NCBI GenBank assembly: GCA_963845755.1
Contig: CAWJTV010000039.1
Location: forward strand, 352,001 to 416,000
Direction: 5' to 3'
Length of the DNA stretch: 64,000 nucleotides
Origin: an uncultured Planctomycetota bacterium
GTDB lineage: Bacteria > Planctomycetota > Planctomycetia > Isosphaerales > Isosphaeraceae
In this document: one piece after another, positions 1 through 64,000 of the stretch
How the letters are laid out: the number at the start of each line of letters is the position of its first letter
Numbering within the stretch: position 1 is the stretch's first letter
Position numbers and translations under genes: made by a program
The notes under the pieces: generated by a model
Database searches by the model: none
Told to the model about the DNA's origin: nothing
What the model saw: the letters and a program-made list of their open reading frames with translations, nothing else

Positions 1-2158
1 CCGGCCGACCTCGACGCCACGATCGCCCACGCCACAACGGACCCAGACCACTCGCCCGCGCCCACCCAGGCCGACTCCGACCCGCAGGCCACCCCCCCTG
101 GCGAGATCCCCGACCTCCCGATCAATCGATCGCGCGACTCGGACGAGGACGCGGACAGCATCAGTGTTGACGACTTCGTGCGAGCCGTCGACGACCTCGG
201 CCTGCTGGACGGCGCCGAGGCGACGGCGTTCCTGGCGCAGGATCGCGGGGGCGCAACCGCCGACCAATAGCCGGCAGCTCGGCCGCACGATGGTGTCGGC
301 GGGATGGCTGACGAGCTATCAGGCCGGCGCGATCTGCCAGGGGAAGGCGAAAGGGCTGGTCATCGGTCGCTACATCGTGCTCGCCAAGCTCGGCGTCGGC
401 GGCATGGGCAAGGTCTTCAAGGCCCGACATCGTCGACTCAAGCAGGTGGTCGCCCTCAAGATCTTGCCGCCTTCCCTCGCGGGAAACCCGGAGCTCGTCC
501 AGCGGTTCCATCGCGAGGCCGAGGCGGCGGCGAAGCTGAACCACCGGAACATCGTCCGCGCGATCGACGCCGACGAGGCCGGCGGCATGCATTTCCTCGT
601 CATGGAATTCGTGGAAGGGACCAACCTGAGCCGGCTCGTGAAGACGCAGGGCGTTCGATCGCCGTCAACGGCGCTCGACATGATGATCCAGGCCGCGCAG
701 GGGCTCGCGGTCGCCCACGACGAGAGGATCGTGCACCGCGACATCAAGCCCTCCAATCTGATGATCGACGCCGCCGGAGTCGTGAAGATCCTCGACCTGG
801 GCCTCGCCCGGCTGGACAACGAGCATTCTGAGGACGGCGGCGCGATCACGCTCTCGGGCACCTTGATGGGAACCGTCGATTATATGTCCCCGGAACAGGC
901 GTTCGACCCCCGCCTCGCCGACGCCCGATCCGACATCTACAGCCTCGGCTGCACCCTCCATTACCTGCTCACGGCGAGCGCGCCCTATCGTGGGGCAAGC
1001 CTCATGCAGCGCCTGCTCGCCCATCGCGATCAGCCCGTGCCGAGCCTGCGGATGCGCCGACCTGACGTTCCGGCCGCCCTCGACGAATTGTTCTCGAAGA
1101 TGGTGGCAAAGGATCCGAAGGATCGTCCGAGCTCGATGAGGGACCTCGTCTACCGGCTCGAAGCCTGCATCGCCGCCGCGGGATCGTCTACGGCCCGAGT
1201 TCCTCGCCCGCTCATGGTCTTCGACGACGGCCGGCGCATCGACCCGCCGCCACCCTCGCCGGCCGAGATCTCCCAGGCGTCCGACGTGCACGTTGACCCC
1301 ATCCCCCTGCCTCCCCTCCCCACTGCCGACCTCGACAACCCGCGCAGCGGCTCGGGCATCCGGCTCGAAGATCATCATCAAAATATTTATGCAATTTATG
1401 AAGCCGACATCCTCGGATTTAGATCGTGGGTCGAGTTCGTGCGCTCTCGCGACGCCATGCCCACCGGCATCAGCGTTTTCGAGGACGGGCAACGCCCCAT
1501 GTTCGCCGCGATCGCCCTGCCGAATCGCAAGCGAGTGGCGTGGGACCTCATGATTCATTCCGAAATGTACCAATTCAATGTGTATTCGAACGCCATGGCG
1601 TCCCGCGGGTACCAGCTCGCGCTCTTCGACGCGTATCGGGTCGCCTCGCGAAGCGGGATCGTCAGCCACTTCCGCAAGACGGACGACACCATCGACCAGT
1701 CCCTCGGTCTCGATCTTCCCTCCGTTCGCGCCCGCCTGGAACGGATCGAAAGATTGGCGCAGCGCCTGGTCTATCTGGCGGGATATCCCACGCCGGAGGG
1801 GCGACGATTCGCGGTCTTCTCCTCGGGTTCGTCGCTACGTCCCCAGCGCCATGCCTACGAACTCAACTTCGACGCCCTCCAGGCCTTCGCCTCCCGCGCC
1901 CAGGCCGATGGCTACATGCCGATCTCTCTCACGGCGTCTCCCGTCGGCGAGACGACCTGCTTCTCGATCATCCTCGAAAAAGTGGCCGACCGCGGCTGCG
2001 ACCTGACCTTCGGCCTGACGCAAGAGGCCCTCGCGAGTGAATTCGACCGACGCGTCAGGCGCGGGTTTTCTCCGATCGTCCTCTGCGGCTTTACCCACGA
2101 GCAGTCCGTCCTCTACAACGTGGGCTGGATTCAAGGACGTTTGCCGAAGGGCGTGTAA
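1..2158 (+). CDS. Ser/Thr protein kinase with C-terminal ~50-aa tandem repeats (BTRD1/polyglycine-hydrolase-like); 5'-truncated by window edge
   Basis: Kinase motifs LGVGGMGKV, VALK, HRDIKPSN, DLG, GTVDYMSPE, DIYSLG. Frame 1 from base 1 encodes a plausible N-terminal part (SVDDFVRAVDDLGLL) that shifts to the 164..2158 frame near 268. The C-terminus has five repeats of the type F..x..GY.P..L.G/AY....RF/Y. Confidence 0.88.
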   Translation, partial: RPTSTPRSPTPQRTQTTRPRPPRPTPTRRPPPLARSPTSRSIDRATRTRTRTASVLTTSCEPSTTSACWTAPRRRRSWRRIAGAQPPTNSRQLGRTMVSAGWLTSYQAGAICQGKAKGLVIGRYIVLAKLGVGGMGKVFKARHRRLKQVVALKILPPSLAGNPELVQRFHREAEAAAKLNHRNIVRAIDADEAGGMHFLVMEFVEGTNLSRLVKTQGVRSPSTALDMMIQAAQGLAVAHDERIVHRDIKPSNLMIDAAGVVKILDLGLARLDNEHSEDGGAITLSGTLMGTVDYMSPEQAFDPRLADARSDIYSLGCTLHYLLTASAPYRGASLMQRLLAHRDQPVPSLRMRRPDVPAALDELFSKMVAKDPKDRPSSMRDLVYRLEACIAAAGSSTARVPRPLMVFDDGRRIDPPPPSPAEISQASDVHVDPIPLPPLPTADLDNPRSGSGIRLEDHHQNIYAIYEADILGFRSWVEFVRSRDAMPTGISVFEDGQRPMFAAIALPNRKRVAWDLMIHSEMYQFNVYSNAMASRGYQLALFDAYRVASRSGIVSHFRKTDDTIDQSLGLDLPSVRARLERIERLAQRLVYLAGYPTPEGRRFAVFSSGSSLRPQRHAYELNFDALQAFASRAQADGYMPISLTASPVGETTCFSIILEKVADRGCDLTFGLTQEALASEFDRRVRRGFSPIVLCGFTHEQSVLYNVGWIQGRLPKGV

Positions 2159-2181
2159 ACCCCGTTGTCCCTCCTCGCGGG

Positions 2182-3207
2182 TCAGGATGACGCCGCAACC
2201 CAGAGCGCATCCAGATATTCCTGAGTCTTGAGGGAAGCGTGGGCAGAGTCGGCCCGTCGGGCGGCATTGCCGGAAGCCGCCAGCTCGGCGAACTCCTCGA
2301 TCATGGCGACTTCCTGCGGGGTCTTCGACGGTGTCGGAACAAACGTCGTGTCCTTGCGCGTCGCCATCCCGGTCCGGTGGGTGTACCCGGCCTTCATCTC
2401 CGGATCCTTGAACGCGAAGCTGTTCTCCCAGTCCAGGACGAAATCGTCCATCCCGATGACGCCGGTGGTCCCCAGGAGTTGCAGGTCCATGATGATCGTA
2501 CTTGCGGTATAGCCGACGTCGAAGGTTGAGACCTGACCGCCCTCGAAAGCGATCAAGCCCGACGCACGGACCACCGCGTTGGTCCCGGGATCGCGCTCGG
2601 GAGCCGTGACGACTTTCGTGATTCGCCCTTCGGGCCGAAGATACTCGACCACCGCCCGCATCGAATACCACGCCATGTCCCCGAGCGCGGTCATCGGTTC
2701 CTGCTTCGGGTCAAAGCGGATGTTATCGCGATCCGCAAATGGAAAGTAGAAGGTCGTATGGAGGGATCGGGGCTCGCCGACTTTCTCCGCGCACGCCGCG
2801 CGGATGGCCGTCGTGCGGGGATGGTGGACGAAATGGGTTGCGTCCATGAACGCGACACCCTTGGCGGCGGCGGCCTGGGTCATCCGCAGGACGGAAGCCT
2901 GGTCCACGAACGGCTTGTCGACCAGGATATGCTTGCCGGCCCCGATCACCGCGAGAGCAATCGCTTCCTTTGCGACCGTGGGGGTCGCGATGTAGACGGC
3001 GTCAACGTCGTTGCGGGTGAGTAAGCCATCGATTCCTTGTACCGCCGCGGCCCCTTGGCGTTCGGCCGTGAAGCCCTGCGCGTTCTCGATTCGCCGGCTT
3101 GACACGGCTGTCAATCTCGCGTTTGCCGATCTGGCTATCGCGTCGGCGATAACGCCAGCAATCATGCCCGTTCCAACGATGCCGAATCCCAGTTGAAGCA
3201 TTTTCAT
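2182..3207 (-). CDS. Gfo/Idh/MocA family oxidoreductase
   Basis: Rossmann motif GIVGTGMIA, VDAVYIATP, GKHILVDKP and GDMAWY motifs; GGAG upstream. Confidence 0.9.
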   Translation of the reverse strand: MKMLQLGFGIVGTGMIAGVIADAIARSANARLTAVSSRRIENAQGFTAERQGAAAVQGIDGLLTRNDVDAVYIATPTVAKEAIALAVIGAGKHILVDKPFVDQASVLRMTQAAAAKGVAFMDATHFVHHPRTTAIRAACAEKVGEPRSLHTTFYFPFADRDNIRFDPKQEPMTALGDMAWYSMRAVVEYLRPEGRITKVVTAPERDPGTNAVVRASGLIAFEGGQVSTFDVGYTASTIIMDLQLLGTTGVIGMDDFVLDWENSFAFKDPEMKAGYTHRTGMATRKDTTFVPTPSKTPQEVAMIEEFAELAASGNAARRADSAHASLKTQEYLDALWVAASS

Positions 3208-3222
3208 TGATCCTTGGAACTC

Positions 3223-3377
3223 CTAACGCGGCCTCCGGCCGCAACCCAAGAGGGATTCCCGATTCGCGATTCCGGATTCCCGAAGGGGAATGATTCCGGA
3301 ATCCGGAATCGCGAATCCGGAATTCGGAATCCCCAGAGGCGCGCACGGCGCAGGGATCCTACGGAGGACGACTCTAG
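3223..3377 (+). repeat. ~150-bp palindromic heptamer-rich element, copy A
   Basis: Runs from CTAA-CGCGGCCtccGGCCGC through GATTCCG/GAATCCG heptamers to CCTACGGAGGACGACT-CTAG; near-identical to 3640-3787 and to the array at 7678-8413 (reverse strand). Confidence 0.9.
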
Positions 3378-3639
3378 CGAGGCTTTGCCTCCAACCAACT
3401 GACGCCTGTACAATCAACATCGTAGCCGTTCTGTTCCGGTTTACGCCATCAAGCGATAACCAACAGCGGTCCAGGACCATCTTGGTCCCAAACATCAAAC
3501 CCACCGCACGCGGGCAACCAGGAACGGAAACCGGCCACAAGGTACCCCCTCCGTCCAATGGGGAGTAGGTTTATGTGTTCAATCGTATCTTGACCCAAAA
3601 ACTTGACTCACCTGTGCCAAATTTTCCCCTTAAAGGGCT

Positions 3640-3787
3640 CTAACGCGGTCTCAGGCCGCAACCCAAGAGGGATTCCCGATTCCGGATTCCCGAAGGGGAA
3701 TGATTCCGGAATCCGGAATCGCGAATCCGGAATTCGGAATCCCCAGAGGCGCGCACGCCGCAGGGATCCTACGGAGGACGACTCTAA
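3640..3787 (+). repeat. ~150-bp palindromic heptamer-rich element, copy B
   Basis: Same sequence as copy A minus one 7-bp unit; CTAA at both ends (3640-3643 and 3784-3787). Confidence 0.9.
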
Positions 3788-3981
3788 TGGAGGCGATGGA
3801 GGGACCGCGCGAGCCGCCCCGGGACTGCCGTCAGCCCCCGTGCGGACGCGAGACCGGCCGAAGACCTAGCTGCCGACTCCCTTGGCCATTGACACCAAGG
3901 ACTCCCGCTCTTACCATTGACCGAGATCATCTCTGACAAATGTCGTGGAAACGGTGGCCGAGGAGGGGGAGGAGAAGTCCG

Positions 3982-5125
3982 ATGAATGTGCAACGACGGG
4001 CATCCGTGAGCCCGATCCGCTTCGGCCGGTCCTTCCTGCGATGTGGCCCCATCGTGGCGGTCTCGCTGCTCGCCGTGACTTGGGGAGGCATTGCAGGGCA
4101 GCCGCAGGCGAAGACCAAGGGCCCCGACGAGCCGCCCTCCCGAAGCCCCGGCGAACCGCTGGCCAGTGCCTTGTCGCTGACCAAGGCCCAGCAGTTCCTC
4201 GACGGCGAGACGCTCACCTGGCTGGGGGAGAGGAAATGCGCGAGTTGCCACACCGGCTATCCTTATCTCCTGGCTCGCACAGGCAGCGGAGACCCGGAGG
4301 CACCCGCCGAAGGCCAGGTCCGTAAGTTCTTCGAGGACCGCGTCGTGGCCTGGGACCGCGGCGGGAAAGGGGCCGGTTACCTGAAAGGCAAGGGGTCGCT
4401 GAAGGTCTCCGAGGGTGTGACCGAAGTCGTGGCCATCGCGGCCACACTCGCCCTGCACGACGCACAGACGACCGGCAAGCTCCACCCCCTGACCCGTCGG
4501 GCCCTGGACCGGATGTGGGAGCTCCAGCAGACGGACGGCTCTTGGACCTGGAACAAGACGGGATTGGCGCCGATGGAGTGCGATGATGAATTCGGGGCCA
4601 TCTATGCGGCGCTCGGGGCCGGGCACGCCCCGGACGCGTATGCCAGGGCCGACGCCGCGAAAGATGGGCTGGCCCGATTGCAGGGATACCTGCGCCGGAT
4701 TCCGAGGCCCAGCTTGCACCACAAGGCCTGGCTCTTGTGGGCGTCGATACCGCTGCAGGACCTGATGACTCCCGCCGAGCGCGCGCAGACGATCCAGGAC
4801 CTGTTGGACCGGCAGCGCGACGATGGCGGCTGGAGTCTCAAGTCGCTTGGCGATTGGAAACGCCTGGTCGCCAAGGCGAACGAGGAACCGGCCGAAAGCG
4901 ATGGATACGCGACCGGCTTGATCCTCTTCGTCCTGCGGCAGGCGGGCGTCCCGGCGACTCGGGAGCCGATGCGCCGCGGCGTGGACTGGCTCAAGACCCA
5001 CCAGCGCAGCTTCAGGATGCTGGTTTACTCGCTCAGTCCGCGCCGATGGTGAGCACCATATCGCCAATGCCGGGACAGCCTTCGCCCTGATGGCATTGAA
5101 AGCCTGTGGCGTCGTCGGCAAGTAG
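3982..5125 (+). CDS. Secreted prenyltransferase/squalene-hopene-cyclase-like repeat protein (frameshift ~5008)
   Basis: Signal-like N-terminus and QW-type repeats (LQQTDGSW, RQRDDGGW, HQR-SGCW); KCASCHT motif. The shifted frame continues SGCWFTRSV...AGTAFALMALKAC to TAG at 5123-5125. Start is uncertain (3940 or 3982). Confidence 0.75.
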
Positions 5126-5437
5126 GCCAGCGGTCGCTCCGGAGGAAAGACCGTCGCCCGAGCCCACCCCGGCGACCCGGCCGGCGCCCGGTCTTTACGC
5201 ACAGAAGTGGGACGGCTTCGAACCCCTTTACGCCACACTTGGGGAGGGGCTCGGGTAGATCGCAGCCCGGACGGGCGCCGGACCGTCGGCTCGATCATGA
5301 GGATTCCGTAGCCCGGGGAGGCGCTCAGCTCAACGACGCCCGTCCGTAGACCGGTGGCGCGGCCCGACGGCCGCTCGGGCGCGATCCCGGCCAGGTCCGC
5401 TTGAGAGCCTGGCATCGGCCCGATGCCGGCATCGGAC

Positions 5438-7243
5438 TCACCTGTCCCGTGGCACCCGATTGACTTGATATCGCGGGCCAGGCTTGAATCCGACCGGGCC
5501 GGGCTCCTCGCGCATCAGCCCGGTCAGCCGGTACATGTTCTCCAGATGCTTGTTCATCACCGCCTCGCCGGAGCCAACCTCGATCATTTTCGGGTTCGAC
5601 TGGTCCGCCCCGTAACCGCCCTGCGCCGCGGACTTGATGTCCGGCACGTAGCTCGGCCAGGTGCCCCCGTGCCACGTGTAGCCGAACAGGAACGGGTGCG
5701 CCACCTCCACCTTCTTCTTCCAGTCGATTTGGAGCTGGATGAACGGCTCGCCCGGAAACGTGGCGATCACAATGTCGTCGTTGATCAGGATGGTGGAAAA
5801 ATGGACGTCGAAGACCGCGTTCTTGTCGAAGCGGCCGGTAAACTTGAGGGAGTCGTTCATGTAGCGGATCGCCGTCTCTGTTCGGGCCGCCGGGCCCAAC
5901 GATCTGGCGAGCTTGATGGCTTCGTACGCGAGCAGGTCGCCGACCCTCTCGATGGTACTGTAGTCGGTCTGAAACGGGTCGTCCGGACCGGTCCGGCGCG
6001 AGCTGATGATCAGCGACTCGATGTTTCCCCCGGCGCCCTGGACGAAGAGGCAGTTCAGGCCGCCGCCGAACGCGTCCTCCACCTTCCTCGTGGCCGCCCC
6101 GGGGTAGTCGGCCGAGATGGCGTAGTTTTGGCAGACCACGTCGGCGTGGCAGGCGTAATTCATCACGATGGCGCGCGGCCGGCCTTGCTTGTCCTCGACC
6201 TTGATCACACCGACTTCCGGGTCGACCGGGCCGAAGGGGATCCGCTCGGGGTTCTCGGAAGTGTAGTGGTCGTCCCCGAACCAGGACTCGCGGGTGTGCC
6301 CGTCCTCCCGCACGACGAGACGATTGAACCCTAATTGGGGGAAGCTCCTGTGCCCGGCGGAGATCCGCGCCGGGAACATGTCCTTCATCGCGGCTTCGAC
6401 GACCTGGATGATCCGTCCCTCGACGAAGGTAGCATGATTTCGGCCAGGTCCCGAGTGCGTATGGGAGGAGCTGAGCACGAGATGCGAGATCCCGAACCGC
6501 TCCTTGCAGGCCGCGACCAGGCGATCGCTGGTATAGACGCCCAGGTCCACGGCGACGATGGCAACCCGCTCGCCGCCGACGTCAAGCACCAGGCTGCGGG
6601 CGTAGCATGTGTCGTGGACGGGCATCTTGACGTCGTCGGGTGTGATGGAGACCTTGGCGGTCCCGGCCCGGAGTTCGCCGGCGACGCTCATGCCGACGGA
6701 GACCGGCCTGCGGGACAGCCGATGCCTCTCAGTCAGGAAGGCGAGCCAGGCCTCCCGCTGCCGGGGCGGCCCGGGCGTGATGAACGCCAGATGGAACCCT
6801 CGCGCCAGTAGCTCGGCCTCGGCCGGCGGCTGATGATCCCGGTGGAGGTCGCGCCAGGACCACGGGTTGCCTTTGACCGGGCTCTTCGGGACGACCAGGA
6901 TGCACCGGGCCCGGCCGTCGCGACTGAGCTTGTCGTCCGTCGCCGCCTCTACAGGTTTGATGGCGAGGGTCTGCTCGTCCATCACGAAGTCGTAGCGGGC
7001 CGAGCCGTCCAGCCAGGCGGGTTTCGGTCTCTCGCTCGCGAGAGGCTCATCCGCCGCTTTCGCATCGATCGATGCCCACAGCATCGATACGAAGACAATC
7101 GCCACCATGCCGCGACATGCGTACTGGCCGATGTGTCCACACATCCAAAGAACTCCGCTACGATGAAAGGCTCGTTGGCCCGATGTGGCGCGACGATTCC
7201 CGACCGCGGGACGCTGGCGGTGATCGGGCCCCGCCGCATCCAT
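5438..7243 (-). CDS. Neutral/alkaline ceramidase N-terminal-domain-like hydrolase with an extra N-terminal alpha/beta-hydrolase fragment
   Basis: Motifs LRAGTAKVSITP, SHTHSGP, NYACHA, ISADYPG, QGAGGNI, FPGEPF. True start is probably ATG 7108 (signal peptide MVAIVFVSMLWASIDAKA). Confidence 0.8.
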   Translation of the reverse strand: MDAAGPDHRQRPAVGNRRATSGQRAFHRSGVLWMCGHIGQYACRGMVAIVFVSMLWASIDAKAADEPLASERPKPAWLDGSARYDFVMDEQTLAIKPVEAATDDKLSRDGRARCILVVPKSPVKGNPWSWRDLHRDHQPPAEAELLARGFHLAFITPGPPRQREAWLAFLTERHRLSRRPVSVGMSVAGELRAGTAKVSITPDDVKMPVHDTCYARSLVLDVGGERVAIVAVDLGVYTSDRLVAACKERFGISHLVLSSSHTHSGPGRNHATFVEGRIIQVVEAAMKDMFPARISAGHRSFPQLGFNRLVVREDGHTRESWFGDDHYTSENPERIPFGPVDPEVGVIKVEDKQGRPRAIVMNYACHADVVCQNYAISADYPGAATRKVEDAFGGGLNCLFVQGAGGNIESLIISSRRTGPDDPFQTDYSTIERVGDLLAYEAIKLARSLGPAARTETAIRYMNDSLKFTGRFDKNAVFDVHFSTILINDDIVIATFPGEPFIQLQIDWKKKVEVAHPFLFGYTWHGGTWPSYVPDIKSAAQGGYGADQSNPKMIEVGSGEAVMNKHLENMYRLTGLMREEPGPVGFKPGPRYQVNRVPRDR

Positions 7244-7419
7244 GGAACTCGTGGACGGATTGAAAAGGCCTGGGCATCTGGAGCGGCTGGCCGTCAGGTG
7301 ATCGGTAGACGACTATACCCCCAAGCGGTCAATCTCTCAACGCGCCGGTCCGGCAGCCGCGCGTACTGGCTCGGCTTTCTCAGTGAATGCCATGCTGCTC
7401 TGAAACCTCTTCCAACGAG

Positions 7420-7500
7420 TCTTGCGCACGTCGGTCCGACGACACCGAAGCCGATTGATCCTGTTGCTTCGGTCGATCCGACCGAAGCGAGCTGCGCCAA
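7420..7500. repeat. Palindromic repeat family 2, copy A
   Basis: TCTTGCGCACGTCGGTCCGACGACACCGAAGCC...GCTTCGGTCGATCCG is shared with 9401-9520. Confidence 0.75.
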
Positions 7501-7677
7501 CTCGAAACGTCGTAGCGCTTCGTGGGGAATCGTGGCTCAGTGCCGGACCACGCTTCAGGAGCGCGGGCGACGGCATGTGCGTGCGCTGCGCTCCAACCGC
7601 GGATGGTGATGGACAATGTGATCCACTGCCGAATCGCGGCGGTGGGGGGGGCTGCACCCTCGCCTCAGGTCATCCCA

Positions 7678-8413
7678 TAGAGTCGTCCTCCGTACGGATC
7701 CCTGCCGCATGCGCATCAGGGGATTCCGAATTCCGGATTCGAGATTCCGGATTCCCGGATCATTCCCCTTCGGGAATCCGGAATCGCGAATCGGGAATCC
7801 CGATGGGGTTGCGGCCGAAGGCCGCGTCGAGTCTTCCTCCGTAGGCTCGCCTGCGCGAGCACCTGATTCGTTTCCGGATTCCCGGATCGATTCCCCTTCG
7901 GGAATCCGGAATCGCGAATCGGGAATCCCGATGGGGTTGCGGCCGCAGGCCGCGTCAGAGTCTTCCTCCGTAGGCTCGCTGCGCCATGCGCGCATCAGGG
8001 GATTCCGAATTCCGGATTCGAGATTCTCGATACCGGAATCATTCCCCTTCGGGAATCCGGAATCTCGAATCGGGAATCCCGATGGGGTTGCGGCCGCAGG
8101 CCGCGTTAGAGTCTTCCTCCGTAGGCTCGCTGCGCCGTCGCGCACATCAGGGGATTCCGAATTCCGGATTCGAGATTCTCGATACCGGAATCATTCCCCT
8201 TCGGGAATCCGGAATCGCGAATCGGGAATCCCGATGGGGTTGCGGCCGCAGGCCGCGTCAGAGTCTTCCTCCGTAGGCTCGCTGCGCCATGCCGCACCTC
8301 TGGGGATTCCGAATTCCGGATTCGAGATTCTCGATACCGGAATCATTCCCCTTCGGGAATCCGGAATCGCGAATCGGGAATCCCGATGGGGTTGCGGCCG
8401 AAGGCCGCGTTAG
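7678..8413 (-). repeat. Head-to-tail tandem array of five ~150-bp heptamer-rich elements
   Basis: Units at about 7678-7828, 7829-7958, 7959-8109, 8110-8261 and 8262-8413. Each runs AGTC(T/G)TCCTCCGTA...GGGGTTGCGGCCG(A/C)AGGCCGCGT and units are joined at T(C/T)AG. Confidence 0.92.
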
Positions 8414-8513
8414 GTAAATCCCACTCCCGTGCGCCATCCCGAGTAGCTGCCCGCTGCGCCGACGATGCGTTTCGATTGCGAAGCAGCCACTCGTCGATGG
8501 TCGCAATACTCTC

Positions 8514-9179
8514 CTACACCGAGACGACCTCTGCATGTTCCGGCATGACCTCCTCGACCGCCTCAGCCGGAACGACTTCCTCCTGGGCCGGCGTGATGTG
8601 CTCGACGGCCTCGCTCGGATTGACTTCGTCCATGACCGGCGTGACCTGTTCGACAGCCGCGGTCAGGATGACTTCGTCCATGACCGGCGTGACCTGCTCT
8701 ACCGTTTCGGTCGGACCGGCCTCGTCCGCTACCGGTGCGGCCTTCTCCAGCACCTCAGACTGGATGGTGTCGGCCACAACCGGCGCCACCTCCTCCGCGG
8801 TCTCAGTCGGAACAGCCTCGTTGGCGACTGGCGAGATCTGCTCGACTGCCGCGGCCGGAACGACTTCGTCTTGGATCGGTGTGGCCTGTTCGACGGCCGC
8901 GGCCGGGATGACTTCGTCTTGGATCGGCGCGACCGTTGCGGCGGCCGCGGCCGGGGTGAGCTCGTCTTGGTTCAGCGCGACCTCCTCGATGGGCTCAGTC
9001 GGAATGACTTCATCCTGGATCGGCGCGACCTCTTCGACAGGTTCGGTCGGAGTGAGCTGGTCCTGGACCGGCTCCACGAGCTCTGTTACGGGCGGAGCAT
9101 CGAAAGACTCAACGCCTTCGGCAATGTCCGCGACCTCTTCCGTAGCCTGCGCGATCGGTTCCGTCGACACTTCGTTCAT
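8514..9179 (-). CDS. Highly acidic 16-aa tandem-repeat protein, probably disordered
   Basis: About 12 repeats like VEEVAPIQDEVIPTEP; one Lys and no Arg; GGAG at suitable spacing before the ATG; 48-bp periodicity. Confidence 0.75.
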   Translation of the reverse strand: MNEVSTEPIAQATEEVADIAEGVESFDAPPVTELVEPVQDQLTPTEPVEEVAPIQDEVIPTEPIEEVALNQDELTPAAAAATVAPIQDEVIPAAAVEQATPIQDEVVPAAAVEQISPVANEAVPTETAEEVAPVVADTIQSEVLEKAAPVADEAGPTETVEQVTPVMDEVILTAAVEQVTPVMDEVNPSEAVEHITPAQEEVVPAEAVEEVMPEHAEVVSV

Positions 9180-9400
9180 GGCGATTGACTCCGGGCTGCG
9201 AATTGAAGTGGGAGGTGAAGGAGGAACTACCTTTAATATTACCGATGGAATTGGTTCTTGTATCTACCTTTTTAAAATCTTATCGAAAATTCGATGCAAG
9301 CGATGCCGGTCCGGCGGCTGCAAGGTTGTCGGGAAGCTCACAAAAGGCAGGTCGTGCAAGGTCTGTGCACTCCAGCCGGCCGGGAGTCGCCTTTCTCTCC

Positions 9401-9520
9401 TCTTGCGCACGTCGGTCCGACGACACCGAAGCCAATTGGGCTGAGGTGGCTTCGGTCGATCCGCCAGAAGCGCGCAAGACGACCATCCGACACTTCGGTC
9501 GATCCGACCGACGCGCACAA
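9401..9520. repeat. Palindromic repeat family 2, copy B (MITE/REP-like)
   Basis: Terminal inverted repeat TTGCGCACGTCGGTC...GACCGACGCGCACAA and internal TCTTGCGC...GCGCAAGA. Confidence 0.75.
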
Positions 9521-9606
9521 CGTTAATTATGAAGGTAGTCATCCACGTTCGGCCACGCGTGTCTCAGTTGGTCCGAATTCTGACCGGAAGCGGGCCAGAA
9601 CCAGGA

Positions 9607-9635
9607 GAGCAGGCGGCGGGAATCGCATCCGCGCC
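9607..9635 (-). other. Degenerate tmRNA/tRNA 3'-end fragment (possible att-site relic)
   Basis: Reverse complement reads GGCGCGGATGCGATTCCCGCCGCCTGCTCT, close to the tmRNA/tRNA T-arm plus acceptor CGCGGGTTCGATTCCCGCCGCCTCCA; no 5' half nearby. Confidence 0.45.
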
Positions 9636-10214
9636 CCAATTTTCCCAAGCCGAAGCACAGCAAGGTAGTTACGTCGATACGCCTCCCCCTGTCTGCATAC
9701 GGCCTACACCGATTTGGCCCTGCGCGAGCTTGTCGCCAGGTGGCACGGGCTGACCGCGAATGTCAGGGAAAAGATCATCGAGATGTCGCGGAACAGCGGT
9801 TGACCGGCGCGACCAACTCTCCTGGCACGACCGGCCGGGCCACCGCTCAGATCACGTCAACAGGTCCAGGATCCACGGAGAGCATCACCATCGCCGCCGC
9901 AGAGACGATGACCGCGTCGAACCGAACGCGACGGTGTCGTGGGCCCCAGAGGCGGCGATCGTGGTCCTGTCGCTCACGCTTCCGGCTCGTAGCATTCGCG
10001 CCCGATCTGGTGGAAGACTGTAAGGTTTCGAGCCATTCCGGAATACCCAATCTGGACGGTGGCAGACGCGCACAGGTCTCGCACACGTCAGCAGGGGAAC
10101 CGAGTCTCCGTGCTGTCGACTGTCGTGCGGCTCAGGGTGATCCGTTGCCGCCGCTGCGCACACCGGTGCGCGCTCGCCGGAATTCGAGGCGGTGCCCTCC
10201 GGGAGACTCATTCG

Positions 10215-13200
10215 ATGTTCACTTCACGACGGCCACGCTCTGCCCCTCGCAAACGCCCTCGCCCGCTCTTGGAGACGCTCGAGGACCGCACCCTGCTCTC
10301 CGTTGTCAAATGGACCGGTGCCGACGCGGCCGTCAGCACCAACTGGAGCGACCCCAAGAACTGGAGCTCGGACACGACCCCGGTCGCGGGGGACACGGTC
10401 ATCTTTGGTGACACCGCCCAGAACGATGCCTCGACCGTCGATGCCGCCTACTTGAGTGGCGGCGCCCTCGGCGACCTCCAGATCGACTGGAGTGGCACGA
10501 TTACCATCGACTCCGGCGTGACGCTCGCTGCTCAGAACACCGAGCTCAGCAATGGCACGGTGAACGCAGCCGGCGCCCTCACCGTCACCGGCGGCTTGAC
10601 CTGGTTGAACGGCACGATCAGCGGCACGGGGACCATCAATGCCAACGGCACGCTGGTGCTGGGCGCCGCTGATGGCACGAGTTACGTGGAGGTCTTGAAC
10701 GGCTGCACGCTCAACAACGCCGGCTCGGGCCGTTGGCTCAGTCAAGCCGGCTATTTCGACCAGCAAAACGGCAGCGTCTTCAACAACCTGGCCGGGGCCA
10801 GCCTCACCATCCAGAGTGCTCTTCCCTGGTACAACGACCAGGGCAACAGCACCTTCAACAACGCCGGCAGCGTGACCGAGGCTCTCAGCAGCGGCAAGTC
10901 CACCTTCGACGTGGCGTTTAACAACAGCGGCAGCGTGCTGGTGCAGAGCGGCACGCTGAGTCTCGCAGGCGGGGGCATCGACGGCGACAGCGGCAGCTTC
11001 AGCGTGGCGGCGGGAACGCTGGGGTTCGACGGCGGCACGCCCGCGATCACGACCACGAGCACGGCCAGCATCAGCGGCGCCGGCACCGTGGAGTTCGGAG
11101 ACGGCACCGTCGACATGGCGGGGACGTACAATGTCAGCGGCACGACCCTGGTGGATGGCGGCGCGAATGGCGGCACGGTCACCTTCAGCGGGGCCACGCC
11201 GGCCACGACCCAGAACTTGACGATTACCGGCGGCACGCTCAGCCGCCACGGGTACGGTGAACGTCAGCGGCGCCTTGACCTGGCTGAACGGCACGATCAG
11301 CGGCACGGGGACGCGTCAATGCCAACGGCACGCTGGTGCTGGGCGCCGCTGATGGCAATAGTTACGCGGAGGTCTTGAACGGCGGCACGCTCAACAACGC
11401 CGGCTCGGCGAGCTGGCTCAGTCAAGCCGGCTGTTTCGACCAGCAAAACGCCAGCGTCTTCAACAACCGGGCCGGGGCCAGTCTTCACCATCCAGAGCAC
11501 ACCTACCTGGTACAACGACCAGGGCAACAGCACCTTCAACAACGCCGGCAGCATGACCGAGGCGGTCAGCAGCGGCACGTCAACCCTCGAGGTGGCGTTT
11601 AACAACAGCGGCAGCGTGCTGGTGCAGAGCGGCACGCTGAGTCTCGCAGGCGGGGGCATCGACGGCGCCAGCGGCAGCTTCCGCGTGTCGGCGGGAACGC
11701 TGGGGTTCGACGGCGGCACGCCCGCGATCACGACCACGAGCACGGCCAGCATCAGCGGCGCCGGTACCGTCGAGTTCGGAGACGGCACCGTCGACATGGC
11801 GGGGGCGTACAATGTCAGCGGCACCACCCTGGTGGATGGCGGCGCGAATGGCGGCACGGTCACCTTCAGCGGCGCCACGCCGGCCACCACCCAAAGCTTG
11901 ACGATTACCGGCGGCACGCTCACCGCCACGGGTACGGTGAACGTCAGCGGCGCCTTGACCTGGTTGAACGGCACGATCAGCGGCACGGGGACGCGTCAAT
12001 GCCAACGGCACGCTGGTGCTCGGCGCCGCTGATGGCACGAGTTACGTGGAGGTCTTGAACGGCGGCACGCTCAACAACGCCGGCTCGGGCCGTTGGCTCA
12101 GTCAAGCGGGCTATTTCGACCAGCAAAACGCCAGCGTCTTCAACAACCTGGCCGGGGCCAGCTTCACCATCCAGAGCGACTCTTCCCTGGTACAACGACC
12201 AGGGCAACAGCACCTTCAACAACGCCGGCAGCGTGACCGAGGCGGTCAGCAGCGGCACGACGACTCTTGACGTCGCTTTCAATGATTCGGGCAACTTGCA
12301 GTCCAGTCCGGGACTCTCGCCCTGAGAGCGGCTCGGTCATCGTCAACGGATCGGGACTGCTTTCCTGCGATCCGGGAGCGACCATTACCTTGAGCGGCAA
12401 CCTACTCGGGAACACGCAAGACGCGGACCTGTTCAATCCCCAGGGGACGGTCGTTCTGAGTGGCTCGGGCACGTCCGCAGCTCCCCGAACAACTCGAGGT
12501 CATGAGCGAGGACCTCGGCAATGTGGCCGCCGGTCTTCGTGAACAATTTCGCCTACGGGACCCTGGAACTGGGCAACGGCACCTACGTGCAACTGGTGGA
12601 CCAGGCCCAAAACTCGCCGGGAACCAAGCCCGAAGCCCTCTACGTCGAGAACCTGATCGTCCCCGCGGGATGCACCCTCGATCTCAATGGTTTGGCCGTC
12701 TATGCCCGGGCTTTCGCAAGTCAACGGGACCGTCGTGAACGGCTCGATACACCAGATCCCGCCCGGCGGTTCCCTCGTGCTCGATTCGACTACCCCCGGA
12801 ATCATCAATGGCACTTATCCCACCAATACATGGACCTTCTTTGGCCGGGCCAGAGAAGATGTCAGCGTTGTCGTAAACCCGGGCGATCTCAATATTCCGC
12901 CCGCCCCGTTGCAACCAAACCTCGGCTTTGCCCAGGTCGAGATCGTGGACGCGAGCGGCAACATCCTGGCCTCGGGAACCAGTGCTCAGGCGGGCGCCGA
13001 TGTAAACCTGCTCGGCGTCGCCTTGCCCGCCGATGGAACCTATCGAGTCATCGTTTCCGCTCCATCCGCTGAACCGAGCAGCACGGGAAACTACACGATC
13101 GGCCTTTTCGACGCCACGGCCAGCACGGCCGCCCTGTCGCTCGATCAAACGACTTTATGGGCAGCTCTACACCCCATACCAGGTCAACTTCTGGACGTTC

Positions 13201-16200
13201 TCCGCACTGGCCAACGACCAGGTCAAGTTCCTTCTGCTTGAACGAGTCCAGCTCCGCCATCGAGTTCGACCTGACCGGACCCAACGGGTACACCGCGTTC
13301 ATTGACGCGAATACTAGCTCGGATCTGATCACCTTGCCCACATCCGGAAACTATGTGTTGACGGCGCACAGCGAGCGCCGGCCAGACCGGGGCCTACGCC
13401 TTCGACCTGCAGCCGACATCTCAAACCGGCCTGGTGCTCGGCTCGACGTATCAGGGAACAGTGCAAGGTAGTAACCAGGCCGAGCTGTTTACCGTCACCG
13501 TGCCCAGGCCGGCAGCCAGCTCCTGGTCGATCTGAGCGACGCCTCCAGCGCCGACCAGGACGAGCTGTATCTGAGCCTGGGTACCGCTCCCACGCGCAGC
13601 TCTTACCAGTATCGGGATACAGATCTGGCGTCGGCGAATCAGCAAATCCTGGTACCGTCCGCCGCCGCCGGCACCTGGTACATCCTCCTGTACGCCGCCG
13701 ATGTGCCGGCCCCCAGCCAGTTCGCGCTCGTGGCAACGACCGATTCCATCGTCGTGACCGGTCTCACTCCGGACCATTACGGCACAAACGGCCCCGCGAC
13801 CCTGACGCTGACAGGCGGCGGTTTCGACAGCACGACGACCGTGCAGCTCGTCGGCACGGGCGGGACGACTTACGCTCCCAGCTCGACCTTGCTGGTTTCC
13901 GCCACGCAAATGACCGCATCGTTCGCCGCGGGCGCGGTGCCTCCCGGCCAGTATTCGGTCGAGGTGATGGAGTCTCAAGGGGGCGGTTCGGCGACCTTGC
14001 CCAACAGCTTCACGATGATCCAGGGAGGGCAGGCGGATCTCCAGACCCAGATCATCGTACCCAACCCGGTCGGCCGTCATCTACCGTCGGTCATCTACGT
14101 CGAATACAGCAATACCGGCGATCTGGCCATGCCTGCGCCGGTGCTGGAAGTGACGGCGACAACCTTGAACGGCCTGGAGGGAGCCCTGCTGACGCTCAAT
14201 CCCGCGCTGGCAAACCAGGGGTTTGAAACCGCGACCAATCCAGCGGGTTATGGCCAATCGGTGCAAATCCTGGCCAGCGGTTCGACGCCCGGCATTCTCG
14301 AGCCGGGTGAATCGGAGATGGTGCCGGTCTATGAAGCCGGCTGGCTGTCGTCGCAATGGGCTTCCATCCAACCGTACGTCGATTTCACCCTCACCTCCTA
14401 CACCGCCGACGATACCGCCGCCATCGATTGGAGCTCGCTCGAGGACAGCCTGCAGCCTCCGACGATCTCCGCGGCAGCCTGGAACATCATTTACCCGAAC
14501 CTGACCGCGGAAATCGGCAACACCTGGGGCGACTATGTCTCCAGCCTCGACAACGCCGCCGCTTTCTTCGGTTTTGGGGGGCAGAACGTCCAGGACGTGT
14601 CCCAGCTCTGGCAGTACGAAGTTGCAACAGGCCAGTGACGCAACCGGGGCGCCGGTCGAGTGGACGCAGGATCTGCAGGCGCCGGCCACGGGCCTTGCTC
14701 CCGCCATCGACCGGGCCTTTGTCAACTCGATCAACGGCAGAGAGCAGGTCGGCCCCTTTGGCGCCGGCTGGGTATGGACCAACGGCTTCGGCTTGACGCT
14801 GGCAACGCTGCCGGACGGCGACGTGACCATCACGGGAGACGGCGGTTCCGAAACATTCGAGTATTACTTCTACCACTATGTCTCCACGGCCGGTGACGGC
14901 AGCACCTTGACCGCGAATGACGGCGGCGGCTTTACTCTGCACGAGGCCGGTGGCCAGGTCATCGGGTTTGCCGCCAACGGCACCGAAAGCTACGTGACTG
15001 ACGCCACCGACGACACGGTTACCGCCGGCTATACCAACGGCCTGCTCACAAGCCTGACCGCCCCCTCGGGCGCGAACGTGCAGATCACGTACAATACGGC
15101 CGGCCGAATCATCTCCGTCACCAGCTCCACGGGACAGACCGCGACTTACTCCTATGATCCGACAAATACCTATCTAACCAGCGTCGCCGGCCCGGATGGC
15201 AAATTGTCATACACCTACGTCCCCGCCACCGGCACTCCGAGCGACAATGCCTTGCTGTCCGTGCAGTACCCTGACGGAAAGCAAGATCTTTACACCTATA
15301 ATTCCCAGGGCCAGCTCGCGACCTTCGAGAGCGGCTATACGGTCAGCGGTCAAGTTGCGGACGGGTCTGGCAGCCCGATTGCTGGAGCGACGGTCACGCT
15401 TTACTCGGAAGCTAACGACCAGATTCAATTCAGCGGCACGACTCAGTCTAATGGCAGCTACCAGATTCCAGGCGTGCCCACCGGAACCTATGACCTCGTG
15501 GTGCTCGCCAATGGCTTCCTGGCAGGAATCACCACGGGGATGACGGTCGCCGGCACGACGGCCAACGGTTCGAGCAAGCTGGTGACCAGCACGACGATGG
15601 TGACCGGCACGGTGGTCGATTCCAACGGCAATGTCATCTCCGGTGCAAACGTCACCATTCTCGATAGTGTGGGGCGAACGATCGGCACGGCCGTCGCCGC
15701 TACCGATGGCTCATTCGTCATCACGACCGCATCAGGAAACAACCTGACCTTGCAAATCTTGGTGCCTGGAAGCAATGCACCCAAACGGCAAACCGTCTCG
15801 ATTCCCGTTGGCACCACGGTCCAGCTTGGAAAGATCGACCCTAGTGCTTTGGATTTTCTTCAGGCATACTTATATGAGGAGCCACAGTTGCCTTTGCCAC
15901 CCGTGCCACCCCAAGGGCCGGGATGTTGTGGGGCCGCTGCGCAGCAAGTGCAAGCCATGGACAATGTAGCGAATAGCGCTTGGGACGATTATGAGAGTGC
16001 CTCCAGAGCACTTACCTATGATTACAATGTGAATGAGCCTGTGATATTGCTTCAAGCCGCCCAGGTCGCCGGGGATGTAGCTCAACTGCTCTCGGGTTTT
16101 AGCGCGGAACTGAAATTGTTCGAGATCGCGGCGAGTACAGTGAATACCTTGATTGGTCTCGCTGGCGACCTGGTAGGTCTGATTACGGATCTGTTCGCCG

Positions 16201-18128
16201 ATCCGTCACGCCTAACGGCGATTACGACCATCAATGATATGGTCGCCACGTCAGGCGACATTGTCACGGCAATGCAGGGCGTGGCCGACTCACTGGGGTC
16301 AAAGGTGGTCGCGGGATTGACTGCGCTGATCAGCGCCGGTGTCAACACCTATAATGCAATTCAACAGTTTTCCAACACCGTGGACTCTTTGAATACGTTT
16401 TATCTTACGGCAACTCACGATTATCAAAGATACGAGTCCTATGTGGCTGCGGCCGACGCACTTTATCAGGCGTACCTGGATTGCGAAGCAGCGAACACAA
16501 CGGGAGATTGCCAGCCTCCGCCGCCCCCGCCTCCGCCGCCGCCAGCGCCTCCTCCCGGCCCGGGGGGCGGCAATCCGGGCGGCAGTGGAGATGAGTCCCC
16601 GGTAGGTTCCCAGGACCCCAACGCTCTCATTGGCCCCGTCGGCTATGGACCATCCAGTTTCGTCGCCGACACCGCCACTTTGCCCTACCGGATTGACTTT
16701 GAGAATGCCGAGACGGCCACCGCACCGGCACAGAGCGTCTCCATTACCGACCAGCTCGATCCGAATCTGGACTGGTCGACGTTCCAGCTCACCGGTATCG
16801 GTTTCGGCTTCACCAACGTCGTGATTCCAGGGGATTCCCAGTATTACCAGACCACGGTCTCAACAACGGACGACGGCCAGACATTTAACGTGGACATCAC
16901 CGCCAGCCTGAACCCCGCGACCGGCCTCTTGACCGTGGCGTTCCAATCCATCGACCCGAACACCAATCTGCCGCCGACCAACCCTCTGACCGGCTTCTTG
17001 CCCCCTGAGAACGGCACCGGCATTGGCGACGGCTACGTCAGTTTCTTGATCGATCCCAAGAGCAAGCTGCCCACGGGCGCGCAAATTCGCAACGTGGCCT
17101 TGATCAGCTTCGACGGCGCCCCGACCATTGCCACCGACCAGGTTAACGACGACGACCCGAGCCAGGGTGTAGACCCGACCAAGCAAGTCCTGGTTACCAT
17201 CGACGCGACGGTTCCCACCAGCGCGGTCACGTCGCTGCCGGCGACGACGACCAGTCCGAGCTTCAGCGTCGCCTGGTCCGGCTCCGATGGCGCCGGTTCC
17301 GGGATCGCCGGTTACAACGTCTTCGTCTCCACCGACGGCGGGCCGTTCAACCCGTTCCTGACCGACACGACCGCGACCTCGGCAACCTTCACCGGGGCGT
17401 CCGGCGACACTTACGCGTTTTACAGCGTCGCGACCAGCAACGCCGGTATCGTCCAGCCGACGCCGAGCGTTGCCCAGGCGACGACCACGGTCACACTTCC
17501 GACGCCGACACCAACACCGACGCCGACACCAACCCCAACGCCGACCCCGACGCCAACGTCTACGCCGCCCCCGGTGATCGTCACGTCGGTGCACTGGGAA
17601 ATCATCAAGGTCAAGGCCGGCAACGGTAAGAAAGCCAGGACGAAGTCCGAAACGGCGCTCGAGATCGAGTTCAGCGGGCTCGTCACGGGCAGCGGCGATC
17701 TGGCGGCCTATCAGCTCTCGAGCGTCACAACGAAGAAGGTCAAGAAGAAGGCCGTCGCGACCGACAAGCCGATCCGGCTGACTTCGGCCCTGCCGGCTTC
17801 GAACCCCATGACCTCGTCGGTTTCGCTCGTGCCCGCGGCCAAGCCGAAGCTCGGGCAGACGGATCGGCTCGAAATCGTCGCGGCCGATCTGACCGATGCC
17901 TTGGGGCGTGCCTTGGACGGCAATGACGATGGCTCGCCGGGCGGCGACTTCGTGGCGACGTTCGGCGGAAGTGGTGTGAGCAGCGACGTGGTGGAGCTGG
18001 CTCGCGCCGAGGCGAGGCGACCGGCGAAAACAGACGTCATCGATAGGTTGCTCGCGGCCGGTGAGTTGAGCATCGCGAGACGCGCCGTTCATCCGGGGTT
18101 TGATTTGTCTCGTCGTTTCCGGCGATGA
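10215..18128 (+). CDS. Giant secreted multidomain protein (planctomycete extracellular motif, beta-helix repeats, PPC-like, IPT-like, YD repeats, carboxypeptidase-regulatory-like, DPN domain, FN3-like); many indel frameshifts
   Basis: RBS GGGAGA, N-terminal RPLLETLEDRTLLS, continuous G/T/S/N-rich coding across frames, YD-type repeats (TYNTAGRIISVT, TYSYDP), GSQDPNALIGPVGYG and a (PT)n linker. Confidence 0.8.
10596..12290 (+). repeat. Intragenic ~678-bp (226-aa) tandem repeat, ~2.5 copies
   Basis: TTGACCTGG(T/C)TGAACGGCACGATCAGCGGC recurs at 10596, 11275 and 11955 with near-identical downstream sequence. Confidence 0.9.
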
Positions 18129-18165
18129 TGGTGCTGGGTTTGAGCGAAGGAGGGCGGATCGATAA

Positions 18166-18843
18166 GTGATGATACCCGAGCGAACCCAGAACCAGTCCGC
18201 GGCCGCCGGAGCGGCCACTTCCGAGGCGGAAGTGGAGGCGCTCCTGGTCCGTGCCGGGCAAGGCGACGCTGCGGCGCGCGACGAGCTGCTCGCCCGCCAC
18301 CGGGCGCGGCTGTGGCGGATGATCGCGGTGCGACTCGACCGCCGCATGGCAGCGCGGGTCGACGCATCCGACATCGTGCAGGATGCCCTCACCGAGGCCG
18401 CCGGACGCTTGAGTGATTACGTCAGCAGCCGGCCCTTGCCGTTCTATCCCTGGCTCCGGCACATTGCCTGGCAGCATTTGAGCAAGTGCCAGAGGCGGCA
18501 CATCAGTACGCGGCGTCGCAGCGTGGCGCGCGAGCAGCGCGCAGGAGCCGATTCGACCGAGGCATCGAGTACGCAACTGGCGGAGCTTCTGGTCGCCGAC
18601 GACACCAGCCCCAGCGGCCGCGCCATCCGCGGCGAAGAGCGCCAGCGGGTCCAGGCGGCGCTGGCGCTCCTGCCGCCTCGCGACCACGAGGTCCTCGTGC
18701 TCCGCCATCTCGAGCAGCTCTCGCCCGGCGAGATTGCCGCCGTCCTCGGTCTGTCGGTCGGGGCTGTCATGACGCGGCACACCCGCGCGCTCGAGCGCCT
18801 GCGCGGCTTGCTGGAGCTGGGCCAAGCGGAGGAACGACCATGA
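18166..18843 (+). CDS. ECF sigma-70 factor (planctomycete kinase-associated type)
   Basis: Region 2 (RVDASDIVQDAL...FYPWLRHIA) and region 4 (LPPRDHEVLVLRHLEQLSPGEIAAVLG); stop overlaps the next ATG (ATGA). Confidence 0.92.
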   Translation: MMIPERTQNQSAAAGAATSEAEVEALLVRAGQGDAAARDELLARHRARLWRMIAVRLDRRMAARVDASDIVQDALTEAAGRLSDYVSSRPLPFYPWLRHIAWQHLSKCQRRHISTRRRSVAREQRAGADSTEASSTQLAELLVADDTSPSGRAIRGEERQRVQAALALLPPRDHEVLVLRHLEQLSPGEIAAVLGLSVGAVMTRHTRALERLRGLLELGQAEERP

Positions 18844-21800
18844 CGGGCGACCCACCCGAAATCGAGACCGGCTCGCGGCCGGCGAGCACTCAGAGTCTGT
18901 TCCCGAAGGGCGAGCGGGGGGCGTCAGCCCCCTGTCTTGGAGGTCCGTCGCTCACCGGACAGAGGGCTGACGCCCCCCGCTCGCCCGGACCGGCCCCTTC
19001 GGGAATAGACTCTCAGTCGGCGGCGTGCGCCGACCGAGAGGCGGCCTCGAGCCCCGACCTCGACGGAACCGCGACCGCCAATGACCCGGTCTTGAACCGG
19101 CTGGTCGAGGAACTGACCGAGAAGCTCCAGGCGGGGGAGCGGGTCGACCTGTCGGCATACGTCGCGCGGTTCCCCGAACAGGCCGACCGTCTGAGACGCC
19201 TGTGGCCGGCCTTACGGATGATGGCCAACATGAGCCAATCGGCCGTCCTCGACATCCAGCGCGACAACCGGGCAAATTCCGTCGACGAGCCGCTACCCGA
19301 GCTGGGGGATTATCAGTTGCTGCGCGAGGTCGGCCGCGGGGGCATGGGCGTCGTCTACGAGGCGAGGCAGGTCTCACTCGGGCGGCGCGTCGCCCTCAAG
19401 GTGCTGCCGTTCGCCGCGGCCCTCGATAAGAGCCAGCTCGAGCGGTTCCGCACCGAGGCCCACGCCGCCGCTCAACTGCACCACACCAACATCGTGCCGG
19501 TCTTCTCGGTCGGCTGCGAACGGGGCGTGCACTACTACGCCATGCAGTTCATCGACGGCCGGACCCTCGCCCAGATCATCCACGAGCAACGGCAGGACGA
19601 CCCCCTGGAGCTCGAGACCTCCCGACCTTTGTCGCGCACGACCACTTTCGGCTCGACCGGTCAGCGTGCGCGGTTCCGGCTGGTCGCCGAGCTGGGAATC
19701 CAGGCTGCCGAGGCGCTGGACTACGCCCATCGCCTCGGGATCGTCCATCGCGACATCAAGCCCGCCAACCTGCTGCTCGATGTGCGCGGCAACCTCTGGG
19801 TCACCGACTTCGGCCTGGCGCGGTTCCAGGACGAGGCGGGCCTGACCATGACCGGTGATGTCCTGGGAACACTGCGATACATGAGCCCCGAGCAAGCGCT
19901 GGCCCACCGGGGCGCGGTTGACCATCGCACCGACATCTACGCGCTCGGGGTGACTCTCTACGAGCTCTCGACGCTCCGCCCCGCCGTCGCCGGCACCGAT
20001 CGCCAGGAGCTGCTTCGGCGCATTGCGCAGGAAGAACCGATCGCCCCGCGGCGGCTCGACCTGGCGATTCCCCGCGAGCTCGAAACGATCCTCTTGAAGG
20101 CAATGGCCAAGGAGCAGACGACCCGTTACGCGACCCGCGCGAGCTGGCCGATGATTTGCGGCGCTTCCTCGAGGACAGGCCGATCCGTGCCCAGCGGCCG
20201 ACCTTATGGCAGCACGTCGTCAAGTGGGCACGGCGGCATCCGTCGGTCGTCGCCACGACCTTGATCGTGCTGGCGCTCTTGCTGGCCGGTTCGTCGCTGG
20301 CGACGGCGCTGGTCTGGCGCGAGCAGGCGCGGACCAGGACGGCGCTGGCGGCCGAATCGCTCCTGCGCGCCGAGGCGGTCGAGCGCGAGCGGGTCATACG
20401 CCGGCATCTCTATGCAGCCGAGATGAATCTGGCCCATCAGGCCTGGGACCTGGGCAACGTGGCCTACGCCCTGGACATCCTCGAGCGGCAACGGCCGGCC
20501 GCCGGCAAGGAGGACCTGCGCGGCTTCGAGTGGGGCTACCTCTGGCAGCTCTGCGGCGGCAGCCGGCAGCAAGGTTTGGCCCTGCACAGGCGACCCATCG
20601 GCCGACTCGCCTACTCTGCCGACGGCGCCCTGCTCGCGTCGGGGGCCGCCGACGGCACGATCGCGCTATCGGCGCTCGGCGAGCCCGGCCCGCGCCATTT
20701 TCTCCACGCGCACCGCGGGCCGGTCACGGCCCTGAGGTTTGCTTGTGATGGCAAGCTCCTGGCGTCGGCATCCTCGGGCGAGGACCACTCGGTCGCGGTG
20801 TGGGACCCGGCCACCGGGCGGGAACGCTGGCGCCGGGAGGCCCCGTCGCAGTCGGTCCGAGACGTCGCACTGGCGCCGGATGGCCGCACGATCGTGACGC
20901 TCGGCGAGCGTGCTGCGACCGTCTGGGACGCGGCCACCGGAGAAATCCAGCGCCGGATTCCGCTCCCTGAAGACTCCGACCTGGCCATGGCGCTGGCGCC
21001 CGACGGCCGGTCACTGGTCACCGGTGGGACTGCCAACGAGCCGTCGCTCTGGGACCTGGCCAACGGCAAAAGGCTCCGGCGGTTCGCCGGGCTGAACGGC
21101 GGGTCCAGCGCCCTGGCGTTTGCTCCCGACGGCCAGACCCTGGCGGCGGGAGGCGCCGGCTGGACGGTCATGCTTTGGGACGTGGCGTCCGGCGACATGC
21201 GCATTGCGCTGGGCGGCGATGCCGGCGGCGCCGGGCTGATTGCCTTTGCCGCCAACGGCCAGACGCTCGGGGTCCTTCAACACGCCCACTGCGTGACGCT
21301 CTGGGACCTGGGGCGAGGTCGAGTGCTTTCTCTCGGCGTTGCAGACAGCGTGCGGACCGCAGCCCTTGCGCCCGACGGCCAAACCTTCGCCCTGGGTCGC
21401 GACGACGGGACGGTTCCGCTCTGGACCACCGCTCCACTGTCCCCTTCGGTCGCGCTCGACGTTCCCGCCCGGCAGGGGCTCTCGCTCGCATTCGCCGCGG
21501 ATTCGGCCACGCTCGTGAGCGGCACCATCGACGGCACCATCACCCTTTGGGACGTGTCCCGGGCCCGCCCCCGGCGAGTGCTCGCCACGCTCGACACGCC
21601 GATCATGGCCCTGGCCTGTTCACCCGACGGCAAGCGTCTCGCGGCGGGATGCCGGGACAAGACCGTGCGCGTCTGGGACGCCGCCACCGGCCACGAGCCG
21701 GCCGTGCTCCGCGGCCACGAGCAACCGGTCGAATGCGTCGCGTTCTCGCCCGACGGCCGCTCGTTGGCCTCCGGCAGCCGGGACCGCACGGTGCGAATCT

Positions 21801-22804
21801 GGAACACCGCAACCTGCCGGGAGGAGGTCGTTTTCCGCGGGTTGTCGGGCACTGTGCTCGCGTTGGCGTTCTTTCCCGATGGAAAGTCAGTGGCCAGCGC
21901 GGACGACGGCGCTCTTGTCCATATCTGGGACCTGGTTGCACGGCGGGAAGCGCGGAGCTTGTCCCTTTCCGCTGGGTCGCAGGTCCGGGCCGTTTCGATC
22001 GCTCCCGATGGACGAGACCTGGCTACCGGCCTGGCGGGTGGTTCGCTCAAGGTGTGGGATGCCGCATCCGGCCGCGAACGTCTCAGCCTCGCTGGCCATC
22101 GCTTCTCGCCCCGGACCCTCGCTTTTTTCCCGCACGGCGACGTGCTCGCATCAGGGAGCGTCGACGGGACCGTGCGCCTCTGGGACCTGGTGATCGGCCG
22201 GGCGCGGGCGACGCTCAAGGTCCCCAGCGGCATGGTCAAGTTGGTCGCCGTCAGCCCGGACGGCCAGGTGCTGGCGACCATCGCCGCCGATGGGTCGGTC
22301 CGGCTCTGGTCGGCCGGTGTCCACGCCTGGCCGCGCCCTCCGGAGACCGACCGCGACGTGCCCGGAGATGCGAATACCCTGTCATTGTCCAATAACCTCG
22401 CCTGGGCGCTGGCGACATGCCCCGATCTCGGCTTGCGCAATCCGCCTCGTGCCGTTGCCCTGGCGCAATCGATCGTCCGGCACGCGCCCCTGGAAGGGTT
22501 GTACTGGAATACCTTGGGAGTCGCCTATTGCCGCGCCGGCGACTGGAACGCTGCCCACGCCGCTCTGGAGCGATCGATGCAGCTTCGCAGCGGCGGCGAC
22601 AGCCACGATTGGTTCTTCCTGGCAATGGCCTGCTGGAACCGCGGCGACCGCAAGCAAGCCCTCACCTGGCTCGAGCGCGCCGAGCGCTGGATGGACAAGG
22701 ACCGGCCACACGACCACGAGCTCAAGCGCTTTCGTGCCGAGGCCGTTGCCCTGATCAAGTCGCCAGCCCCGCCGCCGTCCACCGGCTCAGCACAAGAACG
22801 CTAA
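18840..22804 (+). CDS. Ser/Thr kinase-TM-WD40-TPR protein (frameshift ~20135)
   Basis: VGRGGMGVV, HRDIKPAN, DFG, GTLRYMSPE; TM helix; DLRGFEW motif; many WD repeats; NNLAW...YWNTLGVAY TPR tail. Confidence 0.9.
18893..19012. mobile_element. 120-bp MITE inserted in frame in the kinase N-terminus
   Basis: Terminal IR GAGTCTGTTCCCGAAGGG...CCCTTCGGGAATAGACTC, TCA duplicated at 18890-18892 and 19013-19015, and an internal long palindrome. Confidence 0.85.
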
Positions 22805-23342
22805 GCGGGGCGAAGGAATTACCGCGCAGTGAGTTGCGGTGCCGCCATTATGCCAGTCACAATGGCAGAGCTGTGTCTAGGCGACGACAGGTCTTGCCTA
22901 CGGGATGTAGGGCGTGTCATGACACTTGCGGTTGCTGGATCTCCGACATCGACGCTCGCGAGATGCGCCAAAGTGCGAAAAACTCATTAGGGGGGACACG
23001 CGAAGCTGGAAAGGGGGTTGTCGGCTAGAGGGGTAGCCCAGCTAGGGAATGGAAACGGGACGTAGCTAGATTACGCCTCCCACGTCCCCCTCGACATCGG
23101 TTTCCCGATCTTGCGCATGAGGTCTCATGGTTTTTCGAGGCGGTGCCACAATTCCCGCCATTCGACTTAACTGGTGACTCAATAATGGTTTGTGGCAATC
23201 ATTCCGGCGCGCTGTTCGACGAAAAACCTTAATATGCGGCAAAGTTTATGCAACTGGAGTCGCGCTCGGGCGGATCATATGGGTAAACAGGACGCCGCGC
23301 TGAGAACCACTTCCTCTGCATCCGCTCCCGGGGCCTACCTCC

Positions 23343-24950
23343 ATGACTACGACGACCAGGCCGGATCGGGCCGAGATCAACCGCCGTAACGCCCAGAAGA
23401 GCACCGGACCCCGGACACCCGAGGGCAAGAACCGCTCCCGGTTCAACGCCGTCAAGCACGGCATGACCGCCAAGACTCTCGTCTTGCCCGGCGAGGATCC
23501 CGACGCGCTTCAAGAGCGGCTCGACTCCTGGATCGGCAACCTCCAGCCTCAGAACGACGTCGAGCAGTTCCTGGTCGAGCAGGCCGTGCAGTCCTCCTGG
23601 AAATTAGATCGGGCCGATCGCGCCGAGGTCGCCCGGCTCTCCCACATCATCGAAACGCTGCCGGTCCTGGAGGCGAACCGTCAGCAGGAAGAGGCCGCCG
23701 CGCTGGGCCGTCGGCTCTTCAGCGATCGCAATGGATCGGGAAGCATCAAGCTTCAGAGCCAGATCCTCGAAGCCCTGCTCCCGGGCCGCAAGTCCCCGAC
23801 CTCCCGGCCCCTCGACGTCCTGGATCACGCCGGGGCCATCGTCCGCCGGCTCGAATCCACCGGTCCCGGCTGCCAGTGGATGCTCGACCGCTGGATCGAG
23901 CTCCGCGCGATCCTCGACCAGGGCCAGACCTGGCCATCGACCGAAAAGTCCAGGGCGATCCGCCTGCTGGGGAAAGCACCGCTGAACCTGACGGCCGAGG
24001 AGTGGGAGAACCACTGCGAGCGCCGGCGGGCCAACCCGCACCCGGAGATCGACGGGTACCTGGCACGCAAGCTCGACCGTCAGTTGGTCGAGGGACTGGC
24101 GCAGGACGAGGCGGCGACGATCGAGGAACTGCGGAGCGTCGCCGAGCAGGCGATCGCGCGGCTGGAGCCGCTGACCGCCGAGCATCGCCGTTGCGCCGAG
24201 GCCGATGTGGCCCGGCAAGCGGACCTCCTGTCGTTCGACACCAGCACCGAGGGAGAGCGGCTGCGCCGCTACCAGTTCTCGTGCAGCCGGTCGCTGTTCC
24301 GCAGCCTCGACACCCTGAACAAAGTCCGACGATCCGGAGTGGGCGCGAAGCCGTGCTCAAAGGTCAGGGGTCAGTGTTCAGTAAACCCAACGGTCGATGT
24401 CGGGAATCCGCAAAACGAACCGACGGCCCCGACCGTCGATCAGATTCTGCAAAACGAACCGACTTCCGTGTCCGTCGATGTCGGGAATCCGCAAAACGAA
24501 CCGACAACCCCAACGATCGAGTGTTGCCGGCTGCCGGCACTCGGCGCTCTGATCTTCGCGATGATGCTCGTGGTTCTCGGTGTCGCCGTTCGAAGTCATA
24601 GCGATTCGTCAAGCCAGCCCAGGGCGGTGACCGTCGATCACGCGAATCCGCAAAACGAAGCCATCACGGGGCGCCGTCGAGTGGTTTTCCTCGATGCCGG
24701 CGCCGTCGGCGCGTCCTCGGCCCTGCCTCTGCGGCCGGACGGGGAACAGCAACACCCGGCTTTGAGGGATTCCCAATTCCCGATTCCGGACTCCCAATTC
24801 CCGATTCCGGATCCGCGATTTTCGACGTCCGCCGGGTCGGAATCGGCCATGAAGAATCTCCGGATCCAAACATGGCGCGGAAATCGCATTGAGAGAGGAT
24901 GGGACAGAACGGCTCCATTGACGAGTGGATGGACCGGATTCGACGGGTGA
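23343..24950 (+). CDS. Conserved hypothetical protein (NRRNAQKSTGPRTPEGK family) with QNEP repeats
   Basis: N-terminal motif NRRNAQKSTGPRTPEGKNRSRFNAVKHG and four QNE(P/A) repeats at ~24390-24665. The last ~80 aa may be read-through over a heptamer run. Confidence 0.7.
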   Translation: MTTTTRPDRAEINRRNAQKSTGPRTPEGKNRSRFNAVKHGMTAKTLVLPGEDPDALQERLDSWIGNLQPQNDVEQFLVEQAVQSSWKLDRADRAEVARLSHIIETLPVLEANRQQEEAAALGRRLFSDRNGSGSIKLQSQILEALLPGRKSPTSRPLDVLDHAGAIVRRLESTGPGCQWMLDRWIELRAILDQGQTWPSTEKSRAIRLLGKAPLNLTAEEWENHCERRRANPHPEIDGYLARKLDRQLVEGLAQDEAATIEELRSVAEQAIARLEPLTAEHRRCAEADVARQADLLSFDTSTEGERLRRYQFSCSRSLFRSLDTLNKVRRSGVGAKPCSKVRGQCSVNPTVDVGNPQNEPTAPTVDQILQNEPTSVSVDVGNPQNEPTTPTIECCRLPALGALIFAMMLVVLGVAVRSHSDSSSQPRAVTVDHANPQNEAITGRRRVVFLDAGAVGASSALPLRPDGEQQHPALRDSQFPIPDSQFPIPDPRFSTSAGSESAMKNLRIQTWRGNRIERGWDRTAPLTSGWTGFDG

Positions 24951-25052
24951 GTCAAGAACCGGCTACGAGCGGATTCGGGCGGGTCGTCCGGCGTGATCTC
25001 CCCGGCGGCTGAATCCGTGTCATTCCAACGAACACAGCGAGACGCGGTTCCC

Positions 25053-26921
25053 ATGAATGAGATAAGTTCTGCCCGTCGGGCTCGGCGATGCGGGGCGATC
25101 GGGTCTGGGGACGGTTCTGTCCGTTGGCGGGTCTGGGCGCCCAGGGCCGGCCGCGTGAGCCTCGTCCTGAGGAACGCCGACGCGCGGCGAGAGGTCGCGA
25201 TGCACCCGGAAGACGGCGGTTTCTGGCGATACGCCGAGCCGGACGTCCTCCCCGGTCAGCGCTACGCCTACCGCATCGACGACGGTCCCGAACGCCCCGA
25301 TCCCTGTTCGCTGTGGCAGCCCGAGGGCGTCCACGGTCCCTCGGCCGTGGTGTTCCCGGAGCAGTTCGCGTGGACCGATCTCGGGTGGGGCGGAGTGCGC
25401 CGGGAGGACCTGGTGTTCTACGAGCTGCACGTCGGCACCTTCTCGCCCGAGGGGACATTCGAAGGGGTCATCCCGAGGCTACCCGACCTGCGCGAGCTGG
25501 GTGTTACCGCGGTCGAGATCATGCCCGTCGGCCAGTTCCCCGGACGCCGCAACTGGGGCTATGACGGCGTGCTCCCCTACGCCGCGCAGGACGGCTACGG
25601 CGGTCCACAGGGCCTGCAACGGCTCGTGGATGCTTGCCACGCCGAGGGCCTGGCGATCATCCTGGATGTCGTCTACAACCACTTCGGCCCGGAGGGGAAC
25701 TACCTGGGCGAGTTCGGCCCGTATTCCCACGACCGCTACAAGACGCCCTGGGGAGCCGCCGTCAACTACGACGGGCCCGGCTGCGGTGCGGTGCGCGACT
25801 ACGTGCGGGACAACGTCCGGATGTGGCTCGAGGAGTTCCACCTCGACGGCCTGCGGGTCGACGCCATCCACGCCATCTTCGACATGGGCGCGCACCACAT
25901 CCTCCGCGCCATCCGGGAGGTGGCGAACGAGTCCGGCTCGCGTCGGGGCTGGCCGGCGTTCGTGATCGGCGAGAGCGATCTGAACGACCCCCGAGTGCTC
26001 TACCCCTCCGATCGGGGCGGTTATGGACTGGACGCCCAATGGGCGGACGACTTCCATCATGCGGCGCACGCCTTCCTCACTGGGGAGCGGGCCGGCTACT
26101 ACTCCGACTTCGGTGAGGCGGAGCAACTGGCCCGTGTCTTCGAGCGCCCCTTCCTCTACGCCTGGGATTACAGCCCGTTCCGCGGCCGCAAGCACGGTGC
26201 CCCGCCCGAGGGCCTCTCCGGCGACCGCTTCGTGGTCTGCCTCCAGAATCATGACCAGGTGGGCAACCGCGCCTGCGGCGACCGGCTCGATTCACTGCTG
26301 GGGTCCCCGGCCGAGCAGCGGCTGGCCGCCGGATTGCTCCTGTTGTCGCCGTACCTGCCGCTCCTGTTCATGGGCCAGGAATACGGCGAGGAGAACCCGT
26401 TCCCCTTCTTCTGTTCGTTCGCGGATCCGCAGTTGGTCCAGGCCGTGCGCGAAGGGCGAAAGGCGGAGTTCGAGTCCTTCGCCTGGCAGGGTGAAGTCCC
26501 GGATCCCCAGGGCGAGGACACGTTCGCCTCGGCGAAGCTGAGCTGGTCGTGGCCGGAGGGGACGCAACGGTCGGGCCTGCGGCGGCTGTACCGCGACCTG
26601 TTGTCCGCACGCCGCGAATGGCCGGCCCTGCGCGACTTCGAGCGGCGATCCTCTCGCCTATTTCCGGATGCGAAATCGGGTCCCATACTGGAACTGGTCC
26701 GCGGCGACGACTCGACGGGCGCGGCAATCCGGGCGTTCTTCAACCTGGGAGACCGGCCGGTCCCCTTCCCCTGCGGTGCCCCCGACGGGGCGGCGGTCTT
26801 ATTCCAATCGGAAGCCGCGGGCTACGGGGGGGATTGCCGCAAAGCCGGACGGATCGCCGAATTGTCCCCGTTCGCGTATGTTGTTATTGGCCCTCCGTCC
26901 TGGAAGGCATTCCCTGGCTGA
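25053..26921 (+). CDS. treZ: Malto-oligosyltrehalose trehalohydrolase (GH13)
   Basis: [61 protein letters not shown]. Confidence 0.93.
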
Positions 26922-26968
26922 GATTCCATTCCATCCTCGACCCCAGCGGCACATCCGGAGAGCACGCA

Positions 26969-29184
26969 ATGAGAGTTTGGCCGGGACACCCTTATCCCCT
27001 CGGCGCGACCTGGGACGGCGCGGGGGTGAACTTCGCCCTGTTCGCCGAGAACGCTACCAAGGTCGAGCTTTGCCTGTTCGACTCCAAGGATGCGACCCAG
27101 GAGTCGCAGCGGATCCCGATCAAGGAGTACACGGACAAGGTCTGGCACATCTACCTGCCCGACGTGCTCCCCGGCCAGCTTTATGGCTACCGCCTCCACG
27201 GGCCGTACGAACCCACCCAGGGGCACCGATTCAATCCCAACAAGGTGGTGCTCGACCCGTACGCCAAGTCGATCGGCCGCGACGTACGGTGGGCGGACGA
27301 GCTCTTCGGCTACAAGCTCAACGACCCGGAGGCCGATCTCTCCTTCGACGACCGCGATAGCGCCCCCTTCGCCCCGCTGGCCGTCGTGATCGAATCGGCC
27401 TTCACCTGGGGCGACGACCGATCGCCCCGGATCCCCTGGCACAAGACGATGATCTACGAGCTGCACGTCAAGGGCTTCACCCAGCTCAATCCCTTCGTGC
27501 CCGAGCACCTGCGCGGCAGCTATGCCGGTCTGGCCTCCGAGTCGGCCATCAAACATCTGACCGACCTCGGGGTCACGGCCGTCGAGTTGCTGCCGGTCCA
27601 CCACCACCTCGACGACCGCCACCTGGTCGAGAAGGGTCTGAGGAATTATTGGGGCTACAACACCCTGGCCTTCTTCGCGCCGGCGTCCAGCTACTGCTGC
27701 GAGAGCATCCTCCAGGACTCCGTGCAGCAGTTCAAGATGATGGTGCGGGCCATGCATAGTGCGGGGCTCGAGGTGATCCTCGACGTCGTCTATAACCACA
27801 CCGCCGAGGGGAACCAGATGGGACCGACCCTCTCGATGCGGGGCGTGGACAACGCCGCCTATTATCGACTGACTCCCGACCCGCGTTACTACATGGACTT
27901 CACGGGGACGGGCAACACGTTGAACATGACGCACCCGTACGTCCTCCAGCTCGTCATGGACAGCCTGCGCTACTGGGTCACCGAGATGCACGTCGACGGC
28001 TTCCGGTTCGACCTGGCCAGCACGCTGGCTCGCGAACTGTTCGATGTGGACCGCCTGGCGCGTTCTTCGACATCATCCACCAGGACCCGCTCCTGTCCCA
28101 GGTGAAGCTGATCGCCGAGCCGTGGGACGTCGGCCCGGGCGGCTACCAGGTGGGCAATTTCCCGGTCCTCTGGACCGAATGGAACGGCAAGTACCGCGAC
28201 TGCGTCCGCCGCTTCTGGAAGGGGGACGGCGGCGCGACCTCCGAGCTGGCCACCCGGCTCTCGGGCAGCAGCGACCTCTATCAGGACGACGGCCGCAAGC
28301 CTTATGCCAGCATCAACTTCATCACCTGTCACGACGGCTTCACCCTCGAGGATCTGGTCGGCTACAACGACAAGCACAACGAGGCCAACGGCGAGGAGAA
28401 TCGCGACGGCGCCAACGACAACAATAGCTGGAACTGCGGCGCCGAGGGGCCGACCGACGACCCCGCCATCATCGAGCTGCGCCAGCGCCAGAAGCGGAAC
28501 CTCATCGCCACCCTGATGCTCTCCGTGGGAGTGCCCATGATGCTCGGCGGTGACGAGCTGAGCCACAGCCAGAACGGGAACAACAACACCTACTGCCAGG
28601 ACAACGAACTGACCTGGCTCAAGTGGGACCTGGACGACCGACAGCATACCTTCCTGGAATTCACGCGAAAGGTGATCTTCCTCTGGAAGACCCAGCCGGT
28701 TCTCCAGCGCCGGAAATTCTTCCTCGGCCGTGCCATTCGCGGCTCGGAGATCAAGGACATCTCCTTCTTCAATCCCTCGGGGCAGGAGATGTCCGACGAG
28801 GACTGGAATGCCGGCTTCGTCAAATGCCTGGGCGTGCGACTGGCCGGCGACCTGATCAACGACGAGAACGAACGTGGCGAGCCGATCGTGGGCGAAACGT
28901 TGCTGCTCTTGCTCAACGGCCACTGGGAGCCGATCTCATTCACCTTGCCAACGACCCGCGAGGGACACATCTGGGACCGGATCCTCGACACGGCCGACCT
29001 CAGCGAGCAGCAGCAGGATTACGAGGGAGGCCAGCATTACGAGATCAAGGACCGTTCCTTGTCGCTCCTGGCCGCCCGCGCGCCCCACGACAAGGGCCTA
29101 CCCCTGACGCCGGTGCAGGTCAAGTCGATCCTGTCCGAGCCGAGGGGCGCCAGCTACAAGCCGCCGGGGGCCTCGCCGATCTAG
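26969..29184 (+). CDS. glgX: Glycogen debranching enzyme GlgX/TreX (frameshift ~28058)
   Basis: [62 protein letters not shown]. Confidence 0.93.
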
Positions 29185-29342
29185 CGTTTTCCTCCGTAGC
29201 ATCTCCTGCGCGGTGCGCGCATTGGGGGTGGTCCCAATCCGAGATTCAAGATTCAAAATGAAACCATTCCGGAATCTTGAATCTCGAATCTCGAATGCTG
29301 AATCTTGAATCCCTTCTTGGTTGCGGTCGAGGGCCGCGTGAG
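29181..29342 (-). repeat. Diverged copy of the ~150-bp heptamer element between glgX and treY
   Basis: CTAG-CGTTTTCCTCCGTAG...GAATCT(C/T)G heptamers...TTGGTTGCGGTCGAGGGCCGCGTGAG; the left CTAG contains the glgX stop codon. Confidence 0.75.
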
Positions 29343-29352
29343 GAAAACGCCC

Positions 29353-32300
29353 ATGGACCCGACTCAGCTTGCCGAGACGCTCTTGACGCAGGTGACCGAC
29401 GCGGCGACATCCCGGCGCCAGTTCCCCGAATCGACCTACCGTCTCCAGTTCCACGCCGGCTTCACCTTCCGGGACGCCCGGGACATCGTGCCGTACCTGA
29501 GGGACCTGGGGATCACCCACGCCTATGCCTCGCCGTACCTGAAGGCCCGGCCCGGGAGCACGCACGGTTACGACATCATCGATCACAGCGTCTTGAACCC
29601 GGAGATCGGCACGCCGGATGACTTCGAGGCCATGGTCGCGGCCTTGCATGCGCACGGACTGGGACAGATCCTCGATACGGTGCCGAACCACATGGGAGTC
29701 GGCACCAACGACAACACCTGGTGGAACGACATCCTCGAGAATGGCGCGGCCTCCCGCTACGGCTCCTACTTCGACATCGCCTGGCGGTCCTCGCCCCGGC
29801 CGGAGCTCCAGGACAAGGTCCTGCTCCCCGTCCTGGGCGAACCCTATGGCGATGTCCTCGAGGCCGGCCAGCTCCGGCTGGCCTTCGCGGAAGGGGCATT
29901 CTCCATCCATTACGCGGAAAGCCGCTTCCCCTTGGCCCCGCGGCTACGCCCGGATACTGGGACATCGACTGGATGAGCTGGAGCGCACCCTGGGCGCCGA
30001 GGACGGGTTGCTGATCGAATACCAGAGTATCCTGACGGCGGTCCGCAACCTCCCCGAGCCCACGGAGACCGACCCCGACAAGGTGACCGAACGTCAGCGC
30101 GAGAAGGAGGTGATCAAGCGACGGCTGGCCACCCTCGCGACCGAGGGCAATCCGATCCACGCGTTCATCGCGGAGAATGTCGCGATCTTCAACGGTCAGC
30201 CGGGCGACCCGCGAAGCTTCGACCTGCTGGATGACCTCCTGGAACACCAATGCTACCGCCTGGCCTACTGGCGAGTCGCGCCCGACGAGATCAACTACCG
30301 TCGGTTCTTCGATATCAACGACCTGGCCGCTCTCAGCATGGAGCGTGAAGACGTCTTCGAGGCCTGCGCACGGGCTGATCCTGCGGTTGCTGGCGGACGG
30401 CCAGTTGGACGGCCTGCGCATCGATCACCCCGACGGGCTCTACGATCCCGCCCAGTATTTTCGACGGCTCCAGGTGCACTCGGTCGCGGCCCGCGCCCGG
30501 CGTGCCTTCGAGGCCGACCCGGGTCCCCACGGCCTGGAGTGGAAGGACGTGGCAGGACCGCTTTACGATCTCATCGCCTCCCGAGAGATCGGGCTGGGGC
30601 AAGGCCCGCTCGGTCCGCCCCTCTATGTCGTCGTCGAGAAGATCCTGGCCCCGGACGAGGCACTGGTCGAGAGCTGGCCCGTCCATGGGACCAGCGGGTA
30701 CGACTTCCTCAACCAGGTCAATGGTCTGTTCGTGGAGGGGACGAACGCCGAGTCGTTCAACCATCTGTATCACGGGTGGGTCCAGGACGATACGCCGTTC
30801 CGCGAGGTGGTCCACCTCAAGAAACGGCTGATCATGCAGGTCTCGCTCTCCAGCGAACTGCACATGCTCACCTATCAGCTCGACCGGCTGGCCCAGAAAT
30901 CTCGGCGCTCGCGGGACTTCACCTTCAACACGCTCCGGCAGGCCCTCCAGGAGCTGATCGAGTCGTTCCCGGTCTATCGGTCCTATATCGCCGACGAGGG
31001 GGCTCACGACGCGGACCGTCGCTACATCCTGACGGCCATCCGCCGGGCCGAGGCCCGCAACCCGCTGATCAACCGGCGGGTGTTCCGCTTCATCCGCGAC
31101 ATGCTGCTCCGGGATTCGCCGGTGTCCTTCGGCGAGGAGGACCGGGCCGAGCAGCAGCGGTTCGCCGGCAAGTTCCAGCAGGTGACGGCGCCGGTGACGG
31201 CGAAGGGGGTCGAGGACACCGCGTTCTATATCTACAACCGCCTGGTGTCGCTCAACGAAGTGGGCGGCGACCCGGCTCGATTCGGCAATTCCTCCGAGGC
31301 GCTGCACGCCTACAACCAGGGCCGGCAGGCCCGATGGCCCTACGCGCTCTCCCCCCTCTCGACGCACGACACCAAGCGCAGCGAGGATGTCCGCGCCCGG
31401 ATCAATGTCCTCTCCGAGATGCCCGGGACCTGGTGGGGCTGCGTCGAACGTTGGAGCCGCCTCAACGAGAAGCACCGGAAAGTCAACGAGGACCAGACGA
31501 TCCCCGACGCCAACGAGGAATACCTGCTCTATCAGACGCTCGTGGGTGCCTGGCCCCTGGAGTCGCATGGGTCCCAAGAGGGCGTGGCACCGCCCGAGCC
31601 GGATCGATCGGAACCGAACGCGGAATTCGTGAAACGCATCCAGGATTACCTACTCAAGGCCCTTCGCGAGGCCAAGGTCCATACGAGCTGGATCAACCCG
31701 ATCTCTGAGTACGACGACGCCATCCTGGAGTTCGTCGATCGCATCCTCGATCCGGAGGCGAATCGCGCCTTCCTCGACGACTTCCGGGCGTTCCAGCAAC
31801 GGGTGAGCCACTACGGTCTATTCAACTCGCTCTCGCAGACGTTGCTGAAGCTCGCCGCGCCGGGCGTGCCCGACACCTATCAGGGGACCGAGCTGTGGGA
31901 CTTCAGCCTGGTGGACCCGGACAACCGCCGCCCCGTGGATTACGATGGGCGCCGGCGGATGCTCCGGGAACTCCAATCCGCGGCGGAGGCCGCCGGCCTG
32001 GACCTCCGCAAGCTGGCCCGAGGACTGGTCGCCGCCAAGGAGGACGGCCGGATCAAACTATTCATCACCTATCGCTCGCTGCAATGCCGCCGCGACCATC
32101 CCGGGCTCTTCACCGCCGGCGATTATATCCCACTCGCTGCGGAAGGATCGAAGGCCGTGCACCTGTTCGCCTTCGCCCGGCGAGCCGGGGATGCCCGCAC
32201 GCTGGTCGCCGTGCCTCGCCTGCCTGTCAGCCTGGTCCCCGACCTGGCACAGCCGCCGCTCGGGCCTGCGGTGTGGGAGGACACCCGCCTGATCCTGACC

Positions 32301-32447
32301 GGCCTCGATCTGGGCGGGCGCTGGCGAAACGTCTTCACCGGCGAGGTGCTCGCCCCGGACGACCGGGACGGTCAATCCTCGTTGGCCGCGGCCGACCTCT
32401 TCGCGAACTTCCCCGTCGCTCTGCTTGTTGCCGAAAGCCAATCTTGA
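29353..32447 (+). CDS. treY: Malto-oligosyltrehalose synthase (frameshifts ~29942, ~30365)
   Basis: STYRLQFH, GSTHGYD, DTVPNHMG, INYRRFFDIN, GLRIDHPDGL, VEKIL, AKGVEDTAFY, STHDTKRSEDVRAR, PGVPDTYQG, SLVDPDNRRPVD. Confidence 0.93.
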
Positions 32448-32490
32448 ACACGCTCCTGAGCCTGAGGGTTTGTCGCGAATGCGCCGTCGA

Positions 32491-33543
32491 TCAGATCGTC
32501 TCCATGATCTTCTTGAGGACGTCTTCCGACGGCCGCAGCGCCTCGTCGGGCAGCAGGGCCAGTGGGGTCTCGGGCACGTTCTGGAGGGTGACGAAGTCCT
32601 TGCGCTGGGCGTTGACGTACATCAGCCCGGTGAGGAACTCGCCACTGCGCTGGCTCTCCTCGAGGAGGCGGAGGGCCGAGACGCGGTCGGTGACGTTGTG
32701 CTCCTCGTGGCAGAGGGCCTTGAGCGTGATCCAGGAGCCGTCGTGGAGCTGGACGCGGGTCGGCTGGCCGGGCTTCTGCTCGACCTCGATCTCGGGGAGG
32801 CGCGGGACGAAGCCCACCTCGTGGATCGGCTCCTCGTGCTCCCGGGCCCAGTTCCAGCCCTTGGTCGATTCGTCGAAGTCATTGAACGTGACGCACGGGC
32901 TGATGATGTCGAGGACCGAGGTCCCCTTGTGCTTCAGCGCCGCCTTCAGGAGGGGGACCATCTGCTTCTTGTCGCCGGCGAACGAGCGGGCCACGAACGT
33001 GGCCCCACCGATGATCGCCTCGGCGCAGATGTCGAACGGCGCGATGTTGTTCTGCTCGCCGGTCGCGCGCCGCAGGTGAGCGTTCAGATCGGCGGTCGCC
33101 GAGAACTGCCCCTTGGTCAGCCCGTAGCAGCCGTTGTCCTCGATGATGTAGACAATCGGCACGTTGCGTCGGCAGATGTGCTTGAACTGCCCCATGCCGA
33201 TATTCGCCGTGTCGCCGTCGCCGCTGATGCCGATGCACAGCAGCTTGGCGTTGGCCATCAGCGCACCGGTCGCCACCGAGGGCATCCGGCCGTGCAGCGC
33301 GTTGAAGCCGTGGCTGGCCTGGAGGAAGTAGGCCGGCGTCTTGCTCGAGCAGCCGATGCCGCTGAGTTTGACCGCCATGTACGGGTTGACGCCGATCGAC
33401 TTGCAGGCGTCGATCAGTTGGTTAGTGATGCTATTGTGACCGCACCCCTTGCAGAGCGTCGAGGGGAGCCCCGAAAAGGCGAGGGTCGGCAGCGTTAGCG
33501 TATGGCCGTTGCTCTGGACGGAGATGGTCGCTTCGGCGGGCAT
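32491..33543 (-). CDS. korB: 2-oxoacid:ferredoxin oxidoreductase beta subunit (substrate not established)
   Basis: STLCKGCGH, SGIGCSSK, HGRMPS, SGDGD, DNGCYGLTKGQFS, SPCVTFN. Confidence 0.88.
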   Translation of the reverse strand: MPAEATISVQSNGHTLTLPTLAFSGLPSTLCKGCGHNSITNQLIDACKSIGVNPYMAVKLSGIGCSSKTPAYFLQASHGFNALHGRMPSVATGALMANAKLLCIGISGDGDTANIGMGQFKHICRRNVPIVYIIEDNGCYGLTKGQFSATADLNAHLRRATGEQNNIAPFDICAEAIIGGATFVARSFAGDKKQMVPLLKAALKHKGTSVLDIISPCVTFNDFDESTKGWNWAREHEEPIHEVGFVPRLPEIEVEQKPGQPTRVQLHDGSWITLKALCHEEHNVTDRVSALRLLEESQRSGEFLTGLMYVNAQRKDFVTLQNVPETPLALLPDEALRPSEDVLKKIMETI

Positions 33544-33663
33544 GGTCTTGGCACCTCGATCGAAATTGGGATCAGGCTTTCCAGCCTGGCGTGGACTCGG
33601 CGTCGGGCTTCAAAGCCCGACCCACACGTGTTCCATTCTTGCCGGATCGTATCGGGAAGCGAG

Positions 33664-35632
33664 TTACTCGGCGGAGGGTTCCTCTTCATGAGGGACCGGA
33701 GGATTGTCGTGCTCGACGTTTCCGGTGGGCCAGCCGGGTCCCGAGGGGTTCTTCTCCCAGCCGAGGATCGGCCGGACGATGTTCTCGGCGGCGATCGGCG
33801 TGCCGTTGTAGTGGGGGATCGGGACCAGCCGGTCGGCCAGTGCGCCGCTCAGGATCGATTTCAGCAGCATGGTGACCTGGGCGTCGCGGTTCTGTTCGAC
33901 GACATAGGTCCTCTGGTGCCGCTCGATGAAGCGGATGACGTCGTCGGATACGGGCAGGGCGCGGACACGGCAGTAGCTCATCGGCACGCCCTGATCGCGG
34001 AGCTGATCGCGGGCCTCGACGATCGCCCAGTGGGTGCCGCCGTAGGCGAGCAGGCCGACCTTCGCACCGAGCACGTCCTCGATGACGGGCTTGGGCAGAG
34101 CCTGGCGGGCGGTCTCGAGCTTCCGCGCCAACCGATCGAGGTTCTTCTTCCAGTCCTCGGGGCGCTCGCTGTATCCCGACTTCTCGTTATGGCCGGTCCC
34201 GCGCGTGAAGTAGGCCGCCAGCGCGGTGCTCGGTGCCGGGGATGGTGCGGTAGCAGACGCCATCGCCATCAACGTCCTTGTAACGCTCGAACTGGCCCAG
34301 GCGCTCCAGATCCTGGGCGTTCAGGACCTTGCCGCGCCGGATCGGCTTGGTGGGATAAGGGAACGGGTCGCTGAGCCAGAGGTTCATGCCCAGGTCGAGG
34401 TCGGTGGCGACGAAGACCGGGGTCTGGAACTCCTGCGCCAGGTCGAGGGACTCGACGACCAGCTCGTAGCATTCCTCGACGGAGCCGGGGATCAGCACGA
34501 TATGGCGGCTGTCGCCGTGGCCCAAGAGGTGGAGCTTGAGGATATCCCCCTGACTGGTCCGGGTGGGCAAGCCGGTGCTAGGCCCCATGCGCTGGACGTT
34601 GACGATCACCACGGGAATCTCGGCGAAGTAGGCCAGGCCGACGAACTCGGACATCAGCGAGATCCCGGGCCCAGCGGTGGCCGTCAGGGCCCGGGTGCCG
34701 GCCCAGCCGGCGCCGATGGCCATGCCGACGGCCGCTAGCTCGTCCTCGGCCTGGACGACGGCGAAGGTCTGCTTGCCATCCGGGCTGACTCGATGCTTCT
34801 TGAGGAACTCCTCGGCGTATTCCGCCAGGCTGCTGGAGGGGGTGATCGGATACCAGGTCAAGACGCTGGCCCCACCGAACAGGGCGCCCAGGGCCGATGC
34901 CTTGTTCCCCTCGATCAGGATCTTCTCCGGAGCATCGGCCATCCGCCGGACCTGGAAGGGGAGATCCGCCGGGAGGTTCGCCTCGGCCCATTCGTAGCCG
35001 GTCCGCACGGCGCGGATATTGATCTCGCCCGCCTTCGCCTTGCGACCCGGGAACTCGCGCCGGATGGCCGTCTCGACCGCCTCCATCTCGAGCTTGCAGG
35101 CCGACGCGAGTACACCCACGTAGACCATGTTGATGACCTTGCGTTGCTTGTCCCCATACCCCTTATCGGTCTTGTCCGGGGGATAGGCCTTCTCCACCAG
35201 CTTCTTGAACGGCACCGGGAAGAACTGGACGTCGTCGCGGAGCTGGGTCGGATCCACGTCGATATCGTCACGATAGATGCAGATCGCGCCCGGCTTGAGC
35301 TGGAGCACGTCGTCCTTGACGGTCGGCTCGTTCATGCAGACGAGAACCTGGGGATCCAGGACGTGCCCGATGTAGCCCTGGGCGCTGGCCCGGATGTGGA
35401 ACCACGTCGGCAATCCCTCGATATTCGAGGGGAACACGTTCTTGCCGCTGCACGGGATCCCCATCGCGTACAAGGTGCGTAGGATGACCAGGTTGGCGGA
35501 CTGGCTTCCCGAACCGTTGACGGTCCCGACGCGGATCGCCAGATCGTTGATGGAGGGAGCAAAGGCGGGCTGCCCGGCACGCGCCGGGGCCTCTTCGACC
35601 ATGGAGAGCGTGGATGGCATGATGTTCCTCAT
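33664..35632 (-). CDS. korA: 2-oxoacid:acceptor oxidoreductase alpha subunit (frameshift ~34225; substrate not established)
   Basis: TVNGSGSQSAN, FPSNIEGLPTW, WYPITPSSS, QAEDELAA, TAGPGISLM, QRMGPSTGLPTRT, VVEQNRDAQ. Confidence 0.88.
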
Positions 35633-35818
35633 ACGGAGGCGACGCGCCCCTGGCCCGGCTCATTCGATCCGGCGACCCGGCGAGCGGGGCCCGCTGCCCA
35701 TCGCGGAGCGGGCTGCCAACGGAGTGGAAGAAGCAGGGGCGAGTCCGTACCTCCCAACGATTCAGTCCAACACATTCGCGACGCGTTGGCAAGGGTGCAA
35801 CGGTCGGCCGGTTGGTAC

Positions 35819-37558
35819 GGGTGGAAGACGCGGTTCGCGCGGCGTTCGATCCCTGGTAAGCTGTCAAGGTGAGTTTCCCAGATTGTCTATCACCCGAAGT
35901 CCAAGGAGGGACCTCCGATGCCTTTCCAGAAGTCACCATCGATGGATCGAGACGGCGTCGAGCGGCTCGCCGAAGGGTGGGGGAAAGTCGTGGCCCGGCG
36001 CGTCCACGATGAGGTCGGGCCCGAGTTGGATCTCGACGCCGACGACATCGAGCAGATGGCCATCACCGCCGCCCGCGCCGTCGCTCGGGGCACCATCGCC
36101 GATCTGCTGGAGCGGAAGGCCGCGCTGCTGGGGCCCGAGCAACCCTGCCCGACGTGTCAGCGGCCTTGCGCCGTACAGCGCGAGCCGCGGGCCATCGACT
36201 TCTGGGGCGGCGCGGTCACCTACGCCGAGCCCCAGTGCCACTGCCCGGCCTGCCGCCGGGATTTTTTTCCCTCAGCGCCCGGCGCTACGGCTGACGTCCC
36301 ATGACTACAGCCCCTCGGTAGTCCGCAAGATCGTCCGTTCCGCCACCCGCGAGCCCTCCTTCCGCGAGGCAGCCGAGGCCGTCGCCGAATTGGCCGAGGT
36401 GGACATCAGCGGCCGGCAACTCGACCGCATCGCCCGCGAACTCGGCGAGCAGTTGCGGTCCCAGCGGGATGAGCAGGTGGACCGCTTCCAGGCCGGCACG
36501 CTCGAGCCGCGCGTCGCGACACGGCCAGCCCTGGCGGTCGTCGAGGTCGATGGCGGCCGGCTCCAGATCCGCGGCGCGGGCCAGGGGCCGGGAGCCCACC
36601 AGGCCGCCTGGCACGAGGACAAGATCGCGATCCTGGCGACGATGGCCCCTGTCGTCTCCGAGTGCGACCCCGAGCCGGAATTGCCCGCCTGTTTCCGCGA
36701 TCGGGCCTACGTCGAGAAGGTCATCGGGGCCATCGGCGGGACCGGACCGATGGGCCCGCCGGCCCCCGAGATCCAGGAGCCCGCCGTGCTGCCGATCCCG
36801 GCCGTCGCCGAGGCCGCCGAGCCGCGCGGTACGCCGGAGCTATCGGTGCGCACCTACGTGGCCACGACCGCCCCGGTCGATCGCTTCGGGCCGATGGTCG
36901 CCGCCGAGGCCCGACGGCGGAACTTCGCCGCGGCCGCCGCCCGGGCGTTCTTGGGGGACGGCTCGGCCTGGATCTGGGGGCTGCACCGCCGCTCTTTCCC
37001 GACCTTCGTGGCGATCGTCAACTTCCTCCACGCCCTGGCCCACCTCTTCACGGCGGCCCGGGTCATGGTCGCCGACACCGAGGGCCGCTGGGAGTCATTC
37101 CAGGCCTGGGCGGAGGCCTGCTGGAACGGGCGGGTCGATCGGGTGATCGCGGAGCTTCGCACCTGGTGTGATACCCAGATCGCCTTGTGCGGGTGCCCGC
37201 TGGAAAGGCTAGCCGACGACGACCCCCGGAGGATCGTCGCGCGGGTGCTGGGCTACCTGGAAGACAACCGGGAGCGGATGGACTATCCGCGCTATCGTCG
37301 CGAGGGCCTCCCGTGGACGACCAGCCACGTGGAGTCGACGGTGAAGATATTCAACCGCCGGGTGAAGGGGTCGGAGAAGTTCTGGAGCGAGGCCGGTGCC
37401 GAAGCGATCCTCCAACTCCGTGCGGCCTTCCTTTCCGAAGATGGCCGCCTGGACCACCACCTCAAGGAGCGGCCCAGCAGCCCGTTCCGCAGCTACAAAG
37501 CCAGGAAGACTGGGGAAGCCGCGTAACTCGTCAGAAAAACGAACCGCGTCTTCCACCC
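35819..37558 (+). mobile_element. Complete insertion sequence, ISKra4-like (IS256/Mutator superfamily), 1740 bp
   Basis: Perfect 19-bp terminal IR GGGTGGAAGACGCGGTTCG / CGAACCGCGTCTTCCACCC; 8-bp direct repeat GTTGGTAC at 35811-35818 and 37559-37566. Confidence 0.92.
35918..37526 (+). CDS. ISKra4-like DDE transposase in two frames joined at a T7 run
   Basis: RBS AAGGAGG; ORF1 has a CPTC...HCPAC zinc finger ending RRDFF; ORF2 has EVDGG, LGDGSAWIW, NFLHA, RMDYPRYRREGLP and VESTVK; +1 shift at 36262-36268. Confidence 0.85.
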
Positions 37559-38202
37559 GTTGGTACGGGGTGAGCGTCCCAATCGCAGGTGGAAAACACA
37601 TCGTGTTCAGTTGATGTATCTGGTTGCCTTAACGCAGGCTTCGTCAGCGGTTTCCGTCGCGACCTTCACCCTTCCTCGCCCGACTCGGGGACGCCGGTAG
37701 CAGGCTTGTACCTTCGGCGACCACGACGGCGAGGCAGGTTTTCCGGCCTTGGGGATGGGGGGTCCGGGCGTGGCACTAAATGGCACTACATGATAACATT
37801 TCGGCGGATCTCCATTCCCCCACTCGCGGTTCTCAGCCCGGGAGCCGGGCGGATCGGCGTGCTCTCGGTGGCAAGGAAGTGAGCGAGATCGACCAAGGGG
37901 ACTCCGACAGCGAGGACGAAGGGTCCGCGGATTCGGGCGCGGTGCCGTGGTCCGACCGTTGAACCACGCATGATTCCGCGCACTATCCACTATTAATCAG
38001 TATGCCACAGGTTTGGGAAAACGTTAATGCACCTACGGCGAAATCGGGCCGATTTTTCGGCGCAACTCTTGGCCCAACCATGCGATAAAAAAATCGAAAA
38101 AAAATTTAAGTCGGGAGACTGCGCCCCCGGACCGTGTGCTCGAGCCGTGGTCACCGGCCGGGCGAAATGTCTCGGTTCCCCGCTACAATAGCGAGGACCG
38201 CA

Positions 38203-39525
38203 TCAACGAGAGGCCACGATGTCCTCCAGTGGCCTCCCGGCTTTATCCACGAGGGAGATGGGACGGCCGATGTTGGACTGGTTTGACTTCGTTGGATCGA
38301 TGCCCAGTGCCAGGCAAACCGTGGCTAGCAGGTCCGGAACCGAAACCGGACGTTGTTCGATGGTCTCGCCCCCGGCGCTGGTCTTGCCGATCACCTGCCC
38401 TCCCTTGATGCCGCCACCACCCAGCACCGCAGTCCAGGCGCCGGGGAAATGGTCGCGGCCTTTGTCTCCATTGATGGTCGGCGTTCGGCCGAACTCGCCC
38501 ATCCACACGATCAGCGTGGTTTCGAGCAAACCACGCTCCTTCAGGTCGCCCATGAGCGTCGCCCAGCCTGCGTCCAGGACCTGGCTCAGGTCGCGAACGG
38601 TCTCGAAGTTGTTCGAGTGCGTGTCCCAGCCGACGCGGTTGATTCCGCCCATGGATACCTCGATGAAGGGTACGCCGCGTTCGACCAGGCGCCGGGCCAG
38701 CAGACAGCCCTGGCCGAATCGGTTGCGGCCGTAGGCGTCGCGCAGTTTGGCCGGTTCCTCGTCGAGATCGAACGCCTTCCCCGCGGATGTGCGCATGAGC
38801 CGGGCGGCCCGCTGGTAGGCGGTCTGATGGCTCGTCGCCGCTGGGCTGGGATGGTCGGTAACGAAGTCCTGCTGCATCTGCTGCACCAGGCGCAGCCGGG
38901 CCTGGAGGTGCTCGCCGCCGATCCCGGTATGCGGCGTCAGGTTCGGAACCCCCAGACTCTGCTCTCGCGCACCGCCATCGCCGACGATCAGCGGAGCATA
39001 ACGCGGACCGAGGAAACCGGGGGACTGGGCCCCCGATTCACGGAATTGGTGGGGCGCGACACTCACGAACGCGGGAAGGTCGGCATCCTCCGCGCGGGTC
39101 TCCTTGGCCACCAGGGCGCCGAGCGTCGGATACTGGATCGGACTCCGCTTCAGGTAGCCGGCGTGTAGATAGTAGTTGGCCAGGTAGTGATCGCCTTCCT
39201 TGCTGGTCATGGAGCGTACCAGGACGAGCCGGTCCATCTGCCGGGCGACCTGCGGCAGGTGCTCACTGATCCGAATACCGGGCACAGCCGTGGCAATCTC
39301 GCGGAAGGGACCACCGTTGGCATGACCGGGCTTGAGGTCGAACGTGTCCATCTGCGAAGGACCGCCGTTCATCCAGAGGAGGATGCACGAGCGTCGGCGT
39401 TTCAGGTCGGTGGCGGCATCCGCCGATAGGGCTCCCAGCCAGCCGGACATCGAGGAGGAGGCGATGCCGCTGGCGGACAGACGAAGCCAATCGCGGCGGG
39501 ACAGGTGCAATGAAGAGCGAGGCAT
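38203..39525 (-). CDS. DUF1501 family protein with Tat-like signal
   Basis: LSRRDWLR, LLWMNGGPSQMDTFDLKP, GQGCLLARRLVERGV, GWDTH, GEFGRTP, GRDH. Confidence 0.92.
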   Translation of the reverse strand: MPRSSLHLSRRDWLRLSASGIASSSMSGWLGALSADAATDLKRRRSCILLWMNGGPSQMDTFDLKPGHANGGPFREIATAVPGIRISEHLPQVARQMDRLVLVRSMTSKEGDHYLANYYLHAGYLKRSPIQYPTLGALVAKETRAEDADLPAFVSVAPHQFRESGAQSPGFLGPRYAPLIVGDGGAREQSLGVPNLTPHTGIGGEHLQARLRLVQQMQQDFVTDHPSPAATSHQTAYQRAARLMRTSAGKAFDLDEEPAKLRDAYGRNRFGQGCLLARRLVERGVPFIEVSMGGINRVGWDTHSNNFETVRDLSQVLDAGWATLMGDLKERGLLETTLIVWMGEFGRTPTINGDKGRDHFPGAWTAVLGGGGIKGGQVIGKTSAGGETIEQRPVSVPDLLATVCLALGIDPTKSNQSNIGRPISLVDKAGRPLEDIVASR

Positions 39526-39577
39526 AAGTGGCTCCTGTTGGTCCGAAAGAGCGACGAGAGTTAGAGACACTTGGGCC

Positions 39578-39644
39578 AGTAGGGTGCTCTGTGAGCACCG
39601 CGGAGTGCCGGCGACAAGGAACGGTGCTCACAGAGCACCCTACT
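39578..39644. repeat. GTAG-type REP doublet (REPIN)
   Basis: AGTAGGGTGCTCTGTGAGCACCG...CGGTGCTCACAGAGCACCCTACT, a perfect 23-bp inverted pair; each half has GTAG plus an internal GGTGCTC/GAGCACC hairpin. Confidence 0.85.
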
Positions 39645-39665
39645 TAACGGAAAGAGACACGAGCG

Positions 39666-41237
39666 TTAATGATTCAGGACGAATTCCGTGCTGTTCAGCA
39701 GCGACCAGAGGATGTCGCGCAGTGCCTGTTTGCTGTCACCGGTCGTGGCGTAGTCGAGCAGGCGCCGGGTCTCCTCGGGCCGCGGTTTGCGCGAGAGCAC
39801 GACCAGGTACAGCTCCTCGATGCGCTGCGCCACGGGCCGGTTGCTGTCGATGACCGCAGCCACGGTCGCACTCCTGGCAGAACTCGTCGCGTCTTCGATG
39901 AACTTGCCGTTCATCATCATCAGCGCCTGCTGGATGGACGCCTGAAAATCAACCGGTTGACTGCTGGGATCCTCGAAGGGGGCCAGGAACGTGGCCCTGG
40001 GAGGACCCACGTGGAAGTCCCCAAATGAGCCGACTTTGGCCGGATCGGACCGATATCCGGTTGCCAGCACCAGGCTGTCGTAGAGTTGCTCCGGCGTCAG
40101 TCCGCGGCTCGCGGCGCGGGCGAACCGTCTCGGATCGGCCTGGCCGGGGTGCGTAAGCCGGCTGGAACGCTGATACGTGTGGCTGCCCGTGATCGCGCGA
40201 ATCAGGAATTTCAGGTCGAAGTCATGCGCGACGAATTGACGGACGAGCTCGTCGAACAACTCCGGATGGCTCGGTGGGTTGTCCACGCTGCCGAGGCCGT
40301 CCACGGGGTCGATCAGGCCGATGCCGTGGAAGTAATGCCACAGGCGATTGACGGCAGCCCTGGCGAACCAAGGATTGTCACCGCGGGCGATCCACTCGGA
40401 CAGAGCTTGACGCGGCGTGACGGTTCGTTGCCAGTTCGGTTCGCCCCCGTCCAGGAAGCGGGCCTTCACCCAGGTGTTCGTACCGCTGATCTGGATGCGG
40501 GCAGGCCCCGCTTCCTGGGGGCGCGGTGGCATGGCCATGCCCCGGTTGCCAGATTCTTCGCGCAGGCCAGTGAAAAAGGCGGCGTACTCCCAGAATTGAC
40601 TCCGTTTCCACGTGCCGCCGGAACGGTCGTCGTGACACTGGGCGCACTCCAGCTTGATCCCGAGGAAGAGCCGGGAGGTCCGGCTGGCCAGGTCCTCGGC
40701 CTTGTTTTCATTGGCCAGATAGATACCCGAGGCGTTCGCATCCGTCAGCAGCCGGCGGACCAACTGGTCGTAGGGAGTGTTGGCCGTAACCTGCTTGCGC
40801 AGCCAGCCTTCGAGGGGGGCGGCCACCGTGTCCGGCTGCGTGGGGGTCTGGGCCAGCAACTGTCGTCGCCAGAAATGGGCGAAGTGCTGGGCGTACAGGG
40901 AGGCGTTCTCGGGACCGTCCAGCAGCTCGTCGACCCACAGCCGGCGCTTGTCCGGACGCGTGTCGTCGAGGAAGTCCACCAATTGAGTGACCGCCGGAAT
41001 CCGGCCGTTGAGGTCGAGGCTCAGCCTGCGAAAGAACTCGGCATCGTCGGCCAGTGGCGCCGGCGGTATCCCGTCCTTCGCCAGCCGGAGGTCGATGAGC
41101 TCGTCGATCCGAGCCGAAAGCGCCTGGGCTTCCTGTTGGGGCGGGACGCCGAAGGCTCGGTTCGGGCCAAGGAACAGAAGGCCCGTCAGGAGCAGGGCGA
41201 ACGAAGTCCAACGTACCATGGGAAAGGTCCTCAACAA
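39666..41237 (-). CDS. DUF1549/DUF1553 (PSD1-type) domain protein
   Basis: ADDAEFFRRLSLDLNGRIP, FLGIKLECAQCHD, NPWFARAAVNRLW, PPSHPEL, WSLLNSTEFVLNH; start may be 41219. Confidence 0.92.
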   Translation of the reverse strand: MLRTFPMVRWTSFALLLTGLLFLGPNRAFGVPPQQEAQALSARIDELIDLRLAKDGIPPAPLADDAEFFRRLSLDLNGRIPAVTQLVDFLDDTRPDKRRLWVDELLDGPENASLYAQHFAHFWRRQLLAQTPTQPDTVAAPLEGWLRKQVTANTPYDQLVRRLLTDANASGIYLANENKAEDLASRTSRLFLGIKLECAQCHDDRSGGTWKRSQFWEYAAFFTGLREESGNRGMAMPPRPQEAGPARIQISGTNTWVKARFLDGGEPNWQRTVTPRQALSEWIARGDNPWFARAAVNRLWHYFHGIGLIDPVDGLGSVDNPPSHPELFDELVRQFVAHDFDLKFLIRAITGSHTYQRSSRLTHPGQADPRRFARAASRGLTPEQLYDSLVLATGYRSDPAKVGSFGDFHVGPPRATFLAPFEDPSSQPVDFQASIQQALMMMNGKFIEDATSSARSATVAAVIDSNRPVAQRIEELYLVVLSRKPRPEETRRLLDYATTGDSKQALRDILWSLLNSTEFVLNH

Positions 41238-41252
41238 GGGATCGAATCCGCT

Positions 41253-44200
41253 TCAAGGCGTCACCACTTGATTGGTCAGGCGTCGGACCGCGCCGCGGGC
41301 GACTCGGGTAAGGCGGGTGCCCGGGCACTCCATCGGCCAGGGACAGGAGCACCTGCCGCGCATTCGAACTCCCCATCAACTCCAGCAGCTCGACCGCGCG
41401 CAGGTTGCGCGTCTGCTCGGCGGTCGGCATGACGAGCTTGTCCAGCAGTCGCTCCACGCGCCGGCGCAGGACCAGGGGCGAATCGCCCTCCAACGCCTTG
41501 CGCAGGGCGGGCTCGGCCAGGTCGCCCAGTCCTTCCAGCTCGGAGCTCCGCCTGACGCCGTAACTCGCCCCGTCCGTTGTCCAGGTCGGCCATAAGCTGT
41601 GCCAGGCGTTTGGAGTCGGGAGAGGCAGCCGCTCGCACGCGCTCCTGGATCAGCGTTATGGCCTGGTCGGAAGAGGCGCTGAGCTTGCGGAGGGCGTCGA
41701 AGGCCCGGGTGGCGTCCTTGCTGGCCAGGTCGGTCCACAGCGCGTTCAGGTCCTCGGGTTGTAGGTTGGACGCGGGGTCAGGTGATGCGCGCCGAGCGCC
41801 GGTCAGCCGGGTCAGGTCCCAGGTCAGCGCGGTGGTGTCGCTCCCGCCGGAGAACAGACGTTTGCCGTCGGGGCTGAACAGCAAGCTGACCACGCCGCCC
41901 TCGTGGCCTTCGAGCTGACCCAGCTCCCGGCCGGCAAGGACGTCCCACAGGTGGATTTCCGGCGTATCTTTGGCTGTTGCCAGGTAACGGCCGTCCGGTG
42001 AGAAGGCCAGGCAGGTGGTAAGGTCCCGCCGCATTTGCATGAATTCATAGGGCCCACCAGCGGTTAGGTGCACGGTGCGTCTTTTCGAGTCGGCCTCACC
42101 GAGCCGGCCACGCTGCGCGCCGGAAACGGCGTCGTACAAGGTTACGGTGTGGTCGGCGTTGAGTGTCGCCAGGCAGAGGCTGTTGGCGGAGAATGCGAAG
42201 CGCTCGATGGCCGGGCCCGACTGGAGAGGAAGCTGCCAGAGGAGGGCCCCCGTCGCCAGATTCCACAGGCAGAGTTGCTGTGTTGACCCTGCCCCGGCCA
42301 GCCAGCGTCCGTCGGGGGAGAAGACCAGATGCGCGAACACCACGCCCGTCACCTCGGTCAGCGTGAGGCTGCCGAACTCCATGCGGTCGCTGGCCTGCGC
42401 CAGCGTATACCGGACCTGCCCGGTCGCCGCGTCCCTCAGTTGCACCTCAGGGTTGGGCCAGAACCGCATCGCGACCAGGGACCCGTCGGGGGAAAGGGCG
42501 AGGGATACAGGGGGGTCGCCGATCTTCCACCTTCTCTCGCCGCCCGCGCCTCGGAGGATGAACTCGCCGTCGGTCGCGAAGCCAACCGCGCCTTCGCGCG
42601 AGAAAACCGCATGGGTCGCGCGGTCCGGAGCCGCCGCGCTGCCCGGTTTCCTTGCCGGAGGCCCAATTCCAAACCCGCACCGGGTCACCGTGGCCGTACG
42701 TGTACAGCGACTTGCCATCGTCGGAGAGGGCCAGGGTTGAGGCCGGCGACTGATGCCCGTTCTCTGTCCCGGGGATTTCCCGGCCCGTGTTGAACCTGGA
42801 ACTGACGTGCCGTTTCGCCGCCCAGGCTACAGATCAGCGTCTTGCCGTCGGCCGAGAAGGCCAGCGCCGGACGGGCGTAGGCGCTCGCCGCGTCGGTACA
42901 CCGCAATTCGAGCTGGGCCTCGGTTGGCTGACCCAGGGGGTAGGTGCATTTGCCCGACGGCAGGTCCCAGAGTTCAATGGTGTGGCTCATGCGGCAGACG
43001 GCGATCGACTGGCCATCGGCCGAGACGGCGATGGCCAGGGCTGCGTCATACGGGCCGTCCCCATCTGGGCGGCGGTGGTATCCCAGCCGGTGCAGCTCCT
43101 TGCCCGTGGTTGCGTCCGATGCCACGACGCCGCGCGCCGGAGAATGATCCCAGAACAGGGTCTTATCGTCCGCGGAGAAGCAAACGATCTGCACGTAGCC
43201 GATGCCCGCGTCGATCTGGGTCTGTTCCTTGCCGGTCGCCAGGTCCCTGACGTGAATCAACAGGTTATCCGCGGGACGCGTCATGTAAGCGAGGTACTTC
43301 CATCCGGGAGAGACGAGCGCGTTCTGGTCGTTGGCGACATTGCTGCCGCCGGCCCTGGCCTCGCTGCGCCGGACGCACTGGCCGGTCGCTACGTCCCAGA
43401 CGGCGATGGTCTCACCCCCGGTACCGAGAGTCAGCAAGGCCCCGGCGTCGGCCGAGAAGATCAGTTGGAGCAACCGTTTCTGCCCGGTCTGGAGCTGGTG
43501 CAGTCTCTTGCCGCTGGCCGTCTCCCACCAGCAGACGACCTCGCCCCGCGAGGTCGCAACGAATCGGCCATCCGGAGAAAGAGCGGCCAGGCTGTTCAAT
43601 GCCCGGTCTTCCCGCGCCTGGTACTCGTATTGTTGCATGGTCCCGTCCTGGGTGGGCCCCGGCTCGCCGCTCGGCTGCGCCTCACCCCAATCGAAACGGC
43701 GGAGTTCCTTGCCCGTGGCGAGGTCCCAGAGACGGACCGTCCTGTCCCGGCCCGCCGTCACGAGCTGACGCCCGCCGGGCATGTAGGCCGCGAACGAGAT
43801 GACGTCGCCATGTCTCAGTTGCGTCGAACCCATCCGGGCGAGGACGCCGCTGGGCAAATGCTCGCCGAGGACGTCGGCGTGATCCGGCCGCGCTGCGGGT
43901 TCTTGCTCCACGGTCTGGATGGGCGGGCTGGGCGGTGAGGCCGCCTTCAGCAGCATCGTGGCGCCGGTCCCCAGCATCGCGGCCGTCACCAACACGGCGG
44001 CGGCGATCTTCAGTTTGTACACGAACATCGTCCGGAAAGTTCCTTTGGCCAGCGCGACCGCCCGGGTCGAAACGACGCCCGCAATACCGGCTTCTGCGCT
44101 GTCAAACCACAGGGCCGTGCGCACGGTGTCCGAGAGCAGTCGCACGGGCACACCGGCTTCCGCCCCGGCGGAGGCCAGCAAGGTGGCGATGCCCACGGAG

Positions 44201-44811
44201 GGGACGGCATAGCCGCGCCGGGCCAGGCAGGCACGGAGGCGCTCCCTCGCCTGGGCCAGCCGCGCCGACATCGACCCCCGCGGACAGCCCAGGACCTCCG
44301 CGGCTTGCTCGTTCGTCTTGCCTTCGAGGTAACACAGTACGAGAGGAAGGCGGTGCTTCTCGGGGAGTCTCTGGAGCTCCTCGTCCAGGATGACGGCCTG
44401 GTCGCTCGGGGTCGTGCCGTGATTCTCGGTCCCGGGCCGGCTTCGGGCGGCCTGCGCCTCGCGACGCAGCCGCCGGGCCTCGTTGGTGCGGATGCGAAGG
44501 GCCAGGCGGTACGCGACCGTGTACAGCCAGTTCCCCAACGGTTTGCCGTGGTCGAGCGAAGGAGCCTTGCGCATCAGGACGAGGAAAGCGGCCTGGAAGG
44601 CATCCTCGGCGGCCTGATCGTTGCGCAGCACGCGGCGGCAAACGCCGAGGACCATCGGTCCGTGCCGGGCCACCAGCGCCTCGAAGGCCAGCTCGTCGCG
44701 CTCGGTCGCGTAACGCTCGAGCAGTTGCCACTCGGACAGGCCGGCGAGACTCCCCCGCTGCAAGAGCCGTTCGATCTGCTGCTGAACGATGCCGTAGGGT
44801 TGCCTCGCCAT
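41253..44811 (-). CDS. ECF sigma factor fused to TM helix and WD40 repeats (several frameshifts)
   Basis: AFEALVARHGPMVLGVCRRVL, AEDAFQAAF, LPEKHRLPLVLCYLEGKT; TM helix; LPSGVLARMG; WD repeats; C-terminal LWTDLAS...RAVELLE. Reconstructed stop at 41253-41255. Confidence 0.85.
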
Positions 44812-45469
44812 GGGACATCACTCCTCAAATGACAATTGTAAAACATCGGCCCGACAATTGCCAGTGATTCTGCAATCTTCGCCCTACCGGATCCCGACCC
44901 GTGGACGCCCGCGCGAATCCGCAGGCATGAGCAGGGATCAAGATGACGGGGTTCGGATAGGGCTTAGCCATGCTCGCGACCTCGGGGCCTGCGACCTTCG
45001 CCTACCCATATACAGGCAGGAGAGACCGCGAGCAGATAGGAACTTTCGAAAAAAGTGGGGGTCAGCGAATCAGCCGGTTGGCCGTTCGATGTCCTCGCCG
45101 GGAATCTTCGAGGGAATCCCACCATTCTGGTCGAGACTTGGGATGCGGGACGGGCAGAACCGGGTTGAACGCGCCGCTGTTCAGGTTGATGCGCGCCGGG
45201 AGAGATGCAGCCACCGGTGCGTGGCCGAGTCCCATCGCCCCGACGACCTGGAAGCACCTCCACGAGCAACCCGCGGGCTCAACCCGACCACCCAGGCTTA
45301 CCCTGGTGCGGCGATGAGCGGACAGCCTCCATCGCCGATGGTGGGGTGTGTGTGATTCCCAGTCATGGGATAATCCAATCCATCGGCCTCGCGGACGGGT
45401 TGGTGGGGGTCCACGACGTCGCGGACCCTGCGCCTACCCCCTCGCGCCGACTTCCAGGAGAGTTTCCCC

Positions 45470-48400
45470 ATGGCAGCCGCCCACGACTTGCTCTTCGGCC
45501 TACTGGCTCTGCAGAACGGCTTGATCGACCAGGTCCAGCTCGTCGCGGCCTTTCAGGCCTGGACTCGTGCCAGGGACCGGCCGCTGGCCGAGCACCTGGT
45601 CGCCCGTGGCGATCTGGACGCCGAGCAGCGCGCGGGCGTCGAAGGGATGGTGGTTCTCCATCTCAAGAAGCATGGCGGCGATCTCGAGAAGAGTCTGGCG
45701 GCCATCCACGCCGGCCGCTCCACGCACGAGAGCCTGGCGCGGGTGGCCGATTCCGACATCGAGGCCTCACTCGTCCACCTGGGGCCGGCCTCAACTCAGG
45801 CCAATGAAGACTTAGACCGTACCGCCAACTATTCGGTGGGCACCGCCACCTCCGACGGCCAGCGGTTTCGCGTACTCCGGCCTCACGCCCGGGGTGGGCT
45901 GGGAGCCGTCTTCGTCGCAATGGACACCGAGTTGCACCGAGAGGTGGCACTGAAGCAAATCCTCGACAAGCATGCGGACGATCTGGTCTGCCGACAGCGG
46001 TTTCTCCTGGAGGCCGAGGTCACCGGTGGGCTGGAGCACCCCGGTATCGTCCCGGTGTATGGCCTGGGAACCTACGCCGATGGCCGCCCTTTCTACGCCA
46101 TGCGGTTTGTCGGCGGAGACTCACTCAAGGAGGCCGTCGCCCGATTCCATGACGGCGATGCGCTGAAGAGGGACCCGGGCCGGCGGTCGCTGGAACTGCG
46201 AAAGCTCCTGCGGCGGTTCCTCGACGTTTGCAACGCGATCGAGTATGCGCACAGCCGGGGCGTGTTGCACAGGGACATCAAGCCGGGCAACGTCATGGTC
46301 GGCAGACACGGCGAGACCCTCGTCGTCGATTGGGGGTTGGCCAAGGCGCAGGGCCGGGCCGACGCGGCCGGATTGTCCGGCGAGCGGCCACTCGTGCCCA
46401 GCCCGGCGAGTGGATCGTCCGAGACGCTGCCGGGATCGGCGCTGGGCACGCCCGCCTACATGAGTCCCGAGCAGGCCCGCGGCGAGCTCGATCGGCTGGG
46501 GCCACGGTCCGACGTCTACAGCCTGGGAGCCACGCTCTACTGCCTGCTGACGGGCAAGCCCCCGGTCGAATCCGACGACATTGGTGAGGTGCTGCGACAC
46601 GTACAACGAGGCGACTTCCCACCACCGCGCAAGCTCGACACCTCGATCGATCGGGCGCTCGAGGCAATCTGCCTGAAGGCCATGGCGCTCGAGCCCGACA
46701 ACCGCTACGGCTCGTGCAAGGCACTCGCTGACGACGTCGAGCACTGGATGGCCGACCAGCCAGTGGCCGCCTGGCGCGAGCCCTGGACACGGTCTCTGGT
46801 GCGCTGGCTGACGAGGCACCGTACAGGCGTGACGGCTGCCGGCGCCGCGATGCTGATGGCCCTGGTCGGCCTGGGAGCCGTGTCAGGAGTGCAGGCGCGG
46901 GCCAATGGCGAGCTCAGGAGGACCAACGACGCGCTGTTCGCAGCCAATACGCGAGTCGTCCAGGCCAACGTCGATCTGAAAGAGGCCAACGACAAAACGA
47001 ACCGGGCCAACCAGGAACTCCAGGCTGCCAATGTCCGCGAGCGGCAGAGGTTCGATCTTGCGATGGACGCCATCAAGCTGTTCCATGGCGAGGTCAGCAA
47101 GGACTTGCTGCTCAAGCAGCGCCAGTTCGAAACGCTCCGGGGCAAGCTGCTCCAGGGGGCGGCGGATTTTTACGGCAGGCTGGAGAAACTGCTCAAAGAC
47201 CGCAAGGACCAGGATTCGCGAGCCGCGCTGGGCCGGGCCTACGAAGAGCTGGGAGAGCTGACGATCGACATCGGCAACTCCAACGAAGCCCTGGCGGTGT
47301 TCCAGAAGGCGATCCAGGTTCGGCAGGCGCTGTCTCAGGACTCGCGCGCGGATGATACGATCAAGCTCGACCTGGCGCGGAACCTGAGATCCCGAGGATT
47401 CCTGCTGGAAGGGATGTCCAACCGGCCGGCGGCCACGGCGTCCTACGAAGAGGCATTGGCCATCGTCAAGACACTGAAGCCCACGGATGGCATGACCGAG
47501 CCGCTCTTCCGGGTCGAAGCCCGGATCACCCACAGTATCGGCTGGCTGCATCACGCGATGGGTAACGAAGAAGAGTCGGTGGCATGGCTGCGCCAGTCAT
47601 GCAAGATCCTCGAGAAAGGCCTCGCTTCCGGATTGGGACAGACCGCTTCACCCCCCGACAAAGAATCTCTCCTGTTTCTCGTGAACACGCTCAACGCGCT
47701 GAGCGGTCCCCTGGGCGCTCTCATCAGATTGTCCGAATCGCTGGCGGACCAGCAGCGAGCGCTCGAGATCACGCAAAGGCTGGTCGCCTCCGAGCCCAGC
47801 GACCCTACGATCCTCAACAGCCGCGCGGTCACCTTGTATAACATCGGGGGATTATACCGGAGCATGGCGCGGTCGGCCGAGGCGTTCTCGGCGTTCCGCG
47901 CGGGCCTGGACGTCCTGGAGAAGCTGGTCAACGACTATCCCGCCGTCGTCGAGTATCGTCGGTTCCAGGCCAGGTGTTTCAATGGCTGCGGCGACACCGC
48001 TCAGGAGATGGGGCGCCCGGTCGAGGCACTGGCCTACTTCCACGAGGCGCTCGCAGCCTGGAAGAGGGTTGTCGCCGATAATCCAGACCGATACGCCGAA
48101 CCTGTCGAGCTGGCGAGCGCGCATAACCGGATCGGTTGGCTTCAGTTCGGAATGGGACGGATACCGGAGGCCCTGGAGCAATACGAGGCTGCCCGAGTGG
48201 TTCTCCAGAACCTTCTGGATCGCTACCCTCCCCACATCTTGCCCAGGACCCGGAGCGAGCTCTCGAACATCTTGATCAACATCGCCGAGCTCCAGCGCAT
48301 GCAGGGACGACTGACCGAGGCCCGCGCGAATTGCGATAAAGCAGTCACGATCCGGGAGGCTGTGATCAAGGAGTTCCCCGAGGTCGTCGGTTATCGCGTC

Positions 48401-48778
48401 CGAATGGGCGAGTGCTGGCTGCGATCGGGCCAGGTGAAGCTGGCCGCCGGCGACATCCCGGGTGCCGCCGCCGAGTGGCGGCGCGCCGTATCGTCATACG
48501 AGGACCTCAAGTACCGCGTGGGCGAGCTTGCGATGTTCGAGGCCGGTTGCCATGCGATGCTTTCCCGAATTGCGGGAATGAGCGGCTCGGGCGTTTCCGC
48601 TTCCGAAGGACGTTCCGAAGCGGAAAAGGCCATGGCCACGCTCCGCCAGCTCGTCGCCGAGGGCTACCATGCCCACGAGCTCAGGATTGAGTCCTGCCTG
48701 GAACCGCTTCACGCCCGGCCCGACTTCCAGCTCCTGATGATGGATGTGGACTTCCCGGCCGAGCCGTTTGTGCCGTGA
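45470..48778 (+). CDS. Ser/Thr kinase with TM helix, coiled coil and TPR-like repeats
   Basis: HARGGLGAV, HRDIKPGN, DWG, GTPAYMSPE; uninterrupted 1102-aa ORF; RBS CAGGAG. Confidence 0.92.
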   Translation: MAAAHDLLFGLLALQNGLIDQVQLVAAFQAWTRARDRPLAEHLVARGDLDAEQRAGVEGMVVLHLKKHGGDLEKSLAAIHAGRSTHESLARVADSDIEASLVHLGPASTQANEDLDRTANYSVGTATSDGQRFRVLRPHARGGLGAVFVAMDTELHREVALKQILDKHADDLVCRQRFLLEAEVTGGLEHPGIVPVYGLGTYADGRPFYAMRFVGGDSLKEAVARFHDGDALKRDPGRRSLELRKLLRRFLDVCNAIEYAHSRGVLHRDIKPGNVMVGRHGETLVVDWGLAKAQGRADAAGLSGERPLVPSPASGSSETLPGSALGTPAYMSPEQARGELDRLGPRSDVYSLGATLYCLLTGKPPVESDDIGEVLRHVQRGDFPPPRKLDTSIDRALEAICLKAMALEPDNRYGSCKALADDVEHWMADQPVAAWREPWTRSLVRWLTRHRTGVTAAGAAMLMALVGLGAVSGVQARANGELRRTNDALFAANTRVVQANVDLKEANDKTNRANQELQAANVRERQRFDLAMDAIKLFHGEVSKDLLLKQRQFETLRGKLLQGAADFYGRLEKLLKDRKDQDSRAALGRAYEELGELTIDIGNSNEALAVFQKAIQVRQALSQDSRADDTIKLDLARNLRSRGFLLEGMSNRPAATASYEEALAIVKTLKPTDGMTEPLFRVEARITHSIGWLHHAMGNEEESVAWLRQSCKILEKGLASGLGQTASPPDKESLLFLVNTLNALSGPLGALIRLSESLADQQRALEITQRLVASEPSDPTILNSRAVTLYNIGGLYRSMARSAEAFSAFRAGLDVLEKLVNDYPAVVEYRRFQARCFNGCGDTAQEMGRPVEALAYFHEALAAWKRVVADNPDRYAEPVELASAHNRIGWLQFGMGRIPEALEQYEAARVVLQNLLDRYPPHILPRTRSELSNILINIAELQRMQGRLTEARANCDKAVTIREAVIKEFPEVVGYRVRMGECWLRSGQVKLAAGDIPGAAAEWRRAVSSYEDLKYRVGELAMFEAGCHAMLSRIAGMSGSGVSASEGRSEAEKAMATLRQLVAEGYHAHELRIESCLEPLHARPDFQLLMMDVDFPAEPFVP

Positions 48779-48805
48779 ATTCGTGTTGAGGGATGCAGCC
48801 GGTTC

Positions 48806-48975
48806 TTACGACTGTGTCGGTTCGTGGTGCATGCCGGTGCCGAAGATGGTCAAGCCCCGCTTGCAACAGAGGCTGTTGTCGACGCCCGGGACCAGGATCC
48901 CCTCGGGGTACAAGTCGTGGACGGCCTGGCGTGCCCGCGCATCGTAGAGGTCGTCGATCCACCCGGGTGATTGCC
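48806..48975 (-). pseudogene. Transposase fragment (IS701-like/DDE)
   Basis: Translation WIDDLY...GILVPGVDNSLCCKRGLTIFGTGMHHEP resembles the DDT-L-x-R-K-R-G...GMHHDP segment of IS701-type transposases; no intact gene or ends. Confidence 0.55.
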
Positions 48976-49259
48976 GGTTGGGCCTGCCGATCCGCAGCGC
49001 GACGGTCGAGAGCCCGATCAAGCCGATGAACCGTCGCAGGAAAGGGACGGAGCCGTTCGGGAAGGAGGGGGGACGGAGGCCCTGTCGCAGGTGCGAGCGT
49101 CGTCCGTGAGCGAAGCCGGTCGGGCGGCGCGTTATGGGTCTTGGCCGCGGCCGCACCCACGCGTCAATGGGACCGGTCGCCTTCGCCCTTGATCTGCACC
49201 GACAAGCACGCGGTTGCATCCGAGAAGCCGCCCGAGGCAACCTGGTGAATCCCGGAGGC

Positions 49260-49886
49260 CTACTCGCTGGCGGCGAACCGCGTCTCGCCGATCGGGTCCA
49301 GCTCGTCGAGGCGGCGGCGGACCTGTTTGACGATCCGGTCGATGGTGGCTTGGCCCGCGTGGCGGGCCATCGTCAGGACCTGGCCTCCGGCGTCGATCAC
49401 GACGTGCAGCGGCGGGTCGGCGGTCTGGGCGTGGAACTGACGGCGGGTTTCGGGACCGGCCAGGTAGACCGGCAGGTCAACACCGCCGGCCGCCACCGCC
49501 GCGCGGACCACCGCGGGATCCTCGGCCTCGACGGCTGCCGACACCGGGGCAAACCGCCGATGCGCCCTGAGCCCCTTCCAGGCCGCCTCCAACTCCGGCA
49601 GACAGGCCCGTCCCGTCGGCGACCCGGCCGACCAGAAGACCAGCCAGACCACCCGGTCGTTCAGGCCGATCAGCACGATCGGCTCGGATGTCTTCAGGTC
49701 GAGCAACCGGAGTGGAGGCGCCACGTCGCCCACCGAGACGTCGGTGACCTCCGGCCGTTGTCGCGAGGAACCCGGTCCGTAACGGACCCACGCCGCCCCG
49801 ACGACCGCCGTGACCGTGACCACGCCCATGAGCGCGGTGACCGCGTCGAACCCGCCGGCGGCGGGGATGTTCGGTCGGTGTCGCAT
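49260..49886 (-). CDS. Membrane-anchored thioredoxin-fold (TlpA/AhpC-TSA-like) protein lacking CxxC
   Basis: Own RBS (GGGAGG) and ATG; TM helix; VGDVAPPLRL, VWLVFWSAGSPTG, PLHVVIDAGG. Confidence 0.7.
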   Translation of the reverse strand: MRHRPNIPAAGGFDAVTALMGVVTVTAVVGAAWVRYGPGSSRQRPEVTDVSVGDVAPPLRLLDLKTSEPIVLIGLNDRVVWLVFWSAGSPTGRACLPELEAAWKGLRAHRRFAPVSAAVEAEDPAVVRAAVAAGGVDLPVYLAGPETRRQFHAQTADPPLHVVIDAGGQVLTMARHAGQATIDRIVKQVRRRLDELDPIGETRFAASE

Positions 49887-49932
49887 CCATCGATCGGCCT
49901 CCCGGCCAGGTTGTTCGCTCGCCCCCCGAGGA

Positions 49933-51329
49933 TCAGCGGCCGATGACCTGCGGTCTGAGCGTGACGATCGTGTCGATGGGTGTGAGTTCGTCCTCGGGAA
50001 GGTCCAGGGCCATCCCGCGCGGCGCCGCGCCTGCGACAGCTTCAACCGTCGGTCCTTGCCGAAGAGGTAGGGCGTCCACGAGGCCGTCGCCTCGTGGAGG
50101 ATGATCGGCGTCTCGGCCCGCGGGTCGAGGATGTGCAGGAAGATCTCACTCGGGCTATCCCTCGACCCCTTGGCGGTCGAGACGCCCCAGGGCCGCGGCG
50201 CGATCGGGCCGCCGCGGGTGCCGTAGATCGCATCGCCGTGGGTCGCCAGCCACTTCCCGACCTCGATCAGCCGGTCGCGGGATTCCGGGCCGATGGTCCC
50301 GTCGGGGTGCGGCCCGACGTTCAAGAGCAAGTTGGCACCCCGGCCCGCGGCGCCGACCAGGGCGCGGATGAGCTGCTCGGGACTCTTGTAGTGGGTGTCG
50401 GCGGCACGGTAGCCCCAGGAGTCGTTGATCGTCAGGCAGGTCTCCAGGGGCAGGTCGGCGGCGACGCCGGCCTTGTTGAAGCCCGCCGCGTTCTCGCCGG
50501 GCAGGTCCTGCTCGAACATCTGGAAGTCCTCGCCGGGCATCGGCGCCACGTGATGATTGTTCCCTACCAGCGCACCGGGCTGGAGCTCGTGGATCATCCG
50601 GTACGTACCCTCGAGGTCCCAGTCGGCGTCGGGCCGGTCCCACCAACCGTCGAACCAGATCCCCCCGATCTCCCCGTAATTCGTGCAGAGCTCGCGCACC
50701 TGCCCCTGGTAATAGGCGACATACCGCTTCCACTCTCTCCGGGCTTCCGGGTCGTTGGTCTTGCCCGTCTTGCCCAGGGCGGGATAGCTGGGGTGGTGCC
50801 AGTCGAGCAGCGAATAATAGAAGAAGAGCTTGATATTCTGATCGCGACACGCATCCGCCAGCGCCTTCAACGGATCCTTGCGATAGGGCGTGGCGTCAAC
50901 GATGTCGAAGTCGGTCCGCTTGGTGTCGAACATGCAGAAGCCGTCGTGGTGCTTGCTCGTGACGGTGATGTACCGCGCCCCGGCGGACCTGGCCAGCTTG
51001 ACCCAGGCCTCGGCGTCGAACTTGGTCGGATTGAAGCGCGGGGGGAGCTTGGCATACTCGCGGATGGGCAGCTTGTCGTGGTCCATCACCCACTCGCCCT
51101 TGCCCAGCAGGGAGTAGACCCCCCAGTGAACGAAGAGGCCGAACTTGGCATCCTGGAACCATTGCCGAGCCGCCGCGTTGCGCTCGGTCCGGGATCCCGG
51201 GGCGGCGGCGGGTCGATCGTCAGGAGAACTTGCGCGGCCCGAGAGGCCCAGGGCGACGGCGATCAGGGCAATGCTCCCGGCGATCGCTCGGACTCGCGAC
51301 GCGTTCGACAACCGCACCGATCGGCTCAT
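49933..51329 (-). CDS. Alpha-L-fucosidase (GH29), secreted; frameshift ~50020
   Basis: WFQDAKFGLFVHWG, TSKHHDGF, YSLLDWHHP, IWFDG, ETCLTINDSWGY, NLLLNVGP; shifted frame ends ELTPIDTIVTLRPQVIGR*. Confidence 0.9.
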
Positions 51330-51450
51330 GGCGGTCCCTCCCGTGTTGGCCCCGGCCGAGGACGTCCTCTTCCGAGTACGATGGTCGTTCCCGGGCGCGC
51401 TGTCAACCCGGCGAGCCATGCGAGAGGGCGGAACCGCGTTCGAAACGACC

Positions 51451-51487
51451 AACCCGACCGGCGCGTGATGGGTGCGTCAGTCGGGTT
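51451..51487 (-). terminator. Possible terminator hairpin downstream of rpmB
   Basis: Minus strand AACCCGACTGACGCA-loop-CGCGCCGGTCGGGTT, but only a weak U-tract. Confidence 0.3.
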
Positions 51488-51516
51488 CGTAGGGGGGTGA
51501 TCGGGCGGACCGATCC

Positions 51517-51839
51517 TCAGATGGGATAGAGGTTCTTGAGCCGCTTGCGGGCCTCGGCGCTTCCCTTGGCCGCCTTGATCAGCGGGAACGTCTGCATCTT
51601 GCCGTCGACCTCCAGGGTCAACTGCCCGTTCCGGATCACCGAGGTCGCCACGCGGCACATACGCGCGTCTTGCCGTTGGGCAGCCAGATGTGGATCCACT
51701 GGAGGTTGGGCTTGAATGTGCGGCGGCTCACGCCGGTCGTCTTCTTGCCGACGCCGCCCAGGTATTTCGCCTTGCCGCGCTCGGTCTTGTGATTGCCGAA
51801 CGAGGTCTTCTTGCCACTCACGGGACATTCACGGCCCAT
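51517..51839 (-). CDS. rpmB: 50S ribosomal protein L28 (frameshift ~51660)
   Basis: MGRECPVSGKKTSFGN...GKAKYLGGVGKKTTGVSRRTFKPNLQ, continuing in the next frame as RVATSVIR. Confidence 0.9.
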
Positions 51840-51852
51840 CGCACCCGCTCCT

Positions 51853-51895
51853 CATTCCGGATTCCGGATTCGAGATTCGAGATTCCGGATTCCAA
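51853..51895. repeat. Heptamer run (GATTCCG/GATTCGA) between rpmF and rpmB
   Basis: CATTCCG GATTCCG GATTCGA GATTCGA GATTCCG GATTCCA. Confidence 0.8.
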
Positions 51896-51954
51896 ATAAT
51901 CGACTGCCGATCTCCGAGGCCAAAACGCCGAGCCGAGGAACCCTCGTCACCCGG

Positions 51955-52170
51955 CTACTTCTTGGTCTTTTCCTTATCCTTCTTGGCCATCGGATTATGC
52001 GGCTTGCTCCGCTGGACGTTGCCGCATTCCTCGACCAGGTCGCACACTTTGTGCGGCGGGATCGCCTGCTTACACTGCGGGCAGATGTTCAATGCGGGAG
52101 CGACCAGGAAATCGTGGCTCCTTCGCATCCCTTGTGCTGATGGCGACTTACGCCGTTTTGGTACAGCCAC
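51955..52170 (-). CDS. rpmF: 50S ribosomal protein L32
   Basis: MAVPKRRKS...MRRSH...CPQC...PHKVC; GTG start with GGAG upstream. Confidence 0.92.
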   Translation of the reverse strand: MAVPKRRKSPSAQGMRRSHDFLVAPALNICPQCKQAIPPHKVCDLVEECGNVQRSKPHNPMAKKDKEKTKK

Positions 52171-52303
52171 GAACTCACACTCCGAATCCAGTCCGGTTGC
52201 GTCAATTTCCGGGGAAAAGTCTTATTATCCGAATCCCGGGTCGCATTTCAAGAGCGCCCTCGCCGTGCGCCGTCTTCTCCGGCCATTTATCCTGACGACC
52301 CCC

Positions 52304-52359
52304 TTGCCAGTTTATGACGACCGTCGTAGAATCGTGGAAGTTTTACGACAAAGGACGTA
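52304..52359 (+). promoter_or_regulatory. Sigma70-type promoter with two palindromic BlaI-type operator boxes
   Basis: -35 TTGCCA (52304-09), 17-bp spacer, -10 TAGAAT (52327-32); boxes TATGAC-N4-GTCGTA (52313-28) and TACGAC-N4-GACGTA (52344-59). Confidence 0.7.
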
Positions 52360-52387
52360 ATCGGGTCTTTCGCCGCGAGGGGATGCC

Positions 52388-52795
52388 ATGCCAGAGCGAC
52401 GAGCCGCGCCCCGGCTGACTTCCGGGGAGATGGAGATCCTGGCGATGCTCTGGGATCGCGGGGACTTGACGCTCTCCGAGGCCCACCAGGCGCTGGGGCG
52501 GCCGATCGGCTACACGACGATGCAGACGCGCCTGAACCGGCTGGTCGCCAAGGGGGTGGTCTCGCGGTCGGAGGGACGTCCCGCCCGTTACGGCGCGGCC
52601 GTGGGCGCCGAGGCGGTCGGCACGCGGCATCTGGATCTCCTGCTGGAACGGATCCGGGGGTTCAAGATCGTCCCCCTGGTCGCCCATCTCGTCCGGGATC
52701 GGCGGCTGACCTCGGAGGAAATCCGCGAGTTGAAGCGATTGATCAACCAGGCCGAGGCGTCGAGCCGTGGCCATGGTGAGGAGGACCGGTCATGA
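52388..52795 (+). CDS. BlaI/MecI/CopY family transcriptional repressor
   Basis: LTSGEMEILAMLW, YTTMQTRLNRLVAKG, LTSEEIRELKRLI; ATGA overlap with the M56 gene. Confidence 0.92.
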   Translation: MPERRAAPRLTSGEMEILAMLWDRGDLTLSEAHQALGRPIGYTTMQTRLNRLVAKGVVSRSEGRPARYGAAVGAEAVGTRHLDLLLERIRGFKIVPLVAHLVRDRRLTSEEIRELKRLINQAEASSRGHGEEDRS

Positions 52796-55700
52796 GCCTG
52801 CGCGCCGATGAGATCCTCCCGATCCTGCTCCGCACGACCGGGTTGCTCGCTCTGTCCGTGCTGGCGGTTCGCGTGGTGCTTGGCCGGTTTTGCCCGGCTT
52901 CTCCCGCACTCTACCGCGCGGCCTACGCCCTGGCGCTGCTCCAGGGCATCCTGATCGTACGACTGTCCATCCCGTTGCCCTGGGGTGGGGGGCTGATGAC
53001 GAGCGATTCGCACGCGCCATCGTCCCTCTCGAGGGACGAACCGACGGCGTTCCCCGCCATGACGCCCACAACCACCTCATCGGGTGAGCACACGCAAGAC
53101 ACCGGACCGCCGGCAAACGTCGCGGCCCTCCCGACCCGCCACGACGGATCGGCCGCGATTCCTCGGTCCGTCGTGAACTGGCCGGGATTCCTCGTCGCGG
53201 GCTGGCTCGCGGGCATGGTCGGATTGCCGGCCCTGCTGCTCGTCGGTTACGTCCGGTTCGTCCTCGGGCTCCGCACCAGGCCGCCGGACGAGGCGGTCTG
53301 GGCCGAGGAGTGGTCGTCGCTGCTGGCCGAATGCGGCGTCCCGCGATCCATTACCCTCCGGGTGAGCGATCAGATGGGCCCGATGCTCTGCCGCATCCCC
53401 GGCGGCTACTACCTGATCGTGCCCGGTTGGTTGTGGCGCCGGCTTGATGCCGCGGAACGGCTGGCGATCCTTCGGCATGAGCTGGCTCACTACACCCGGG
53501 GCGATCTCGGAAAGTCGCTGGCGGTCCACGCGCTGGCGCTGCCCCACTGGTTCAACCCGTTCGCCTGGTGGGCGGTGCGGACGTTCGACGAGTGCGGCGA
53601 ATGGGCCTGCGACGACATGGCAACCGGAGGTCCCGGAACCAGCACCAGCGTCGCGTACGCCCGGGCCTTGCTCCGATTGGTGGAAGCCGGCCCTCCCACA
53701 CCTGCGTTCGGTTTCTCGGCCCGGGGCCCATCGCTGTCGACCCGCGTGCGGAGGCTCCTGCAACCTCGACCGGCTTCCGACCCGCTGCGGACACGTTTGG
53801 CTCGTCATCGGCCTTGCGATCGCACTCCTGGCGTTCCACCTGGTTCGTCCCGAGCTGGGAGCCAGGCCGTCTCGGGCGGCCGATCCTGAGGGCAACCGGT
53901 TCGACCTTTACGGCGATCCGCTTCCGCCCGGCGCGTTGGCCCGGCTGGGAACCGTGCGGTTCCGTCCGGGCCAGAGCGTCGAACGGCTCGCGTACGCGCC
54001 GGACGGGAAGACACTGGCCTGCTGGGACTCATCGAACACCCTCACTCTCTTCGAGGCGGCGACGGGCAAGCCGATTCGCCGACATCCCTTCGCGCAAGCC
54101 GGGGCTCACGTGCTGACTTACCTGCCGGGCGGCAAGTCGCTGGCGGTCGTCGGGTCGCACGACGAAGTCGTCCACTTGTGGGATTTCGCCTCGGGAGCGG
54201 AGCCAGCACCCGACCTCGGCCCGCGCCCGCTTCTGGGGTGAGGGAAGTCATGATCGGCGACGATCGTGAGAAATTCTCCACTTTCGCCGTGTCGCCGGAC
54301 GGCAAACTCCTGGCCGGCGGCAGCTCCGGCTTCGGCGATCGGGGCCGGATGATCCGGCTCTGGGACGTGGCCACGGGGAAACGGCTCGACGAGTTGAAAC
54401 CCCGGCGCGACTTCGAGCGACGGCCGAGTCACATCCTCTGGATCGCGTTCAGCTCCGACGGCCGGACGCTCTACTCGCTGAGCGGCGATCCTGGCTGGAG
54501 TCCCGGGATGTTCAACAAGGGAGGAAGTGGTATCCTCTACACCTGGGACGTGGCCCGCGGCGCGGAGGTCCACCATTTCGCGGTGCCGCTCCCTTCGCAA
54601 CAGGGGTTCCGGCGGACCCTAACCATCTCGCCAGACGGGCGGATCCTGGCCGTCGGGGCACCGACGAAGCCAATCCATCTGATCCGCCTGGCCGATGGCA
54701 CGGAGCTGCTGCGAATCGACGGCCTCGGGGGACGGGCCCACACGCTGGAGTTCTCGCCCGATGGGACGCGTCTCCTCAGCGGAGGAGAGGATCAAGCGGC
54801 CCGGATCTGGGACGTTGCGACGGGCCGGCCGGTCGGAGAACCGATCAAGCACCGATCCTGGGTCGAGGCCATCGCCGTCGCCCCCGGCGGGCGCGTGGCC
54901 GCTTCCGGCGGGCAAGACTATCTGATCCGGACCTGGGACCCGAACACGTCTCGGGAGTTGGTCCAGAGCCCGGCTCACGAGTTCTGGGTGGCGGGTATTG
55001 CCTTGTCGCCCGACGGCGCGACCGCGATCACGTCCTCCTGGCACGACACGATCCGGATCTGGGATGTGGCAACCGGCCGTCAACGTCGCGTGATCGGTGA
55101 TCCGGATGGGGCCGGTCGCCATGGCGCTGTCTCCGGACGGTCGTGTGCTGGCGGTCTCGGCCGGCCGGCCCGCAGAGATCCGCCTGTTCGACCCCGATTC
55201 GGGCCGAGAACTGAGGCGGCTGCACGGCCGCACACGGGGCGTCTACCAGTCGATGGCCTTCTCCCGCGACGGCAGCCGGCTCGTCGCCGCCGGCGGCGAG
55301 GATCAGACCGTGCGGCTCTGGGACGTGGCCACGGGCGAATCCCTGTGGATCATGAAACACGAGGAAAGTGTCCGCTTCGCCACGATCTCCCCGGACGGCG
55401 CCACGATCGCCGCCGCAGGCTGAGGACAATCGACGGGAGGCGCCGGCAACGTCATCCGAATCTGGGATGCGAAGGACCGGCCGACAGGTCCGCGAGCTCC
55501 GGGGACTCAAGGGATCGGCTCAACGCGCTGGTTTTCTCGCCCGATGGAAAACAGCTCGCGACCGGGGGGATGTCGGTTCGTGAAGGCGTTGGAGACGGCG
55601 GCCGTGGATCTCGGCTCTCCCGACTTCAGCGACTCGGTCCATCTCTGGGACGTGGCCACGGGGACCGATCTCCGCCAGTTCCCGGGCGAACCGGCCGAGT

Positions 55701-55957
55701 AGTGGGGCCGAAGCCGAACCGTCAACGCCCTGGCGTTCACCCCCGATGGACGTACCTTGATCACCGGCGAGGGTGACGGCACGATCGTGCTCTATGACGC
55801 GGCGACCGCGGCCGTGCGGGCCACACTCCGCGGACACCTCAATGGCGTCAGTGCTGTGTCCGTGTCATCGGACGGCCGGAGGCTGGCTTCGGCGGGCATG
55901 GACTTGACGGGCTTGGTCTGGGATCTGAACAGGGTGCTTACGCCGGCAAGAAAGTAG
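52792..55957 (+). CDS. M56 (BlaR1/MecR1-type) metallopeptidase fused to WD40 repeats (several frameshifts)
   Basis: TM helices, HELAH zinc motif, HWFNPFAW, EWACDD; then TM, DLYGDPLPPGALARLGTVRFR and WD repeats to LTGLVWDL. Confidence 0.85.
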
Positions 55958-55958
55958 G

Positions 55959-57350
55959 TCAGTCTGGAAAGCCTGACCGACGTGGGGCCGCGACGGGCTC
56001 CAGGCGGATCCGGTTGCGGTACGTCCCCGCCCGGTGGCCGACGCAATCCCAGCCGCGGCCGACCGACGTCGCCGCCAGCGTGACGAAGATCGATGCCGGT
56101 GCCGTGGGCGAGGACGAGTCCGCCGGAAGGCTGAACTCGATGGCATTGACCGGCACGCCCCAGCCGGCCGTCGGCGAGAGGGTGGTGTCGGCCTGGGCCG
56201 CGTAATCGTCGAGGGAAAGCCGCGCGACGGCTCGCTCCTCGTCGTGGAACGTGATCGTGAGGGCCTGCTCGGGCTCGAGTCAACCGCGGGCTAGCGTGTG
56301 GAATGGACCTTTCTCGCTGTTGGACGCCTCGACGACGCGGAACGTCCGATCGGCCTCGACGAACGCAAACCGCGCCGGCCGGCCGAACGGATAGTCGAAG
56401 GGCCGAACCTCGATCCGGGCGCCCGGACACGGCGAGAACTCCAGAAACAGCCGGCGATGCCCCCGGACCTCGACGTCGCAGAACGAATTGAGATGCGAGT
56501 CGATCGGCCGGTCCAGCCGCGTCGCGGCCTCGAGCGCGATCCGGCCCGGCTCCGGCCCCGCGTCGACGCGAGCGTCGCCGAGCCTTGTCCTCGGAACTCG
56601 TAGAACAGGACGCACGATCGCTCATCAAGTCGCCGGCCGTCGCGGAACCGGGGCTCGGGGCCTTCACGATCCCGGCGCGGACCAGCACGGTCGGGCATCC
56701 GTCCGGGGATTGGTTCAGGAAGGTCAGGAGCGGCTGGACCGAGATCGTCAACGGCGCCATGCGGGCGATCAGGGAACCGTCAGAAGTCTGGACCATGGCA
56801 TTCGGTTCGAACCGGACACTCCCGGACGGCGTGTGGTTCGCCGTGTCGGAAAGCAACTCGATCGGGGCCAAGGGGATGTCCCGAGGATGGGTCGCGGGGG
56901 TGGGTGGCCGCAACGTGGCGGCGGCGCCGCGCCGGCCAGGGCCGACCCGATCGCCAACAGCAAACCCCCAACCCATCCCCGCGCGCCCGGCCCCCGCCAG
57001 GGACGGACCGCGGCCATCGCCATGGTGGCGGCGATCGCCACGGGCACCAGCCAGATCCCCGCCATCGTGATCGGGAACAGGATCCGCAACACGATGCACC
57101 CCCCGACCCAGGCCGCGGGCCATGCGGGCAAGAGTAGCCGGAGGGCCGCGATGCGGTCCTGCCGCAATGCGGCCAGCGACGCGATCGACAGTCCCAGGAC
57201 GACCGGCGGCGCCACGCGGTTGGACCAGAACCGCGGGTGCCCGAATCCAAAACCGCCCGGCGACAACCACCACCACGCCAGGGCCAGCAGACCATGCCCG
57301 ATCAGCACCATGAGCCAGAACATCCGCCGGATCCGCTGCATCAGACTCAC
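55959..57350 (-). CDS. Hypothetical membrane protein (N-terminal TM helices plus soluble domain; frameshifted)
   Basis: GAGG-preceded GTG; several hydrophobic helices; pieces 56769-57371, 56280-56615 and 55959-56156 join into one coherent reading. Confidence 0.6.
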
Positions 57351-57731
57351 GCCCGTTTCCTCGCCGCCCATTCCACGCCCCTTCCAGCTCGGCCCCGCCG
57401 GATGAGTCCTCTCGCCGTACAGGAGACGAAGCCTTCCGTGCGCAGGATCAGTGGTGGCACAGTTCGACGTTCGCCGATTGTTCTTTGTTCTTCAGACATG
57501 ATCAGAAATGAGGAATTCCGTATTTTTTCCCGTAGCCTTCGGGCGAGAATCCTTTATTACTGATCATGTCACTGAGGCACGACCTGTTTCGATTCGGGTG
57601 CGACTCACTCGCCCCCGTCACGGGCGGGAACCACGTCCAGCCCCCGTCATTGCGGCCCATGTCGGTGCGTTCGCATCGTCTTCGAGAGTCGATGGATGAG
57701 GTGTTGCCTCCCAACATCTGGAGATTTTCTC

Positions 57732-60700
57732 ATGTCTTCCTTAAACCCCAATTCTCGCCCCAGGCGCCTGTTCCGGCTGAGGGATGGCCTCGGGAACACC
57801 GACCGGTCGCGGACCCGCCGCAGCTCCCGTCTCGGACTGGAGCCGCTGGAAGACCGCGTCGTCCTGAGCAATTACACGGTCACGAACGTCGACTACAGCG
57901 GCACCGGCAGCCTGGGCGCCGCCATCGCGGCCGCCGTCACCAGTGATGATTCGCATGCTCAGATCGATTTCAGCTTGCCCGACAACTCGACGATCGCGCT
58001 GACGGCCAGCGACGCGGATGCGAGCAGCACCTACGGCCCGACGGCGTACGTCGTCTCGGGGAGCGGCGTCCATATCACGATCGACGGGTCGGGCTCACCG
58101 GGTCTGACGATCGACGGATCGGGCGCGATCCGCGTGTTCGCGGTGACCAGCCCGGCCTCGCTGACGCTGGAAGACCTGACGGTCTCGGGTGGCCTGGCCC
58201 AGGGCTTCAACGGCGGCGACAGCTATCATGGTGGCGGCGGTGGCGGCGGCGCGGGCTTGGGCGGGGCGGTCTACGACGACGGCGGTTCCTTCACGGCGGA
58301 GGGCGTCACGTTCACCAACGACGTCGCCCGCGGCGGGAACGGCGGGAATGCCGGCGATGGCGAAGGGGGTAGCGGCGGCGGCGGAGGTGGACTCAGCGGC
58401 GCCGGCCAGAGCGGGAGCGCCGGCGGGATTGGTGGGATCAACAGCGGCGGTGACGGTGGCAGCGGCAACGACGATGACGATGGCGATGACGGCGCCAATG
58501 GCGGCTTCGGCGGCGGTGGTGGCGGTGGGGGTTCTGGCTCCGAAGGCGCCGGCGGCGCCGGCGGCGCCGGCGGTTTCGGCGGCGGTGGCGGTGGTGGCGG
58601 TAGCGGGGAATCCCCTGGCAGAGACGGCTTCGGCGGCATCGGTGGCGGTAAGGGTGGCAGCGGATCGATTGACTCGGGCGGAGGGGGAGGAGGAGGCGCC
58701 GGACTCGGCGGCGGCATCTTCAGCAATGGCGGCTCACTCACCCTCGTGAACGACACCTTCACCGGCGACACCGCGCAAGGAGGGGCCGGCGGCACCTCCA
58801 TTACAGCCAGGGCAGTGGATATGGCGGCACCGTCTTCGCCCTCAACGGCACCTTCAACGCCACCTTCGACACGTTCAGCAGCAACATCGCCCAGGACGGC
58901 GCCGGCAACGTCCTCGATAGCACCGATATCTACATCCTCACCGGCTCGGTAGACTCCGGTGACTATGGTGGCGGCACGTTCGATGGCACCTTCGAAGATG
59001 ACATCTTCGGCCAGAGCAACGCCACCACCGCGGATATCGTCATCCCTGATGAGGTCAACACAGACGTCGTCCCTGACGAGGCCCTCCCCGGTTCAGGGTT
59101 CAGCGTGACTGCCCAATACGACCTGGTCAGCAACAACAGCCCACCAGCGGGGGAGGGGGCTACCGACGGCCTACCCACCGACGGGCCAGGCATGCTCATC
59201 GGCGTTGATCCCATCCTCTGTGGCCTGCGCTCCAATGGCGGGCCGACGCCGACGATGGCCCTGATGTCCAACAGCCCGGCCCTCGCCGCGGGCATCACGG
59301 CCGACGACCCGGTCACGGGCAACCCGACCACCACCGACCAGCGCGGTTACATCCGTGCGGCCACGCCCGACATCGGGGCCTACGGGGGCACCCAGGCCAC
59401 CTCGACCCTCCCGACGGTCACCGGCCTGAACCCGACCGATGGTCCGCAATCCGGCGGCACCTCGGTGACGATCACCGGCACCGGCTTCGCCACCGATACG
59501 GCGGTGGACTTCGACACCACGCCGGCGACCGACGTCAAAGTGGTCAGCGACACGACCATCACGGCCGACAGCCCGGCCGGTACCGGAGTCGTCGACGTGA
59601 CCGTGGTCACCCCGGGAGGCACCTCGGCTACCTCAACCGTCGATCAGTTCACCTACCTCGCCGCGCCCACGATCACGATCCGCCCGAGTGTCTCTGGACC
59701 TGGGTACGACCACGGTGGGGATGGCCGGGACGGAGCAGAGCTACACGATCTGTGGTGCGAACCTGACCGCCAACGTCACCGTCACCGCGCCAACGGGTGT
59801 CGAACTGTCCGACGACGAGGGCACCACGTGGAATTCCTCACTGACGCTGACCGAGAGCGACGGCACGCTGAACCGGACGACGATCGAGGCGCAGGATCGA
59901 CGCCTCGGCGGCGGCGGGCAGCCTTACCGGCTCGGTTGCCAGTACCAGTACCGGGGCGACCACGCAGGACGTGGCCGTCACCGGGACGGTCAAACGCGAG
60001 GCGCCAAGTGGCACCCTCGTCGCCTCGATAGCGCAGTCGTCCTACGGCGAGGACGTGACGTTCACCGCCAACTTCACCGCGGCCGCGGTCGGCACGGACC
60101 CCATGACCGGGACGGTCGCCTTCTACGACGGGACCACGTATCTCGGGACCGAGCCCCTGGCCAGCACGTTTCCACCCGTCGCGGCCGACACCCGCACGGC
60201 GACCCCGTTGCTCGTCTTTCTTGGAGTCTTCGGAATCGGCCAGCCTGTCAACCTCGTCCCTGGCCGTCGGCAGCCATAGCATCACGGCGGTCTACTCGGG
60301 CAACGCCAACTATGCCACGGCTACCACGGCGCCTCCGCTCGCGTTCCCGGTGGCCCAGGCCGCGACGAAGCTCGCGCTGGTCGATTCGAGCACGGCCCAG
60401 GGGACCAGGCTCAGCGCCGATGTCGTGGCGACCACGCCCGGCACTCCCAGTGTCGTCGGCTCGGTCGCGTTCTACGTGGACAACGCGAGCTCGTCGGCAC
60501 GGAATCGGTCGCGAACAGCGTCGCGGCCCTGAATGTCGCGACGCTGTCCCCGGCGCGCACACCTTCCGCGCGGTCTTCACCGGCGGTGCGGATTTCTTGT
60601 CGAGCACGTCGCAATCGACCGTGACGGCGACGGCGACGGACCCCCCGCAAGTGGCGAAGGTGTTGCGCTTCGGGTTCCACGACCAGAAGACCTTCGTGAT

Positions 60701-61184
60701 GATCGATTTCAACGGCCCACTCGACGCGACCTCGGCCGAGGCCATCGCCAACTATACGATCGCCGGGCCAGTCGGCAAACATGGGCACAGCAGCCAGCGG
60801 ATCAAGGTCGGTTCGGCCCTCTACGACGCGGCCACCCACACCGTGACTCTGGTCCCGACCGCGCGGCTGAACATCCACAAGACCTACACGCTGACGATCA
60901 ATGGGAGGACACCCAGCGGGGTCGCCAATCCTTCGGGATTGATGCTGGACGAGGTGGGCAACGGCGTGCCTGGAAGGAACTACCTCACGTCGCTGACCTG
61001 GAGGAATCTGTCCGGGCCGGCCCACGCGCTGCCGACCCTGCATCTGGTCGATGCGGCCCGTGAGGCAAAGGCGGTTGCCAGGACCTCGATCCAGCACGCC
61101 CACACGACCGGGCACCACGCGGCCGTCAACTACCTGCTGGAGTCGGGATTGTTGCGCGTGCCGAAGCACGATGCAAGGAGTTGA
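57732..61184 (+). CDS. Secreted Gly-rich adhesin-like protein (planctomycete extracellular motif, choice-of-anchor-Q-like, IPT/TIG, Ig-like); frameshifted
   Basis: LGLEPLEDRVVLS, GSLGAAI, poly-Gly tracts, NGGPTPTMALMSNSPA...DQRG...PDIGAY, PTVTGLNPTDGPQSGGTSVTITGTGF, VGSHSITAVYSGN. Confidence 0.8.
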
Positions 61185-61419
61185 GCGGGTTCTCACAACT
61201 TCGGAGTGAATGCCGGGGCGTTATCGAGCGGGATTCCCCCCCATGAATGCGGACCTGATCACCACGCTTCGTTCGACGCGGCGTCGGTTCGGCGGATTCG
61301 AAGTTGACTCATGATGTCGGGCATCCGGCTTCCCGACTCTCCTCGTCAGGACGATTGCAAAAAACGCGAACTGCTTTCTGAAAAACGACTTGCGCACGGC
61401 TAACCCCTGCTCCTGCCGG

Positions 61420-61448
61420 TTGCATGGCGCGGCGGTTTCGGGTACAAT
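61420..61448 (+). promoter_or_regulatory. Candidate sigma70 promoter of the peroxiredoxin-kinase gene
   Basis: TTGCAT-17 bp-TACAAT about 115 bp upstream of the ATG. Confidence 0.55.
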
Positions 61449-61563
61449 CAGGGTTTCAAGGAATCCAGCCGCTCGCTGGTCTACCCATGATGGGAATGCC
61501 GGCGGTTAGGGACTGCGGCGCGGGTATCCGGACTAGCCTGTGGAGAGGTCTTTCATCCCCACC

Positions 61564-62970
61564 ATGTCAACCCTGATCGGCAACCTGGCCCCGGACTTCG
61601 ATCTCCCTTGCACGCGGTTCGCAGAACCGGGACGGGAGCGGGTCGCACTGAGTGATTATCGTGGCCGATGGCTGGTCCTGGTGTTCTACCCGCGCGACTT
61701 CTCGCTGATTTGCCCGACCGAGCTGATCGGCCTGAGCCAGCGATTCGACGAATTCGCGGCGCAGGGACTGCGCGCTACTGGGGATCAGTTGCGACTCGGT
61801 CGCCTCGCACGAGGCGCTGGATCGCGACGCCGAGGGCCAACGGTGGGCTGGGGGGATTGAACTTCCCGCTGGCGAGCGACCTGGACGGGGCGACCGCCCG
61901 GAGCTATGGCGTCTACCTGGAACGGCAGGGGGTCGCGGTTCGTGGGCTGTACATCATCGATCCGGGCGGCCTGGTGCAGTACCAGGTCGTCCATAACCTG
62001 AGCGTTGGGCGGCGGAGTCAGGAGGTCTTGCGGGTGCTCATGGCCCTCCAATCGGGCGGGTTGTGCCGCGAGGACTGGATGGCCGAGGACCCGGCCTTCG
62101 ATCCCTTCAAGGCGATCCGGCCGGGGAGCTATTTTTCCCACTACATGATCGAGGCCGAGGTCGGCTCCGGGACGTTCGCGCGGGTCTACCGGGCGCGAGA
62201 CCTCCAGCTCGATCGGCCTGTGGCTCTGAAGGTGTTCAAGCCGGATTGCCCGGTGACGCCAAGCGCCGCCCTGGCCGAGGCCCGAGCGGCGGCCGCGCTG
62301 AACCACCCGAACCTCTGCACGATCTACGCGGTGGACGACACGGCGGGCGTTCCGATCATCACGATGGAGTACATCTCCGGCCAGCCGATCAGCCAGCTCG
62401 CGCGGGAGAACCCGCTGCCTCTCGATTCGCTCCTCTCGATCGGCCGGCAGATCGCCGAGGGGATGGCTGCCGCCCACGGGGCCGGCATCGTCCATGGTGA
62501 CCTCAAGCCGGAGAACGTCCTGGTGACTGCGGAAGGGCTGGTCAAGGTGCTCGATTTCGGGCTGGCGCGTCGACTGCGCCAGAGCCCGCCGGTCGCCTCC
62601 GATGACACGGCCGATCTGGGCCTCGCCGAGCAAGGCGCCGGGCTCTTCGGCACCCCCCGGTTCCTCGCCCCCGAGCAGGTGCCGCGGCGAGCCGGCCGGC
62701 CAGGCCAGCGACGTCTTCTCGCTGGGCCTCATCCTCTACGAGCTCGCGACCGGCAAGATGGCTTTCCCTGCCGGCAATCTCCTCCGGATCCTCGACCAGA
62801 TCCGCTCGGTCGAGCCCGAGTCCCTGGCCGCCGAGGCCCCCGAGCTGTTCACCCCGCTTCTTCGTCAATTGCTTGTCGCCGACCCGGTCCAGCGCACGAT
62901 CACTATGAGGGAGGCGGCCGAGTACCTGCTCGGCGCCTCCGAGCCCCCGGCTGGGTTCTCCGCGCTCTGA
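61564..62970 (+). CDS. 2-Cys peroxiredoxin (AhpC/Prx1-type) fused to a Ser/Thr kinase domain (indels ~61768, ~61813, ~62681)
   Basis: IGNLAPDF, FYPRDFSLICPTE, GISCDS, FPLASD, RGLYIIDP, VGRRSQEVLRVL, GGLCREDW, then in the same frame VGSGTFARV, VALK, HGDLKPEN, DFG, GTPRFLAPE, SDVFSLG. Confidence 0.88.
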
Positions 62971-63096
62971 GCGAGATTCAATTGTACAGAAACGCGAGAT
63001 GCGAGATACTTCTCCAGGTCGATCATATTGGCTCCGCGACGTGAGCGGGGCGACTCTCCCGATCTCGGGACACTTCAGAGTCGGAGGGCGACGATC

Positions 63097-64000
63097 GTGC
63101 CCCATTCGAACGCCGACCGGAATTTGCTCTTCGGTGTGCTCGCCCTTCAACTGGAGCTGATCGACGCTCGCCAGTTCGCCGATGCCTGCGCGGGCTGGGC
63201 GTCGCGCAAGGAGATCGCACTGGCCGACCTCTTGACCGAGCGGGGCTGGATCACAAAGGACGACCAGGACGAGGTGGACCGGCTCCTGGAACGGAAGTTG
63301 AAGCGTCACGGCGGCGACATCCACGCCAGCCTGGCGGCGGTCACCGACGAACGGGTCCAAAGCGCGGCGGCCGAGATCACGGATCCCGATCTGAGACATT
63401 CGCTTTCCCCGCCACCACGGGCGGGCGGGCATGTGCTGATCTCCACGATCGGGCACACACCCGAGAGCCGTGAGCGGTATACCTTGACGCGGTTGCACGC
63501 CCAGGGAGGGATCGGCCAGGTCTGGCTGGCACGCGACGCCGACCTCGGCCGCGAGGTTGCGCTCAAGGAACTACGGCCCGAGCGAGCCAGCCACCCGGAA
63601 ATCTGGGCTCGCTTCCTGGAAGAGGCGCAGGATTACCGGCCAGCTCGAGCATCCCAACATCGTCCCGGTCCATGAACTGGTCACGCCCGCCGAGACGGGG
63701 AAGCCGTTCTACACCATGCGGTTTGTCAAGGGACGCACCCTGGCCGACGCGATCCAGGCTTATCACCGTGACCGCGTCGCGGGTGGCGCCGGTGCACTCG
63801 GGTTTCAGGCCCTCTTGAATGCGTTTCTCGGGGTCTGCAATGCGGTGGCCTATGCCCATTCGCGGGGGGTGATTCATCGCGACCTCAAGCCACAGAACGT
63901 CGTGCTGGGCGACTACGGCGAAGTGATCGTCCTGGATTGGGGCCTGGCCAAGCTCGTCGATCGGCCGGAGGAGACGATGACCCCGGCGGTGTCGCTCGAA
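63097..64000 (+). CDS. Ser/Thr protein kinase, 3'-truncated by window edge (frameshift ~63630)
   Basis: RBS GGAGGG; ADRNLLFGVLALQ (paralogous to the 45470 N-terminus), HAQGGIGQV, HRDLKPQN, DWG. Confidence 0.88.

Follow-up and report, generated by a model that had tools for sequence, protein, structure and literature searches.

The window analysed here is a stretch of 64,000 nucleotides from an uncultured Planctomycetota bacterium of the Isosphaeraceae (contig CAWJTV010000039.1, positions 352,001 to 416,000), the family to which the closest named protein matches also belong. The host genome assembly (G000) measures 14.3 Mb and is 88% complete. Close to the end of the window lies a gene, running from an ATG at 61564 to a stop codon at 62968-62970, whose product joins a 2-Cys peroxiredoxin to a Ser/Thr kinase. 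Its features are given below, with Cp for the peroxidatic and Cr for the resolving cysteine.

61420..61448, plus strand: sigma70-type promoter candidate (TTGCAT-17 nt-TACAAT), with a -10 hexamer, TAnAAT, conserved upstream in relatives
61564..62970, plus strand: peroxiredoxin-Ser/Thr kinase fusion gene, about 468 aa after allowing three +1 indels
61564..62105, plus strand: Prx1/AhpC-type 2-Cys peroxiredoxin domain with a short C-terminal arm (Pfam, alignments, fold matches)
61690..61713, plus strand: active-site PxxxSxxC (Pro 61690, Ser 61702, Cp 61711-61713)
61763..61768, plus strand: frame break 1, an extra base relative to intact relatives and P0387, probable assembly error
61802..61804, plus strand: Cp+30, the Phe/Tyr site of the decamer interface; Ala in the window, Glu or Asp in most fusions
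61813..61813, plus strand: frame break 2, an extra base relative to intact relatives and P0387, probable assembly error
61842..61853, plus strand: GGLG motif (alignment)
61941..61943, plus strand: catalytic Arg of the peroxidase triad (alignment)
62064..62066, plus strand: Cr, in GGLC..W, aligned with Cr of Prx1-3
62067..62162, plus strand: tether with in-frame junction, 33 residues from Cr to the first Gly of the kinase Gly loop
62121..62940, plus strand: Hanks-type Ser/Thr kinase domain (Gly loop 62163, VAIK Lys 62229, alphaC Glu 62277, DFG 62553, APE 62667, subdomain XI Arg 62893)
62493..62501, plus strand: non-RD catalytic loop, HGD (alignment)
62681..62681, plus strand: frame break 3, an extra base relative to intact relatives and a contig of another run, probable assembly error

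The initial annotation had read this gene as a peroxiredoxin that continues in frame into a complete Hanks kinase, and the follow-up bears this out, as each of the motifs it named was found again in its place and the Pfam models AhpC-TSA and Pkinase both match one open frame (61668-63041) across the junction. The closest intact relative, P0001 (476 aa), is 93% identical over the longest piece. Compared with intact relatives (4/4), the window gene carries exactly three additional single bases and none at the junction, in agreement with the earlier statement that the indels sit within the domains. The junction itself (about 62050-62170), for which a check had been advised, is bridged gap-free by assembled contigs from two other runs (X2-9 and X6-22, spanning 61997-62147 and 61904-62149). 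The extra base at 62681 is missing from one contig of another run, and P0387, a near-identical database protein, stays in frame through breaks 1 and 2; the frameshift of P0387 itself, just before the resolving Cys, is absent from the window and from the bridging contigs. Frame breaks are frequent in the host assembly (33 of 307 kinase loci, plus several neighbours in the window), and dN of the window gene is well below dS in both halves (dN 0.07-0.28, dS 0.39-1.08). We regard the three indels as probable assembly errors; that the window copy is a recent pseudogene in one strain seems quite unlikely, and the reading of the family would be unaffected either way.

In an alignment of 27 upstream regions, each fixed column of the TAnAAT hexamer (T, A, A, A and T) is kept in 90% or more, pointing to a housekeeping promoter; a consensus promoter scanner called none upstream of the gene, and no shared operator is evident in the upstream alignment. 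The neighbourhood in the window comprises a BlaI-type repressor followed by a BlaR1 peptidase M56/WD40 protein (52388-55776, plus strand, frameshifted), a membrane-protein gene without a Pfam match (55792-57371, minus strand) that is divergent from the fusion in several relatives, and a frameshifted gene for a Gly-rich surface protein with IPT-TIG repeats (57696-61184, plus strand), apparently an insertion separating the fusion from the divergent gene that usually adjoins it. Downstream, a large RD-type Ser/Thr kinase gene (63100-64000 in the window, plus strand, reaching about C39:418011, with a frame break at about 63630) lies as an apparent insertion between the fusion and a gene for a HAD-family phosphatase (PF13419, DxD intact) at G000:C39:418156-418824, about 2.2 kb past the window end; in relatives the latter directly follows the fusion, as at L089:2693-3385. 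Of 48 carrier genomes with a HAD gene, 40 have it within 1.7 kb of the fusion. The idea of a dedicated partner was rejected, since the gene is near-core (107/121), occurs in 58 of the 67 genomes that lack the fusion and is missing from 5 carriers; we read the link as synteny, and a role for the phosphatase is conceivable. In three of six fusion-free genomes checked, the membrane-protein gene adjoins the HAD gene, a clean absence of the fusion. Among distant carriers, nothing recurs consistently in the 46 neighbours that were scanned out of 78 picked, and no conserved substrate or regulator was found beside the gene in the carriers scanned.

Among homologues, fusion is the rule. A query made of the peroxiredoxin half and the linker returned 428 proteins of fused length, with both Pfam domains in all 120 of those listed, and a distant seed returned 476, with both domains in 119 of the 120 listed and the remaining one truncated. 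Where short matches bear the fusion-type motif, in most of them kinase sequence follows, the frame is lost or the record is cut off, and at the protein level no clear example of the two domains encoded by separate genes was seen among the short matches. Homologues always encoded as two genes had been named as grounds for abandoning the idea of a peroxide-sensing fusion kinase; those recovered are fused, not split. Within the host family, 54 of 121 genomes carry a single copy of the gene (53 whole, one split over two contigs). It also occurs, again as a single copy, in 9 of 400 other genomes sampled across the phylum, as well as in a Pirellulales MAG and in the cultured Paludisphaera borealis, Planctomicrobium piriforme and Thalassoglobus sp. 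JC818. The ESM Atlas cluster of the fusion has 143 members, and one short match, P0405, carries an Acidobacteriota label. Conservation was assessed in an alignment of 86 fusion members (A2, 36-87% identity to P0001), taken from 31 of 120 close matches, 35 of 149 profile matches covering both domains and 20 genome loci, and in a further set of 116 fusion sequences, largely new, at least three of which appear to overlap A2 loci. A set of 80 related loci, picked by kinase-only patterns, held two fusions, the rest being used only as kinase outgroups. Some variants have an extra domain, P0122 and L138:1237-3432 a second kinase domain at the C-terminus, P0123 and P0136 one of about 130 aa at the N-terminus.

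The first half reads as a typical 2-Cys peroxiredoxin, with PxxxT/SxxC and its Arg, Cr in a C-terminal arm and a Prx1-type fold. Cp is kept in 84/86 members of A2, Arg in 84/86 and Cr in 85/86, and each of the three in 116/116 of the further set; the active-site Ser/Thr position holds one of these two residues in 83/86, Ser in 78. Glu(Cp+3) and a Gly-Arg motif are invariant in fusions, matching thioredoxin-recognition residues by spacing and motif. For this comparison Glu50 of Tsa1 was placed relative to its Cp using what we take to be the Tsa1 number of that cysteine. In Tsa1, Glu50 and Arg146 serve thioredoxin recognition (PMC4749877). Thioredoxins and TrxB are encoded in G000, and no AhpF over the cut-off was detected in this 88% complete genome. 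The chain falls outside AhpC proper (95 bits against a TIGR03137 cut-off of 272) and below the cut-off of the PrxU NCBIfam model (119 against 270). It also differs from the hyperoxidation-sensitive (GGLG+YF) peroxiredoxins, having GGLG or a variant but not the YF helix. A YF-like pair at 189-190 is confined to the close clade (Tyr 17/86 and Phe 35/86 in A2) and lies inside the first segment of the kinase; a conserved YF motif at the junction was rejected, as it is seen in close relatives and missing from distant ones. From the motifs, a B-type dimer (interfaces as defined in PMC3337327), an inter-subunit Cp-Cr disulfide and peroxidase activity would be expected.

Two members of A2, P0146 and P0161, have lost Cp and Arg and retain the resolving Cys and the kinase. 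That such chains are still fused would suit a redox-blind scaffold, in which the peroxiredoxin domain only dimerises two kinases constitutively, and so would the loss of the ring interface described below, which leaves a plain dimer. A pure scaffold, however, would be expected to lose Cp, Arg and Cr, and their retention in 84-85 of 86 and 116 of 116 sequences makes this reading quite improbable.

Control could also run in the reverse direction, the kinase tuning its own peroxidase, or be absent, the two enzymes being merely co-expressed. Thr88-Pro89 of the fusion aligns with the Thr-Pro of mammalian Prx1 (Thr 66/86, Pro 68/86), the site, Thr90 in human Prx1, at which Mst1 and Cdk1 are reported to inactivate Prx1 (PMC6406269). 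The fusion is often the sole Prx1 of its genome: no standalone Prx1/AhpC was found in G000 (88% complete), and by hand count 37 of 54 carrier genomes have no Prx1-like match besides the fusion, so that peroxide removal alone could explain the conserved cysteines. Against this, Thr-Pro is inherited from standalone peroxiredoxins and is less conserved than Cp and Cr, and 58 of 67 fusion-free genomes of the family have no Prx1 match at E<=1e-25, which means that the peroxidase is dispensable there. Nor would such an arrangement need a fixed tether or a non-RD loop, and we consider it unlikely. A complementary distribution of fusion and standalone Prx1 was rejected, since the latter occurs in 17/54 carriers versus 9/67 non-carriers (hand count).

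The second half has the full complement of Hanks motifs: Gly loop, VAIK Lys, alphaC Glu, HxDxKxxN, DFG, APE, the subdomain IX Asp and the subdomain XI Arg. Across A2 the Lys is kept in 86/86, the alphaC Glu in 85/86, His and Asp of HxD in 86/86 and DFG in 84-85/86, and the kinase is predicted to be catalytically competent by motif. The non-RD loop, HGD, noted earlier for this gene was found again at 62493 and proved to be family-wide, in 80/86 of A2 and in 113/113 sequences of the further set long enough to include it; among 224 kinase loops of the host retrieved with one pattern, 217 are HRD and HGD occurs only in the fusion gene. There is no transmembrane segment, as had been reported (peak 19-residue hydropathy 1.22 in P0001), and this, the HGD loop and a score of 200 bits against 450 for NF033483 set the protein apart from the PknB/Stk1 PASTA receptors. 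Nor does it belong with the anti-phage kinases MADS6, PD-T4-6 and PglW (NF047741, 157 bits against 460; neighbours of housekeeping type), and PADLOC kinase matches were rejected as defence genes because they cover the kinase domain only and are generic.

Two cysteines of the kinase could in principle take part in a thiol relay, in which oxidation of the peroxiredoxin would be passed to Cys228, to Cys251 or to a cysteine of a substrate, as in Prx1-ASK1. Cys228, between beta3 and alphaC, is present in 104/105 close relatives including the window, and Cys251 in 78/86 of A2. The former is nevertheless confined to one clade (34/86), for which reason it was rejected as a universal relay Cys; the latter has an equivalent that is, we presume, common in related kinases. 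The competing resolving Cys is moreover retained in 85/86. Relays that start from a peroxiredoxin are established in eukaryotes (PMC4749877); for the fusion we regard one as rather unlikely.

The distance from Cr to the Gly loop is nearly fixed, being 33 in 81/86 members of A2, 34 in four and 30 in one, with a Gly at Cr+33 in 116/116 of the further set. Tether identity is only about 30% though the length is kept, and the activation loop ranges from 13 to 95 residues. The beta3-alphaC loop is likewise stable (16 aa in 78/86); since other loops within the domains also keep their length, the fixed tether shows structure, not regulation. AlphaFold2 run on A2 gave both folds with confidence (mean pLDDT 88.5, pTM 0.70), with low values at the tether (161-180) and the activation loop. 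Foldseek matched PknB and Prx3/BAS1 (5jcg, TMt 0.83; 5zte, 0.79-0.85), with no chain spanning both domains among the matches listed, and a docking prediction of two peroxiredoxin domains with the kinase domain scored 0.03 and carries no weight in either direction.

A further departure from standalone peroxiredoxins concerns the oligomer. From Cp to Cp+30 the fusions align gap-free with mammalian Prx1, and the aromatic residue that is usual, not obligatory, at the decamer (A-type) interface is missing from them: Phe or Tyr stands at Cp+30 in 0/86 of A2 (Glu 43, Asp 28, His 1) and 0/116 of the further set, compared with 30/30 standalone planctomycete Prx1 (17/17 and 13/13), and Phe, Tyr or His in 29/31 of the nearest short standalone peroxiredoxins. 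Asp(Cp+27), His(Cp+32) and Trp(Cp+35), beside the interface, are retained in fusions. At the same site in the Arabidopsis 2-Cys peroxiredoxin (Cp = C54), the mutant F84R is described as a dimer in both redox states (PMC3733160). These observations bear on a switch of oligomer, in which reduced decamer rings and oxidised dimers would gate activity by altering how concentrated the kinases are locally. Redox-linked shifts between decamer and dimer are typical of Prx1, and Ser-type active sites are reported to favour decamers (PMC8300647), which together with the three retained residues would speak for a switch. Against it, the Cp+30 aromatic is missing in 202/202 fusions and mostly replaced by acidic residues; moreover, Ser-type sites stabilise decamers even when oxidised, and such enzymes tend not to change their oligomer state on oxidation (PMC8300647), so that even a ring probably would not switch. 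We consider gating of this kind distinctly unlikely, and a redox-driven dimer/decamer shift of the fusion unlikely, ring or no ring; on the strength of one residue and one mutant, we favour a fixed B-type dimer. The initial annotation had proposed a peroxide-gated one-component kinase driven by oligomer switching. The gated kinase gains indirect support from catalytic residues near-invariant down to about 36% identity, the fixed spacing and the fused homologues, while the dimer/decamer route is weakened by the lost aromatic and the active-site Ser.

In quick trees of the peroxiredoxin domain, the fusions occupy one side of a branch, with SH-aLRT of 99 against 30 standalone Prx1 and 96 against 61; 25 near-duplicate rows were left out of the first tree and 33 rows, including 5 long branches, out of the second. 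The nearest standalone relatives are Thr-type Prx1 of 177-183 aa that end about 12 residues past the resolving Cys, and the kinase was thus probably joined to a short-tailed peroxiredoxin, in the position that the YF helix occupies in long-tailed Prx1. In the kinase tree, 56 of 59 fusion kinases group together (support 99), and the other three, all HRD, fall among unrelated kinases. These three members (P0157, P0176 and L137:796-2187) have a fusion-type peroxiredoxin on unrelated RD kinases and keep the 33-residue spacing. The kinase appears to have been replaced behind a retained peroxiredoxin sensor, as would be expected of a portable sensor module; some chance is left that the three are chimeric records.

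The head-to-tail B-type dimer, local unfolding and the Cp-Cr' disulfide are established Prx1 chemistry, and activation-loop phosphate generally matters less to non-RD kinases. Tethered 33 residues past Cr, the kinase should move with the arm, and on this ground we propose a dimeric peroxide receptor kinase. Hydrogen peroxide would oxidise Cp, the inter-subunit Cp-Cr' disulfide would form and shift the kinase-bearing C-terminal arm, and this movement would switch kinase activity, the protein probably staying a dimer and not a ring. In typical 2-Cys peroxiredoxins oxidation locally unfolds the active site and Cp joins the Cr of the partner (PMC8300647); their C-terminal tail wraps around the neighbouring subunit (PMC3733160). 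As long as the protein is reduced and fully folded, the arm may hold each kinase N-lobe on the dimer, and oxidation may free or re-pair the kinases; activation on oxidation, rather than the opposite, is a guess that we favour modestly. The non-RD kinase would follow the state of the peroxiredoxin and not activation-loop phosphate, which would make the signal quickly reversible, and thioredoxin with thioredoxin reductase could reset it. This non-RD step is soft, given a non-RD plant kinase that remains under the control of phosphorylation and is able to signal independently of its catalytic activity (PMC8463890).

That the fusion is a cytoplasmic one-component peroxide receptor kinase, with an arm moved by a disulfide and reset by thioredoxin, is a reading of the sequences to which we give a little better than even confidence. 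We lean by about as much towards the wider view that a peroxiredoxin has here been turned from scavenger into receptor, having lost its ring interface and gained a non-RD kinase 33 residues past Cr, so that catalytic unfolding would serve as a mechanical switch for phosphorylation and the module would be portable. Several points weigh against a dimeric receptor of this kind: the loss of Cp and Arg in 2/86, the Ser-type site (78/86) linked elsewhere to stable decamers (PMC8300647), the three frame breaks of the window copy and the lack of a conserved adjacent substrate or regulator.

In bacteria, OxyR is the textbook sensor of hydrogen peroxide and sensing is credited to transcription factors (PMC4749877), and in eukaryotes, where the partners are separate and transient, it is an open question how the peroxide signal passes from peroxiredoxin to kinase. 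If our proposal is true, the fusion would be a one-chain bacterial version of that signalling; it would assign a defined input to one planctomycete kinase out of hundreds and might be used as a template for genetically encoded peroxide switches. With sensor and kinase in a soluble chain of about 50 kDa, their coupling is testable with few Cys mutants. The initial annotation knew of no characterised example, and a literature search likewise returned no study of a peroxiredoxin-kinase fusion, and the NCBI and JGI names are automatic; the main text of a planctomycete kinase survey, as far as available, does not contain 'peroxiredoxin' or 'redoxin', and its accessory-domain tables may list the fusion (PMC11032199). 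Both halves belong to known families; the one-chain form is known by automatic labels.

With typical 2-Cys peroxiredoxins (human Prx3, 5jcg, and Prx2, 1qmv; Arabidopsis BAS1, 5zte; the short-tailed Prx1 of Chloracidobacterium and Paenibacillus) the fusion shares the fold, PxxxT/SxxC, the Arg, Cr in the arm and GGLG, and it differs from them in having a kinase in place of the YF helix, no interface aromatic and mostly Ser for Thr. The bacterial Hanks kinases PknB, PknA and StkP are the best kinase matches by sequence and fold, and all their catalytic residues are found in the fusion. Unlike them, it has no transmembrane segment or PASTA domains, its sensor is N-terminal and cytoplasmic, its loop is HGD and not HRD, and its alphaC region is three residues shorter. 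A peroxiredoxin is reportedly also fused to a second enzyme in CotE of Clostridioides difficile, a peroxiredoxin-chitinase of the spore coat, in which the partner is a hydrolase and not a kinase. The same architecture as that of the fusion is named by pipelines only, as 'bifunctional peroxiredoxin/serine/threonine-protein kinase' at NCBI (P0327) and 'AhpC/predicted Ser/Thr protein kinase' at JGI. With the eukaryotic Prx1-Mst1 and Prx1-ASK1 systems it likely shares the principle of a peroxiredoxin acting as sensor of hydrogen peroxide above a Ser/Thr kinase (PMC6406269, PMC4749877); there the two are distinct proteins that interact by binding or by disulfide exchange, whereas here they form one bacterial chain.
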